The translations under genes were made by a program, and so were the position numbers. Of a stretch of 64,000 nt of DNA, positions 1-64,000 are shown piece after piece; the first letter of the stretch is position 1; every line of letters begins with the position of its first letter. Below the pieces are notes generated by a model, which saw only the letters and a list, made by a program, of their open reading frames with translations, had not been told where the DNA came from and did no database searches. This DNA comes from Malacoraja senta. Its lineage: Eukaryota. The stretch spans positions 17,362,001-17,426,000 of the forward strand of contig CM075989.1 in assembly GCA_038087875.1 (NCBI GenBank), written 5' to 3'.

Positions 1-1454
1 GGCCCCCGCTTCCGGTTTGGTCGCGCTTGCCGCATGCAATCGCATGCTGGTGGGACAGGCCCTTAACTGGTCAAGAATTTAACAATCTCAGTTTCTCAAT
101 CTGCCGATGCTATGCATCCTGTTGAAAATTGTGCATTTTGTTTTAATATTTACAAATGGTTGCAGGTTATTTCTGCATTTTGTACACAAAAATGAAAGGA
201 GAGGTGGAAGTGGGCCAAAATAATCAAACTGACAAATAATTAGTTAATACCACTAAAGGTAAACAGACACATGGAAGGGTATGGGGCAATACTAAGAGAG
301 AGGGGAGTAAAATTAAAGAAAACAAAATCTTTGGCAAATGACATGAAATATAGAGCAGAATATAGCAAAACAGCTACACAAGGTGGCTTGTGGAATATTA
401 TAATTGACATAACATTCTTACAACAGTACGAGTGGTTGTTAATTATAAACAAAATATAATACTGTAAATTAAAAAATGTTAAATAACTTACAAAGCAAAA
501 TTTCAGAACTGGGACTGACTCCAGGTACAGAAAGAGAAGGGAAGAAAAATAACATGAACAGAATGACAAAGTAACCAATGTCCAGGATACAAAGATTTCC
601 ATCTCAGGACTTTTAGAGGTTAGAACACTGTGACATAGACTGATTCTTCTCTCATGTGAACCTTTCTTTTACATTGGAATATTCAACATGTATAGCAGTT
701 AGAGTAATTGATAGAAGTTGGTTGACTTGGGTTAACAAGTTTCTAGGATGCACCCCGCACCAAAGACTTTCACAAACTACTCATTAGCAATGGTTGATAT
801 TCCCAGTCAAACACTTAAACCCTGTTAATGAGGTCAATTTCTAAAAGATCAAATATTTAATTAAAAGTTACTAGCGAGTAGTAATTTGTATTCCAAGATT
901 CGAAGGAGCTGCTGATATTTTCAGACTTTCTTTGCATCCAGTTCCTTAAATCTTTTGTCATCAAAAGAACAGTCGTATTTTTGTAAACCTGCATCTGCAG
1001 TTCCTTGGGTTTGCATTTCACTGCTGAGTTACTCCAGCATTGTGCCTTTTTATGTAGCCCTTCTAAATCTGTCTGCTGTACCACTAAGGCAATCAGCTCA
1101 AAAGAACAAATTCAGACATAGAAGCAATCCTGTACAATTCTCAAATAAAAAGAACATCAAGAAAAAAGCCCGACAGGCAGGAAACAAGTACGTGATAGAT
1201 CCAACTGACTGCCTGCATTGTCATCTTCCACCCACAGGTTCAAAGCTATTATAGAGAACCTCTTCAAATGAATTTCCTTCACCAGTGTTAATCCTGAAAC
1301 TGATACTGAGCCACAAATGTGTACAACAGATGGAAGGTTTTTTTTCTTAAAAGGAGTTGGACAAAAGAAGTAAATAGAGGGGTGTTGAGGGTTAGGTAAT
1401 GAATGCAAGTGCTTAGGAAGCCTGACATCAATGGCCTGATGTTTGCAGTTGCAA

Positions 1455-2098
1455 CTGCAGTTTGATGACCTCGAAAAGATCATCCACACATTCATCTCCT
1501 ACCGCCTAGATTACTGCAACTCCCTTTGCACTGGCATCAGCCAATCTTCCCTGTCCCGCCTGCAACTGGTCCAAAACGCCGCAGCGAGACTCCTGACGGG
1601 CACCCGAAAAAGGGACCACATCACCCCAATCCTGGCCTCTCTCCACTGGCTCCCTGTGCAGTTCCGTATAAACTTCAAGATCCTCCTCCATGTCTACAAA
1701 GCCCTCAATGGGCTTGCCCCCACCTACATAAAAAGTCTTCTCACCCACCACTCCACCTCCAGGCTCCTCAGATCGGCCGACTTGGGCTTGCTGAATATCC
1801 CACGGTCTAGGCATAAGCTCAGGGGCGACCGCGCCTTTGCGGTTGCAGCCCCTAGACTGTGGAACAGAATCCCCTTTCCCATCAGAACTGCCCCCTCCAT
1901 CGACACTTTTAAGTCAAGACTAAAAACGTATCTATACTCCCAAGCCTTTCCTGACGTCCTCTGAGTGAGGGATACATGTATATATGTATGTAGTTTGTTT
2001 TGTTTATGCTATTCTTATAACAAATGTAAAGCACTTTGGCCAACAAGAGTTGTTTTTTAAATGTGCTATATAAATAAATGTGACTTGACTTGACTTGA
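1455..2098 (+). mobile_element. L2 LINE 3' fragment
   Basis: RLDYCNSL...LQLVQNAAARLLTG...HITPILASLHWLPV...DRAFAVAAPRLWN is the L2 ORF2 C-terminus; 3' UTR ends in (GACTT)n tail. Confidence 0.93.
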
Positions 2099-2464
2099 TG
2101 TGTGGAAGTCCTCAAGAGACTAGATATACAGAAAGACAAATGTTCAGGTGCATTAGTGGTGAGGAGATTAGAGGCAGGAGGGATTTGAAAACAATGATAT
2201 TTTTAAATCGGGAGATTAGAATGTCAAGATTGGAAGAAACAAGGACATGGATAATGGACGAGAAACAATTCTGGAGGAACTCAACGGGTCAAGCAGTATC
2301 TGTGGAGGGAATGGACAGACTGAAGAAGGGTCATCTAAAAACATTGTCTATCATTTACTCCACAGATGCTGCCTGACCCACAGAGATCCTCGAGCAAGAT
2401 TCCAGCCACTGCAATCTCGTGTCGACGAGGAGAATGGCTTAAGCGAAAGCATAACACCACCCAA

Positions 2465-2670
2465 ATATAGGCACAAGATGCTGCAGGTAACTCAGCGGGA
2501 CAGGCAGCATCTCTGGAGAGAAGGAATGGGTGACGTTTCGGAAGAAGTGTCTCGACCCGAAACGCCACCCATTCCTTCTCTCCAGAGATGCTGCCTGTCC
2601 CGCTGAGTTACTCCAGCATCTTGTGTCTATCTTCGGTTTAAAGCAGCATCTGCAGTTCCTTCCTACACAC
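2465..2670. repeat. Fold-back (palindromic) element built from Penelope-like element termini
   Basis: gctg..gtaactcagcgggacaggcagcatctctggagagaaggaatgggtgacgtttcg followed by its reverse complement; similar fold-backs near 8845-8910, 16860-17070, 22690-22890, 49795-50010. Confidence 0.8.
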
Positions 2671-3954
2671 TAACTCCACCCAAACGTTCACAGGACAATC
2701 TCACCAGCTACCAAAGCAGATTCTGAAGAGTGCCTTTGCAATTTTGCATTGAATGGAATGCGTTTTCCTCGCCAAGAGCGGCACTGTGTTTAAGCAAGAG
2801 GCAGATGGAAGACGTATTCCAAGTTACGAGAGGCACAGAAAGGGCAAATTGGAAACAACCATTCCCCACAGAGAGCATAGACGTAACATGAAGAGCAAGA
2901 GGATCTGAAGAAGAATCTTTCCACCAAGGTCACTGGTATGTGCAACACATAACTCAAGCTGGTGGTGGAGGCAGGTACTCTCACAACATTTAGGAAGCAT
3001 CTGGAATCGCTAAAATATAGTTGGCTACCACTGGCAAATGGAATTAGTACAGATAATGATAGTCAGCACTGATATGAGTGGCTAAAGGGCCTCATTTCTC
3101 AGCTGTATGGCTAGGAGGTAGAAATCCCATCAATGGAATGCCCCAATAAAGCAACTGGGGTAGACAAGTGCAAATATTAATTCCTCCACTATAAACTTTG
3201 CAAAAGGGAAATAAAAAGACCAGAAGCTTAAGAGAAAAACGAGTCACAGTATGAAAACCGAAGGCAAATGGGAAAAGGGAAGCTGAGAAGATTGTTTCTG
3301 GAATTAGATTTCCAAATAATCAGTCTTTCAAGGGAATGGGAGCAATTGATATGCACATTGTTGATTAGCCCAGAACCTACACACTAGTAGAGCAGACAAG
3401 GGGCTGAATGGCCTGCTAGGCTTCTATACTTTGCCAAAGATTAAAGGCCTTCGCAATGCTCACCATAACCTGCCCATTGTGCCCCATTTTTGTTAAAGAT
3501 CAGACAAAAGGTGCGTGTGACTAGCTGTAAAGGGTGCAGTGGGTGAGGTGCTACTGGAAGGTAGCAGAGAATGTGCTCCCATGTGCAATCTATACCAGTG
3601 CACCCTCTGGAGGCAGTGCCAGGTACTACCAGCCGAACCAACCTCAGCTAACCCTGCCAAGGGCACTAGAGTGGGTGAAGATTAAAACCTACTGCTTGTG
3701 TGCCAAAGACATTTTGTTTCCAATTTATTAAAAAAAATATTTGCATGCTTAATCCCACTCAAATTACCCAATGGATTAAACACCAGTCCTATTCATTTTT
3801 ACGTTTTCTTCAAAACACATTTTATTCTGATAAATAGCCCCTACAAATTTTCCCATCGTCTAAAATATTTTATTCATGCCCTACTAAAGTCAACTTTCCT
3901 ACCAATGATTTTCCTACTAAGACTTTTAAGAATCACTTAGACCAGTACATGAAT

Positions 3955-4370
3955 CTACTACTGGCCACATCTTCCCATCTCCACCCCTTTCTGCTTCCCA
4001 CAGACCGTTCCCTCTGAAACTCCCTGGTCAACTCGTCCCTTCCCACCCAAACCACCCCCTCCCCGGGTACTGTCCCCTGCAATCACAAGAGATGCAACAC
4101 CTGCCCCTTTACCTCCCCCTCGACTCCATCCAAGGACCTAAACAGTCTTTCCAGGTGGCCGAGGTTCACTTGCACCTCCTCCAACCTCATCTACTGTATC
4201 CGCTGTTCCAGGTGTCATCTTCTCTACATCGGCGAGACCAAGCGCAGGCTCGGCGATCGTTTCACAGAACACCTCCGCTCAGTCCGTCTTAACCTACCTG
4301 ATCTCCCAGTGGCTCAGCACTTCAACTCCCCCTCCCATTCCCAATCAGACCTTTCTGCCCTGGGCCTCCA
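3955..4370 (+). mobile_element. Penelope-like element fragment (GIY-YIG region), degraded
   Basis: High similarity to 57050-57470; encodes SSNLIYCIRCSRCHLLYIGETKRRLGDRF. Confidence 0.88.
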
Positions 4371-5612
4371 GAATGAAGGACAAATTTCATCAACGCTGAG
4401 GAGAAATTGGTTTTAAATAGCACCATGACAACACAAGTTTCAGTGCCTCGGAAATGATAAAACATCAAACCTAGTAACAAAGTTAGTTCATGTACTTCAG
4501 CGAGGCAGGCTTCCCAACAGTAATCAGCTCCCCAACCACATTTGTCAACAGTATTCACAACAAAATTAATTGGTTGATGGGATTTTCTTGTGTTACAATG
4601 TCATGGATTCAAATCCCATTCCCGTTTAAGAATGCAATTGAGACTCAAAGCTAAAAGACCCATTTAATATCATGAAGATATTTGTTTATTTCCATTTAAG
4701 AAAAAAATGCCTCTGAAAGAGAGGGCACTTTATAAAGAAATTGATGAACAAACCAGGAGGTGAGACAAGTTGGACGCTAGTTTACTCACTGCGTAGTTTG
4801 GATTCTGCATGTGCTGCTGAAGGTGATGGGGAGTGAAGTAATGACGACCGTCAAAAAGGAAGTTGGACATGTACAGGACAAAGAGCAAGAAATAAACATA
4901 TTGCTATTCAAAGACTCAAATCGGACCTGATGAGCTAAACGCGATTCCATGAACCTAAACTTAAGTGCCATCTGCCTCAAGTGGCATTTGGCAAGTACTG
5001 GGCTCTCAGCTAGCCATTCACAACTTTGACACAGCGTGAATCTAGATCAGGTACGACGGCACAGCTGGTAAAGCTAAGGCCTCACTAATCTGGTGATTTG
5101 GATGCAATCCTGACCTCCAGAGCAGCCTGCGTGGAGTTTACACGTTCTCCATGTGGCCGTATGTGGGTTTCCTCCCTAAGGGTTAAAGAGGTGCAGATTA
5201 GTAGGTTAATAACCACCACAGCTGCCCTTCGTGTATAGGCGGGAGAGTGGGCAAGTTGATGAGAATGGCAGGAGAATATAATGGGATCAGTGTAACTATT
5301 TGCCTGATGATTTGTGCAGACTTGGTGGGTCAAAGGATCCGTTTTCACTCGAAATTAGATGTCGATCCGAGATCTCTCCAAACCCAGGACTTGATATAAA
5401 GTGTATTACCAACATCACTTGGGGAGGGGAAGAGAGAAAAAAAGCATTCTTGTTCAAGTAATTTTCTCAGCAATTTGGCCTTAAAATTAAAAAGAGTGCA
5501 TTTGTATAGGTGCTGGGATTAACCAGCCTGATATAAAGTGTGAGGAAATCACCAACTTGGATACAAGCCACCTACGTTGACAAACCACTGGCTACAGCAC
5601 ACAGTAACGTAC

Positions 5613-5773
5613 CATATTCATGACAGTGAGCAGGAACCTCTGGGCTGCTTCAGCGCCATGATACTCCACCATGTCCGAATCTGCCACCACTAATGTCTCC
5701 ACCGTGTACTCGTTCGTTAAGCGGATAGCATTTCTTCTGAGTTGGTCAGTTGCTCTCTTCAGCTTCTGTCTTC
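5613..5773 (-). CDS. ADAMTS17: ADAMTS17 coding exon 4 (end of prodomain, start of metalloprotease domain); gene continues left of the window
   Basis: Acceptor ctcctAG, donor GTACGT; 161 nt; [42 protein letters not shown] is nearly identical to ADAMTS17 and less similar to ADAMTS19. Confidence 0.95.
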
Positions 5774-6094
5774 CTAGGAGGAGAAGTGACACCTTTATAT
5801 CCACTCAGCTGCTATGCAGAATTCAACTATACACAGCATGACAACCTGTTAACCCAGCAGTTACTCCACCAGACAATACAGCTTCATAACCCATCAGTAC
5901 CCGACACTCCTCTCCACTCGAGACCCGGTTCGATCTTGACCTCTGACACTAGCTGTGTACACTTTGCACGTTGCCCCATGGCCTCGTGCATTTTTTCTGG
6001 CCGCTCCAGTTTCTCCCCACATCCCAACGCCATGCAGGTTGGCAGGATACTTGGCCACGAGTGTGAAGACGAGTGGTAGAATCTTGGGTTGGTG

Positions 6095-6535
6095 GGGGCA
6101 AGACCGACAAAGTGAATGGTGGGGCTCTGGGAAGTGTTATAGAGCAGATGGATCTAGAGGTGCAGGTACACAGTCCGTTGAAAGCAGCATCACAGGTAGA
6201 TGTGGTGGTCAATAAGGCTTTGGCACATTGGCTTTCATCAGTCAGAGTATTGAGTGTAGAACTTGGGATGTTATGTTGCAGTTGTATAAGACGTTGGTGA
6301 GACTGCGTTTAAAGTATTGTGTTCGGTTCTGGGCACCATGTTATAGAAAAGATGTTGTCATGCTGGAAAGGGTGCAGAGAAGATTTACGAGGATGTGGCC
6401 AGGACTCAAGGGTCTGACCTGCAAGGATTTGTTGAGCAGGCTAGGACTCTATTCCCAGAGCACAGGAGGGTGAGGGGGTGATCTTATAGAGGTGTATAAG
6501 ATCATGAGAGGTATACATAGGGTAAATGCACAAGC
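6095..6535 (+). mobile_element. CR1 LINE fragment
   Basis: LQLYKTLVRLRLKYCVRFWAPCYRKDVVMLERVQRRFTRM; many further CR1 3' fragments near 7762-8148, 29150-29510, 30572-30850, 31237-31570, 38100-38670, 40345-40670, 43035-43432, 45008-45488, 48550-49122, 54130-54716, 59222-59815. Confidence 0.88.
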
Positions 6536-9500
6536 CTCTAAAATAAATATTCCTTGTCCATCACCAAGCACAGCAAGAATAAAATAATTTAATACACAAG
6601 ACAAGGCCCAAAGCTCTCTGTTCAGTCCACCTCTTAATGAGACACCCTCAGGCAATTATTCATTGCTCTACTGATAAAAGCAAGTTCTGCAACTACGTTT
6701 GAGGTTGGTGGTGAAGGAAGCAACAAGTTAATATTTTAACAGTGAGAGTATTAAAAAGATTTAATATAATTTTTCCACTGCCACTGGCAAACAACTTCAA
6801 AAGCTAAAGTGCTCATTGTGATGAGTTGCTTCATCCAAAGTACTCCCTGGATCGTTCAGTCAAGACAGCTGGCTGTCCATCTGTTGCTACTGTTTTTGAA
6901 ATGGTCTGCACAGCCATCTTGCACATCCCAAACAATGACTCTGGGGTGGGATTTGACTCCGACTGATATTCCATCTCCCAAACAGGAAAACACACGGGCC
7001 ATTCCCTTTCCCCAATTGCATCAAAGATCATTGGACAATGCAAATCCTAGGTTAAACAAAACGAACCTTTACTGCACAGCCTTTTGTCTCCTATTCATCT
7101 CTTTGTCCACCCATCTACCAATCCACCCCCCTCACCTGTCTCCACCCATCACTTACCTTGCCACACCCCTCTTCCATCTTTCTCTCCCCTACTACAATCT
7201 GTTTGAAGAAGTGTCCCAACCCAAAAGAGTCGCCTATCCATGATCTCCTGAGATGCTGCCTGATCTGTTGAGTTAACCCGACACAGTGGTTTTGATCAAG
7301 ATTCCAGCATCTGCAGTTCCTTGCGTCTATGACAAATGAAATCCTTTGATAGATTACTGGGCTAAACCTTCACAATCTCCAAAACTCCTGATAAAGAACA
7401 AAGATCAGAATATGGCTCATGAAATATTAAGCTCTTTCATTACTCGAGTAGCCAATCAGTAAACTTTGGAAGGGCAAAACTCGCTAGGTTTGCGACTAAC
7501 AAAGGTGAAGGACTTGGTCAAGTCCCAATAACTAGCATCTGTAATCGTTGCATACGTGAGTGTCTGTATCCCCCCTCATGTGTACAATACCAGTGCCTTA
7601 GTGGCACAAAACCCAAGAGAGAAAGCCCGGAGACTCATTTTAATTTTTCAGACTCACTTTGGACTTTTCTTTTTTCCTTTTGTAAATGGCGCCACAATAT
7701 GGCGACGGGTGCAGAATTTTCACTGTGCAGTGCATACGTGACAATAACCAACCATTGAACCAATGGAGACCTCATTGAAACTTACAGAATAATGAAAGGC
7801 ATAGAGTGGATGTGGAAAGGATGTTTCCACTGGTGGGAGAGTCTAGGACCAGAGGTCACAGCCTCAGAATTAAAGGGTGCTCTTTTAGAAAGGAGGAGAG
7901 GAGGAACTTCTTAAGTCAGAGGGTAGTTAATCTGTGGAACTCATTGCCACAGAGGGCTGTGGAGGCCATCAGTGAATATTTTTAAAGCAGAGAAAGACAA
8001 ATTCCTGTTTAGAACGGGTGTCAAGGATTATGGGGAGAAGGCAGGAAAATGGGATTAGGAGGCAGTGATCAGCCATGAGTAAATAGCGGAGTAGACTCGA
8101 TGGGCCGAATGGCCTAATTCTACTCCTACAACTCATGAACTTATGAACCATTAATTAAGCTCAGCTCCCACTCTGCACTCCCAAGCCTACACTCCCCTAC
8201 TCAGGAAACCAACTCATCTGATAACATCAGCAGCAGAATAAACTATTACACAAGGGGCTTCTTCCATCAAACTTTCTAACTGTGGGAATGTCTGCAGGGT
8301 GGGACCACGCTCATCCTGCAGAGTTGGTTAAGCCCTTTAATGACACAACCACTCAGTGTCCTCACCATGAACCTTTTCATTTAACTACTGCCCCGATTAA
8401 TGACCTTTCAGAATCAAACCATGTTATTTGGAATTTAATTTTAACTAGATCTTTCCCATAATCTTGTGTTAAAAATACAAGCACCAAGCAGATTTAGAAG
8501 AGTTTATCAAAAAACAAAAATATCAGGCAGAAAGTTATATGTGGAATACATATAATCTGGATAAACCTGTTAGACTTTCTAAAAGTAGACACAAAAAGCT
8601 GGAGTAACTCAAAAAAGTTTAAAGTTCAAAGTTCAAAGTATCTTTTATTGTCATTCAGACCTTTCGGTCTGAACGAAATTTCGTGCCTGCAGTCATACAT
8701 ATAATAAAAATAACAAAAACACACAATAAACACAAATTTAACATCCACCACTGTGAGTTCACCAGGCACCTCCTCACTGTGATGGAAGGCAAAAGTCTTA
8801 AAGTCTTTGTCTCTTCCCTCCTTGTTCTCCCTCTGCGCTGAGAGAAGGAATGGGTGACAATTCGGGTTGAGACCCTTCTTCAGTCTCGACCCGAAACATT
8901 ACCCATTCCTTCTCTCCAGAGCTGCTGCCTGTCCCGCTTTTTGTGTCTATCTTCGGTTTAAACCGGCATCTGCAGTTCCTACCATATTTTGTTAAACTAG
9001 CTAATCATTGTTGTCTAATGCATTTTCCTATCATACAGCTGGATTTCATTTTGTTAGATGATCTTTGAAATAAACCAAACAAATTTACTGACACAGGAAG
9101 TATTTATAAACATGTTATTTGCAAACAACCAGCCAAGGTGAATTGAACAGCAAAATACATAGATAAGTAGAGGCAGTAGTGGAGACCGAAGTCTTTATTG
9201 TATTTATAGAGTTTTTAGATGTGCACTTAAAGGGCCCTGACCTTGAAGGGTATGCACAGTGCTGCTATGTGATTAGGTTGAAGGAGAAGAGGTTTTTTAA
9301 AAAACTAGTAACAGCAAGATGGGCCAAATGTTGCAACAGAAGTCTGCCAGGGATCAGAGAGCAAAAAGAATTCTTAACAAAAGTTATTGACTGCATCTCG
9401 AGGACGTGACCTAAACAAAGCTTCCCTGCTGTGCTTACAGGCAACAAGCAGTGGGAACCTACATGGTCCCAAATACTGACCAGCAGTTGGCAACTTCCAA

Positions 9501-12500
9501 CAGCTTTGAGCACGGAGCCAACTCCAACACAATACAGGCCAACACGAGAGAGAACAGACCATTCCCTCGCCCGTATCCAGACAATTCACCGGGTATTACA
9601 GTGGCCACCATTCCAGGTGCTTGCCTTCACTTGCTAGGCTTTGCCCACCTCTCTTTTCCAGCTTTCTCCCTCTACAACGTCTCAAGAGGGTTTCTGACCC
9701 AAAATGTCACCTGAACATTCCCTCCGCAGATGCTGTCTGATCTGCTGAGTTCCGCCAGCACTGAGTTTTGATCAAGATTCTTTGTGTCTCTAGGTACTCA
9801 ACGTCTCAAAGTAGCCTACCGTGTAAAACCTACGTATGTAAAGGTCGTGCTGCAGTCCATATTTATTGCATGTATTGTCCTACCCTCAAAATTCAATCAT
9901 ATTTATGAGACACAATCTTCCATACACAAGGCCATGCTGTGATCTCCATTTCTCATGAAAGGTCTACTCTGCCCTTTCTCGAGTAGAGCTCTCCACATAT
10001 TTCCCCAAGGAAACTTTCCAGAAAACACTTAACAAATTTCACATCGTATGAGCAATGGCAGTTCCAGTCTACATTAGAAAAGTTAAAAATCCCCTATGAC
10101 AACCTGACCATTCTTGCAAGTCTCTGCAGCCATATAAGCCAAACCAACAGCATTCTGGTCTGGTGCCATTCCAAATCTAGGGCTTATTGATGATTACCAA
10201 TTGCTTGGTGTTTTAGCACAATTAATATGAACATGAAGTGAATAAAGCTCAATTGCCGTAGAAAAGGGAAAAAAGAAGGAAAAAACCCCAGGATAACGGG
10301 ATCCAACAAGCTGTCTTCTAGGCATGGGTAGGAACTAGTTATAAATGCAAGAAACAGCTGCCTTGCTTCATGGCCTCCGTGGACAGTCAAGAGTTTAAGC
10401 AAATCGCTGCATCAGCTCTTCTTACAAATTTCCCCACAATTTAATTATTTTAGTTATTTACTGTCTGACAGATATCAAATGTCACAGATTAAAATTTAAG
10501 TTAACAGTAGCAAAACAGAATCATGCAATGTAAACACAGGCAAGGTCAGTTCCTGAAGGATATCACGGGATGATTAATTCTTTGTCTGACGCACATGGTG
10601 TGCTAAAAATCCTATCCATAAGTGCCTTTCAAAGTACAACCACTCTGGCTAGGGAGATTTCTCTGGAATTCCCTGCTGGATTCATCGTTTTACATTTATT
10701 CACATGCAAGGGAAATATTCACCATTTCAAATAGTTTCACACAGATGGTGATGGGTATATGGAACAAGCAGCCAGAGGAGGTAGTTGAGGCAGGTACCAC
10801 AACAGCATGTAAAATACATCTGAACAGGTAGATGAATAGGTAAGGTTTAGAGGGGTATGGACCAAATGCAGATACGAGGGATTAGTGTGGATGGGGCACC
10901 TTGGTCAGCAGGGGCAAGCTGGGCCGAAGGGCCTGTTTCCATGCTGTGAGACTCTACTGCTATGTATCAAATATCTCCATTATCTAGAATGGCCAACATG
11001 CAATTTTCTTTAACATACCTAATGTCCATTCAACTTCTCATGAGAAGTAGAACATCTTAGTTCTACTTTGATCTTCTAAATCTTGTTTGTACACTCTCCA
11101 GTGTTTCAATTATTATTATTTTTTTTTTTTACATACCTTATCTAACAAAGTTAAAATAATGGCAGCACAACCAACTGTGGTCTACGGTTCTTTCCCAAAA
11201 AAATGTCTTAGTTCTCTCCCTCCAGAAAATATGCCATCAGCTGGATTATCTTTATTTTGTTATAAAAGACCAGATCTCATTAACCCACGTCACTAACTTC
11301 AGCAATTTTTCCAGTTACTCAATATATTGTTCTTGAAATCCAGGACTGATAGCCCAAAACATCCATTATTCCAACAAATAATGTTTGTCGTGCACAAAAC
11401 CCAACTCCCTCGGCCAGGTACGAGCGGACATGAATTCATGACTCGTGACATTTAAAAGAATGAGAGGAGATCTGTTGAGATGATTTAGAAATGTTATTGA
11501 TACATGAAGCAACAGTATCACTGGAGGCACAAGGAGATGCTGGTCCACTAAAAAACAAAACAGAAAGTGCTGGAGTAACTCAGTGAGTCTGGCAGCATCT
11601 CTTCAGAACAGAGATGAGTGATGTTTTGGGTTGGTACCTTTTCTCAGATTTACTGGGTTGGTGTAAGGATCATCTATTATTAAGAAACAAATTGCCGAAA
11701 GAACTCAGCAGACCAGGCAGCAGTTGTAGAGGAAAATGGACAGATGTTTCAAGCTGGGACTTATATTCAGAAGGTGCTGAGAATGCTCCTGCTCAAGATA
11801 TTAACATCTGAAGGAGATTAATGAAATTTGGCATCATGTTTGGCACGGATGTTCTGGGTGGAAGGGGCTGTTCCTGTGGTAATGCTTTATGTTCTGGGAA
11901 TATTCATGGCAGAGAATAATAATGGGCCAGATCGGTAGGGATCCATTTGTCACCCACAGTATTGACCAAGTGACCCACCAAATACAAGTGCCCTCTCGAG
12001 GCAGAGCAGACCACAAGTGTGGAGCAGGGTTCAGACCAGAGGAGAAGATCCCAGCCTGGAAAACCCTGATCGTTTGCCACCTTACGGTCACCAACAGTCT
12101 TTGAATATTTATCAATGCTTTTGATAATCAAAGACATTTATAAATGCAAGGTCTCAAATAATTTAAAAAAACATGTTATAAATGAAAAATAAAAACTTTT
12201 TTTTTTTAAACTTATCTTTCTTGTCAAGGTTGGCTGCACAAGGCAAAGGATTTGACCCAGCTCAGCCCCATAAACCTCTGCTGCTACAGTGGGGGCTTGC
12301 ATTGAAAAGGTCATACATGTCTGCATCTGACCATTACCTCGACTCTGATCCAGAGATTAGAACAACCCACAAGGAGGACGTAGCACCAAGTGTACTGCCG
12401 GCTAGAGGGAGCCATGATCCGGCTGAACATAGTTGTAAAAGCGGGCAAGACCAGCCAAAGAAACCTGGGCCTAGAGCACAACCGAGGATATCCTCCAACA

Positions 12501-13619
12501 ATGTCCCAAAGGTCAGAAAGTTCACCATCTTTCCCCTATATGACCAACACCTCAAATTTCCCAAAAGCAAATATATTAGGCAAGCAAACATCCATTTTCT
12601 CCCTTTAGTTAAAATGGTTCCAAGTTACCACTTTAGGTATTTAATCGACAATGAGGAAATTCCGCACCATTCCCCTACTACACCTCAACAGCAATGAAAT
12701 TGAAAATTCCAATCACATGCACCCAAATTTGGCAATACAACACTCACCAGTTTGAAGAAGCCTCTCGACACAAAACGTCACCCTTCCTTCTCTCCAGAGA
12801 TGCTGGCTATCCCGCTGAGTTACTCCAGCATTGCATGGCTATTTTTGGTGTAAAGCAGCATCTGCAGTTTCTTCCTACACACGAGTTCCACCCTTACCTT
12901 TAATGAAGTCCATATGGAGTTGCCACATTCAACCAGTGATCAGATGCTTAGCTCTCCACATATATTGAAATGATGTGCTGATTGTTGGATTATTTGTTGC
13001 CATGAATTTCCCCTTGTGTAGGTGATCAGTAGGAAAATGACAAGGGGGGGAGACGAGAGGTCAGGGTGGGGTTGAAGGGGTACGAGAGAGAAAAATGAGT
13101 GGGAGAATATATGGGATTGGGCTGTGGTTAGAGAGTCAGCATAGACTGGATGAGACCAAACAGCCTCCTTTCATCATGAGTAAAGGAGAGAAAATCAACA
13201 TCACCACTTTTGGACTTTAGAGATAGCATAGAAACAGGCCTGTCTGTGCCAACCAGCGATCACCCCATAGACTAGCACCATCCTACTCACTAGGGACAAT
13301 TTACAATTTACAGAAGCCAATTAAACTACAAACCTGTCCATCTTTGGAGTATGGGAGGAAACCAAGCACCCAGAGAAAACCCATGCGGTCACAGGGAGAA
13401 CACACAAACTCTGTACAGATACACCTGTAGTCAGGATCGAACCCAGGTCTGTGGTGCTGCAAGGCAGCAACTCCACCACTGTGCCTCTTTTCTGAAGTAC
13501 TTATTCAAGGTCTTACCGCACAAGCTGATAAGCTTCTCATTCCGTCATTGTTTAAAACATGTACATTCACAGCCCTGAATTCGCACTCTTTCCTCCAAAC
13601 TCACTTCAAGAAAAATTAC

Positions 13620-13776
13620 CTTTGATCACCTTGCAGAAGTCAGAGCGTTGATTCTTCTTGGGTGGGAGGGGCTGCTTGTGCCTGTAAATCCGGTGAACTT
13701 CCCCACTGAATGAAGAGTTAATTTTGTTCACAGGTTCTATGGACAACAGATCATCACCAATCTGGATATATCCCAA
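13620..13776 (-). CDS. ADAMTS17: ADAMTS17 coding exon 3 (prodomain)
   Basis: Acceptor cctcctatAG, donor G|GTAATT; 157 nt; LGYIQIGDDLLSIEPVNKINSSFSGEVHRIYR...FCKVIK resembles human [32 protein letters not shown]...LCKVLT; phase 0 in, phase 1 out. Confidence 0.9.
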
Positions 13777-16700
13777 CTATAGGAGGAAAAAAACCCTTCA
13801 TTTATTAGAAAAATTAATACATAATTTATCCACCAAAATTGAGACATAATTTATTGCCAAGCTTGACGTTGCTTCCTTCAATGGAACCATTGAAGCCTCA
13901 AAATAGAAAAAGACACAAGCAAAGGGCCTCAACATAGAGAAATGTATAAAAGAAATGAGAAAATAAGTGCACATCAATGATTTCTTCTGTTCTATAGCAC
14001 TGAAATTTTAGTGCCTCCCAAAAGCTATCGAACCTTATGTTTTGTACCCTTCCTGCTTTCTCAATCGGCACATGCCCGGGTGGTTTGGTGTCAATTGTTC
14101 TGTCAATACTGCTGATGAAGCATGATGGGACATCTATAGTTTAGTTTGTTTTAGAGATACAGTGTGGAAACAGGCCCTTCAGCCCATCGAGTCCATGCCG
14201 ACCAGCGATCACCCGTACACTGGTTCCATTCTGCACACTAGGGACAATTTACAGAAGCCAATTAATCTACAAACCTGTACATCTTTGAAGTGTGGAAGAG
14301 AACTGGAGCACCTGTAGAAACCCACGCGTTTACAGGGAGAACGTACAAACTCCGTAGACAGCACCCATAGTCAGGATGGAACCTGGGTCTCTGGCGCTGT
14401 AAGGCAGCAACTTTACCGCTGCAGCATCGTGCCGCCCATAATGTGTTAAAGATGCTTATAAATGAAAATGTTGTTTCTGGCAAACCATTCGCCTCTGACC
14501 TCTCACACAACTGAATTCATCTCTGCAGTTGGTCAGAAGGGAGATAATATTGCCTTTAATGGTGAGATTTAAATGTAAGTGCATCTGGCGAGGGACATTG
14601 GGCTCTGAACTTCCCAGCTTTGACTTAATGCAAGGAGATACAAGGAACTGCAAAATCTGGTTAATACAAATAAGGACACAAAGTGCTGGTTTAACAACAG
14701 ATCAGGCAGGACCTCTGGAGAACATGGATAGATGATGTTTCAGGGCAGCAACCCTCTTCAGACTGATTGTTTGGGTTGGGGGGGGGGGGGAAGAAGAGAG
14801 AAAGTAAGCATGAAGAGAGGGGCAGGACAGCTTGGGCAGCTCACAACTTAACAGTATGAACATTGAATTCTCCAATTTTAGATAACTAACCAGCAAACAC
14901 CCACCCCAATTGGACGCGCCAATTTCTCCCCTCTCCATACATTCCTTCCTCTGGCTTCACAATTCTCATTTCTTTAACCTTATGTCACACCTTTTGTCTT
15001 TTCACCTCTAGTTTTTGTCCAACCATTTTCCTACCCCCCCCATCCTGCATCTACATATCACTCACCAGACTTTGTCCTACCTCCTCCTCTGAGCTTTCTT
15101 CCCCACCCCTACCACAATCAGTCTGAGGAAGTATCCCACGCAAAACAACATCCTATGCATGGTACACAAAAATGATGGAGAAACTCAGCGGGTGCAGCAG
15201 CATCTATGGAGCGAAGGAAATAGGCAACGTTTCGGGCCGAAACCCTTCTTCAGACTGAGGGCATGTTCTCCAGAGTTGCTGCCTGACCCATTGAATTACT
15301 CCAGCACTGTCTTTTTTTGACTGAATGCAATCCTGAGAAATCACAATCAAATCAACATTCCTAGCAACTCACAGGGTTGTGTACAATGACAAAATGTAAC
15401 CTGGTGAAAGATGCACTTTGATCAATCCAAAACTTGTTGCCTCTCAAGGGCTTTGGGAATGTATTGTTTAAGGAGGAAAGATGTATAATATGGACAGCTA
15501 ATAAGATGTAGTCATTTGATAACACGGTGAAGACAATGTCATGGAGCGATTTCATTTATCATATTGAATAAGTATTTTTGAAAGCAATTTTTTTTATAAC
15601 TGTGGGAAGGGACTGCAGATGCTGGTTTACACCGAAGATAGACATAAAAAGCTGGAGTAACTCAGCGGCTCATGTTTGAAATCTTGTGTTTGAAGTCTCA
15701 AATCTCAAACGCTTACTACATATTCAATTACCTATTTAAAAAAATAGTATAATAAGGAAGTCTTTGCATAAAAATAGAATATTCCCAAAATTTTCGGGTT
15801 GCGATCAGCAATATATTTGTAAAGGTGAAAATATTCCGAGTTATCACTGGGATTAGTGCGGAAATGTCATGAAACGGTTAACCAAGTGAGCAAAATAGAA
15901 AAAAAAGTCACAAAGAGTTGGAGTAACTTAGCGGATCAGACAGCATCTCCGGAGAACACAGGTGGATACACACTCATGTTCTCCGGGTATGCTGCCTGAC
16001 ACGCTGAGTTACCCGAACACTTTTTAAATTGTAAACTAGCATCTGCAGTTCCTTATTTCTATATTCTGTTCGGGCGAATTTGGGAGAAGCAGAAAGCTGG
16101 AATAACTTTGAACACTTAATTGTCCTTCTAAGAAAGTTTCCGGGCAGGTCTACTATTAAAACAGACGCTCTGCCATTTAAAACTATATGTTCGCAGCCAG
16201 AACGTTGAAAGAGACCGACACAAATGCACAGCCGCCTCTGAAAACATCTGTTCATCGGTAGGAGAGTATCTACTCATAAAATCTCAAGCCGCAGCAGTAA
16301 CGCGGCCGGCGGGTATGTTTTTGTATATCGTATTCCGAATACATTCCCAGCAGCGGGCTCAGTTCCTTTGCTACAACCTCGGGGCAGGCAGGTGAAAGGG
16401 GGAAGTGGGAGGCTGGAGTGCACAGAGCCGACTCAGAGCTCACAGCCTCTGCAGCCTTGAGATTAATCTCTCAAACCTCTTGTGCATTCTTCAAAACAAT
16501 TGGAATTAAACAATCTGAGACAAAAAGGGTAGCTCATCGAAACGGTAGTTTTCTCTTTGCGTCAATGTTACTCGACTGACTGAGTTCTCCCAGCATTTGT
16601 TGGTGTTACAGATCCCGACATCTGCATTTTTATTTGATTTCCGGAATTAAACAATCAATGGACTCCCAAATAATTTGGTGCATTTCATAGTCAGGCGTCC

Positions 16701-17445
16701 TGCGTCGAGAAAAGTCGCCGAAACTTTTCCCGTTAGAAGTGAAACAAGTGGCTCCAAGTTTATCGATTCTTTGCAACACTCTCTGCCCCCCGATTAGTTC
16801 CCCTCCCAGGAGTCAATCGCGTTCTATCTTTAACAAGAGACCCTAACATATTTAGACACAAGGAACTGCAGATGCTGACATTTTGGGCAACAAGACAAAG
16901 TGCTGGAGTAACTCCGCGGGCCAGGCAACATTCCCGGAGAACATGGATCGGTGAAGTTTCGGGTCTAGATCTGTATGGAGGAGGATCCCGATCAGAAATG
17001 TCGCCTATCCATGTACTCCACTGATGCTGTCTGCCCCGCTCGGTTAGTCCGACACTTCGTGTTATTTTTTGTTCTATGTATTGCTCCCTCTTCTTATGAA
17101 AACTCTGGCTCTATGGGCAAAGCACAGAGTGCTGGAGTAACTTAGCTGGTCGGGCAGCATCTGTGGAGGGAATGGACATTAAAGATTTCGGGTCGGGACC
17201 CTTCTAGAGTCATAGACTCTATTCTCTTCTACAGACTACACAGCTCGTACCACTCCTACTCTCTGCACTCTCCAGCTTTAGCCAAGGGTCCTACACGCTA
17301 GCGAGGGTAAGTGTGGTTTTACAGAGAGAACACTCTGCCTTGCCACCACCTCATCCTCAACTGCATAAACCCTGGCCAGGAGCTGACAGAATCGCTGTGG
17401 GCCGAACGGTCTGGGGTCAGAAGAGGTGAAGGAGTTATTTATTAC

Positions 17446-17708
17446 CAGTCCGTTGCAGGTGCTGAGCGCGGCGAAGGAGCGGCGGTGCCGAAGGACGTGG
17501 CCGCTGTAGAAGCAGTGATGCTCGGCTCGCAGGGGGGCCGTGCCTCTGCCCCGCTCCTCCACGGTGAATGCCGGCGCCAGGAAGCGCAGCCCCCGCCTCA
17601 AGGACAGCACCAGCTCGGTGCCCCAGGCCGGCAGCGGCAGCGCCACCTGGAGCTGTTCTCCCGGCGGACCCGCGCCCAGCCTCCGCGGTACGGTCAGCTC
17701 AGCGGCCG
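17446..17708 (-). CDS. ADAMTS17: ADAMTS17 coding exon 2 (prodomain)
   Basis: Acceptor ttctgtccAG, donor GTAATA; 263 nt; LPAWGTELVLSLRRGLRFLAPAFTVEE...CFYSGHVL...AALSTCNGL matches the ADAMTS Pep_M12B propeptide (human ADAMTS17 [27 protein letters not shown]...CFYSGRVL). Confidence 0.93.
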
Positions 17709-17819
17709 CTGGACAGAAGGGGGAAAGGAGCAGATTACTGAGAGGGAGCAGGAGGGGGGACGGGAGGGACCGGGAGAGGTAGCGGACTGCTGGGAGGGAG
17801 GGAGAGGGTGGACGGGACG

Positions 17820-17912
17820 GGGGAGAGTCGGTGCGGGGAGAGTCGGTGCGGGGAGACAGGGGGAGTCGGTGCGGGGAGAGTCGGTGCGGGGAGAAAGGGG
17901 GAGTCGGTGCGG
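17820..17912. repeat. Short tandem repeat (GAGAGTCGGTGCGGG) in ADAMTS17 intron 1
   Basis: Five copies of gagtcggtgcgg. Confidence 0.85.
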
Positions 17913-17931
17913 CGGGGGCCGGGAGCGGTAC

Positions 17932-17995
17932 CTGGGCCCGGGAATTGCAGCAGGCAGACGGCCAGCGCCAGGTGCAGCAGCGAGGGGACACCCAT
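17932..17995 (-). CDS. ADAMTS17: ADAMTS17 coding exon 1 (signal peptide)
   Basis: ATG at 17995 in accATGG context; translates MGVPSLLHLALAVCLLQFPGP (hydrophobic signal peptide); donor G|GTACCG; 64 nt, phase 1, matching the next exon; inside a CpG island. Confidence 0.85.
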
Positions 17996-18069
17996 GGTCC
18001 TGCCGCCGACAATGGAGACACGGAGACAACGCTCCCGGCGGAGAGTCTCAACTCCCAGCGCCGCCGCGC

Positions 18070-18460
18070 CGCCCCCCTCCATCGACCCGCCCCACCACCA
18101 CGCCCCCCCTCTATTGCCCCGCCCCCAACACCACGCTCCTCCATTGCCCCGCCCCCTCCATTGCCCCGCCCCATCAACACGCCCCCCTCCATTGCCCCGC
18201 CCCTCCATTGACCCGCCCCATCACCACACCCCCCTCTATTGCCCCGCCCCTCTATTGCCCCGCCCCATTACCACGCCCCCTCGAATGCCCCGCCCCCTCC
18301 ATTGCCCCGCCCTATCACCACGCCCCCTCCATTGCCCCGCCCCTCCATTGACCCGCCCCATCACCACGCCCCCCTCCATTGCCCCGCCCCTCCATTGCCC
18401 CGCCCCTCCATTGCTCCGCCCCTCCATTGCCCCGCCCCCATCACCTCGCCCCGCCCCCAG
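18070..18460. repeat. C-rich minisatellite (CCATTGCCCCGCCCCT-like units) upstream of ADAMTS17
   Basis: Many imperfect copies of ccattgccccgcccc, interleaved with catcaccacgcccc. Confidence 0.9.
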
Positions 18461-18461
18461 T

Positions 18462-19905
18462 TCTGAACAGAAAGAGCAGTTAGAAATTGGTAGGTATGAA
18501 GTTGTGGGCATTATGGAGGCATGGCGGGGAGTTGATCTGAGCTGGGTGCTGAATATCCAAGGTTACACGCCCTATCGAAAAGACAGACAGGTGGGCAGAG
18601 GAGGTGGGGTTGCTCTTTTTTAAAATTTCAAAATAGACTTTATTCAGGTAATAAATATATACAATACAAGAACCGTGCAAAAAATTCATCCGACATTTTC
18701 GGAGACTATACAAATTATTCAATACAGTCTACATGCATTGCTCAAATTTCACAAATGTATTCTCCACCCTTGCCACTCATGTGCCCTACTGGCGTGGGAT
18801 CCCTTCCCTTCCCCCCATGTCCAGCAGCGGAAGGACTCTTCTGCTAAAGGATGAGATTCAGTCCTTCGCAAGGGGTGGCATAGGATCAGAGGATATAGAA
18901 TGGGTGGGTAGAGCTGAGACGCTTGTGAGTAAAGCTGAGAAACTGCAAGGGTAAAACGATCCTGGTGGGAGTTATTTACAGGCCCCCAAACAATAGCCAG
19001 GATATAGGGTATAAGTTACATCAGGAGATACAATCATCATGTTAGAAAGATAATGCTACTGTGGTTATGGGGGATTTCAATATGCAGGTAGACTGGACAA
19101 AATCAGATTGGTACTGGACCCTAAGAGAGGGAATTTGTAGAGTGTCTACATGATGGTTTCTCAGAACAGCTTGTAGTTGAGCCTGCCAGGGAAAAGGCAG
19201 GCTCAAAAGGCAAAATAGGCAATTCTGGATTTGGTATTGTGTAATGAATCGTATTTGATTAGGGAGCTTAAGGTAAAGGAACCACTCAGAGGAGGTGACC
19301 ATAACATTCAACCTGCAATTTGAGAGGGAGAAGATAAAATCGGATATGTCTGTATTTCTGTTGAGCAAAGGTGACTACAGAGGCATGAGGCAGGAGCTGG
19401 TTAAAGTTGATTGGAAAGGGACCCGAGCAGGGATAACAGTGGAACAGCAACGGCAGGAATTTCTGGGAACAATTTGGAAGATGCTGGATCTTTTCATTCC
19501 AAAGAGGAAGAAATATTCTAATGGGAGAATGAGGTGACCGTGGTTGACAAAGGAAGTCAATGATAGCATAAAACTAAAAGAGAAGGCATATAACATTGCA
19601 AAAAGGATTGGGAAACTTTAAAAAAGAAGCAACAGAAAGTGACTAAAAAACAAATACGGGGAGAAAACATGAAATATGAAAGTAAACTTGCCAATAATAT
19701 AAGAGAGGATTACAAAAGTTTCTTCAGATACTGTATATAAAAAGTAAGAAAGAGGCAAGAGTGGACGTTGGACTGCTGGAAAATGATGCTGGAGAAGTAA
19801 TAATGAGGAATAAAGACATGCCAGATGAATTGTATTGCATCAGTCTTCACAGTGGAAGACACCAGCAACGTGCTGGAAATTCAAGAGAGTCAGGGGGTGG
19901 TAATT
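18462..19905 (+). mobile_element. CR1 LINE ORF2 5' part (APE endonuclease), degraded and interrupted
   Basis: YEVVGIMEAW...LNIQGYTPYRKDRQVGRGGGVAL, later VMGDFN and ILDLVLCN; interrupted at about 18618-18835. Confidence 0.88.
18618..18835 (-). mobile_element. Poly(A)-tailed retroelement 3' end inserted in the CR1
   Basis: On minus strand: AATAAA followed by an A-tail; CTCTT on both sides; CR1 frame GGGVAL resumes as LLKDEI. Confidence 0.65.
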
Positions 19906-20214
19906 AGTGATTTTCCGTGACCTAGCTGAGGTCACGAGTATTCGGGAACTTCCCTCGAGCATGAAGGAGAGTTCCAGCAACCTCATAGGACCTCCTACGA
20001 CAACGTGTCAACCATGCTACGAGTTTGAAGGTAAAAGATACTCTTCTAAACTCGCAGATTTGATCGCCCAAGTGGGACAGGCCCTTTAATTGGCTTTGTT
20101 AAAGTTGTAAATTGTCCCAAGTGTGTAGGATGGTGCTAGTGTACGGGGTGATCGCTGGTTGGTGTGGACTCTGTTGGCCGAAAGGCTATTCTGTGCTGTA
20201 TTTCTAAAAGTCTG

Positions 20215-20565
20215 GAGGGCGGCAGCTTCGGCAGCTTCGACCACCCCGGGCCGCGGAGTTTGAGCCGGCCCGTCGCGGAGCACGGATTCGGCCGCGGGAC
20301 TGGCTTACCGTCGCCCGGCGGGGTCACAGCATCAGAAGCCTGGATCGCCTCAGCGCAGAGGGAGAACAAAGCGGGAAGAGACAGAGACTTTAAGACTTTT
20401 GCCTCCATCACAGTGAGGAGGTGCCTGGTGAACTCACTGTGGTGGATGTTAATTTGTGTTTATTGTGTGTTTTGTCATTTATTATTATATGTATGACTGC
20501 AGGCAACGAAATTTCGTTCAGACCGAAAGGTCTGAATGACAAATAAAGGAATCTCTAATCTCTCT
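20215..20565 (+). mobile_element. Non-autonomous retroelement with a Rex-like 3' end
   Basis: GC-rich body, 3' stem-loop TTCAGACCGAAAGGTCTGAA and tgacaaataaa tail; a second copy on the minus strand at about 8620-8840. Confidence 0.7.
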
Positions 20566-20759
20566 AAAGCTCGAGCAAAAAGAAAAATGCCCTCAACCTG
20601 AATGTGGTAAAAGAAAAAGCTTTAACAAAGCTATGGATGTGCCTATCCATGTTGGTTTCCAATTATTTGCGTGGAATCCAGTTGCGTTGTTTGTTTGTGT
20701 TTCATTTTGGTCTGCCAACACTTCAGCGGTGGTAAAAAAAGACCCAGCAGCGATTGCAC

Positions 20760-21130
20760 TTCCTGAGAGTGCTAAGGAAGAACAGTCTAGAGGAGAAGCT
20801 GCTGGTGACCTTCTACCGTTCCACCATCGAGAGTGTGCTGGCATATTGTATCACGGTGTGGTATGCCGGCTGCTCAGCAGCAGACAGGAGAGCCCTGCAG
20901 AGAGTGATCAAAACTGCCTAGAAAATCATCGGCTGCCCTCTGGCTTCCCTGGAAGACATCTCCAGCTCTCGGTGCCTCTGTAGAGCCAGGAAAATATTCA
21001 AAGACCCCTCCCATCCTGGATAGTTCCTGTTCAAACTCCTGCCCTCTGGTAGGCGGTACAGGTGTGTCAACTGCCAGACAAACAGACTCAAGAACAGGTT
21101 CTTTCCCTGGGCCATTAGAACTAAATTCCT
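20760..21130 (+). mobile_element. Rex1/Babar LINE RT C-terminal fragment
   Basis: FYRSTIESVLAYCITVWYAGCSAADRRALQRVIKTA...DPSHPG..FKLLPSGRRYR...TNRLKNRFFPWAIR. Confidence 0.85.
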
Positions 21131-23037
21131 CAAATATCCACACGACATGAGAGATGCTGTCATCCATTCCACTATGAAACAGACCACTCAGCTAATATTT
21201 CTTCTTTTTTAAATTATTTTAAAGTATTTATTGCATTTTTGTGTCTATCTTTAGTTAAGGTTCAATGTTGCTTATGCAAGGTCATCACTCTTGTCATTAT
21301 CCCTTGGCCAAGACGACAAGTGCACTCCACAGTTGAAATTAATTGGAAAACCAATTGCTGAATTGTTTTATCCTTGCCAGGAAGCAGAGGCCAATAAACC
21401 TACAAGCCCCCACGTCTTTGGCATGTGGGAGGAAACCAAAGCACCCGGAGGGAACCCACGCAGTCACAAGGAGAACGTGCAAACTCCACACAGACAGCAC
21501 CCGAAGTCAGGATCGAACCAGGTTCTTTGGCGCTGTGAGTCAGCAGCTCTACCAGCTCCAACACTGCTTTGCAATGTTATGAAAAGTGCTATATAGGTGC
21601 AAGTCTTTCTTTCCTCTGCATCCAAATGTTAAATAGCAGTGGTCGTGACTTTTCACTCTACTGCCAGTTGCCAACTGTCGACATAATATGTTCAAGAGTG
21701 CACGTTCACATTGAAAAGCCTGAGGGACGTCATGCACTTTGCACTGTGCAATTTACTAAAGATGTCTTGATTGTACTGGCGGAGAATCATACAGTGTGGA
21801 GTGGTGCCAAGTGTGGCCGGTGTGTACCAATCACGTCCTTGTGTCAACCACATGCCAACTTGGCAAGAGGTCACTTCGGCTTGTTTCAATGAAAGGTCTT
21901 CCACCCTGGTCCTTTCACCAAAGCATATGGTGGATCATCAGTTATCAATGTGTAGCTTCAACGTGAGCACGCTATAAATCTTCCAGCAGAATGAGACTGG
22001 GAACTCTAAAGCTGAGCTTTGTGCTTCAGGGAGTTCAATAATGTAGCTTTTTGCACTCTGAGGCTTAATGCCGTGAAAGCTCAATGAGAACTTGGCTGTA
22101 GGTGGTGAGTACTTTTATATTCGTGCTTCCAAAATACAGGACAACGAAGTATTGTTCTGAGAAAAGGGATTTTTTTTTCTCTCTCTTCGCTAAGTAACAG
22201 CTTCAAGTGCAGTATGGAACAACAGCCGACATCAGCTCTCATTAGAATGTTTTGTAAAGAAAGCTGTTTGTGTGCCAAGAATCTAATTTTCTGCACGAGT
22301 TAAACTTCCCTTTTCCCCACATGAACCTGGCTTTCTTCCCTGTGTGCTTTGTGTGCCATGGAACCTTGGAGCTGCCTGCTAAACGGAGAAAGAAAGACCA
22401 ATGCATTTGTATAGCACATTCCACAATGGCAGAACAGCCCAGGTCATGAGGCAACTCATTGCTATCAGCCGTCTCGGTTCCCCTGTCATGAACTCCTCCA
22501 TTGATCTGACCTTTAATGCCTTTGGTTGAGGAGTAATGGGGTACAAAGTTGAGGGGATCCCTCCCTCTTCCCCCTTAGTTCCAATCTATTTGTTTTTTCA
22601 TCCTGAGAGGGGCTCCAGTTTACTGGTCTGGGTCCTGGGATAATGAAAGGAGTGATGACCTTGCATAAGCAACATTGAACCTTTACTATAGATAGACACA
22701 AAAAGCTGGAGTAACTCAGCGGGACTCCATCTGAGAGAAGGAAAGGGTGACGTTTCGGTTCGAGACCCTTCTTCAGACCCGAAACTTCACCCATTCCTTC
22801 TCTCCAGAGATGCTGCCGGTCCCGTTGAGTTACACCAGCTTTTTGTGTCTTTCATCAGTTTAAACCAGCATCTGCAGTTCCTTCCTACACATTGAATCTT
22901 TACTATCCTTCTTCGTGGGCCTTGGTTTAACTCTCATCTGAAACTACTCTTTAACTACCACATTGGGGTATAAGCCTGGATATGTGGAGTGGGAACTTAC
23001 AACCATCAAGCAATGTTACCATTTGCCTTGGCTGAAC

Positions 23038-24483
23038 TAATGTTATCCCACTTTTTAAGAAAGGCTGGAGAGAGAAAATAGGGAATTATAGACCAGTTAA
23101 CCTGACATCGGTGGTGGGGAAGATGCTGGAGTCGTTTATAAAAGATGAGATAGCCGAACATTTGGATAGCAGTAACAGGATTGGTCCGAGTCAGCATGGA
23201 TTTACGAAGGGGAAATTATGCTTGACTAATCTTCTGGAATTTTTTGAAGATGTAACTAGGAAAATGGACAAGGGAGAGCCAGTGGATGTAGTGTACCTGG
23301 ACTTTCAGAAATCATTTGATAAGGTCCCACATAGGATATTAGTGGGCAAAATTAGGGCACATGGTATTGGGGGTAGAGTGCTGATATGGATAGAGAAGTG
23401 GTTGGCAGACAGGAAACAAAGAGTAGGGATTAACGTGTCCCTTTCAGAATGGCAGGCAGTGACTAGTGGGTTACCGCAAGGATCGGTGCTGGGACCCCAG
23501 CTATTTACAATATACATCAATGATTTGGATGAAGGGATTCAAAGTAACATTAGCAAATTTGCAGATGACACAAAGTTGGGTGGCAGTATGAACTATGAGG
23601 AGGATGCTATGAGAATGCAGGGTGACTTGGACAGGTTGGGGGAGTGGGAAGATGCATGGCAGATGAAGTTTAATGCGGATAAATGTGAGGTTATCCACTT
23701 TGATAGCAAAAACAGGAAGGCAGATTACTATCTAAATGGCGTCAAGTTGGGAAAAGGGGAAGTACAACTTGTTCATCAGTCTAAGAAAGTAAGCATGCAG
23801 GTACAGCAGGCAGTGAAGAAAACGAATGGTATGTTGGCCTTTAAACAAGAGGAATCAAATATAGGAGCAAAGAGGTCCTTCTGCAGTTGTACAGGGCCCT
23901 ACCTAGTGAGACCACACCTGGAGTATTGTGTGCAGTTTTGGTCCCCTAATTTGAGGAAGGACATTCTTGCTATTGAGAGAGTGCAGCGTAGGTTTACAAG
24001 GTTAATTCCCGGGATGGTGGGACTGTCATATGCTGAGAGAATGGAGCAGCTGGGTTTATACACTCTGTAGTTTAGAAGAATGAGAGGGGATCTCATTGAA
24101 ACATATAAGATTGTTAAGGGTTTGGACACGCTAGAGGCAGGAAACATGTTCCCGATGTTGGGGGAGTCCAGAACCAGGGGCTACAGTTTAAGAATAAGGG
24201 GTAAGCCATTTAGAACGGAGATGAGGAAACACTTTTTCTCACAGAGAATGGCGAGTCTGTGGAATTCTCTGCCTCAGAGGGCGGTGGAGGCAGGTTCTCT
24301 GGATACTTTCAAGAGAGAGCTAGATAGGGCTCTTAAAAATAGCAGTCAGGGGATATGGGGAGAAGGCAGGAACAGGGTACTGATTGGGGATGATCAGCCA
24401 TGATCACATTGAATGGCGGTGCTGGCTCGAAGGGCCGAATGGCCTACTCCTGCACCTATTGTCTATTGTCTATTGTCTATTGT
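23038..24483 (+). mobile_element. CR1 LINE, 5'-truncated, RT domain to 3' tail
   Basis: QHGFTKG...YLDFQKSFDKVPH...GLPQGSVLGP...KFADDTKL...RPHLEYCVQFWSP; (CTATTGT)n tail. Confidence 0.96.
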
Positions 24484-25443
24484 AATGGAACTTATTTTGA
24501 ATTACCTGGCGTGCCAATCAGTTTTAAGTGAGGTGAAAGATGCCAAAGGAAATGAAATCCATTGTTTGGGAAAAGGACTATGTGAGCGGAAACAATTTGA
24601 GAATTAAATTATGACGGGATGAAGGATCAGGAGAATGATTGTAAATGAAAAGAATCAGGGGCTTTGTGTATTCTCTGAATAAAAGCTTAAGGAATCCACC
24701 TCCACCAGTTAAGGTAGACACAAAAAGCTGGAGTAGCTCAGCAGGTCGACCCGAAATGTCACAGCACGGAAACAGGCCCTTTGGCCCACCACGTCCACAC
24801 CGACGAACAATCCACTGACCACCACACTAACACTATCCTACACTGGAGGCAATTTTTACATTTTTACAGTTACACCAAACCAATTAACCTACAAACCTGT
24901 ACGTCTTTGGAGGAAACCGAAGATCTCGGAGAAAACCCACGCGGTCATGTGGAGAACGTACAAACTCCGTACAGACAAGCACTCATAGCCGGGATCAAAC
25001 CCGGGACTCTGGCGCTGTAAGACTATTGTCAGCAAAGAGACTATACATGCTTACTCCATCATGACTCTCTGCTGTAACTGGTTGAAGTATTGTTTGGTTT
25101 GGAGGCTGTGCTTGGTTGTTTAAATGATGGATGGGAAGATGCTGGTTTTCAAGGGCCCTGTATCTGAAGAACTGCTTCGGAAACATAGGAAACCAGCTGC
25201 GAAATTGATGAATAACTTTGGTTCATGACATATGTCATAAGTCAAGAGTCAAGAGAGTCAAGAGTGTTTTATTGTCATATGTCCCAGATAGAACAATGAA
25301 ATTGTTACTTGCAGCAGCACAACAGAATATGTCAAGAGTGTCAAGAGTATTTATTATCATATGTCCCAGATAGTACAATGAATGTGTCTCGTATGTAAAC
25401 GTAGTACACTGTAAACAATATAAAAAAGAAGAAAACAAGTTCA

Positions 25444-25506
25444 GTATATATATACACATATATATACGCACATATATATATATATATACACACACACACA
25501 TACACA
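25444..25506. repeat. (TA)n/(CA)n microsatellite
   Basis: Directly visible. Confidence 0.85.
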
Positions 25507-25961
25507 TAAAACAAACAAACAATAATAATAGAGCAAAAAAGATAAACCAATGCCCCAAGTCTGTGTAGTTCAGAGCTTATTTGGAGGTTGTGGTGTTGAA
25601 TAACGTGATGGTTTTATGGAAGCTGTTACTGAACCTGTAGTGGTTCACTGCTAGTTGTTCCAGGAGCAGAGGAGGAATTGGGCAGGACTGCCACGTCTAA
25701 GCATCGTAAATAGTTTACAATGAGGCAGGTGCCTCAGCCTCTCCCCATATGGATCACATGGGGCACCTCACAAGGTTCAGTAATCGCTTAAAATCCAGCA
25801 GGTAATCCGAGAGGGATACAGCACAGAAGCAAGCCCCTCAGTCACCAAACAACCAACCACCCATTGACACCAAACCTATATTAATTCCACTTCATACTCT
25901 CTCCAAAATCTCATAAACTCCCCAGGTTTGGTGAGAGGTGGAAACTGGGCGAGTTGATGCA

Positions 25962-26365
25962 AGTCAAGTCAAGTCAAGTGAGTTTATTGTCATGTGTCCC
26001 TGATAGGACAATGAAATTCTTGCTTTGCTTCAGCACACAGAACATAGTAGGCATTTACTACAAAACAGATCAGTGTGTCCATATACCATAATATAAATAT
26101 ATACACACATGAATAAATAGACTGATAAAGTGCAGATAACAGATAATGGGTTATTAATAATCAGAGTTTTGTCCGAGCCAGGTTTAATAGCCTGATGGCT
26201 GTGGGGAAGTAGCTATTCCTGAACCTGGTTGTTGCAGTCTTCAGGCTCCTGTACCTTCTACCTGAAGGTAGCAGGGAGATGAGTGTGTGGCCAGGATGGT
26301 GTGGGTCTTTGATGATACTGCCAGCCTTTTTGAGGCAGCGACTGCGATAAATCCCCTCGATGGAA
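25962..26365 (-). mobile_element. Rex1/Babar LINE 3' end
   Basis: Minus strand DPHHPGHTLISLLPSGRRYRSLKTATTRFRNSYFPTAIRLLN and (GACTT)n tail; related pieces at about 25235-25640 and 60470-60865. Confidence 0.85.
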
Positions 26366-27377
26366 GGTGTGGGGGGAATAACAACTGGGGGAATCTACAG
26401 TGGCCAATTAGCCTCATAACCTGCATGTGTTTGGAAAACGGAGCACCCGGAGAAAATCCACACGGTCACTGGGAATGTGCAAACTCCACACGGAGAGCAG
26501 CTGAGGTCAGGCCAAACCCTGGTCTCTGGCGCTGTGAGGCAATGACTCTACTAGCTGCATGAGAATCCGTGTTCTTAATTGCCTAAAAACTACATTGTAG
26601 TTAGAGACAATTTAGATCCAGTTGGTCCATGGTTTTCACCCACTGAGTGATGACCCTATGGGACAAAAACAAGTTTAAAATCCTATTTTATTTCAAGAGA
26701 AATGATTAAGGGAGATGATGTAAGCAATAAATTAGTCTCTGATGGAAGTGTGAAAGAAGTGATAGGGTATTAGCTGGCCAGAGTAATCAATGAACCACAT
26801 AGTTAGTCAGGCGTGAAGTGACAGCTAATTTGTTATTGCCTACTTTGAGCTGTTGCCAACGACCTATTTCACTCACTATGTGTTTATATATTTTATATAT
26901 TTGGTTAGATTCAGTCGACATACTTATTTTGTGCTCACCGCTTCACATTCCAATAATAAACCAAGACCACATGTTCTGGACAGCTTTTTATTACCATAAA
27001 TGTTTGTGTAGCTTTGGATGCAGATACCACAGCGCGGAGCGAGAAAGAGGAGGTTCCCCAGAGCTGGTGGCAGGACCAAGGGCTAAAACATTTGAATAAT
27101 AAATGTTGATTCAGGAGAATGTCTAAAACAATATTCACCACTGGTCTGCAACACAACAAACTGATTGTCTTGGAGGTCTTCATTGCAACAATGGGATATG
27201 ATACCATCATCTACAAGGTTTGAGTGGTAAGGAAGGAATGGGGAACTCAGTCTTATTGGTATTCCATGTCCTGTGCCTGTGTTTAGTTTATTTTAGCATC
27301 GTCAGCCCAAAGGACAAGGCAGTGGGTGTGCCTTCTTCTTCTGAAGAAGAGAACAAGAGAAGAGAGCAAAAACAAGG

Positions 27378-28340
27378 GGGCAGATTATTATTTCAATGGG
27401 GTTAGGTTAGGTAAGGGGGAGGTACAGCGAGACCTGGGTGTCCTTGTACACCGGTCACTGAAAGTTGGCATGCAGGTACAGCAGGCAGTGAAGAAAGCTA
27501 ATGGAATGTTGGCCTTCATAACAAGAGGACAATAGACAATAGATGCAGGAGTAGGCCATTTGGCCCTTCGAGCCAGCACTGCCATTCAATGTGATCATGG
27601 CTGATCATCCCCAATCAGTACCCCGTTCCTGCCTTCTCCCCATATCCCCTGTCTCCGCTATTTTTAAGAGTCCTATGTAGCTCTCTCTTGAAAGCATCCA
27701 GAGATCCTGCCTCCACCGCCCTCTGAGGCAGAGAATTTCAGTATAGGAGTAGAGAGGTTCTTCTGCAGTTGTATTGTGCTCTGGTGAGACCACATCTGGA
27801 ATATTGTGTACAGTTTTGGTCTCCTAACTTGAGGAAGGACATCCTTGTGATTGAGGCAGTGCAGCGTAGGTTCACGAGATTGATCCCTGGGATGGTGGGA
27901 CTGTCATATGAGGAAAGATTGAAAAGACTAGGCCTGTATTCACTGGAGTTTAGAAGGATGAGGGGGAATATTATAGAAACATATAAAATTATAAAAGGAC
28001 TGGACAAGCTAGATGCAGGAAAAATGTTCCCAATGTTGGGCGAGTCCAGAACCAGGGGCCACAGTCTTAGAATAAAGGGGAGGCCATTTAAGACTGAGGT
28101 GAGAAAAAACGTTTTCACCCAGAGAGTTGTGAATTTGTGGAATTCCCTGCCACAGAGGGCAGTGGAGGCCAAAGCACTGGATGGATTTAAGAGATAGTAA
28201 GATAGAGCTCTAGGGGCTAGTGGAGTCAATGGATATGGGGAGAAGGCAGGCAAGGGTTATTGATTGGGGATGATCAGCCATGATCACAATGAATGGCGGT
28301 GCTGGCTCGGAGGGCCGAATGGCCTCCTCCTGCACCTATT
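27378..28340 (+). mobile_element. CR1 LINE 3' fragment with a nested antisense CR1 3' end (about 27529-27739)
   Basis: RDLGVLV...KKANGMLAFITRG, then an inverted CR1 tail (acaatagacaatag), then RPHLEYCVQFWSP...; (TTCTATGT)n tail. Confidence 0.9.
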
Positions 28341-28442
28341 TTCTATGTTTCTATGTTTCTAGAAGGATAGTCCTCATGAGATGTCTTTCTGGGACATGCT
28401 TGGAACGGTGGAAAGGCAGTCACGGTGGAATACTTGGAATGG

Positions 28443-28760
28443 CAGTCACGGTGGCGCAGCGGTAGAGTTGCTGCCTTACAGCGAGTGTAGCGCCAGAGAC
28501 GCGGGTTCGATCCTGACTACGGGTGCTGTCTGTACGGAGTTTGTACGTTCTCCCCGCAACCTGCGCGGGTTTTCTCCGAGATCTTCGATTTCCTCCCACA
28601 CTCCAAAGACGTACATGTTTGTAGGTTAATTGGCTTGGTAAATGTAAAAATTGTCCCTAGTGGGTGTAGAATAGTGTTAATGTGCGGGGATCGCTGGTCG
28701 GCGCAGACCCGGTGGGCCGAAGGGCCTGTTTTCCGCGCTGTATCTCTAAACTAACTAATC
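28443..28760 (+). mobile_element. HE1-type tRNA-derived V-SINE, full length
   Basis: A-box TGGCGCAGCGG, B-box GGTTCGATCC, V-domain (ggagtttgtacgttctcccc...ttcctcccacactccaaagac), CR1-like 3' end gggccgaagggcctgtt and (CTAAA)n tail. Confidence 0.9.
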
Positions 28761-31700
28761 TAAACACAATTTTGTCTTGTGGCCACTGAACACCTGGCTG
28801 TGTAGCAGGGAAGTACAAGGAACGGTTGTGCTGTGGGTGTGACAGGTTTTATTTGAGTTCAGTGCAATGATCGTGGACATAATTTGAACCTTGAGGCAAA
28901 TTAAAGTTCCGCTCAAGCCATCAATGGTCCAAGAGGTGGCAGACAACAGGTTGAGGTATGTCCACAGCAGGGTATAAATAAGTGATGGTCTTCCGTGTGG
29001 TAAAACCTACTACATTTCATGCTGGAAGAGTAAAACGAGTATGAATGGCACCGTCAAGTAGCAACAGGCTGATGTTTTATGACAGTGCATAATAGTGGCA
29101 GATCACTGGGATTGATTCCACTCTGCCACTCCCACTGTGGGCTTGGTTTAAGATCTTGTGTCCAAGATCATGAGAGGAATAGAACGGGTAAATGCACAGA
29201 GTCTCTTACCCAGAGTGGGGAAGTCAAGAACCAGAGGACATAGGTTTAAAAAGAGGGGGATAAGATTTAATACAAACCTGAGAAGTAACTTTTTTACACA
29301 AAGGGTGGTGGGTGTATGGAAGGTAGTTGAGGCAGGTACTATCATAATGTTTAAGAGACATTTGGACAGGTACATACATAGGATAGGTCTTAGAGGGTTA
29401 TGGGCCAAGGGCGGGCAGGTGGGACTAGTGTAGATGGGGTATGTTGGTCCGCTTGGGCAAGTTGGGCTGAAGGGCCTGTTTCCACATTGTGTGAATCTAT
29501 GACTCTATGACCCCTGAAGTTAAGAGTTGCCTATTAGTTGAGGCAGATACAATAACAATATTTAAAAGACATTTGGACAGGTACATGGGGGAAAGGTTTA
29601 GAGGGATATGGGCCATATGCAGGTAAATGGGTTTTGCTTAAATGGGGCATCTTGGCTGGCTTGGAGAAGTTGGACTGAAGGGCCTGTTTCTGTGCTGTAT
29701 GACTCTATTACATGCCGAATGATCACAAGAACAAACAGTAAGTGGAAAATACTGCTGCACTGACCTGCTGAATATTTGTAGGTTTGGCACGGTGGTACAG
29801 TAGTAGAGTTGCTGCCTTACAGTGCCAGAGCCCTGGGTTCGATCCTGACTACACATGCTGTCTGAATGGAGTGTGTATGTTCTCCCTGTGACTGCATGGT
29901 TTCCTCTGGGTGCTCCGGCTTCCTCCCGCACTCCAAAGACTTACCGTACATGTTTGCAGGTTAATTGGCTTTGGTAAAATTGTCCCTAGTGTGTAGGAGA
30001 GTGCTAGTGTATGGGGTGATCGCTGGTCGGCGCGGAAGCGCTAGGCCGGAGGGCCTGTTTCCATGATGTTTTCCCAAAGTCTAAAGTTTAGAGTTTACGT
30101 TTTTTTATATTTGAAGGTTAAACATTCCTTGCTGATTTTTCCTCCTCCAGGGTTAATTTTGTTTTTAGCAGAATAAAGGCTAGAGCTTAAACATTTTTCT
30201 CCATCGCACACCCATTTCTGGTCCGAGACTTTCCGCCATCTGGAATTTACAGTTTTGGCAGAGCTGTTCTGTAATGGCAATTTCAGGAAATTTGTTACTG
30301 TGAATGAGAGCAAAGCTGAATAAAACTTGTGTACTTACAGAAGATAGACACAATGTGTTGGAGTAACTCAGCGGGTCAGGCAGCATCTCTGGAGAAAAAG
30401 GATGGGTGATGTTTCAGGTCGGGACCATTCTCCAGACTGCATTTACAGTTGTAGTCAGCAACACACAGCAAACTGATGGTCCTGGACATGTTCACTGCAA
30501 TAACAGGACATGATGCCATCATCTACAAGATGTTATTGGTCAGGAAGGAGTTGTGAATTCAGTCGTCCTGCCATTCCATGTCACAAGTTCACAAGTTATA
30601 GGAGTAGAATTAAGACATTCGGCCCATCGACTCTACTCCGCCATTCAATCAAGGCTGATCTCTGCCTCCTAATCCCATTTTCCTGCCTTCTCCCCATAAT
30701 CCTTGACACCCGTTCTGCTCAAGAATTTGTCTATCTCTGCCTTAAATATATCCACTGACATGGCCTCCACAGTCCTCTGTGGAAAAGAGTTCCACAGATT
30801 AACTATCCTCTGACTAAAGAAGTTTCTCCTCATCTCCTTTCTAAAAGAGTGCCCAATATTCACATTGGGGAATGAATGTGCCAATGCATGGTTTCTTTTA
30901 ACATGGTCAATGCAATGAACAAGGCTGCTCTCATTCACTGAAAGACAGGCTACTCCACAGGCTGAGCAACCCACCACAGTTGGAAGCAGTGAGTTCGTTT
31001 TTTAGTTTAGTTTAAAGATACAGCGTGGAAACAGGCCCTTCGGCCTATCGAATCACACAGCAAACTGATGGTCCTGGACATTTTCACTGCAATAATAGGA
31101 TACGATGCCATCATCTACAGGGTGTTATTGGTAAGGAGGAGTTGTGAACCAAGTCGTCCTGCCATTCCATGTCACAAGTTCACACGTTATAGGAGTAGAA
31201 TTAGGCCATTCGGCCCATCGAGTCTACTCCGCCATTTGCAGGAAAAATGTTCTCGATGTTGGGGGAGTCCAGAACCAGGGGTCATAGTTTAAGAATAAAG
31301 GGTAGGTCATTTAGGACTGAGATGAGGAAAAACGTTTTCACCCAGAGAGTTGTGAATCTGTGGAATTCTCTGCCACAGAAGGCAGGGGAGGCCAATTCAC
31401 TGGATGTTTCCAAGAGAGATTTAGATTTAGCTCTTTGGGCTAAAGGAATCAAGCGATAAGGGGAAAAAGCGGGAACGGAGTACTGATTTTGGATGATCAG
31501 CCATGATCATATTGAATGGTGGTGTTGACTCGATGGGCTGAATGGCCTACTCCTGCACCTATTTTCTATGAGTCCACATCAGCCAATGACCACCCATTCT
31601 ATGTTATCCCAGTTGGGGGGAAATGTTACAGAAGGCAATTGATCTACAAACTGCACATCTCTGGAATGTGAGAAGAAAATGGAGCATCCGGAGAAAACCC

Positions 31701-32218
31701 ACATGGTCACAGGAACAAAGTCCAAGGTCCGTACAGACAGCACCCGTAATCAGGATTGGACCCAGGTGGGTGAGAGAGCTGGGTAGCTGAGGGATAGGAA
31801 GGGAGAAAGACCTAAGAGAGAAAAGACATCTCCATGTGACTGGGTTTCCTTCAGGTGCTCTGGTTTCCTCTCCCAGCTCAAAGATGTCCAGGTCAGTAGG
31901 TGAATTGGTAACCTACCTGTAAACCGTTTCTAGTATACAGGCAAAGTCATAGAATAGGGGGGAATTTAATTTAGTTTAGTTTAGTTTAGAGATAAGGTAT
32001 GGAAAAAGGTCCTTTGGCCCACCATATCCGCACCAACAAGTGATCCTCACACACTATCACTATCCTACACACAGTTGGGACAATTTACAATATTACCGAA
32101 ACCAATTAACCTACAAACCAGGGGAAAACCCATGCAGGTGACAGGGAGAATGTACAGTACAAACTCCGTACAGACAGCACCCATAGTCAGGATTGAACCC
32201 GAGTCTCTGGCGCTGTAA

Positions 32219-32394
32219 AGGCCCTGTCCCACTTTCACGACCTAATTCACAACCTTTTTTACTCATGGACATATTTCATCAGGCTAGAAAAAACGCCGCG
32301 AACTACTTGATGCCACGAGTACCTACGACTAGCATCACGACCTCCTACGTCCTCGTGCAAACTCGGCAGAGGTCGTGAAAGTGGGACAGGCCCT
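32219..32394. mobile_element. PIF/Harbinger-type MITE inserted in a V-SINE
   Basis: TIRs AGG(G/C)CCTGTCCCACTTTCACGACCT; TAA duplicated at 32216-32218 and 32395-32397. Confidence 0.88.
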
Positions 32395-33313
32395 TAAGGC
32401 AACAACTCTACCGCTGCGCCACCGTGCCGCAGTGTTGATGACAATGTGGGAGAATAAAAGATGGTGTAACTGTAGGATTAATATTAATAGGTGGTCTATG
32501 GGCCGATGCCATCTCTCTCTACGACTCTATGAACATCATATTTCAATGTGCAGGGATGAGAGTTGTCGCATCATTTTAAAAAAGTGAAATAGGAACGTCG
32601 TGTATTGCTTGAAAAGTTAGTATTTAAGTGAGTTGGAGGAAATGCATCTTGGAGAACAGGTACACAACTCAAGCAGTGAGTTGGATGAACATGGCCATGC
32701 ATAGACAAACCAACACCATAATTTATTTCTGACAGGTTAGAATTGAAAAGTTGAATTTGCATTGAGAGGGGTTTGGATTACATGAAGCACTGTGCATATT
32801 CCAGCCTTCGTTGGCAAGGCATGATAGAGAACCGCAGGAGCTTTGCAGAAGTGGCAATAATTTAAGGTGACAACAATCGGGAAAGATCAGGCAGGCTGCA
32901 GCTCATTTCCAGTCAAAGGCGGAGAAGCAATTTACTTAAATGTTTAAGACTCGGGGAGAGGGTTCAACAGAGACGGGAAATGGCCACGGCGCTCACTGAT
33001 GCTAGAAATGGTGTTAAACTGGGCGTCCGCAAGGTGCCATGAATCACCATCAGCAGCAGAAACCTTTACCACCACAAGCTGTGACCTCACTGCCCGCCAT
33101 GCTCTCTCTGGTTCCATGTTTCCGTGCTGTATCGCTAAAACTAACACTAAAATAATTTTATCAAGCCAATTAACTTACAAACCTGTACGTCTTTGGAGTG
33201 TGTGAGGAAACCAGAGCTCCAGGCGAAAACCCACGCGGTCACGGTGAGAACGTACAAACTTCATACAGACAATACCCATAGTCAGGATCTAACCCGGGTC
33301 TCTGGCACTGTAA

Positions 33314-33613
33314 AGGGCCTGTCCCACTTTCCCGAGTCCTCAGTCGAGTTGAAAGGACCTTAAAAAAAAAAATCAAGATTTTTGTGATCTACGAACTCCT
33401 CCTCCCGACTATCATTTTACTCGTGGACTTTTTTGTCATGCTGGAAACAACGTCCCGACTTTCCTGATGCCCTGAGTACCTGCGGCTGACATAACGAGCC
33501 GCTACGGTATATCTACGGACTCCTACAGCCTCGCTACGGACATTCTCCGAGTTTGAATCAAGGGGAAAACTCGGGAGAATTCGCGAGTAACTCGGGAAAG
33601 TGGGACAGGCCCT
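33314..33613. mobile_element. PIF/Harbinger-type MITE (second subfamily) inserted in a V-SINE
   Basis: TIRs AGGGCCTGTCCCACTTTCCCGAGT; TAA duplicated at 33311-33313 and 33614-33616. Confidence 0.88.
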
Positions 33614-35145
33614 TAAGGCAGCAACTCTCTACCGCTGCGCCACCGCGCCGCCCATTGTGTAAGTTGTTCTCGTGCATTTACAGCACTGGCATTTACTGAA
33701 CAATCTGCAAAGTTGCCCCACTATGTCCTATTCACAAAATAAATGGGACCAATTATCACTCAATCAGTTTACCATCAATCACCAACAAAATGCTAGAAGA
33801 TGCAGTTGATGGTGTTCCCAAGAGTCACGGACGCACTAATGACTTGCTCATTGACATCCAGGTTAGGCTTTCTTAGGATCACTCAGCTCAGCTAAGCCCA
33901 GACTCTCAAGCTATGTTACAGAGACAAGGTGGAAATGGCACCGCTCGACCTCATGGTAACATTTGACCAAGACTCTGCCTCAGCCCATGACCTGCAGGCC
34001 ACCATCAACCTTAGACCTTTACTCCTTCACCTCAACCTTCCTCTTGCCTCAACCTTCCTAATACTTGCGCAGTCCTAGTGCCCTAACAGTTTGTTGACCT
34101 GTTGGTCGTGACTGTACCCAACCATCCAGATCCTGACCCCTCACGACTGAGACACCGTGGCTCACCGACCCCTCCCTAATAGCATCCTCCCTTCCTACCC
34201 CTGCCTCAGTGATCCTCCCCTCTTGCTTGGAGGAGTTTGTAAACAGTTCCATTGTAGACAGCCAGTCCAAATCATAGTCATGGAACATTGTGAAAGGGGT
34301 TAAGTTAATGTGTTTTAATCAGAATAAATTGTGAATTCGCGAGCAAGGCGGTTTCACGCAAAAATATGAAATAGCGAATGCTGCCAAAGTTTTACTGACA
34401 AAAATAATTAGGATAGTTGATCATTTTCTCGATAGTGTAAATCATGGAAAATAACGCAGAAATGGTGCCCATAATCGCCCTTTAATCTCCGCCATCAACT
34501 ACGTCAAACTATTCTTTCAGTCATTCCGTCGGCTTTTTATTTATTCGGCTTCCAAGTTGTTGCTGCCCTCAAGCCCAGGATTGGAACATTCCTGTGGAGA
34601 GAATTATTCTTTCTCAAGGAGTGGAACACAACTGTTTCATGAGTGTGGCTCGCATCTTGCTCAGAGTCAACAACCTCCTGGGTCTGACTCATCACCGCAT
34701 ATCCATGCACATCTTCTGCGGCAAACAATTACAAAAAGTACAAATAAACCCAGAGCAGGGGGTGGGGGTTGATCTTGGCGCAGTGAGAGGGTGCACGTCA
34801 AGCTGAAGTGGAGCCTGTTTCACATCTTGTCCTCTGTTTGATTCCCATTGTGTCCTCGTGCACTGGGTTATAGTCATAGAGTCATACAGCGTGTAAACAG
34901 GCCCTTCAGCCCAACTTGCCCACACTGGCCAACATGTCCCAGCTACACCAGTCCCACCTGCCCACGTTTGGTCCATATCCTTCCAAACCTGTCCTGTCTG
35001 TGTACCTGTCTAACTGTTTCTTAATCGTTGGGATAGCACCGGCCTCAATTTCCTCCTCTGGCAGCTAGTTCCATACACCCAAAAGGTTACCCCTCAGATT
35101 CCTATTAAATGTTTTCCCCTTCACCTTAAACCTATAATGCCATCT

Positions 35146-35172
35146 GTGTGCGTGTGTGTGTGTGTGTGTGTG
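35146..35172. repeat. (TG)n microsatellite
   Basis: Directly visible. Confidence 0.85.
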
Positions 35173-38100
35173 CGCAGGTATCCATGACAAAGACATTATG
35201 GTGCAATCCCAGTCTTCACATTAGTTTCAGTAATTATTAAACCCCAGCCCCTTTACTATGAAGTTATGGGCATTGATATGATCAGCAAACTCGGTCAACA
35301 GTTGGGAAGCTAGTAAAATATCCAACACCAGCAAAAGCATCTGTTTACAAAGCACACAGCATTCTCCTCTAGTTCCCTCCATTTTACAATGATGATTTAG
35401 TTTAGTTTGAAGATACTGCCTGGAAACAGGCCCTTTGGCCCACCAGCGATCCCACACATTAACACTATCCTACACACACACACACACACACAAGGGACAA
35501 TTTACAATTATACCAAGCCAATTAACCGACAAACCTATGCGTCTTTCTAATGTGGGAGGAAACCGGAGATCCCGGAGAAAACCCACGCAGGTCATGAGGA
35601 GAGCTTACAAATTCTGTACAGACAGCAGCCGCAGTCAGGATCAAATCCGGGTCTCTGGCGCTGTAAGGCAGCAACTCTACCGCTGCGCCACCGTGCCGCT
35701 CTGACGATACTTTATTCTCATGTGTACCTAGATAACGTGAAATTCTTTGTTTTTCCATACAAATTACACAAAAGAGTCGCTGCAAATGTGCCAACAAAGT
35801 TACAAAAGGTGCTCTTTAAGTAATGTTGATCCCTTCTTTGTGGAATTCATTGCCACAGACGGCTGTGGAGGCCAAGTCAATGGATATTTTTAAGGAGATT
35901 GATAGGTTCTTGATTAGTATGGGTGTCATGGGTTATGGGGAGAAGGCAGGAGAATGGGGTTGAGAGGGAAAGATAGATCAGCTATGAGCCAATTGGCTCG
36001 GTGAAATTATAAATTGTCCCTAATGTGTGTAGGATAGTGTCAATGTGCGGGGATTGCTGGTTGGCTCAGACTCGGTGGGCCGAAGGACATGTTTCCGCAC
36101 TTTATCTCTAAACTAAATTAAACAATGCCATATTTTCCCCTTACATACTATATCCCAAACTGTAATATCTCATTGAACTGTATGCAAAATAAAGCATTTC
36201 ACTCTAAGTACCATTGCAACAGAGGTTTGCTCCGAAAGTTACAGGCGGTCCCAATGTGTGGCTGACACTCCCACCCAGTGGTGTGCTACTGTAATTACAG
36301 GTATTTCCAATTCGTGGCTGACAGTCCCACCCAGTGGTGTACTGCTGTAATTACAGGTTCTTCTGACTGAGTCAGGGAGAGGTATGGGATCCAGCTGTCT
36401 GTGACACCCCCCCTGCCCCTCCTGACTGCAACAAAAATCTTCCTCCAAGGGACGCTGGAAGTGCAATGCCTCTCATTTCTCCTCTTCAACTTGCCTAAAT
36501 CCACAAGAAATCACAGAGAGTTGTGGATGTAGCCCAGTCCATCACAGAGACCAGATTCACCACCATCGACTCCATCAATGCTTCTTCACACTGCTTCGGA
36601 AAAGCAGCCAACATGTCCCACCCCTGCTGGCAGTACAATGTGTGGCAGGTGTAGTGGCCATTTTGCTCCTCAATGGTTGATGCCTTGATTTGAGTTTGTG
36701 ACCTCTATTTCTGGATTTCCTGATCTAAAGAAACAATGTCAGAAGATTGCGTAGGAAAGAACTGCAGATGATGGTTTAAATCGAAGGTAGACATCAATGC
36801 TGGAGTAACTCAGCGGTCAGGCAGCATCTCTGGAGAGAAGGAATGGGTAACGTTTCGGGTCGAGACACTTCTTCCAGACGTTTTTCAGAGGATTTATCCT
36901 GTCAAGCCTCTTGAAAATGTTCCACGTTTCGTTGAAATCATCGCTCAATCGTCTAAACTTTAGGGGGTATAGGCCCTGTTCTATTCACTAAGAATTGGAT
37001 TCTGCAGGGGGCGCTACAACGTTACGCCTACCCATTCACCCAGGGGCAGCACGATGTTGCAGTGGTAGAGTTGCAGCCTTACAGCGCCAGAGACCCAGGT
37101 TCGATCCTGTCTATGGATGCTGTCTGTACAGAGTTTATATGTTCCCCCTGTGACCGCGTGGGTTTTCTCTGAGAACATTGATTTCCTCCCACACTCCAAA
37201 GACGTACAGGTTTGTAGGTTAATTTGCTTGGTATGAATGTTTAAAAAATTGTCCCTAGTGTGGACAATCGCCCATCGGTGTGGACATGGTGGGCCAAAGG
37301 GCCTGTTTCAGTGCTGTATATCTAAACTAAACTGGTCAGATCGAAGTTACCCGAGGCTGAGAGTGGTCAGACTTAGGCAGGACAAAATCCCACAATTATT
37401 GCAAGTATCTTGTGTCACTACCTTGCTGTTGCTATCAAATGTCCCTGGTTTAAAAAAATCTAAGAATTTAACAAAAGATTTGAATGCTGCTTTATCCAGA
37501 GGAGCCCCAATTAAAATGGAATGATTGCTGGAAACGAAGGGCAGGCAAATGAGCTGGAGCAAGTTCTTATACCGCAAGGCACCTCTTGTTTTTTATACCG
37601 CGAGGCACCTCTTGTTCAGCACAATGCACAAAAGTCCCTTTCAAATCCAAGTCTACGGGCATACATTGATGAACAGGGCAAGCAGGGTCCAATATAATGG
37701 TCACCATGAAAACAATTTGCTCTGGTAATTATGAAGGTACATTTTAATTATGTTCATGTCCATTCAAACACCTAATGAAAACGCTCTTTACTCGGCTACT
37801 TATTCAAAGGCACAAACTCATGAATCACATCTCTTAAAAAACTCTCAGAGATAAAGGTGACAGAAGTCTGTAGGGCCTAATGAGAATGACTGAATTGTCC
37901 TCTGTCCCCGCATTGCTATTACTAAATAAAGTTGACCAAAGTCAGAGACACTGTTGTGATTTGTGTTCATTTTGTTTTACCGCAGGTTTTTCAGCCCACA
38001 AAGTTCAGCACCCACTTACACCATTCCTATACTCTTCTCATTTTACTCTCCTCCAAATAATATGTTAGTGTTTAATTACTCAGTTCATAAAGTTCCTAGA

Positions 38101-38824
38101 GTGTTGATTAGGGCACATGGTATACTTGCTTTGTGCATAAAAGTCAGGAGGTCTAGAAGGGCGCCTTTGAAAAAGTATTTGAAAAGAGTGTAAATGAGGA
38201 TCGCAAGAATGATATCTGAATTAGGCAGTATTAGCTGCAGGGAGTTGGACAAACTTGTATTGTTTCCCTGGAACCCCAGAGGTTCAGGGGAGACCTGAAA
38301 GAAGTATATAAAATTACGAAAGGAATTGATAGGGTTGTCAGCCCGAATCTTTGTCCCAGGGTGGAAATATCAAATACTAGAGGGCAGAGCTTTAAGGTGA
38401 AAGGGGCAAAGCTGAAAGGAGATGTGCAGGGCAGGTTTGTTTGTTATTTTTTTTAAAGAGGGCGGTGAGTGCCTGGAACATGCTGCCAGGGCTGCTGGTA
38501 GGGACAGATACGGTGGTGGTGTTTAAAAGTCTTTTAGATAGGCACATGGGTGTGCAGAGAATGGAGGGATATAGATTATGTGCAGGCAGATAGATACGAG
38601 TTGGTCTTGGCATCATGTTAGACGCAGACATCGTGACCCAAATGGCCTGTTCATTTGCTGTACTGTTCCACCTTCCATTATATTCAAAGATGATTTATAT
38701 GATCAGCAAATATTAAGACCAACTAGAAGGTAAACTGGGAACAGACCAGAACAAGCAGACACACACTGCCTGGAGGGCACGGAATGAAAACATGACCAGG
38801 TATTACTTTAAAAATGTACTTTGG

Positions 38825-38830
38825 TTTATT
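38825..38830 (-). promoter_or_regulatory. Candidate PARP16 polyadenylation signal (AATAAA)
   Basis: TTTATT on + strand at the end of about 1.3 kb of AT-rich, repeat-free sequence downstream of the stop; other AATAAA candidates near 39187 and 39240. Confidence 0.3.
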
Positions 38831-40086
38831 AGATTAAGCAACATTGGGACATTGTGACAAAAGGGTTGACTCTGCCAAGTAATTCAAATGGTGTCTTGCA
38901 TGGTAAAATAGATCAGAATCTAAAATTATATTTTAGCAAAAAAATACAGGTCAGAAATACTATTTCCAAGTACAAATAACCTCTAAAAAAAATCTAACTT
39001 TCAGCTGAATACATGCATAATATGTAGTATATATTATATAAATATTTCTTACAGGAATCAAATTTGGATTGTTGGAAAGGTTCGTAACTTTGAAGGCCAA
39101 ACTGCAGATATTGTTTGATTGAATACACACCAATAACCCAAATAAAGGATATTTACCAAAGCCTAAACAATACCTTCTATCTGTATTTTATTGAACCCCA
39201 AGGCTAAGACATATTGGAAATAATAACCCTTTCTTACACTTTATTCAGGCTACAGATTATACAAGAATGTTCCTTTTGCAGCTTGTTTATAACAAAGTTC
39301 ACTGCCATGCATAGAAAATGCTGAATAATATAGTATAAAATTATTCAGTCATATACTTTTTGTCTAAGGATTTTATGAAATTTGGGGGGGAAAGTAACTC
39401 AAGGAATACAAACAGCAAAGCAGTTTGAATGCCAAATATTTGACATGTTATAAAGAAGATATAAAATTGGTTTCTTAACACATTGAGATCAATCAAGAAA
39501 ACGGATTGACGTAACAGTATAAGAATAATTGATGTTCTTCTAATACCTGATCTTGTTTCCAGCTCACTTCAGGGACCCGATGACTCTTCCTCTCTCATGG
39601 CTGTCACGATTAGAATTTGAAAACAGTGCAGGGGTTTCAGCTGCAGCCAATGCACTGGAGGGCCAGTCAGTGAGCTGAAGTGCAGATTTCACTTCTTACA
39701 GGTTAGGCAAGAGCCAACTAGTTGGGCTAATGCAAAAGGCACATGAATCTATGCCTGCACCAAGCTGAGAACAGGGTTGGGAACCTCTGCCTGTTGCAAA
39801 ACTGGAAACAAGAACAGTTACGTTCTACAGCACAGTCACTATTCACCCTTGAGTAATACAAAAGACCTATTTTATTCAGAACTATATAGAACCATTAAAG
39901 AACTGCAATGGAATGATATTGGAATCTCAAAACCTGGAATACATTCTTGGCACCGTAGGTTCTGTAAATTAAATTATTATTGGTCCACAAGTGCCTTTCT
40001 GTAGCAGTGAAAACTAAGGCATCAGGTAAGAATTGTAGTGCGTGTCAATGTTTTGGACAGCTAAAGATACAGCAGCAGCAAACTCA

Positions 40087-40228
40087 TCACTTTGTGTCGA
40101 GAAATCGATTCCAGTAATACTGGAAAGCTGGTGAGTTCCGGGCACCGATAACTATTAGGAGTAACAAATACATCATCATCATCACTAAAAAACTGTGCTG
40201 GGAGATCCAGGATGGCTGTCTCGTGGGC
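40087..40228 (-). CDS. PARP16: PARP16 coding exon 6 (C-terminal ER tail anchor, stop)
   Basis: Acceptor tttgcAG; SWISQHSFLVMMMMYLLLLIVIGARNSPAFQYYWNRFLDTK*; hydrophobic transmembrane segment; six exons sum to 1017 nt (338 aa plus stop). Confidence 0.94.
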
Positions 40229-41282
40229 CTGCAAATAAAATAGGAAGCAATTGCTATTAAATTACTATTCACTTTAGGCAGAATAGGAACTATTACACAT
40301 TACAAAGAGACCTGTGGCCTTTTAAAAATCAAAACTCATTTCGAGTCATAGAGTCGCGTGGAAACAGGCCCCTCCGCCCAACATGTCCCATCGACACCAG
40401 TCCCACCTGCCTGCATTTGGTCCATATCCCACTAATCCTGTCCAATCCATGTACCTGTCTAAATGTTTCTTAAACGTTGCAACAGTACCCGCCTCAACTA
40501 CCTCCTCCAGCAGCTCATTCCAAACACCTACCTCCCTTTGTGTGAAATAGTTATCCCTCAGGTTCCTATGAAATCTTTCCCCCCTCACCTTAAACCTATG
40601 TCCTCTAGTTCTCGATTCCCCTACTCTGGGCAAGAGACTCCACGAATTACCCGATCTATTCCTCTCATGGAAATTTTTATTCTCAAAAAGTTCCTCATTA
40701 TAAGAATGGTGCAACAGTAGAGTTGCTGCCTTACAGCGCCAGAGACCCGGGTTCGATCCTGACTACGGGTGGTTGTCTGTATGGAGTTTGTACATTCTTC
40801 CCATGACCTGCGTGGGTTTTCTGCGGGAGCTCCGGTTTCCTCCCACACTCCAAAAATGTACAGGTTTGTAGGCTAATATAATTGTAAATTGTCCCTCGTG
40901 TATGTCGGATAGTGTTAGTGTACGGGGAGCACTGGTCAGCGCGGACTCGGCGGCCCGAAGGACCCGTTTCCACACTGTATCGCTAACTAAACAACCACAA
41001 TATTTTACAATTAACAACGGGAAAGCAAATAAACCATGAAGTACACGGTTACATAGAATTATAGATGCAGAATTAATTCAAACATTAAAGCAGAGCTAGA
41101 CATCGATATGGAGAAAGGGCAAGCATAAGGTTTGATATCAATCAGAATGAAACAATAGCTTCTCAAATCTTCAGGCATCTGAAGGCAAATCCTTAGGAGC
41201 AGCCTTGAAACACTCAGTGAAAAATGATTGAAAATATGCTGCACAAATGTAGGAGGTGAAGCAGCCTCTGCTGGGAAACTTA

Positions 41283-42468
41283 AGGGCCTGTCCCACTTTC
41301 ACGACCTAACTCACGACCTCTGAACGAGTCTGCCTTGACTCATACTCGCAGCATGGTCGTCACGAGGTCATAGGAAATAATAATAATAATAATTCATTTT
41401 ATTTACTGGCGCCTTTCTAACACCCAAGGACACCTTACAAGGCATAGAATCACAAAAATACAAAACACATAATCGGAATAAATTAAATATAAAAACACCA
41501 CAGTACACAAATCAAGGACAGAATTCAATTTCAAAAGCACAAAAAAGAAAATAAGAAACACAATTTGAGGAGAGAGCAGCGGCGACCAATTCGCGCCAGC
41601 GTCCACTCTCCCCTCCGACCGCCATCTTGCACACAGACTAACAGGCACAGCACACAAAAATCATCCCCCCACAATAACCACCACTGTGGGGGAAGGCACA
41701 ATGTCCAGTCCCCAACCCCAGTTCTCCCCAGAGTCAGGCCCATCGAGGCCACCACAGTTGCCTCTACGGAGGCCCGATGTTCCTGGCCATCGGGAGAGTC
41801 CACGCAGCGGCTGGAACTGCCGGTTTCCCAACGGAGTCGATGGCACCTGAAGCCGACAGGGCCGCGCCGATTTGGAGCCATGAGGCTCCCGATGTTGGAG
41901 TCGGCGCCGCTGCCCGCGGCTGGTCGCTCCGCAGTCCCGCAGCACGGAGGTGTTGATCTCGGCGGTCAACGCATACCGGAGCTCCAGCGCGTCGATCCAG
42001 CGCGGCGACCCATGCAAGGCATCGCCCTCTACGCTCTCCGATAGCGCTCCAGCGCTGCGCCGCCACCGAAGCTGAAGGTGCTGGGCGGTCCCGGTCAGGA
42101 AACGGCGCTCCATGCCCGCTGGTAGGCCACGAGGACGGGTCGACGAGGCAGCCTGGAGAAAAAGCTGCCTCACCGACCAGGTAGGGACCCAGAAATAGTT
42201 TCCCCCTTACCCCCCCACATTAAAAGTCAAAATCCCCCAAACAAACAAAGAAATAAAAAAAGCTAAAACTAAAGAAAAAGTGAATTTGACGGACGGCTGC
42301 TGTTTAGCAGCCGTTCCTCCAAGATGGCGGCGTAGGTCGTAGCAGACCGTAATGCTAGTCGTAGGTACTCGTGGCATCAAGTAGGTCGGGGCGTTTTTTC
42401 TAGCATGATGAAAATGTCCACGAGTAAAAAAAAGTCGTGAATTAGGTCGTGAAAGTGGGACAGGCTCT
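41283..42468. mobile_element. PIF/Harbinger-type MITE in PARP16 intron 5, split by a nested insertion
   Basis: Same TIR family as 32219; TTA duplicated at 41280-41282 and 42469-42471; single TIR ends of the family also at about 50-63 and 20070-20085. Confidence 0.87.
41375..42330 (-). mobile_element. Non-autonomous retroelement with an L2-like 3' end nested in the MITE
   Basis: Minus-strand 3' end tgtaaggtgtccttgggtgttagaaaggcgccagtaaataaaatg followed by (ATT)n; CpG-rich body; flanked by c(a/g)tagg. Confidence 0.7.
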
Positions 42469-43509
42469 TTAGAAATTGAGATTTCTTGGTCTGGAAATGG
42501 GAATGGGGAAGCACTGACCACTCTAAAATAAACAATTACCCTGCCTGGCTCCCAACAGACCTGCCATTCTTAAAGTCTGGAAAACACCAGCAGCCTTGTT
42601 AAATTATTTAATTACTCATCCATTTGAGAAGAACTTGGCTCTCGATCCCTTGCTCTGCCTCCCTTCAACTCAGATGTGGGAAGAGTAGAGATGGTGGGGG
42701 TACCCTGTGTTCCAGATTTCTTTCCTGATATTTGTAAAATAGTCAATGCGACTCTTTCTTGACACTGAATTCATTCAATGCGACTTTCTCTGAATTCATT
42801 TGAGCATGCATTCCACAGTGGTAAAATTTTGTTTATATATAAAAAATATCAGCAAAAAAAAGTTGACAAAATGTCAGCTTAGGGTCTAACTTTCCGCACA
42901 AGGTATTTCCAGGCTGGAATGAAGTCTAAACGGAAATTTCCATTTGCCAGCATGTTTTAGTTTGAGCTATACAAAAGGAAAAGCCAATTTGACACCGCAT
43001 TTAAGGCCAACAAAATAACACCAAAATAATAGATTAATAAGTTCTAGGAGCAGAATTAGGCCATTCGACCCATCATCTATTCTGCCATTCAATCATGGCT
43101 GGTCTATCTTTCCCTCTCAACCCCATTCTACTGCCTTTGGTCCCATAATCCGACACCATTACTAATCAAAAATCTGTCAATCTTCAAAATATCCATTGAC
43201 TTGGCCTCCACTGCTGTCTGTGGCAATGAATTCCAGATTCACCACCCTCTGACAAAAGAAATTCCTTCTCATCTCCTTTCTAAAGGTACGTCCTCTTATT
43301 CTGAGGCTATGGCCTCTGGTCCTAGACTCTCCCACTAATGGAAACATGCTCTCCACATTCATTCCATCCAGGCCTTTCACTATTCAGTAAGTTTCAAAGA
43401 GGTCCCCCCCTCATCCTTCCAAACTCCAGCGAGTTCTACAAGTTATTACAAAGTATTATCAGAGAGATAAGCAAGTAGTCTACAATTCAAGAAAGGAAGT
43501 TGATTTTAC

Positions 43510-43654
43510 CTTCTTCGGTGGAGTTTCTCAGCATAAATGAGCAAATATTTAACCCTTAGGAGCTGGTTGTTTGTGACCACAAAGTACTTTGGTGGGACAT
43601 TCCCACCTTCGCTGTTTTTCACCCTTGCTCTTCGCCGATCGATGCCACCAGTAT
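43510..43654 (-). CDS. PARP16: PARP16 coding exon 5
   Basis: Acceptor gattccAG, donor AG|GTAAAA; 145 nt; IDRRRARVKNSEGGNVPPKYFVVTNNQLLRVKYLLIY. Confidence 0.96.
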
Positions 43655-44394
43655 CTGGAATCAGGCTAGAATGTTCAGTTACAGGCATTGGAGAACAGGC
43701 ATAAATACATCATTCATTTCACATATCCAAGAAAAATCAGTCAGCTTTCAATGAGTAAATGTTCACCCGTTGCTAGTCATTCTATCCCACTATAATATCC
43801 GGCGAATATTATTTCCACAGGGAAACTGTTGTAATGGTTCAGGGGAGCACACAGTCTGATTCTCATCATTTAAATAATCAAGGAAACCCAAGAAGAAAAA
43901 TTGCTTTGCCTCAACATCTACAAGTCAGAAAGACAGTCAACACAGGAATAGGTGTACGTCTTTTACCCCTCAAATGGTTTCTACCACTCAGTTAGATTAG
44001 AGCTCATCTCTACCTCAACTCCATTTACCCATTTTGCTCCATATCCCACATACCTGTATCCAATAAAAAACTTGTTGATCTACCATGGGAATACAATACC
44101 AGTGTAACATAACTCATTAAGCATTATGCTTTCTATATCACTCCTGCATTGTTTATATCTAATTTTAACTTAATAATAATTTCTTATGAATTCCTAGCCA
44201 GAGGAAACAGTTTTTAACCTCTTTAATCTCATCGATCACCATGAACAATTTACTTTGATCATTTCAGTTTTCAACACCAAAATGTTGATAGCGGGATGAA
44301 ACTAAGTACATAAAAAAGCAGTATTTTTTTCCCCCACGAGTAGAACAGTGATATTTGAACACTAAATTAAATTAAGTTTGAAAATAAATTACAC

Positions 44395-44566
44395 CTTTTT
44401 CTTTAACTTGACATTTAACATCTGGATGATCAATAATCTCACAAACTGCAACGCAGCTAAGGACAGGACCAAGAATGCTCTGATCCCAACCATTTCCATG
44501 AGGGCTGTACAGAAGAGCCAAACTCAGGTCACTGGTAAGGTAGGTTCCTTCCCCAAAGAGCGAAGT
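44395..44566 (-). CDS. PARP16: PARP16 coding exon 4
   Basis: Acceptor cttcatAG, donor G|GTGTAA; 172 nt; [57 protein letters not shown]. Confidence 0.96.
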
Positions 44567-44685
44567 CTATGAAGAGAAAAGCAATTTTTTAATATACTTA
44601 AATCTTAAGAGCTGGTCAGCAAATAAAAATACAACATATGCTTTTTGTAAAATAACATCTTTCAAAAATAATTGGAAAGATGCAG

Positions 44686-45005
44686 TTTAATTTAGTTTAG
44701 AGACACAGCACGGAAACAGGCCCTTCGGCTCACGGGGTCCGCGCCGATCAGCGATCCCCGCACATTAACACTATCCTTTCCCCACTAGGGACAATTTTTT
44801 ACATTTACCAAGCCAATTAACCTACAAACCTGCACGTCTTTGGAATGTGGGAGGAAACCGAAGATCTCGGAGAAAACCCACGCAGGTCACGGGGAGAAAG
44901 TACAAACTCCATACAGACAGCACCGTAATCAGGATCGAACCCGGGTCTCCGGCACTGCCTTCGCTGTAAGGCAGCAACTCTATCGCTGCGCCACCGTGAC
45001 CGCCC
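44686..45005 (-). mobile_element. HE1-type V-SINE, full length
   Basis: Reverse complement of the 28443 element; further copies near 5050, 13210, 14140, 21390, 24760, 26390, 29785, 31965, 33160, 35395, 37045, 40706, 46245, 50605, 54845, 55545. Confidence 0.9.
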
Positions 45006-46731
45006 ATGAGATATATAAGACTTTGGTTTGGTTACATGTGGAGTATTGCGTGCAGTTACGGTCGCCCCATTACAGGAAAGATGTGGAGACCTTGGAGTGT
45101 GCAGACGTAGTTTACCAGAATGCTGGCAGGTTAGGGGGTATTAGCTTTAAGGAGAGGTTGGACAAATGGATTATTAGAACACCACAAGAGGGGAGATCTG
45201 ATAGATATATATAACATTAACAGAGGCATAGAGAGTAGTCAGAACCATTTTTCCAGGTACACAGAGGGTGCTGGGTGCCTAGAGCGCACTGCCAGTGGTG
45301 GTAGTGCATGCAGGCAGATAAGATAGTGCACCTTGAGAGGCTTTTAGATAGACACATGGATCTGCTGGGAATGGCGTGGTATGGATCATTGTGGGCAGAT
45401 AAGGTTAGTTTATTGTGGCACTATGTCTGACTTAGACATTGTGGGCTGACGGGCCTGTTCCTGTGGTGTAGTTTCCTATGTTCTATCTAGACAATTTGCT
45501 TTGTGTTATTTCTCCGTAATTCTAGATTCCTTTACTGGTCTACTTAGGTATTTAGAACTCACCCCTATTCAGGGAATCGGAAAATGTAAGGTTAACTGTG
45601 TCACAATGACAAAGACCAGCAGAACATTAAAAGAAAGTTGCAAGTGAGGGAGGACAAGGCAGAGTGGGATTAAGAGCAGAAGTGGAGCAGAAAAAAAACG
45701 TGAGGAGTAAAGGGCAAAGAGGAGAATACATGAAAGGAACGCACAGGTTGATGGATAGTAGGGGGGAACAGGGGAGGAATGAAGGGAAGGGATCAGGGGG
45801 AAATCAGGCAAGGGAGAAATTATAAAAATTCACAGGCCAGAAAGATACATTTAGAATGCATCAAGTACTTTTGCCTCCAGCACAGCTTCAGGCAATGACT
45901 TTGAAACCTCCAGTACCCTGGAATTGTGTCCTTCCTTGATTCCCCTGTGGTCTCTCAATTTTACAAACCAGTGTCCCCTAGTTTAGTGACTTTTCTAATA
46001 AGAGATGCATGTCCTTTCTAGAGTCCAAGTCAAGATATCCGATAATTTTATGTACAGCAATTAAATCCTTTTCTTAATGACCTACCATTTGCAGAGGATT
46101 TCCTTGCCTTATTTGCCTCCTCCAATTGCATTACTTCACACTTCGCTGGGTTGAATCCCATTTTGTCATTTTTGTGCTCACCTAAATAGCCATTCATCTG
46201 CAACTACAATTTTATTATTCACTGACAAATATACTGCCCATCTTAGGTTTGATCCTGACTACAGGTGCTGTCGGTACGGAGTTGGAACGTTCTTCCTGTG
46301 ACCGTGTGGGGTTTCTCTGGGTGCTCTGGTTTCCTCCCACACTCCAAAGATGTACAGGTTTGTAGGTTAATTGGCTCCGGTAAAAATTGTAAATTGTCCC
46401 TAGTGCATAGGATAGTGTTAGTGTATGGGGATCGCTGGTTGATGTGGTCTCAGTTGGCTGAAGGGCCTGTTACCACGCAGTATCTCCAAAACTAAAAAAG
46501 CTGCTTCACCCACTACCGATGGGTGAACCCTCACATCCCAAAGAGTTAGCCAAGTTAATCATTTTTGATCTGCCTCCAATACAAATATGTTATTTCTTAA
46601 ACTATCCTATATTATAAAAGGAGATTACATGTTTAACCGTCAGTGATATTTCACATTATATTGCTGCTTTATATAAATTATAAATTTGCAACCATGTGAT
46701 CCAACAGATGAATATAATGTAAACTTCTGAC

Positions 46732-46938
46732 CTTATTTAGGTGACACTGTAAACCACAGTGAATTATAGAATAAAAGTTCTCCAGGCGACTGCCATGAAA
46801 TGCATAGATGAGATCTCTGTCTCCTTTGGTTTCGTCAAACTTGGCATTCATCTGGTCACAATAAACTATCTCAAATAGGAAGTCGGGGGTAGCAGCAGAG
46901 GGCGTTGTAAACCCAATGTGTTCCTGGATTTCTTCATA
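46732..46938 (-). CDS. PARP16: PARP16 coding exon 3 (catalytic His)
   Basis: Acceptor gcatttcAG, donor GTCAGA; 207 nt; PDFLFEIVY...[37 protein letters not shown]. Confidence 0.96.
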
Positions 46939-49900
46939 CTGAAATGCAAAAAAAAATCATGTAAACATCACCAGAGCAAAGACACCAAAAAATATTTTTG
47001 CAGATTGATGTTGGGATAACTGGGCAAGATGTGCTGTTTTATTCATTGTTGCAAACACTGCCACAAAAATCGTGAATATAAACAGTAATTTGTGACTAAT
47101 ACTGATATGTGTCCAAGACTCAGTCACATGTTAGGAGGAAATACACTAATGTCAACTGGTACATTACCAGAGGGCACCAGGGGCACTATGCTATCCATCG
47201 AGCCAGAAATGTCCAGAGACTCATGCACAAATCCCCATGTTGGAATTCCAGTGTGATACTGAGGGTGTACTGCATATTGGAGATGTTGCCATGTGCATGC
47301 TGTGTTCAAGCAAGGGTTCTCTTCTAAAGTGCGCCATGCCACTATTTCAAAGAGCAGTATGGGTGATACCTATACTAAACAACACCTAAGCGATGTTTCA
47401 CTTTGTCAATATTTTAAATAAAAAGCTTTGTCACAGAGTCTGGGAGAAGTGCATACATGGAACTGCAGATGCTGGTTTGCAAGAACAGACACAAAGTGCT
47501 GACATGACTCAGAGGGCCAGGCAGCGTCTCTGGAGACCACAGATCGGTGACATTTCGGGTCGGGACCCTTCTTCAGACTGTGAGAACTTATGTGCAAATA
47601 GACCGCTACATGACAACAGTACTTCATTGTCTGAACGGACAAGTTAGATGGTAAATAAATATAGATCTATCTTACTTTTCCAGAGTTCTCTAATCTTTGT
47701 ATACACTCTTTTCAGTCAATGCAAGAGTAAACCTGTAATTGTAAAAAATATTGTGCAGGTGCAGGAAATTGCCAACTTTGTATACTGACTCAGCCCTTGG
47801 AAATATAGAAATACACTAATATAGAAATAAGATAAACAGCAAATGCATCTTCTAAGAAGATCTATTCCTCTTTCACTAAAAACACAAAGTAAATGCAAGG
47901 CACAATAAGTTAAAAAGGGAAAGTGCAGATTATACCTTGAACTCTGGCAGTGTCCTTTCCATGAAGCCCACAAACCAGATACAATCCCTGGCACATACCC
48001 TAATTTCCATTAAACCCATGTTACCTGGGGTAAAAAAAAAAAGACTATTACCCTGACCCTACCAGACTCCCAATTATTACAACTCCAAGAGTATTCTACC
48101 TATAATGACAAGGCTCTTTATCCAAATACAGGGATTAAATTACTCTACCCACCCCAGATGGCTGCGGGAGGGAGTGCAGTGCCTCGACGGTGGAGTGAGC
48201 TGCTGGAGGCCCTGCAGCTCACTCCACTAAATGTACTCTTTATCCTTGATCTGTGCACTGTGGACGGCATGTATAGTCTTTTCTTTGACTGGATACAAGG
48301 CAAACAAAGGACTTTTACTGCACTGCGATACACATTACAATCATGAATTAAACTAAAACTGATGTATAATAAAAGCAGCAAATTAATATAAATAATTTAA
48401 CATATGTTTTACCTCTTAATCCCCAGGTCAAAGATTCCACTTCAAATGCTGGGAATTGTTATCCTATGTTAGGGTCAGCTGACATGGGAACTGGGAGATG
48501 GAGACAGATGAACACAAAATGCTGGAATAACTCAGCACAGTTACTAAACCAGTGTGGAAGTAGGCCCCTTGGCCCAACTTGCCCACACCGGCCACACTAG
48601 TCCCACCTGCCTGCGTATGGTCCATATCCCTCCAAACCTGTCCTATCCATGTACCTATCTAATTGTTTCTTTAATGTTGGGATAGTCCCTGCCTCAACTA
48701 CCTCCTCTGGCAGCTTGTTCCATGCACCCACCACCCTTTGTGTGAAAAAGTTACCCCTCAGATTCCTATTAAATCTTTTCCCCTTCATCTTAAACCAATG
48801 TTCTCTGATCCTCGATTCACATACTCAGGGCAAGAGCATCTACCCGATCCATTCCCCTCGTGATTTTATACACTTCAATAAGATCACCCCTCATCCGGCT
48901 CTCCAAGGAATAGAGTCCCAGCCTACTCAGCCTCTCCCTGTAGCTCAGACCCTCTAGCCCTGGCAACATCCATGTAAATCTTTTCTGTACCCTTTGCAGC
49001 TTGACAACATATTTTCTATAACATGATGCCCAGAACTGAACACAATACTCTAAATGCGGCCTCACCAATGTCTTATACATCTGCAACATGACCTCCCAAC
49101 TTCTATACTCAATACTCTTGACTGATGAATTACTCCAGCATTTTGTGTCTATCTTCAGTGTAAACCAGCATCTGCAGTTCCTACCTACACAGGGGAACTG
49201 GGAGGCCAGCTGCCTAGCACAATGCTGGGAATCCCAATACATCAGGGCTCTGAAACAGAGTGGAGTGACAAAACTGCCAGCCACAGCCTGCTCCATTCAG
49301 TCCCAGATTCACCTCTAAAACAAAGATAGGTCACCTCTCTGGTGCACAATAGTTTTCCTATTTCTGCCTGACCTTTGACTCTTTTCCTCAGTGGAATAAA
49401 TAAAGCAAACAAGGGTAACAAACTACTGCAGTAATTATTTTTCATTACTAAAAATCTTTTTGGCCATTTCAAAATTCCACAACAGCACTGCTGATTTTTT
49501 TTTTTAATTTAGCAGTGTTTTATAAAATTATGACTAGCTCAAAGTAATTCTGCAGTGAGTCACAGCCATATCCAATCAAGCAAGATGATCCAACCCATGT
49601 CTCTACAACTGTTAAGGTATTTGTGTGTGCCTAAGCAGCATATTGTTCACATTGTTCCCTGCTCTAACTGTAGCTCCACAGGCGTGTTTTAATTGGATTT
49701 AATCACATCTTTTAGCCATCTCAAAATGCAAAGACATTATGCCATGAAAAGCTTAATTATGATTCCTTGTGAAATAAACTGATCAAGTTATTCGCAAAAC
49801 ATAAAGTGCTGGACTGTACTCAGCGGGTCAGGCAGCATCTCTGAAGGACATTGATAGGTGACGTTTTGGGTTAGGATCTTTCCCAAATTGAAGATGGGTC

Positions 49901-50315
49901 CCGAGCCAAAACGTTGCCAGACGTTGTCCTCCAGAGATGCTGCCTGACACTCTGAGTTATTCCAGCACTTTGTGTTTTCCGAAGATTCCATCATCTACAG
50001 TTCCTTGTGTTTACTGATCAGGCTATTTATTGTGGGGACATGGCCACTGCAGGCAAGGCAAATATTTAATGACAATCACAGGCTAAACTTAAGATTCCTC
50101 CTTGCCCTGCTGAAATCTGTGTAGTGAAACTACTTATTCAATAGTGGAACTTTAATCAGTGAGAACAAATGATCAGTAACACACGTTCAAATCAGACGGT
50201 GGGTGTCATGAATATTACAGGCATTATGCTTCTACATATTCTTTTCTTAACGTCACTCATTTGCAAAATTGTCTGATGGTTAAATCCATTAAAGAAAATA
50301 TTCCCAGGATCTCAC

Positions 50316-50453
50316 CCCTTCTTTTCCCAAACTTTTGATGGTTAAGTTTTTTGATAAACAGAACCAGCTTAAAAGTTCCAAGGTTCGCTTTTGTGGGACT
50401 GTTCCAGACTGTAGCAGCTGTTTTAAATTTGGCAGATTCCGAGCATCAGCAAG
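50316..50453 (-). CDS. PARP16: PARP16 coding exon 2
   Basis: Acceptor atttcAG, donor GTGAGA; 138 nt; LADARNLPNLKQLLQSGTVPQKRTLELLSWFCLSKNLTIKSLGKEG. Confidence 0.93.
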
Positions 50454-51604
50454 CTGAAATGAGAGATAAACAAAATATAAACATTCTGCACAGGTCTTTC
50501 CATATTATACTGGATCATATACAAGATTGTTTCATCTTTTAAAACATTGTACATTTTGCCCAAAATTGAACCCATAATGAAAGGAGATTAAGGGGAGACC
50601 AGATAGTTTAGTTTTAGTTCAGTTCAGTTGTGTTTAGAGATACAGCGTGTAAACAGGCACCGGGTCTGCGCCAACCAACAATCACCCTGTACACTAGTTC
50701 TATCCTACATTCTAGGGCCAATTTACAGAAGCCAATTAAACTACAAACCTGCGCGTCTTTGGAATGTGGGAGGAAACTGGAGCACCCGGAGAAAACTCAC
50801 ACTGTCACAGTGAGAACGTGCAAACTCCGTACAGACAACATCCGTAGTCAGGATCAAACCCGTGTCTCTGGCACGGTATGGCAGCAACGCTACCGCTGCA
50901 CCACTGTGCTGCCCATAGAAGTGCCACAGATAGAAAGAGAGGCAAAGATAAGGTAGACAGTCAGAACCTTGTCCCAGTAGGGAAAAAACGTCGAATATTA
51001 GCAGGCATAGCGTTAAGGTGAGAGGGGCAAAGTTTAAGAGCGATGTGCTGGGCAAGCTCATTTACACCGAGGATGTTGAGTGCCTTGAACATGATGCCGG
51101 GTGTAGTCGTTGAGGCATATACAAAGTGCATTTAAGTGACTTTTGGATCGGCATATTAATATGCAGGGAATAGAGGAAGATGGATTTTGTACTGGCAGAA
51201 TAGTTGGTCTGCATAGGCATTATGGGCTAAGAGACCTATTTTTGTGTTGTACTGTTCTATGTTTTATGTTTTAACTCAAATGGGCGATTGGAAGGGCCAA
51301 TGGAGCCCCAAAATAGTTTTGCCGAGTCCGATTAAAGAAAATCCCAACCTTTTTTATATGCACTTTAAAAATAAGAGACTAACCAGGGAGAAGGTAGGAC
51401 TGCTCAAGGATCAAGGAGAGAATTTGTGCGAGGCAGAATACTAAACAAATATTTTACAGCTGGATTCAACGAGAAAGACAGGGAGATCAGTGTTGAGTAT
51501 AATTAATATGCAAGACCATATTATTAAGTAGGTGGTGTTCTGGAATTTGAAGAGCATGAATGTGGATTAAAAACCCCGGGCTTGATGGGGACAAGAGCAG
51601 AAAT

Positions 51605-52890
51605 TGGGGGGGGGGGGAGAGTCAGTCAATAATGGGGTCTACTGTAGGGCGATCATAGTAGGGGATGGAGAAAGGGATTGGGTGGGAAGAGTCAGCCAAT
51701 AATGGGGTCTACGGGGAGGTAGCAGGGGGTAAGGGATTGGGGGTAAGGGATGGAGGGGTAAGGGATTGGGGGTAAGGGATTGGGGGTAAGGGATTACGGG
51801 TAAGGGATTGGGGGGGAAGAGTTGGCCAATAATGGGGTCTACGGTGGGGCGATCGCAGGGGGTAAGGGATTGGGAGTAAGGGATTGGGGGTAGGGATTGA
51901 GGGGAAAGTCAGTCAATAATGGGGTCCACGGTGGGGCGATCGCAGGGGGTAAGGGATTGGGAGTAAAGGATTGGGGGTAGGGATTGAGGGGAAAGTCAGT
52001 CAATAATGGGGTCCACGGTGGGGCGATCGCAGGGGGTAAGGGATTGGAGGTAAGGGATTGGGGGTAAGGGATTGGGGGTAAGGGATTGGGGGTGAGGGAT
52101 GGAGGGGTAAGGATTGGGGGTAAGGGATGGAGGGGTAAGGGATGGAGGGGTAAGGGATGGAGGGGTAAGGGATGGAGGGGTAAGGGATTGGGTGTAAGGG
52201 ATGGAGGGGTAAGGGATGGAGGGGTAAGGATTGGGGGTAATGGATGGAGGGGTAAGGGATGGAGGGGTAAGGATTGGGGGTAAGGGATTGGGGGTAAGGG
52301 ATTGGGGGTAAGGGATGGAGGGGTAAGGATTGGGGGTAAGGGATTGGGGGTAAGGGATGGAGGGGTAAGGATTGGGGGTAAGGGATTGGGGGTAAGGGAT
52401 GGAGGGGTAAGGATTGGGGGTAAGGGATTGGGGGTAAGGGATTGGGGGTAAGGGATTGGGGGTAAGGGATGGAGGGGTAAGGATTGGGGGTAAGGGATTG
52501 GGGGTAAGGGATTGGGGGTAAGGGATTGGGGGTAAGGGATTGGGGGTAAGGGATGGAGGGGTAAGGATTGGGGGTAAGGGATTGGGGGTAAGGATTGGGG
52601 GTAAGGGATTGGGGGTAAGGGATGGAGGGGTAAGGATTGGGGGTAAGGGATTGGGGGTAAGGATTGGGGGTAAGGATTGGGGGTAAGGGATTGGGGGTAA
52701 GGGATTGGGGGTAAGGGATTGGGGGTAAGGGATGGAGGGGTAAGGATTGGGGGTAAGGGATTGGGGGTAAGGGATTGGGGGTAAGGGATGGAGGGGTAAG
52801 GATTGGGGGTAAGGGATGGAGGGGTAAGGATTGGGGGTAAGGGAATTGAGGGGAAAGTCAGAATAATGGGGTCTACGGTGGGGCGATCAG
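51605..52890. repeat. G-rich satellite in PARP16 intron 1 (GGGGTAAGGGATTG / GGGGTAAGGGATGGA units with longer higher-order units)
   Basis: About 1.3 kb of directly visible tandem 13-15 nt units; aataatggggtc(c/t)acggtggggcgatc recurs as a longer unit. Confidence 0.95.
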
Positions 52891-52922
52891 TGAGTGGGAC
52901 ACGGCTCCGGGGGGGGACTCAC

Positions 52923-53135
52923 CAAGGCGTCGAAGTCCTTGTTGTCGCCGCTGACGTAGGCGGCGGGGAAGGGCCGGAGCACCGAGTCGCGCCGGTAACT
53001 CTGCAGCGCCGACATGAAGAGGCTGCACTTGAGGTCGGCGGCCCGCAGGTCCCGCCGGAGACACTCCTCCAGCGGCTGCTCGCCCAGGCCCAAGCCCAGG
53101 CCTAGACCCAGGCCCCGGCCGCCCTCGGCCTGCAT
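52923..53135 (-). CDS. PARP16: PARP16 (mono-ADP-ribosyltransferase, ARTD15) coding exon 1
   Basis: ATG at 53135; [44 protein letters not shown] matches the PARP16 N-terminal helical domain; donor GTGAGT; 213 nt, phase 0; CpG island. Confidence 0.95.
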
Positions 53136-53259
53136 GCGGCCTTCCCGCTGAGGCAACTCCGGCAACAAAATATGTTTTGGGCGATTTTTTTTTTGTTGAA
53201 AAAGGAGAAACCGACTTCAAGACGCCGGCATCAGGAAGCCTTCACCACAGGTGTCAACG

Positions 53260-53305
53260 CTTCCGCTTCCGGGTTAGCCGCTTCTTGTTCAGTAACCATG
53301 GTTAC
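53260..53305. promoter_or_regulatory. PARP16 proximal promoter: tandem ETS/GABPA-type sites plus a palindromic X-box-like site
   Basis: CTTCCGCTTCCGG (CCGGAAGCGGAAG on minus) at 53260-53272 and perfect palindrome GTAACCATGGTTAC at 53292-53305, 125-170 bp upstream of the ATG. Confidence 0.6.
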
Positions 53306-53384
53306 AGAGGGAACTGCAACAAAAACAAACTAATTCTCCAGCATTTTGTATTTATCTTCGGTGTAAACCATCTGCATAAGGAGT

Positions 53385-53828
53385 AGTACAGTGTGGAAAC
53401 ACGGCCTTCAGCCCAACCTGCCCACGCTGGCCAACATGTCCCGTCTACACTAGTCTAACCTGCCCCCGTTTGGCCCATATTCCCATCCAAACCTGTCCAA
53501 ACCTATCCATGTACCAGTCTAACTGTTTCTTAAATGTTGGGATAGTCCCAGCCTCAACTACCTCCTCTAGTGGCTTGTTCCATACACCCACCACCCTTTG
53601 TGTGAAAAAGTTACCCCTCGGATTCCTATTAAATCTTTTCCACTTCACCTTGAATTGATGTCCTCTGGTCCTTGATTCCCCTACTCTGGGCAAGAGACTT
53701 TGTGCATCTACCCGATCTAATCCTCTCATGATTGTGTACACCTCTAAAAGATCCCTCCTCATGCTCCTACGCTCCACGGAATAGAGACCCAGCCTACTCA
53801 ACCTCTCCCTATAGCTCACACCCTCTAG
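53385..53828 (-). mobile_element. CR1 LINE 3' fragment
   Basis: SYRERLSRLGLYS...GESRTRGH...NFFTQRVVGVWN. Confidence 0.9.
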
Positions 53829-56217
53829 AAAAGAAAAGAAGCGGGTGGTGGGTGTGTATGGAACAAGCCACTAGAGGAGGTACACAAAAATGCTGGAGAA
53901 ACTCAGCGGGTGCAGCAGCATCTATGGAGCGAAGGAAATAAGCCACTAGAGGAGGTAGTTGAGGCAGGGACTATCCCAACATTTAAGAAACAGTTAGACT
54001 GGTACATGGTTCTGCTGCATCTTAAACCTAGGAATCTGCAATTCCTTCCTACACATCCAGATGCTGCCTGTCCCACTGAGTTACTCCGGCATTTTGTGCC
54101 TATCTTCAAAATATTAATTATTTTTTGGTGGAGATCTTGATTCAGACACAGTTGGGGAAGGTGTGCAGTTCTGCTCACCACACAGTAGAAATGGTGCCAT
54201 TATGTTAGAGAGGATGCAGAAAAGATTCATAAGAATGTTGCTTGGATTGGAGGACTTGAGTTGTTGGGTGATATCGGATAAACTTGGGGACTCAAGAGAC
54301 TGCAGGTGCCAGAAACTTGAACAAAACTCAAAACTGTTGGAGGAACACAGCTCCTCCTTGGATAGGCTGTCTGTTTTCCCTGGAGCGATGGTGGCTGAGA
54401 AGTGATGTGCTAGAGGTATATAAAAGTATGAGAGGCATAATAGGGTCAATAGCAGCATCTGCTTCCCATGGTAGAGTGTCTAAAACTAGAGGGCGTAGAT
54501 TAAGAGGGAGGAGGTTTAAAAGGGATCGGACTAAATTCTTCACACAAAGAGTAGTTGGTATCTAAAATGACTTGCCAAAGTAGGTGGTGGAGGTAAAAAC
54601 AGTCACAATGTCTGAGAGGCATCTTGGGGATAGAGAAATGTGCAATAAATGACAGGTGGGATTAGTATAGATAGGCATAATGGTTGGCACCAGTTTCTAT
54701 GCTGCACTGCTCTATGAGCCTTTTTTTATCCTGAAAATGAGAGTGCTCCAGTGTTATTGCAGATTCCCTCTTGTTTCAAATCAATTTATATATGGTGAAA
54801 AAAGGCACAAACAATAGTCCAATAGGAATAAAATAACAAATTCGGCGGCAACGTTGCGCAGTGATAGAGCTGCTGCCTTACAGCGCCAGAGAACCGGGTC
54901 CAATCCTGACTATGGGTGCTGTTTGCGTGGAGTTTGTACGATTGCGTGGGTTTTCTCAGGATGCTCCAGTTTCCTCCCATGTTCCAAAGATGTGCAGGTT
55001 TGTGTTATCAATCAATGGTCGGCGTGGACACAAAGGTCCTGTTTCACATTGTATCTCTAAACCCAAATATCAGATTATCTCTCAATATTAATCCCTGGAT
55101 CAGATTGGAAGACTCCCTTCACTGTTCTTGCTCTTCTGTTCTCACATACGACTTCCCATCTTATGTCACTTTCCTATCCAACTGCAGGATCTGCATCATT
55201 AGTCCTTTCACCCTTTCATTCCAACCATCCAGGACTCAGACGGAAGCAGGCATACTTGCTCTCCTGTGTAGTGTACTGAATTTGGTATTCACAATGTGAT
55301 CTCTTCATTGGAGAAACAAAACACAGATAGGGTGATTACTTTTCTGAGCACCTCCATTCAGTTCATAGAAATAGCACTGTGTCCATTTGCCCGCAATTTT
55401 AATTCTCCATTCACACACTGACCAGTGACCTCCTGCTTTGTGACAAGGTCCAAAGCAAGCTTGAGGAACAACATATCATCTTCCATCTAGGTATATTGCA
55501 GCCTTACAGATTCAATATTGAATTCTCCGACTTCTGTACTGCACTGACCTGCATGGATTTTCCCCGGGATCTCCGGTTTCCTCCCACACTCCAAAAGACA
55601 TACAGGTGTGTACGCTAAATGGCTTGGTAAAATTGTAAATTGTCCCTTGTGTGTGTAGAATACTGTTAGTGTATGGGGATCGCTGGTTGGCACGGACCCA
55701 GTAGGCTGTAGGGCATGTTTCCGTGCTGTATCTCTAATTTAAACTTTAAAAAACTAAACTAAACTAATTATTGAGGACTGGAAAGAGATGATTCCCTGGA
55801 TAGATTGGCAATATTTACATCCTATGGGAAATGTGATGCTGAGCCTGATTCCTCTCTCAACTTAGCAATAATAAACTTTGTCACAACTCTTTCCATCAAT
55901 CGTGGTAGGTATGAAATCTAGTCAATCATTTGTAGAAATTCTAAAAATAATTATTATGTTCAGATTTGGAACAATCCTTAAATGATTATCAGTATTAATT
56001 TACTCAGGAATGGAAGGAATGAAATGTGTAGTTTAGTTGAATTTATTGTCACATGTACTGAGGTACAATGAAAAGCTTTTGTGTAGGAAAGAACTGCAGA
56101 TGCTGGTCTAGATCAAAGGTAGACACAAAATGCTGGCGTAACTCAGCGGGACAGGCAGCATCTCTGGAGAGAAGGAATGGGTGACGTTTCGGGTCGAGAC
56201 CCTTCAGACTATTTGTT

Positions 56218-57797
56218 AAAGAAGGAACTGCAAATGCTGGAAAATCGAAGGTACACAAAAATGCTGGAGAAACTCAGCGGGTGCAGCAGCATGTATGGAG
56301 CGAAGGAAATAGGCAACGTTTCGGGCCGAAACCCTTCTTCAGACTGATAGGGGGTGGGGAGAAGAAAGGAAAAAAGGAAAAAGGGCGGAGGAGGAGCCCG
56401 AGGGCTAGGGGAGGGGAGGAGACAACCAGTGGGCTGATAAAGGGGAGGGGACAGCAAGGGCTAGCAGAATTGGGAGAATTCAATGTTCAAGCCCCCAGGA
56501 TGTAGACTGCCCAAGCGGAATATGAGGTGCATTTCCTCCAATTTCCGGTGTTGCTCGCTGTGGCCATGGAGGAGACCCAGGACAGAGAGGTCAGATACGG
56601 AATGGGAGGGGGAGTTGAAGTGCTGAGCCACCGGGAGGTCAGGTTGGTCATTGCGGACCGACCGGAGGTGTTCAACATACCGACATCCACTACAAACCTA
56701 TCGACTCCCATGGCTATCTGGACTACACTTCTTCCCACCCTGCTTCCTGCAAGGACTCCATCCCCCACTCCCAATTCCTCCGTCTACGCCGCATCTGTTC
56801 CCAGGATGAGGCGTTCCACACCAGGGCATCCGAAATGTCCTAATTCTTCAGGGAACGGGGGTTCCCCTCCTCCACCATAGATGAGGCTCGCACCAGGATC
56901 TCTGCCACACCCCGCAACACTGCTCTCTCTCCCCATCCCCCCACTCACAACAAGGGCAGAGTCCCCCTAGTCCTCACCTTTCACCCCACCAGCCGTCACA
57001 TACAACAAGTGATCCTCCGTCAGTTTCGTCACCTCCAACGTGACCCCACCACTCGCCACATCTTCCCATCTCCCCCCATGTCTGCCTTCCGCAAAGACCG
57101 CTCCCTCCGTAACACCCTTGTCAATTCTTCCCTTCCCTCCCGTACCACCCCCTCCCTGGGTACTTTCCCTTGCAACCGCAAGAGATGCAACACTTGTCCC
57201 TTCACCTCCCCCCTCGACTCCATTCAAGGACCTAAGCAGTCGTTCCAGGTGCGACAGAGGTTCACCTGCATCTCCTCCAACCTCATCTATTGCATCCGCT
57301 GCTCTAGATGCCAGCTGATCTACATCGGTGAGACCAAGCGGAGGCTTGGCGATCGTTTCGCCGAACACCTCCGGTCGGTCCGCAATAACCAACCTGACCT
57401 CCCGGTGGCTCAGCACTTCAACTCCCCCTCCCATTCCGTATCTGACCTCTCTGTCCTGGGTCTCCTCCATGGCCACAGCGAACAACACTGGAAATTGCAG
57501 GAAATGCACCTCATATTCCGCTTGGGCAGTCTACATCCTGGGGGCTTGAACATTGAATTCTCCCAATTCTGCTAGCCCTTGCTGTTCCCTCCCCTTCATC
57601 AGCCCTCTGGTTGTCTCCTCCCCTTCCCTAGCCCTCGGGCTCCTCCTCCGCCTTTTTTCCTTTTTTCCTTTTTTCCTTTCTTCTCCCCACCCCCTATCAA
57701 TCTGAAGAAGGGTTTCGGCCCGAAACGTTGCCTATTTCCTTCGCTCCTTAGATGCTGCTGCACCCGCTGAGTTTCTCCAGCATTTTTGTGTTCCTTC
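56218..57797 (+). mobile_element. 5'-truncated Penelope-like retroelement with an inverted 3'-end copy at its left end
   Basis: From 56679 one frame encodes TDIHYKP...HGYLDYTSSHP...SQFLRLRRIC (RT thumb; one TAA at 56841) and the GIY-YIG nuclease (NLIYCIRC...IYIGETKRRLGDRFAEH); about 56248-56673 is the reverse complement of about 57363-57797; CCTTCAGACTATTTGTT occurs at 56201 and 57793. Confidence 0.93.
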
Positions 57798-58630
57798 AGA
57801 CTATTTGTTGTGTGCTAATCAGTCAGCAGAAAGACAATGCATGATTACAATTGAGCCATTCACAGTGTACAGATACATGATAAAGGGAATAATGTGAAGG
57901 GAATAACGTGAGCGTGAAGTGAATAGCAAATAAAAATTGCTATCCCAAGCCAAGTGGACATTGTTGAATATATTGAATGGTCTTAAAATTAGCTGTCAGA
58001 TAACAGCCATGTAATCATATCTGCCCAGAGGCCCTGTATATATATTCAGGCTTCAGGGAATCACATATCATAATTTGTATTACTGTCCAATTTACAAGAA
58101 GTGATTATTTTTTTAAACGTGCAGATGCTGGAAAACTAAAACAAAAAAGAGATGTTGGAAACATTCAGCAGATCGGGTAGCGTCTGAACTACAGTCATTT
58201 ATTATATTAACTGCTTCCTGAATAACCTCCAGCACTGAAAGTATACTGCTGTAGAATATGAATTATAAATACGACAGGTTTCTCTCTTATTACCTAATAG
58301 CTTCGTATTGTTTTCTATAAAATCTCATTGTTGCTCAGTCAAATCAGTAAGAATAATTCTCCGCAATTTGAATGGTTTGGGAATGTATTTAAAATAATTC
58401 CAAAACTTTCTGAGCGTGTCACAAGTTGTTAATAGGAACATTTTTTGCAACACTTCATGCTCATGTGATATTTAGGACAGGAGAGGGGAAAGCATTATTC
58501 GCCCTGCAGTGTGTGAACATAGAAATCTCCCGTTGTTGCAAGACTCTGGAGTTTAATTTCGTCCCCCACTCCTATTCTTGTGCGGCGCTCACTCTGGGCT
58601 TCTCCTTCCCGGCTGTGTTTGGAGCCGGCG

Positions 58631-58645
58631 GTTCCCTATAGCAAC
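58631..58645 (+). promoter_or_regulatory. RFX X-box-like motif in a candidate promoter of the plus-strand gene
   Basis: GTTCCCTATAGCAAC resembles the X-box (GTTNCC-N3-RGCAAC); lies in a locally CpG-richer unique stretch about 145 bp upstream of a GTGAGT donor. Confidence 0.5.
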
Positions 58646-58649
58646 CTGC

Positions 58650-58789
58650 AAGGCTTTCAGTCCCATGACTGCGCATACCATGACTCTGTGGACTCAAGGA
58701 CCGGTTTGTACGCGGAGTGCGAAACCTGCAGTTCACCTGAAGTTGCAAAGTGGACCAAAGAGACAGCGAGAAGAATTCAGGAGAATGCA
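58650..58789 (+). other. Candidate first exon of the unidentified plus-strand gene (start approximate)
   Basis: Unique sequence after the X-box ending in GCA|GTGAGT; a plausible downstream acceptor (ttttttctgcAG) at 61477. Confidence 0.4.
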
Positions 58790-61779
58790 GTGAGTGATAT
58801 ATATTTATAGCCTGCGATAGCTCTTGTATATAGAGGGAAGTTGGATTAAGTTGCTGTAGGTGACTGAGCCAGGCTGAGAAGAATTAGGGGCAAGACTTGG
58901 AGTTAAAAATTGCAGAACAAGGTTAAACTCGAAGTTCAGCCCGATCCAACCGTGGAGATAATTTTAGTTTAAGATAGTTTGCCACGGAGTAAACTGGAGG
59001 ATCGAGAGAGTTTTAATGGTTAGCAAAAGGTGACGCAGTTGATAGAGTGTTTAATATGAGTGTAAAATAACCTTCAGTTTACCACAGGCAAATGGGCAGA
59101 GGGCCAGACCTTGGAGTTAAATGAAACGACATGGCAAATACAACAGATGCTGGAAACTCAAACAAAAAACAGGTGCAGGTAGAAATCCTTGGCAGGTAAT
59201 GCAGCATCTTTTGAGGGAGAGCTAGGGACTAGAATGTAAAACTCAGTGATGTGATGCTGAGTCTTTATAAGTTACTACTCACTCTGCATTTAGAGTATTG
59301 TGAGCAGTTTTGCATCCCATATCTGAGGAGGTATGTGCTGGCGTTGGAAAGAGTCCAGAGATGGTTTACAAGAATGATCCTTCCTGGGTATGATGAGCGT
59401 TTGACAACTCTGGGCCTGTACTAGCTGGAGTTTGGAAGGATGAAACATTGAAACTTATCGAATAGTGAAAGGCCTGGATAGAGTGGATGTTAAGAGGATG
59501 TTTCCACTAGTGGGAGAGTCTAAGACCAGAGGGCACAGCCTCAGAATAAAAGGATGTACTTTTAGAAAGGAAATAAGGAGGAATTTCTTTAGTTGGAGGG
59601 TGGTGAATCTGTGGAATTCATTGCTACAGACAGCTGTGGAGGCCAAGTCATTGGGTATTCGTAAAGCGTAGATTTACAGGTTCTTAATTAATACTGGTGT
59701 CAAAGGTTATGGGGAGAAGGCGAGAGAACAGGGTCGAAAGGGAAAGATAGATCAGTTATGATTGAATGGCGGAATAGACTCAACGGGCAAAATTCTGCTC
59801 TTGTGATTTATGAAGTTAAACTTTCAGATTAAAAGAGCTTTGTGTGTACATGGCTTTGACAGTAATGTGGGAGGCCAAGAATTTAGCCTGTGGGTTATTG
59901 GTATCAGTAGTAGGGAAAGAAGGAGCCGTTCCATCTCAGTGTAATCCACTTAAACAGAAGCAAGACCGAGCAAGTGAATTGGCAAATCGTAAACCTGGGA
60001 GCAAGGGGAAATGGGCAGCAAGTAACTATCATGGAGGGCTTCAAAACGTCGTGCAGGCTGGGCAAATAAATGTATCAACATTAGTTTAGAGGACCAATTC
60101 ACAGAGTTCATTCATGCAACTGTCCAATGTGAGGATATCCACAAAGCTGGCACAAACATCAGTTAAGGCAGGACTCTAGATTTATCTGCACAATATGAAA
60201 TGTGATCTGATAAACCAAGAATAAATTGTGATGCTTTGTCCACAACACTAACAAGCTTCTCCACTCACAGTTTACATGGGGAATCTTCTTCACATTTCGC
60301 CACCCTCCCTCCACAAAGAACATTTCTCACCACTTGCCATTTTTTCCTCTAGAGATCATTGAAGGTATTAAAAATGTATGTAAATTTAAGCCATCTAAAA
60401 CAAATTGTGAGTCCAATGGAATAATAACAAGGCATTTTGTTCATTTGAATCTCAATACTATTTTCAAGAGTCTAGGAAAGAGTGTTTAATTGTCAGATGT
60501 ATTGAAATGGAATAATGAAATTGTTACTTGCAGCAGCACAACAGGTTTGTAAGCACAGTACTAAATAGATAACTTAATAAACAAACCAAAAAAATCAATA
60601 AATTAAAATCCCCAATATAGTACAAAACTAAACAAAAGCCCAAAGTCCATAGTGCAACCAAGACAGTTTATAGTTTGAAGTTTAGCTGGTGTTTGTAGTG
60701 TTCAATTGCCTGGAAAGAAGTTGTTCTTGAACCTCCGAGGTCACGGTTTTCAGTCTATACCTTCTTCCTGATGGCAGGAGTGAAATAAGAGCGTGGCCAG
60801 GGTGGTGTGGAATCTTGATGATGCTGGCTGCCTTTTTGAGTTAACGCCACCTATCGATCCATACGTTCTTTCTTCACCCTTACTGGAATGAAATAGTAAG
60901 TAAATAAGTCAGTAATTTTTATTTATATAGCACTTTTAAATCAAATCATGTTGAAGCCAAAATGCTTTACAGAGAAAAAAAATTAGATTCCATATAAAAT
61001 AAAAAAGAAGAAAGAAAAAAAAAGACACAATACACTATAGGATTCAACATCAACGTCCCCCCAACAACAGACGAAATGGAGTAGGATGCATAAAAGCCAC
61101 TCAGTTTAAAAATGAGCCAAGCAAAAACCTGTGTATGCAGGCTTGTTATGCTGCTGCATGTAAGAATTTCATTGTTCCATTGTTGGTACATATGACAATT
61201 AAACCCTCTTGACTCTCAAACCCAAGGAAACTATTCTTACTTTCTAAGGAAACATGGCAGTCTACTTAACACATTTTACTGTATTATGCCAGATTGCAAA
61301 TGTGCTTGTAAGCATAAGTGCCTTAATTCACCCTTTTCTTTCTCCTGATAAATTGAACATGGTACAGAATAAGCACTTCTGATTTACTGGTTAAATTAAT
61401 TCTGTTTAATTGAAATGCTTACTTATCAAAGCAGGAACTCTCAAGGGATACTTATATTTATTGTATTTTTTCTGCAGAGAAACTGTGCAATGGAGAACTG
61501 TGTTCACATATTCAGACAGCTAATTAAAATGCAGATGCTTCAAACAATTCACGGTCCAATATGGTGGATGAGAATTCTGCAATAGGCCTTGGAAAGGATT
61601 GCATCAACAGTTGGATTCTGTGATGAGGCTCCCAGCAATAGTGAGCAACTACAGACTCGGACATGGCCCAATCAAGGCCAAGTCATGATGAAACTACGTG
61701 ATCGTACATGTTTTAACTCCGGGCAGAAATTCCACTCAGTAACATTACCAAACTTTATTGCACTGCTTACCAATCTAAA

Positions 61780-62461
61780 ATGAGTGAGGTTACCATCAGT
61801 CCTGCGCACGATGTCAGGAGGTTTTCATCACAGACTGACAGCGGGGTTATCTCGGATTCATCCGATAAGTTTGACCCATGGTCATTGTGTCCAAAGGAAC
61901 TTGAGAAAGAAAAGATTGGGGGTGGATCTGAAGTTGAACAGGCTCATAACTCCAGTGCTAGCTATGGTGGAAATAAGCGTGATCTGCAAGAAACTGAGAG
62001 GGAGACCGCCGACGGGAAAAACCTTTGTACGGAACTGGAAATCACCAAATGTTCATCTATTCACAGGCTTTTAATAGTTTGTAATAATGTTAAGCGGTGC
62101 TCTGATATTACAGGTGCATCATGGCCACATGTGACTGTGGTGAATTATGCGTATGAGTCCTCCACGCTGGATTCAATTTCTGCACAAGTGGCTGAAGCTT
62201 TGAATGGAAAGCAAGTAAAATCTGTAGCTTTTGTTCTGTACAATCAGCAAGATGCGATACATATTTGCGGGGCTGGAGTGGTTCGGACACTCACGCCAAT
62301 TTCTATCCACAAGCAATTAGCTGTGCGGAGATTCTTTAACAATATTGTGACCAACCACGTTGATGTGGAAGATTCAGATACCAGGATGGATATTCTGGGC
62401 TGCACTGCCCTGATGACTGCAGACTTGGAGGAAGTCAAGAGGGAGCTGCAGAGTCTGACAG
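61780..62461 (+). CDS. Large coding exon of an unidentified protein with a DUF4347-like (NSMF/ECT2L-type) domain; gene probably continues right of the window
   Basis: Non-repeat open frame of 227 codons from aaaATG to donor ACAG|GTATAT; motifs RLLIVCNNV, VTVVNYAYESSTLDSISAQVAEALNGKQVKSVAFV and MDILGC...ELQSLTG parallel ECT2L ([31 protein letters not shown]...LSQLTG) and NSMF (IHIMGC). Confidence 0.72.
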
Positions 62462-64000
62462 GTATATTTATATTATACATTTAACAGTATACCAAATATC
62501 AGCTTTGATTTTATCAGAAAGTTATGAATTCAAGTGCTAGATGTTTGCAAAATCTACTCTGACACTTCCGCGATAGGGAGAGGTGTACTGTTTTAGGTGC
62601 TATATTTCATTTGTTATTAAACCAAGATTCCACCTGTCCTTCTGGTGAGCACACCAAATAAATGGTAACGTACAGATTAAGTTGCGAGATGCCTAGACTA
62701 CTAGTCCGATGATAATTGTTTGAATCCCTCCACCACGACTCAGATATTTCAATTTAGTTAATTAAATAAATCTGCAATGAAAAGATAGTAGCTGTAATGT
62801 TGGTTATGAAAACACTGTCACCTCTGCATTAGAGAAACCAAATGCAGATTGGGTTACTACTTTGCAGAGCGGGTCTGACTCCAAGGTTTGGGCTTTCATT
62901 TGTCTACCATTTTAATTATTCATCCCACTCCCTGGTTGACTTTGTTGTCTTTGGTCTGTGATACTACAGCAATAAAGCCCAACATAAGCTGGAGGAATAG
63001 CATCTCATCTGCCTTCCAGGAACATTGCAGTACTCAGAATTCAACCAGCTTTTTTCTGCTTGCATCAAAATCTGCCTCAAGTGTTTGGTATTCCGAGCAT
63101 TTTCTGTTGACTCCTACATCAGCTCTGTTTCATGTCTCACATGTTATCTGTTTTTTAAATCTGTTTTACTGTTTTCTCATTTTTCCATTTTTGATGAAGG
63201 ATCATTGAACTTAAACGATTCTCTCTCCGCAGACGCTGCCTGGCCTGCCAAGTATTTCCAGCACTTTCTGTTAATAATCTGATGTTCTACAGTCACTTTG
63301 TATTTATGGCACGGGCCTGATTAACCCACGGGCTGGAAAATGGCAGCTGGGAATTTGAACTTATTAAATAAATATGGATTACAAGGTTTTTATTGGGATT
63401 GATGATTGAAATCAGTGGATTGTTGAAAAAACCCCATATTAGATTGACAACACCCTTTAGGGTAGGCTACCGTTATTCTGTTTGTGACTCCTTTCGGTAA
63501 TACTATTGACTTTAATTGCTTTATGAAATAGCCAAGCAAGTCGTTCAATTCAATACTAATTAGGATGGGCAATGAATGCCAACAATCCCCAAAACTCAGA
63601 AAACCAAAATTGCTTAACTGGACATTATATATTTTCTGGGAAGTTGCCAGTATTTAGTTATTACAGTAAACAGAAGAATTAGAGAAATGCCTATTCAAGA
63701 GATCTTTTAATTATTCACCTGAGTTATTAAAATTTGGAACAATAATTAACTAACATTCTAAAGGGAAATAACTAACCAGTTTTTAACAAGCAATTAATAC
63801 TTGGCTCAACTGAAATTTCATCATGAGGAAATATGTTATTGTATCAGGTGTGTTCTTCTTAATCTTACTAATATTAAACCTCATTAAAAATGTGTTCATA
63901 GATACAGTGAAACATCACTGAAATAAATAGAAACAGGAAACTGCAGATGCTGGTTTGCAAAAAAAAGACAAAGTGCTGGAGTAACTGATTGCCTTAATTG

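Follow-up and report, generated by a model that had tools for sequence, protein, structure and literature searches.

The stretch of Malacoraja senta DNA analysed here (64,000 nucleotides; hereinafter the window) contains, at 61780..62461 on the forward strand, the first coding exon of a kinase gene of the DUF4347-NEK-RCC1-CaaX type, comprising 227 codons plus one base. The rest of this gene lies beyond the window, past the donor at 62462-62463, and a tblastn search recovered no other orthologue exons within the 64 kb. The kinase gene and PARP16 are arranged head to head at a distance of about 8.6 kb, the first coding exon of PARP16 being at 52923-53135 on the reverse strand (PDB match with E 2e-17; Pfam ARTD15_N); Pro-rich frames in the first intron of PARP16 are spurious products of a long, simple tandem repeat (51839-52918). 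Also on the reverse strand is a reprolysin propeptide exon at 17281-17700 (Pfam PF01562, E 1e-7), with a signal-peptide-like exon just upstream of it near 17.9 kb. From its appearance, the propeptide exon is a candidate exon of ADAMTS17/19.

The exon of the kinase gene reads without a stop from its ATG over all 227 codons (61780-62460), and this frame sits within a longer stop-free stretch of 255 codons, a length not attained in 300 shufflings of the 3.5 kb around it (longest 189). It closes with ACA G followed by GTATAT, the GT of the phase-1 donor occupying 62462..62463 on the forward strand. Both the 227-codon open frame and the phase-1 donor of the original prediction, which had been made from the letters alone, are thus confirmed, and every sequence motif it quoted is found in the translation. 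The translation matches the start of the Rhinoraja and Amblyraja models at about 90% identity, a value that rises to 94% over residues 90-227. A contig from run X1, which is RNA by guess only and comes from a related species at a depth of 2.2, aligns over 107 of its 153 letters to 62356-62462 and then departs from the window, the behavior expected of a spliced transcript; the unique sequence flanking the exon is not covered by this run, an absence that is not counted as evidence. Upstream of the ATG, the same frame is open for 21 more codons (61717-61779, forward strand), and the added residues look like the N-terminus of the Heptranchias model, which is longer; the tblastn match starts at 61726. 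There are AG acceptor-like sites near 61478 and 61727, and the ATG at 61780 is hence a putative 5′ end.

Residues 1-88 (61780..62043, forward strand) constitute a disordered tail, matching the predicted Ser/Glu-rich low-complexity N-terminal part: residues 1-90 include 13 Ser and 11 Glu, their blocks have a low pLDDT of 53-61 in the AlphaFold model, and no secondary structure is seen before residue 88. The tail contains a DSGxxS motif behind a basic RRxS-type site (61837..61854, forward strand), which, from its resemblance, we take to be a candidate beta-TrCP phosphodegron. It recurs in 10 of 84 distinct N-tails, all of them chondrichthyan, and these therefore represent one lineage rather than independent occurrences; a family-wide degron was accordingly rejected. 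The oyster members show a different DSG motif in the same N-terminal tail.

The tail is followed by the first three quarters of a DUF4347-type α/β domain with a cysteine-protease-like fold (residues 89-227, 62044..62460, forward strand; pLDDT 85-98). The exon spans positions 8-145 of the 191-position family profile, and positions 146-188 are encoded after the donor in the orthologues. About a quarter of the domain, including one strand and two short helices in the AlphaFold model, hence lies in the next exon, contrary to the proposal that a single exon holds the whole domain. At the sequence level, the exon by itself retrieves no Pfam family at E<=10 and nothing below E 0.28 in a sequence search of the PDB. 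DUF4347 (PF14252) is weakly recovered in 2 of 8 shark and ray orthologues (15.8-17.5 bits against a gathering score of 24.6) and scores above that threshold in the Lineus and Limulus members (29-32 bits). Further, a precomputed DUF4347 annotation is attached to 21 of the best 120 rows of the kinase search, and the DUF4347-kinase combination can already be seen in database Pfam annotation. The domain profile matches, in whole or in part, 138 of 139 long kinase proteins, a redundant set of which 26 were seeds of that profile.

We built AlphaFold models of the domain of the catshark orthologue and of the window's exon itself. Both have Tce1 (9qpe_G) as their best fold match, the former with Z 10.2 and rmsd 3.8 over 150 aligned residues (next row Z 7.1) and the latter with Z 9.0 and rmsd 3.2 over 125 (next row Z 6.3); among 48,161 PDB chains, it is the sole one at Z>=8 for both models. 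The accessible parts of the relevant papers describe Tce1, i.e., PA0256, as a DUF4347 protein (PMC8262886) and, with its His186 and Cys240, as a putative cysteine protease (PMC13323088). The prediction of a DUF4347-like α/β module is therefore upheld by the members above the Pfam cut-off and by this fold match. Foldseek found no match at E<=0.001 to the PDB with either model; against viral models it gave 7 matches at E<=0.001, all with an rmsd above 14 and hence uninformative. Solved clan-CD protease chains (caspase, CHAT and the MARTX protease) score Z 5.3-6.0, the same level as unrelated Rossmann folds. The end of the DUF4347 domain, which is encoded beyond the intron, contributes a Tyr (residue 261 in the member P0003) that all 87 aligned members share; outside the kinase, no other column is invariant. 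When the DUF4347 domain and the kinase were modeled as a complex without an alignment, the score was 0.00, which is evidence neither way.

The bacterial DUF4347 domains (PF14252, including Pseudomonas Tce1/PA0256) share this fold together with matching His and Cys positions, and one from Estrella is 28% identical to the family domain over 144 residues. They differ in context: the bacterial versions occur with adhesin repeats or as secretion cargo, whereas the family domain is fused to a kinase and, in the window, has Tyr in place of the His. In a quick domain tree, the kinase-linked domains fall on one side and the bacterial-type domains on the other with a support of 92. One sequence (P0051) was considered as a bacterial sister of the family and rejected, as it runs into the start of a kinase and groups with Geodia. 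The nearest named bacterial DUF4347 matches are from Chlamydiales, namely Estrella and a metagenome-assembled genome (P0030, P0054, P0190). The top ESM Atlas cluster is mostly from Nucleocytoviricota.

The position of the protease His is occupied by Tyr154 (62239..62241, forward strand), the counterpart in the alignment of the His of the bacterial DUF4347 HG motif. The Cys position corresponds to Cys208 of a D-x-L-G-C motif (62401..62403, forward strand); here G207-C208, following the last core strand, align with the bacterial GC motif. These two positions, mapped by alignment and by spacing rather than by residue-level superposition, are 54 residues apart, the same spacing as between His186 and Cys240 of Tce1. 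This agrees with the earlier observation that the Cys of the GC motif is kept and that no HG motif is visible. All 12 chondrichthyan rows have Cys208.

A search with residues 90-227 against proteins of 399-2000 amino acids yielded 13 matches out of 185 candidates with identities of 69-94%, all from sharks, rays and skates, with Rhinoraja and Amblyraja being the closest. A kinase and RCC1 repeats accompany the domain in 12 of these 13 (7 of 8 on rescan), and the orthologue models run on directly from the last residue of the window's exon into the remaining part of the domain and then the kinase. In the skate and shark orthologues, the DUF4347 domain leads into a NIMA kinase with RCC1 repeats behind it, and the tail then bears a NEK6/7-binding motif of the NEK9 type, a segment likely to form a coiled coil, and finally a CaaX box; it is from these gene models that we know the kinase and tail, whose exons lie beyond the window. 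The best PDB match of the orthologue kinase is NEK1 (E 2e-105), followed by NEK7 and NEK2. Its catalytic motifs are intact in 6 of 6 orthologues checked and, unlike the dyad positions, its core is nearly invariant across members. What had been presented as an unidentified gene is identified by these orthologue models as a NEK8/9-type kinase with RCC1 repeats, and it is almost certain that the exon begins such a gene.

The C-terminal tail of the family shows two conserved motifs. A P-x-W-hydrophobic-x-x-E-L/F motif is present in 115 of 135 family proteins, as against a shuffled mean of 0.025 and none of 21 NEK8 proteins. Its Glu is found in 90 of 90 distinct motifs even though the search pattern did not require it, and its spacing is that of P809/W811/L812/E815/L816 of NEK9. 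The accessible text on NEK9 describes the P809-L816 helix as binding NEK6/7 and, with the coiled coil, activating NEK7, with F821/I822 being required for NEK7 binding (PMC4632185). Equivalents of F821/I822 are not kept in most family members, sharks included, and two nematode rows have hydrophobic residues at these positions. The Pigoraptor member lacks the NEK6/7 motif, and a search with the tail motif against the PDB gave no match. A conserved segment after the motif is, as judged by eye, likely to form a coiled coil. The conservation of the motif suggests that the tail is likely to dock NEK6/7.

The second motif is a CaaX end, found in 110 of 124 long family proteins as compared to 0 of 27 NEK8 proteins. 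The final residue is M, Q or S in 108, which is the farnesyltransferase class. A CaaX box is likewise paired with an RCC1 domain in RPGR, itself a ciliary PDE6-delta cargo. Further, 84 of 90 distinct tails have Ser at −3 and I/V/M/L at −1. The same tail pattern characterizes the PDE6-delta cargo INPP5E and GRK1, in which Ser at −3 and Ile/Met at −1 before the farnesylated Cys are described, in the accessible part of the source, as conferring high PDE6-delta affinity and ciliary sorting (PMC5512577). RPGR and INPP5E are not NEK kinases, and PDE6-delta binding by the family is a prediction from the tail pattern; on this basis, we lean slightly towards a tail that would be prenylated and would direct these kinases to the cilium. 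The two closest models, both from skates, have no terminal CaaX, as one ends early and the other has a copy of the motif inside it and continues further.

A phmmer search over 1.8 billion representatives gave 44 matches, and the long ones among those looked up proved to be either bacterial DUF4347 proteins or kinases from invertebrates with the same architecture. Among the best 120 of 399 long matches in the kinase search, 17 chondrichthyan rows lead with identities of 85-100%, followed by amphioxus (76%), hemichordates, echinoderms, spiralians, arthropods, a nematode, cnidarians, sponges, a tunicate and the filasterean Pigoraptor; the domain and kinase are also present together in the choanoflagellate Savillea. 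The proposal of a family kept in cartilaginous fish and absent from mammals is hence borne out in so far as no mammalian orthologue is among the matches listed, but not as a family of cartilaginous fish, for its members are spread across the holozoans and some are invertebrate genes that already have names. In the ribbon worm Lineus, one contig has several DUF4347-kinase models that are nearly identical (P0024, P0066-P0071, P0097) and possibly represent a tandem expansion; those scanned were without RCC1.

We computed two quick, midpoint-rooted trees without an outgroup, one of the kinase (81 rows) and one of the kinase plus RCC1 (31 rows, most long-branch insects excluded); the kinase trees contain no NEK9 row. 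In both, a single branch separates the family from NEK8 with an SH-aLRT of 100. Six species in the kinase plus RCC1 tree hold both a family member and a NEK8, and the presence of a choanoflagellate NEK8 places the split between the two before the animals. NEK8 likewise combines a kinase with RCC1, with the kinase being 52-56% identical to that of the family, but it forms a separate clade on a long stem and lacks a DUF4347 match, the CaaX end and the NEK6/7 motif; the accessible text describes it as ciliary (PMC11974183). NEK9 (Nercc1) shares with the family a NIMA kinase, RCC1 and an unstructured tail bearing a P-x-W-L-x-x-E-L helix with a downstream coiled coil (the NEK9 side from the accessible part of PMC4632185). 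The family is set apart from NEK9, by description, in having an N-terminal DUF4347 domain and a C-terminal CaaX box beyond the NEK9 plan, and the shark members do not retain F821/I822. To our knowledge, neither an N-terminal DUF4347 domain nor a C-terminal CaaX box occurs in NEK9. NEK9 probably also lies in a different genome-duplication paralogon from PARP16, which would speak against the family being an ancestral NEK9.

Two invertebrate genes are of special relevance here, the comparison resting on Aphelenchoides and insect rows rather than on the C. elegans and Drosophila proteins themselves. The Aphelenchoides protein with the database name NEKL-1 has the domain (E 4e-15), the NEK6/7 motif and the CaaX box, is 41% identical over 837 residues, and nests inside the family in the kinase tree. 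Insect nimA-like (Niki-like) kinases also fall on the family side of the tree, but five holometabolan models among them have no DUF4347 domain (P0285, P0226, P0263, P0298, P0286). The holometabolan models checked are also without the NEK6/7 motif, the CaaX box is absent in two tails, and their branches are long, a pattern that reflects either incomplete models or a second case of this gene decaying, here step by step. The accessible text of reviews groups NEKL-1 and Niki with NEK9 or NEK8/9 (PMC5716973; PMC13035276), and NEKL-1 is described in another source, likewise accessible in part, as uncharacterized (PMC4263411). The Nematostella apical-organ gene ao18, labeled NEK8/9-like, is a possible member of the family.

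Other explanations of the exon and its domain were weighed against these data. Other vertebrate carriers of DUF4347 are NSMF and ECT2L, the latter combining it with an F-box and a RhoGEF (DH-PH) module, and the exon might in principle be a diverged exon of either or a stand-alone DUF4347 gene. NSMF clusters do appear in the ESM Atlas at ranks 8 and 16 with scores of 0.81 and 0.80 (PF14252 being noted in 10% of one), which is at the level of a lead; however, orthologue models about 90% identical to the exon join this sequence to a kinase with RCC1, no F-box or RhoGEF was found in Pfam scans of 8 chondrichthyan orthologues, and the same kinase fusion extends as far out as a filasterean and a choanoflagellate. 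This possibility is thus exceedingly small, and the architecture, in which the domain precedes a kinase, bears out the claim that the gene is neither NSMF nor ECT2L. A more substantial contender is that the domain works as a cysteine protease of the clan-CD-like type in sharks and certain invertebrates, for example by clipping itself off the kinase that it directly precedes, and has lost its activity only in particular lineages such as skates. It would accord with the match to Tce1, but the protease activity of Tce1 is itself only putative, and the window's protein has a Tyr in place of the His. Across 100 non-redundant kinase-linked members, the His is kept in 62, the Cys in 53 and both in 33, most sharks being among the latter, so that protease activity might persist in sharks. 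Yet 33 is the value predicted if the two residues vary independently (relatedness uncorrected), the His is followed by Gly in only 36 of the 100, and the best-kept residues of the domain are the structural F185 and D204. We therefore consider an active enzyme improbable. Given the Tyr in the window and the joint presence of both residues in only a third of the members, the domain is probably a pseudoprotease across the family, and very probably so in the window's species.

The alternatives concerning the history of the family are less easily set aside. Bony vertebrates have apparently lost the gene, going by the annotated proteins among the matches listed: no bony-vertebrate or cyclostome member is found among the best 120 of 399 long kinase matches. 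The gene might nevertheless survive, unannotated or hidden, in a coelacanth, lungfish, bichir, gar or lamprey. Only the best 120 rows were listed, at most 8000 candidates were scored, the representative library places members behind 50% clusters, and the Callorhinchus gene model is without the window's exon, indicating that annotation misses parts. Against this, an annotated orthologue would be expected near the top of the listing, bony fish appear among the best 120 of 1947 short matches solely with a true NEK8 at 51-52% identity as compared to 76% for amphioxus, and for each of the 29 unnamed rows checked, chondrichthyan rows are more distant than non-vertebrate or further unnamed ones. Such survival is thus unlikely but deserves attention, and the adjacency of PARP16 provides a useful synteny anchor for testing the loss. 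One row (P0086) had been considered as a hidden vertebrate and was rejected, its nearest named row being the nematode NEKL-1. A different reading would keep the same mechanism and make the family the ancestral NEK9: vertebrate NEK9 would have arisen by duplication and lost DUF4347 and CaaX, sharks would have kept both copies, and the literature would be right to label the invertebrate genes as NEK9, of which they would be true co-orthologues. The NEK6/7-binding motif followed by a likely coiled coil, common to both, favors this, as do the hydrophobic residues at 821/822 in nematode members. However, no bony-vertebrate NEK9 is among the best 120 kinase matches down to 392 bits, even though sponge and filasterean members are present, so that NEK9 would need to have diverged much faster; moreover, one paper, in its accessible part, applies the name NEK9 to Nematostella and sea-urchin genes, which may or may not be members of the family. 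We regard this origin as doubtful, if somewhat less so than survival in bony vertebrates, and consider it fairly probable that the family has been distinct from the NEK9 orthogroup since before the vertebrates.

The explanation that we prefer, with reasonable though far from complete confidence, is that the gene encodes a kinase carrying a dead protease fold, a NEK6/7-docking motif and a farnesyl anchor, and that it represents a third RCC1-bearing NEK lineage, which includes NEKL-1 and the Niki-like kinases and was kept in cartilaginous fish. Under this proposal, the CaaX tail would be farnesylated and PDE6-delta would carry the kinase to a membrane, probably a ciliary one, where it would self-associate via the coiled coil. 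The tail would then dock and activate NEK6/7, as NEK9 does, with the DUF4347 domain acting as a non-catalytic binding or regulatory module ahead of the kinase.

NEK kinase domains are N-terminal with rare exceptions according to the accessible text of a 2007 phylogeny (PMC2031824). We found no description of a DUF4347- or CaaX-bearing NEK in the literature covered, subscription kinome papers being largely outside the search. The surprise is limited in that all the parts are known and the invertebrate genes already have names. The eleven human NEKs (a count from the accessible part of PMC11974183) are joined by a further vertebrate one, and DUF4347, here a probable pseudoprotease, gains a third setting among animals at a time when a bacterial member has a structure. 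The finding also questions the treatment of NEKL-1 and Niki as NEK9 orthologues and offers testable predictions for NEKL-1, namely farnesylation, ciliary sorting and NEKL-3 binding. More speculatively, and with the balance tilted against it for now, animals might ancestrally have possessed a third RCC1-type NEK, a farnesylated NEK6/7 activator of the ciliary membrane gated by a domesticated bacterial-type protease fold, which would survive in sharks, skates, the worm NEKL-1 and a degenerate fly Niki and would have been lost in bony vertebrates. If this is true, the His/Cys pair of sharks might still cut, and the worm and fly genes called NEK9 would not model human NEK9.
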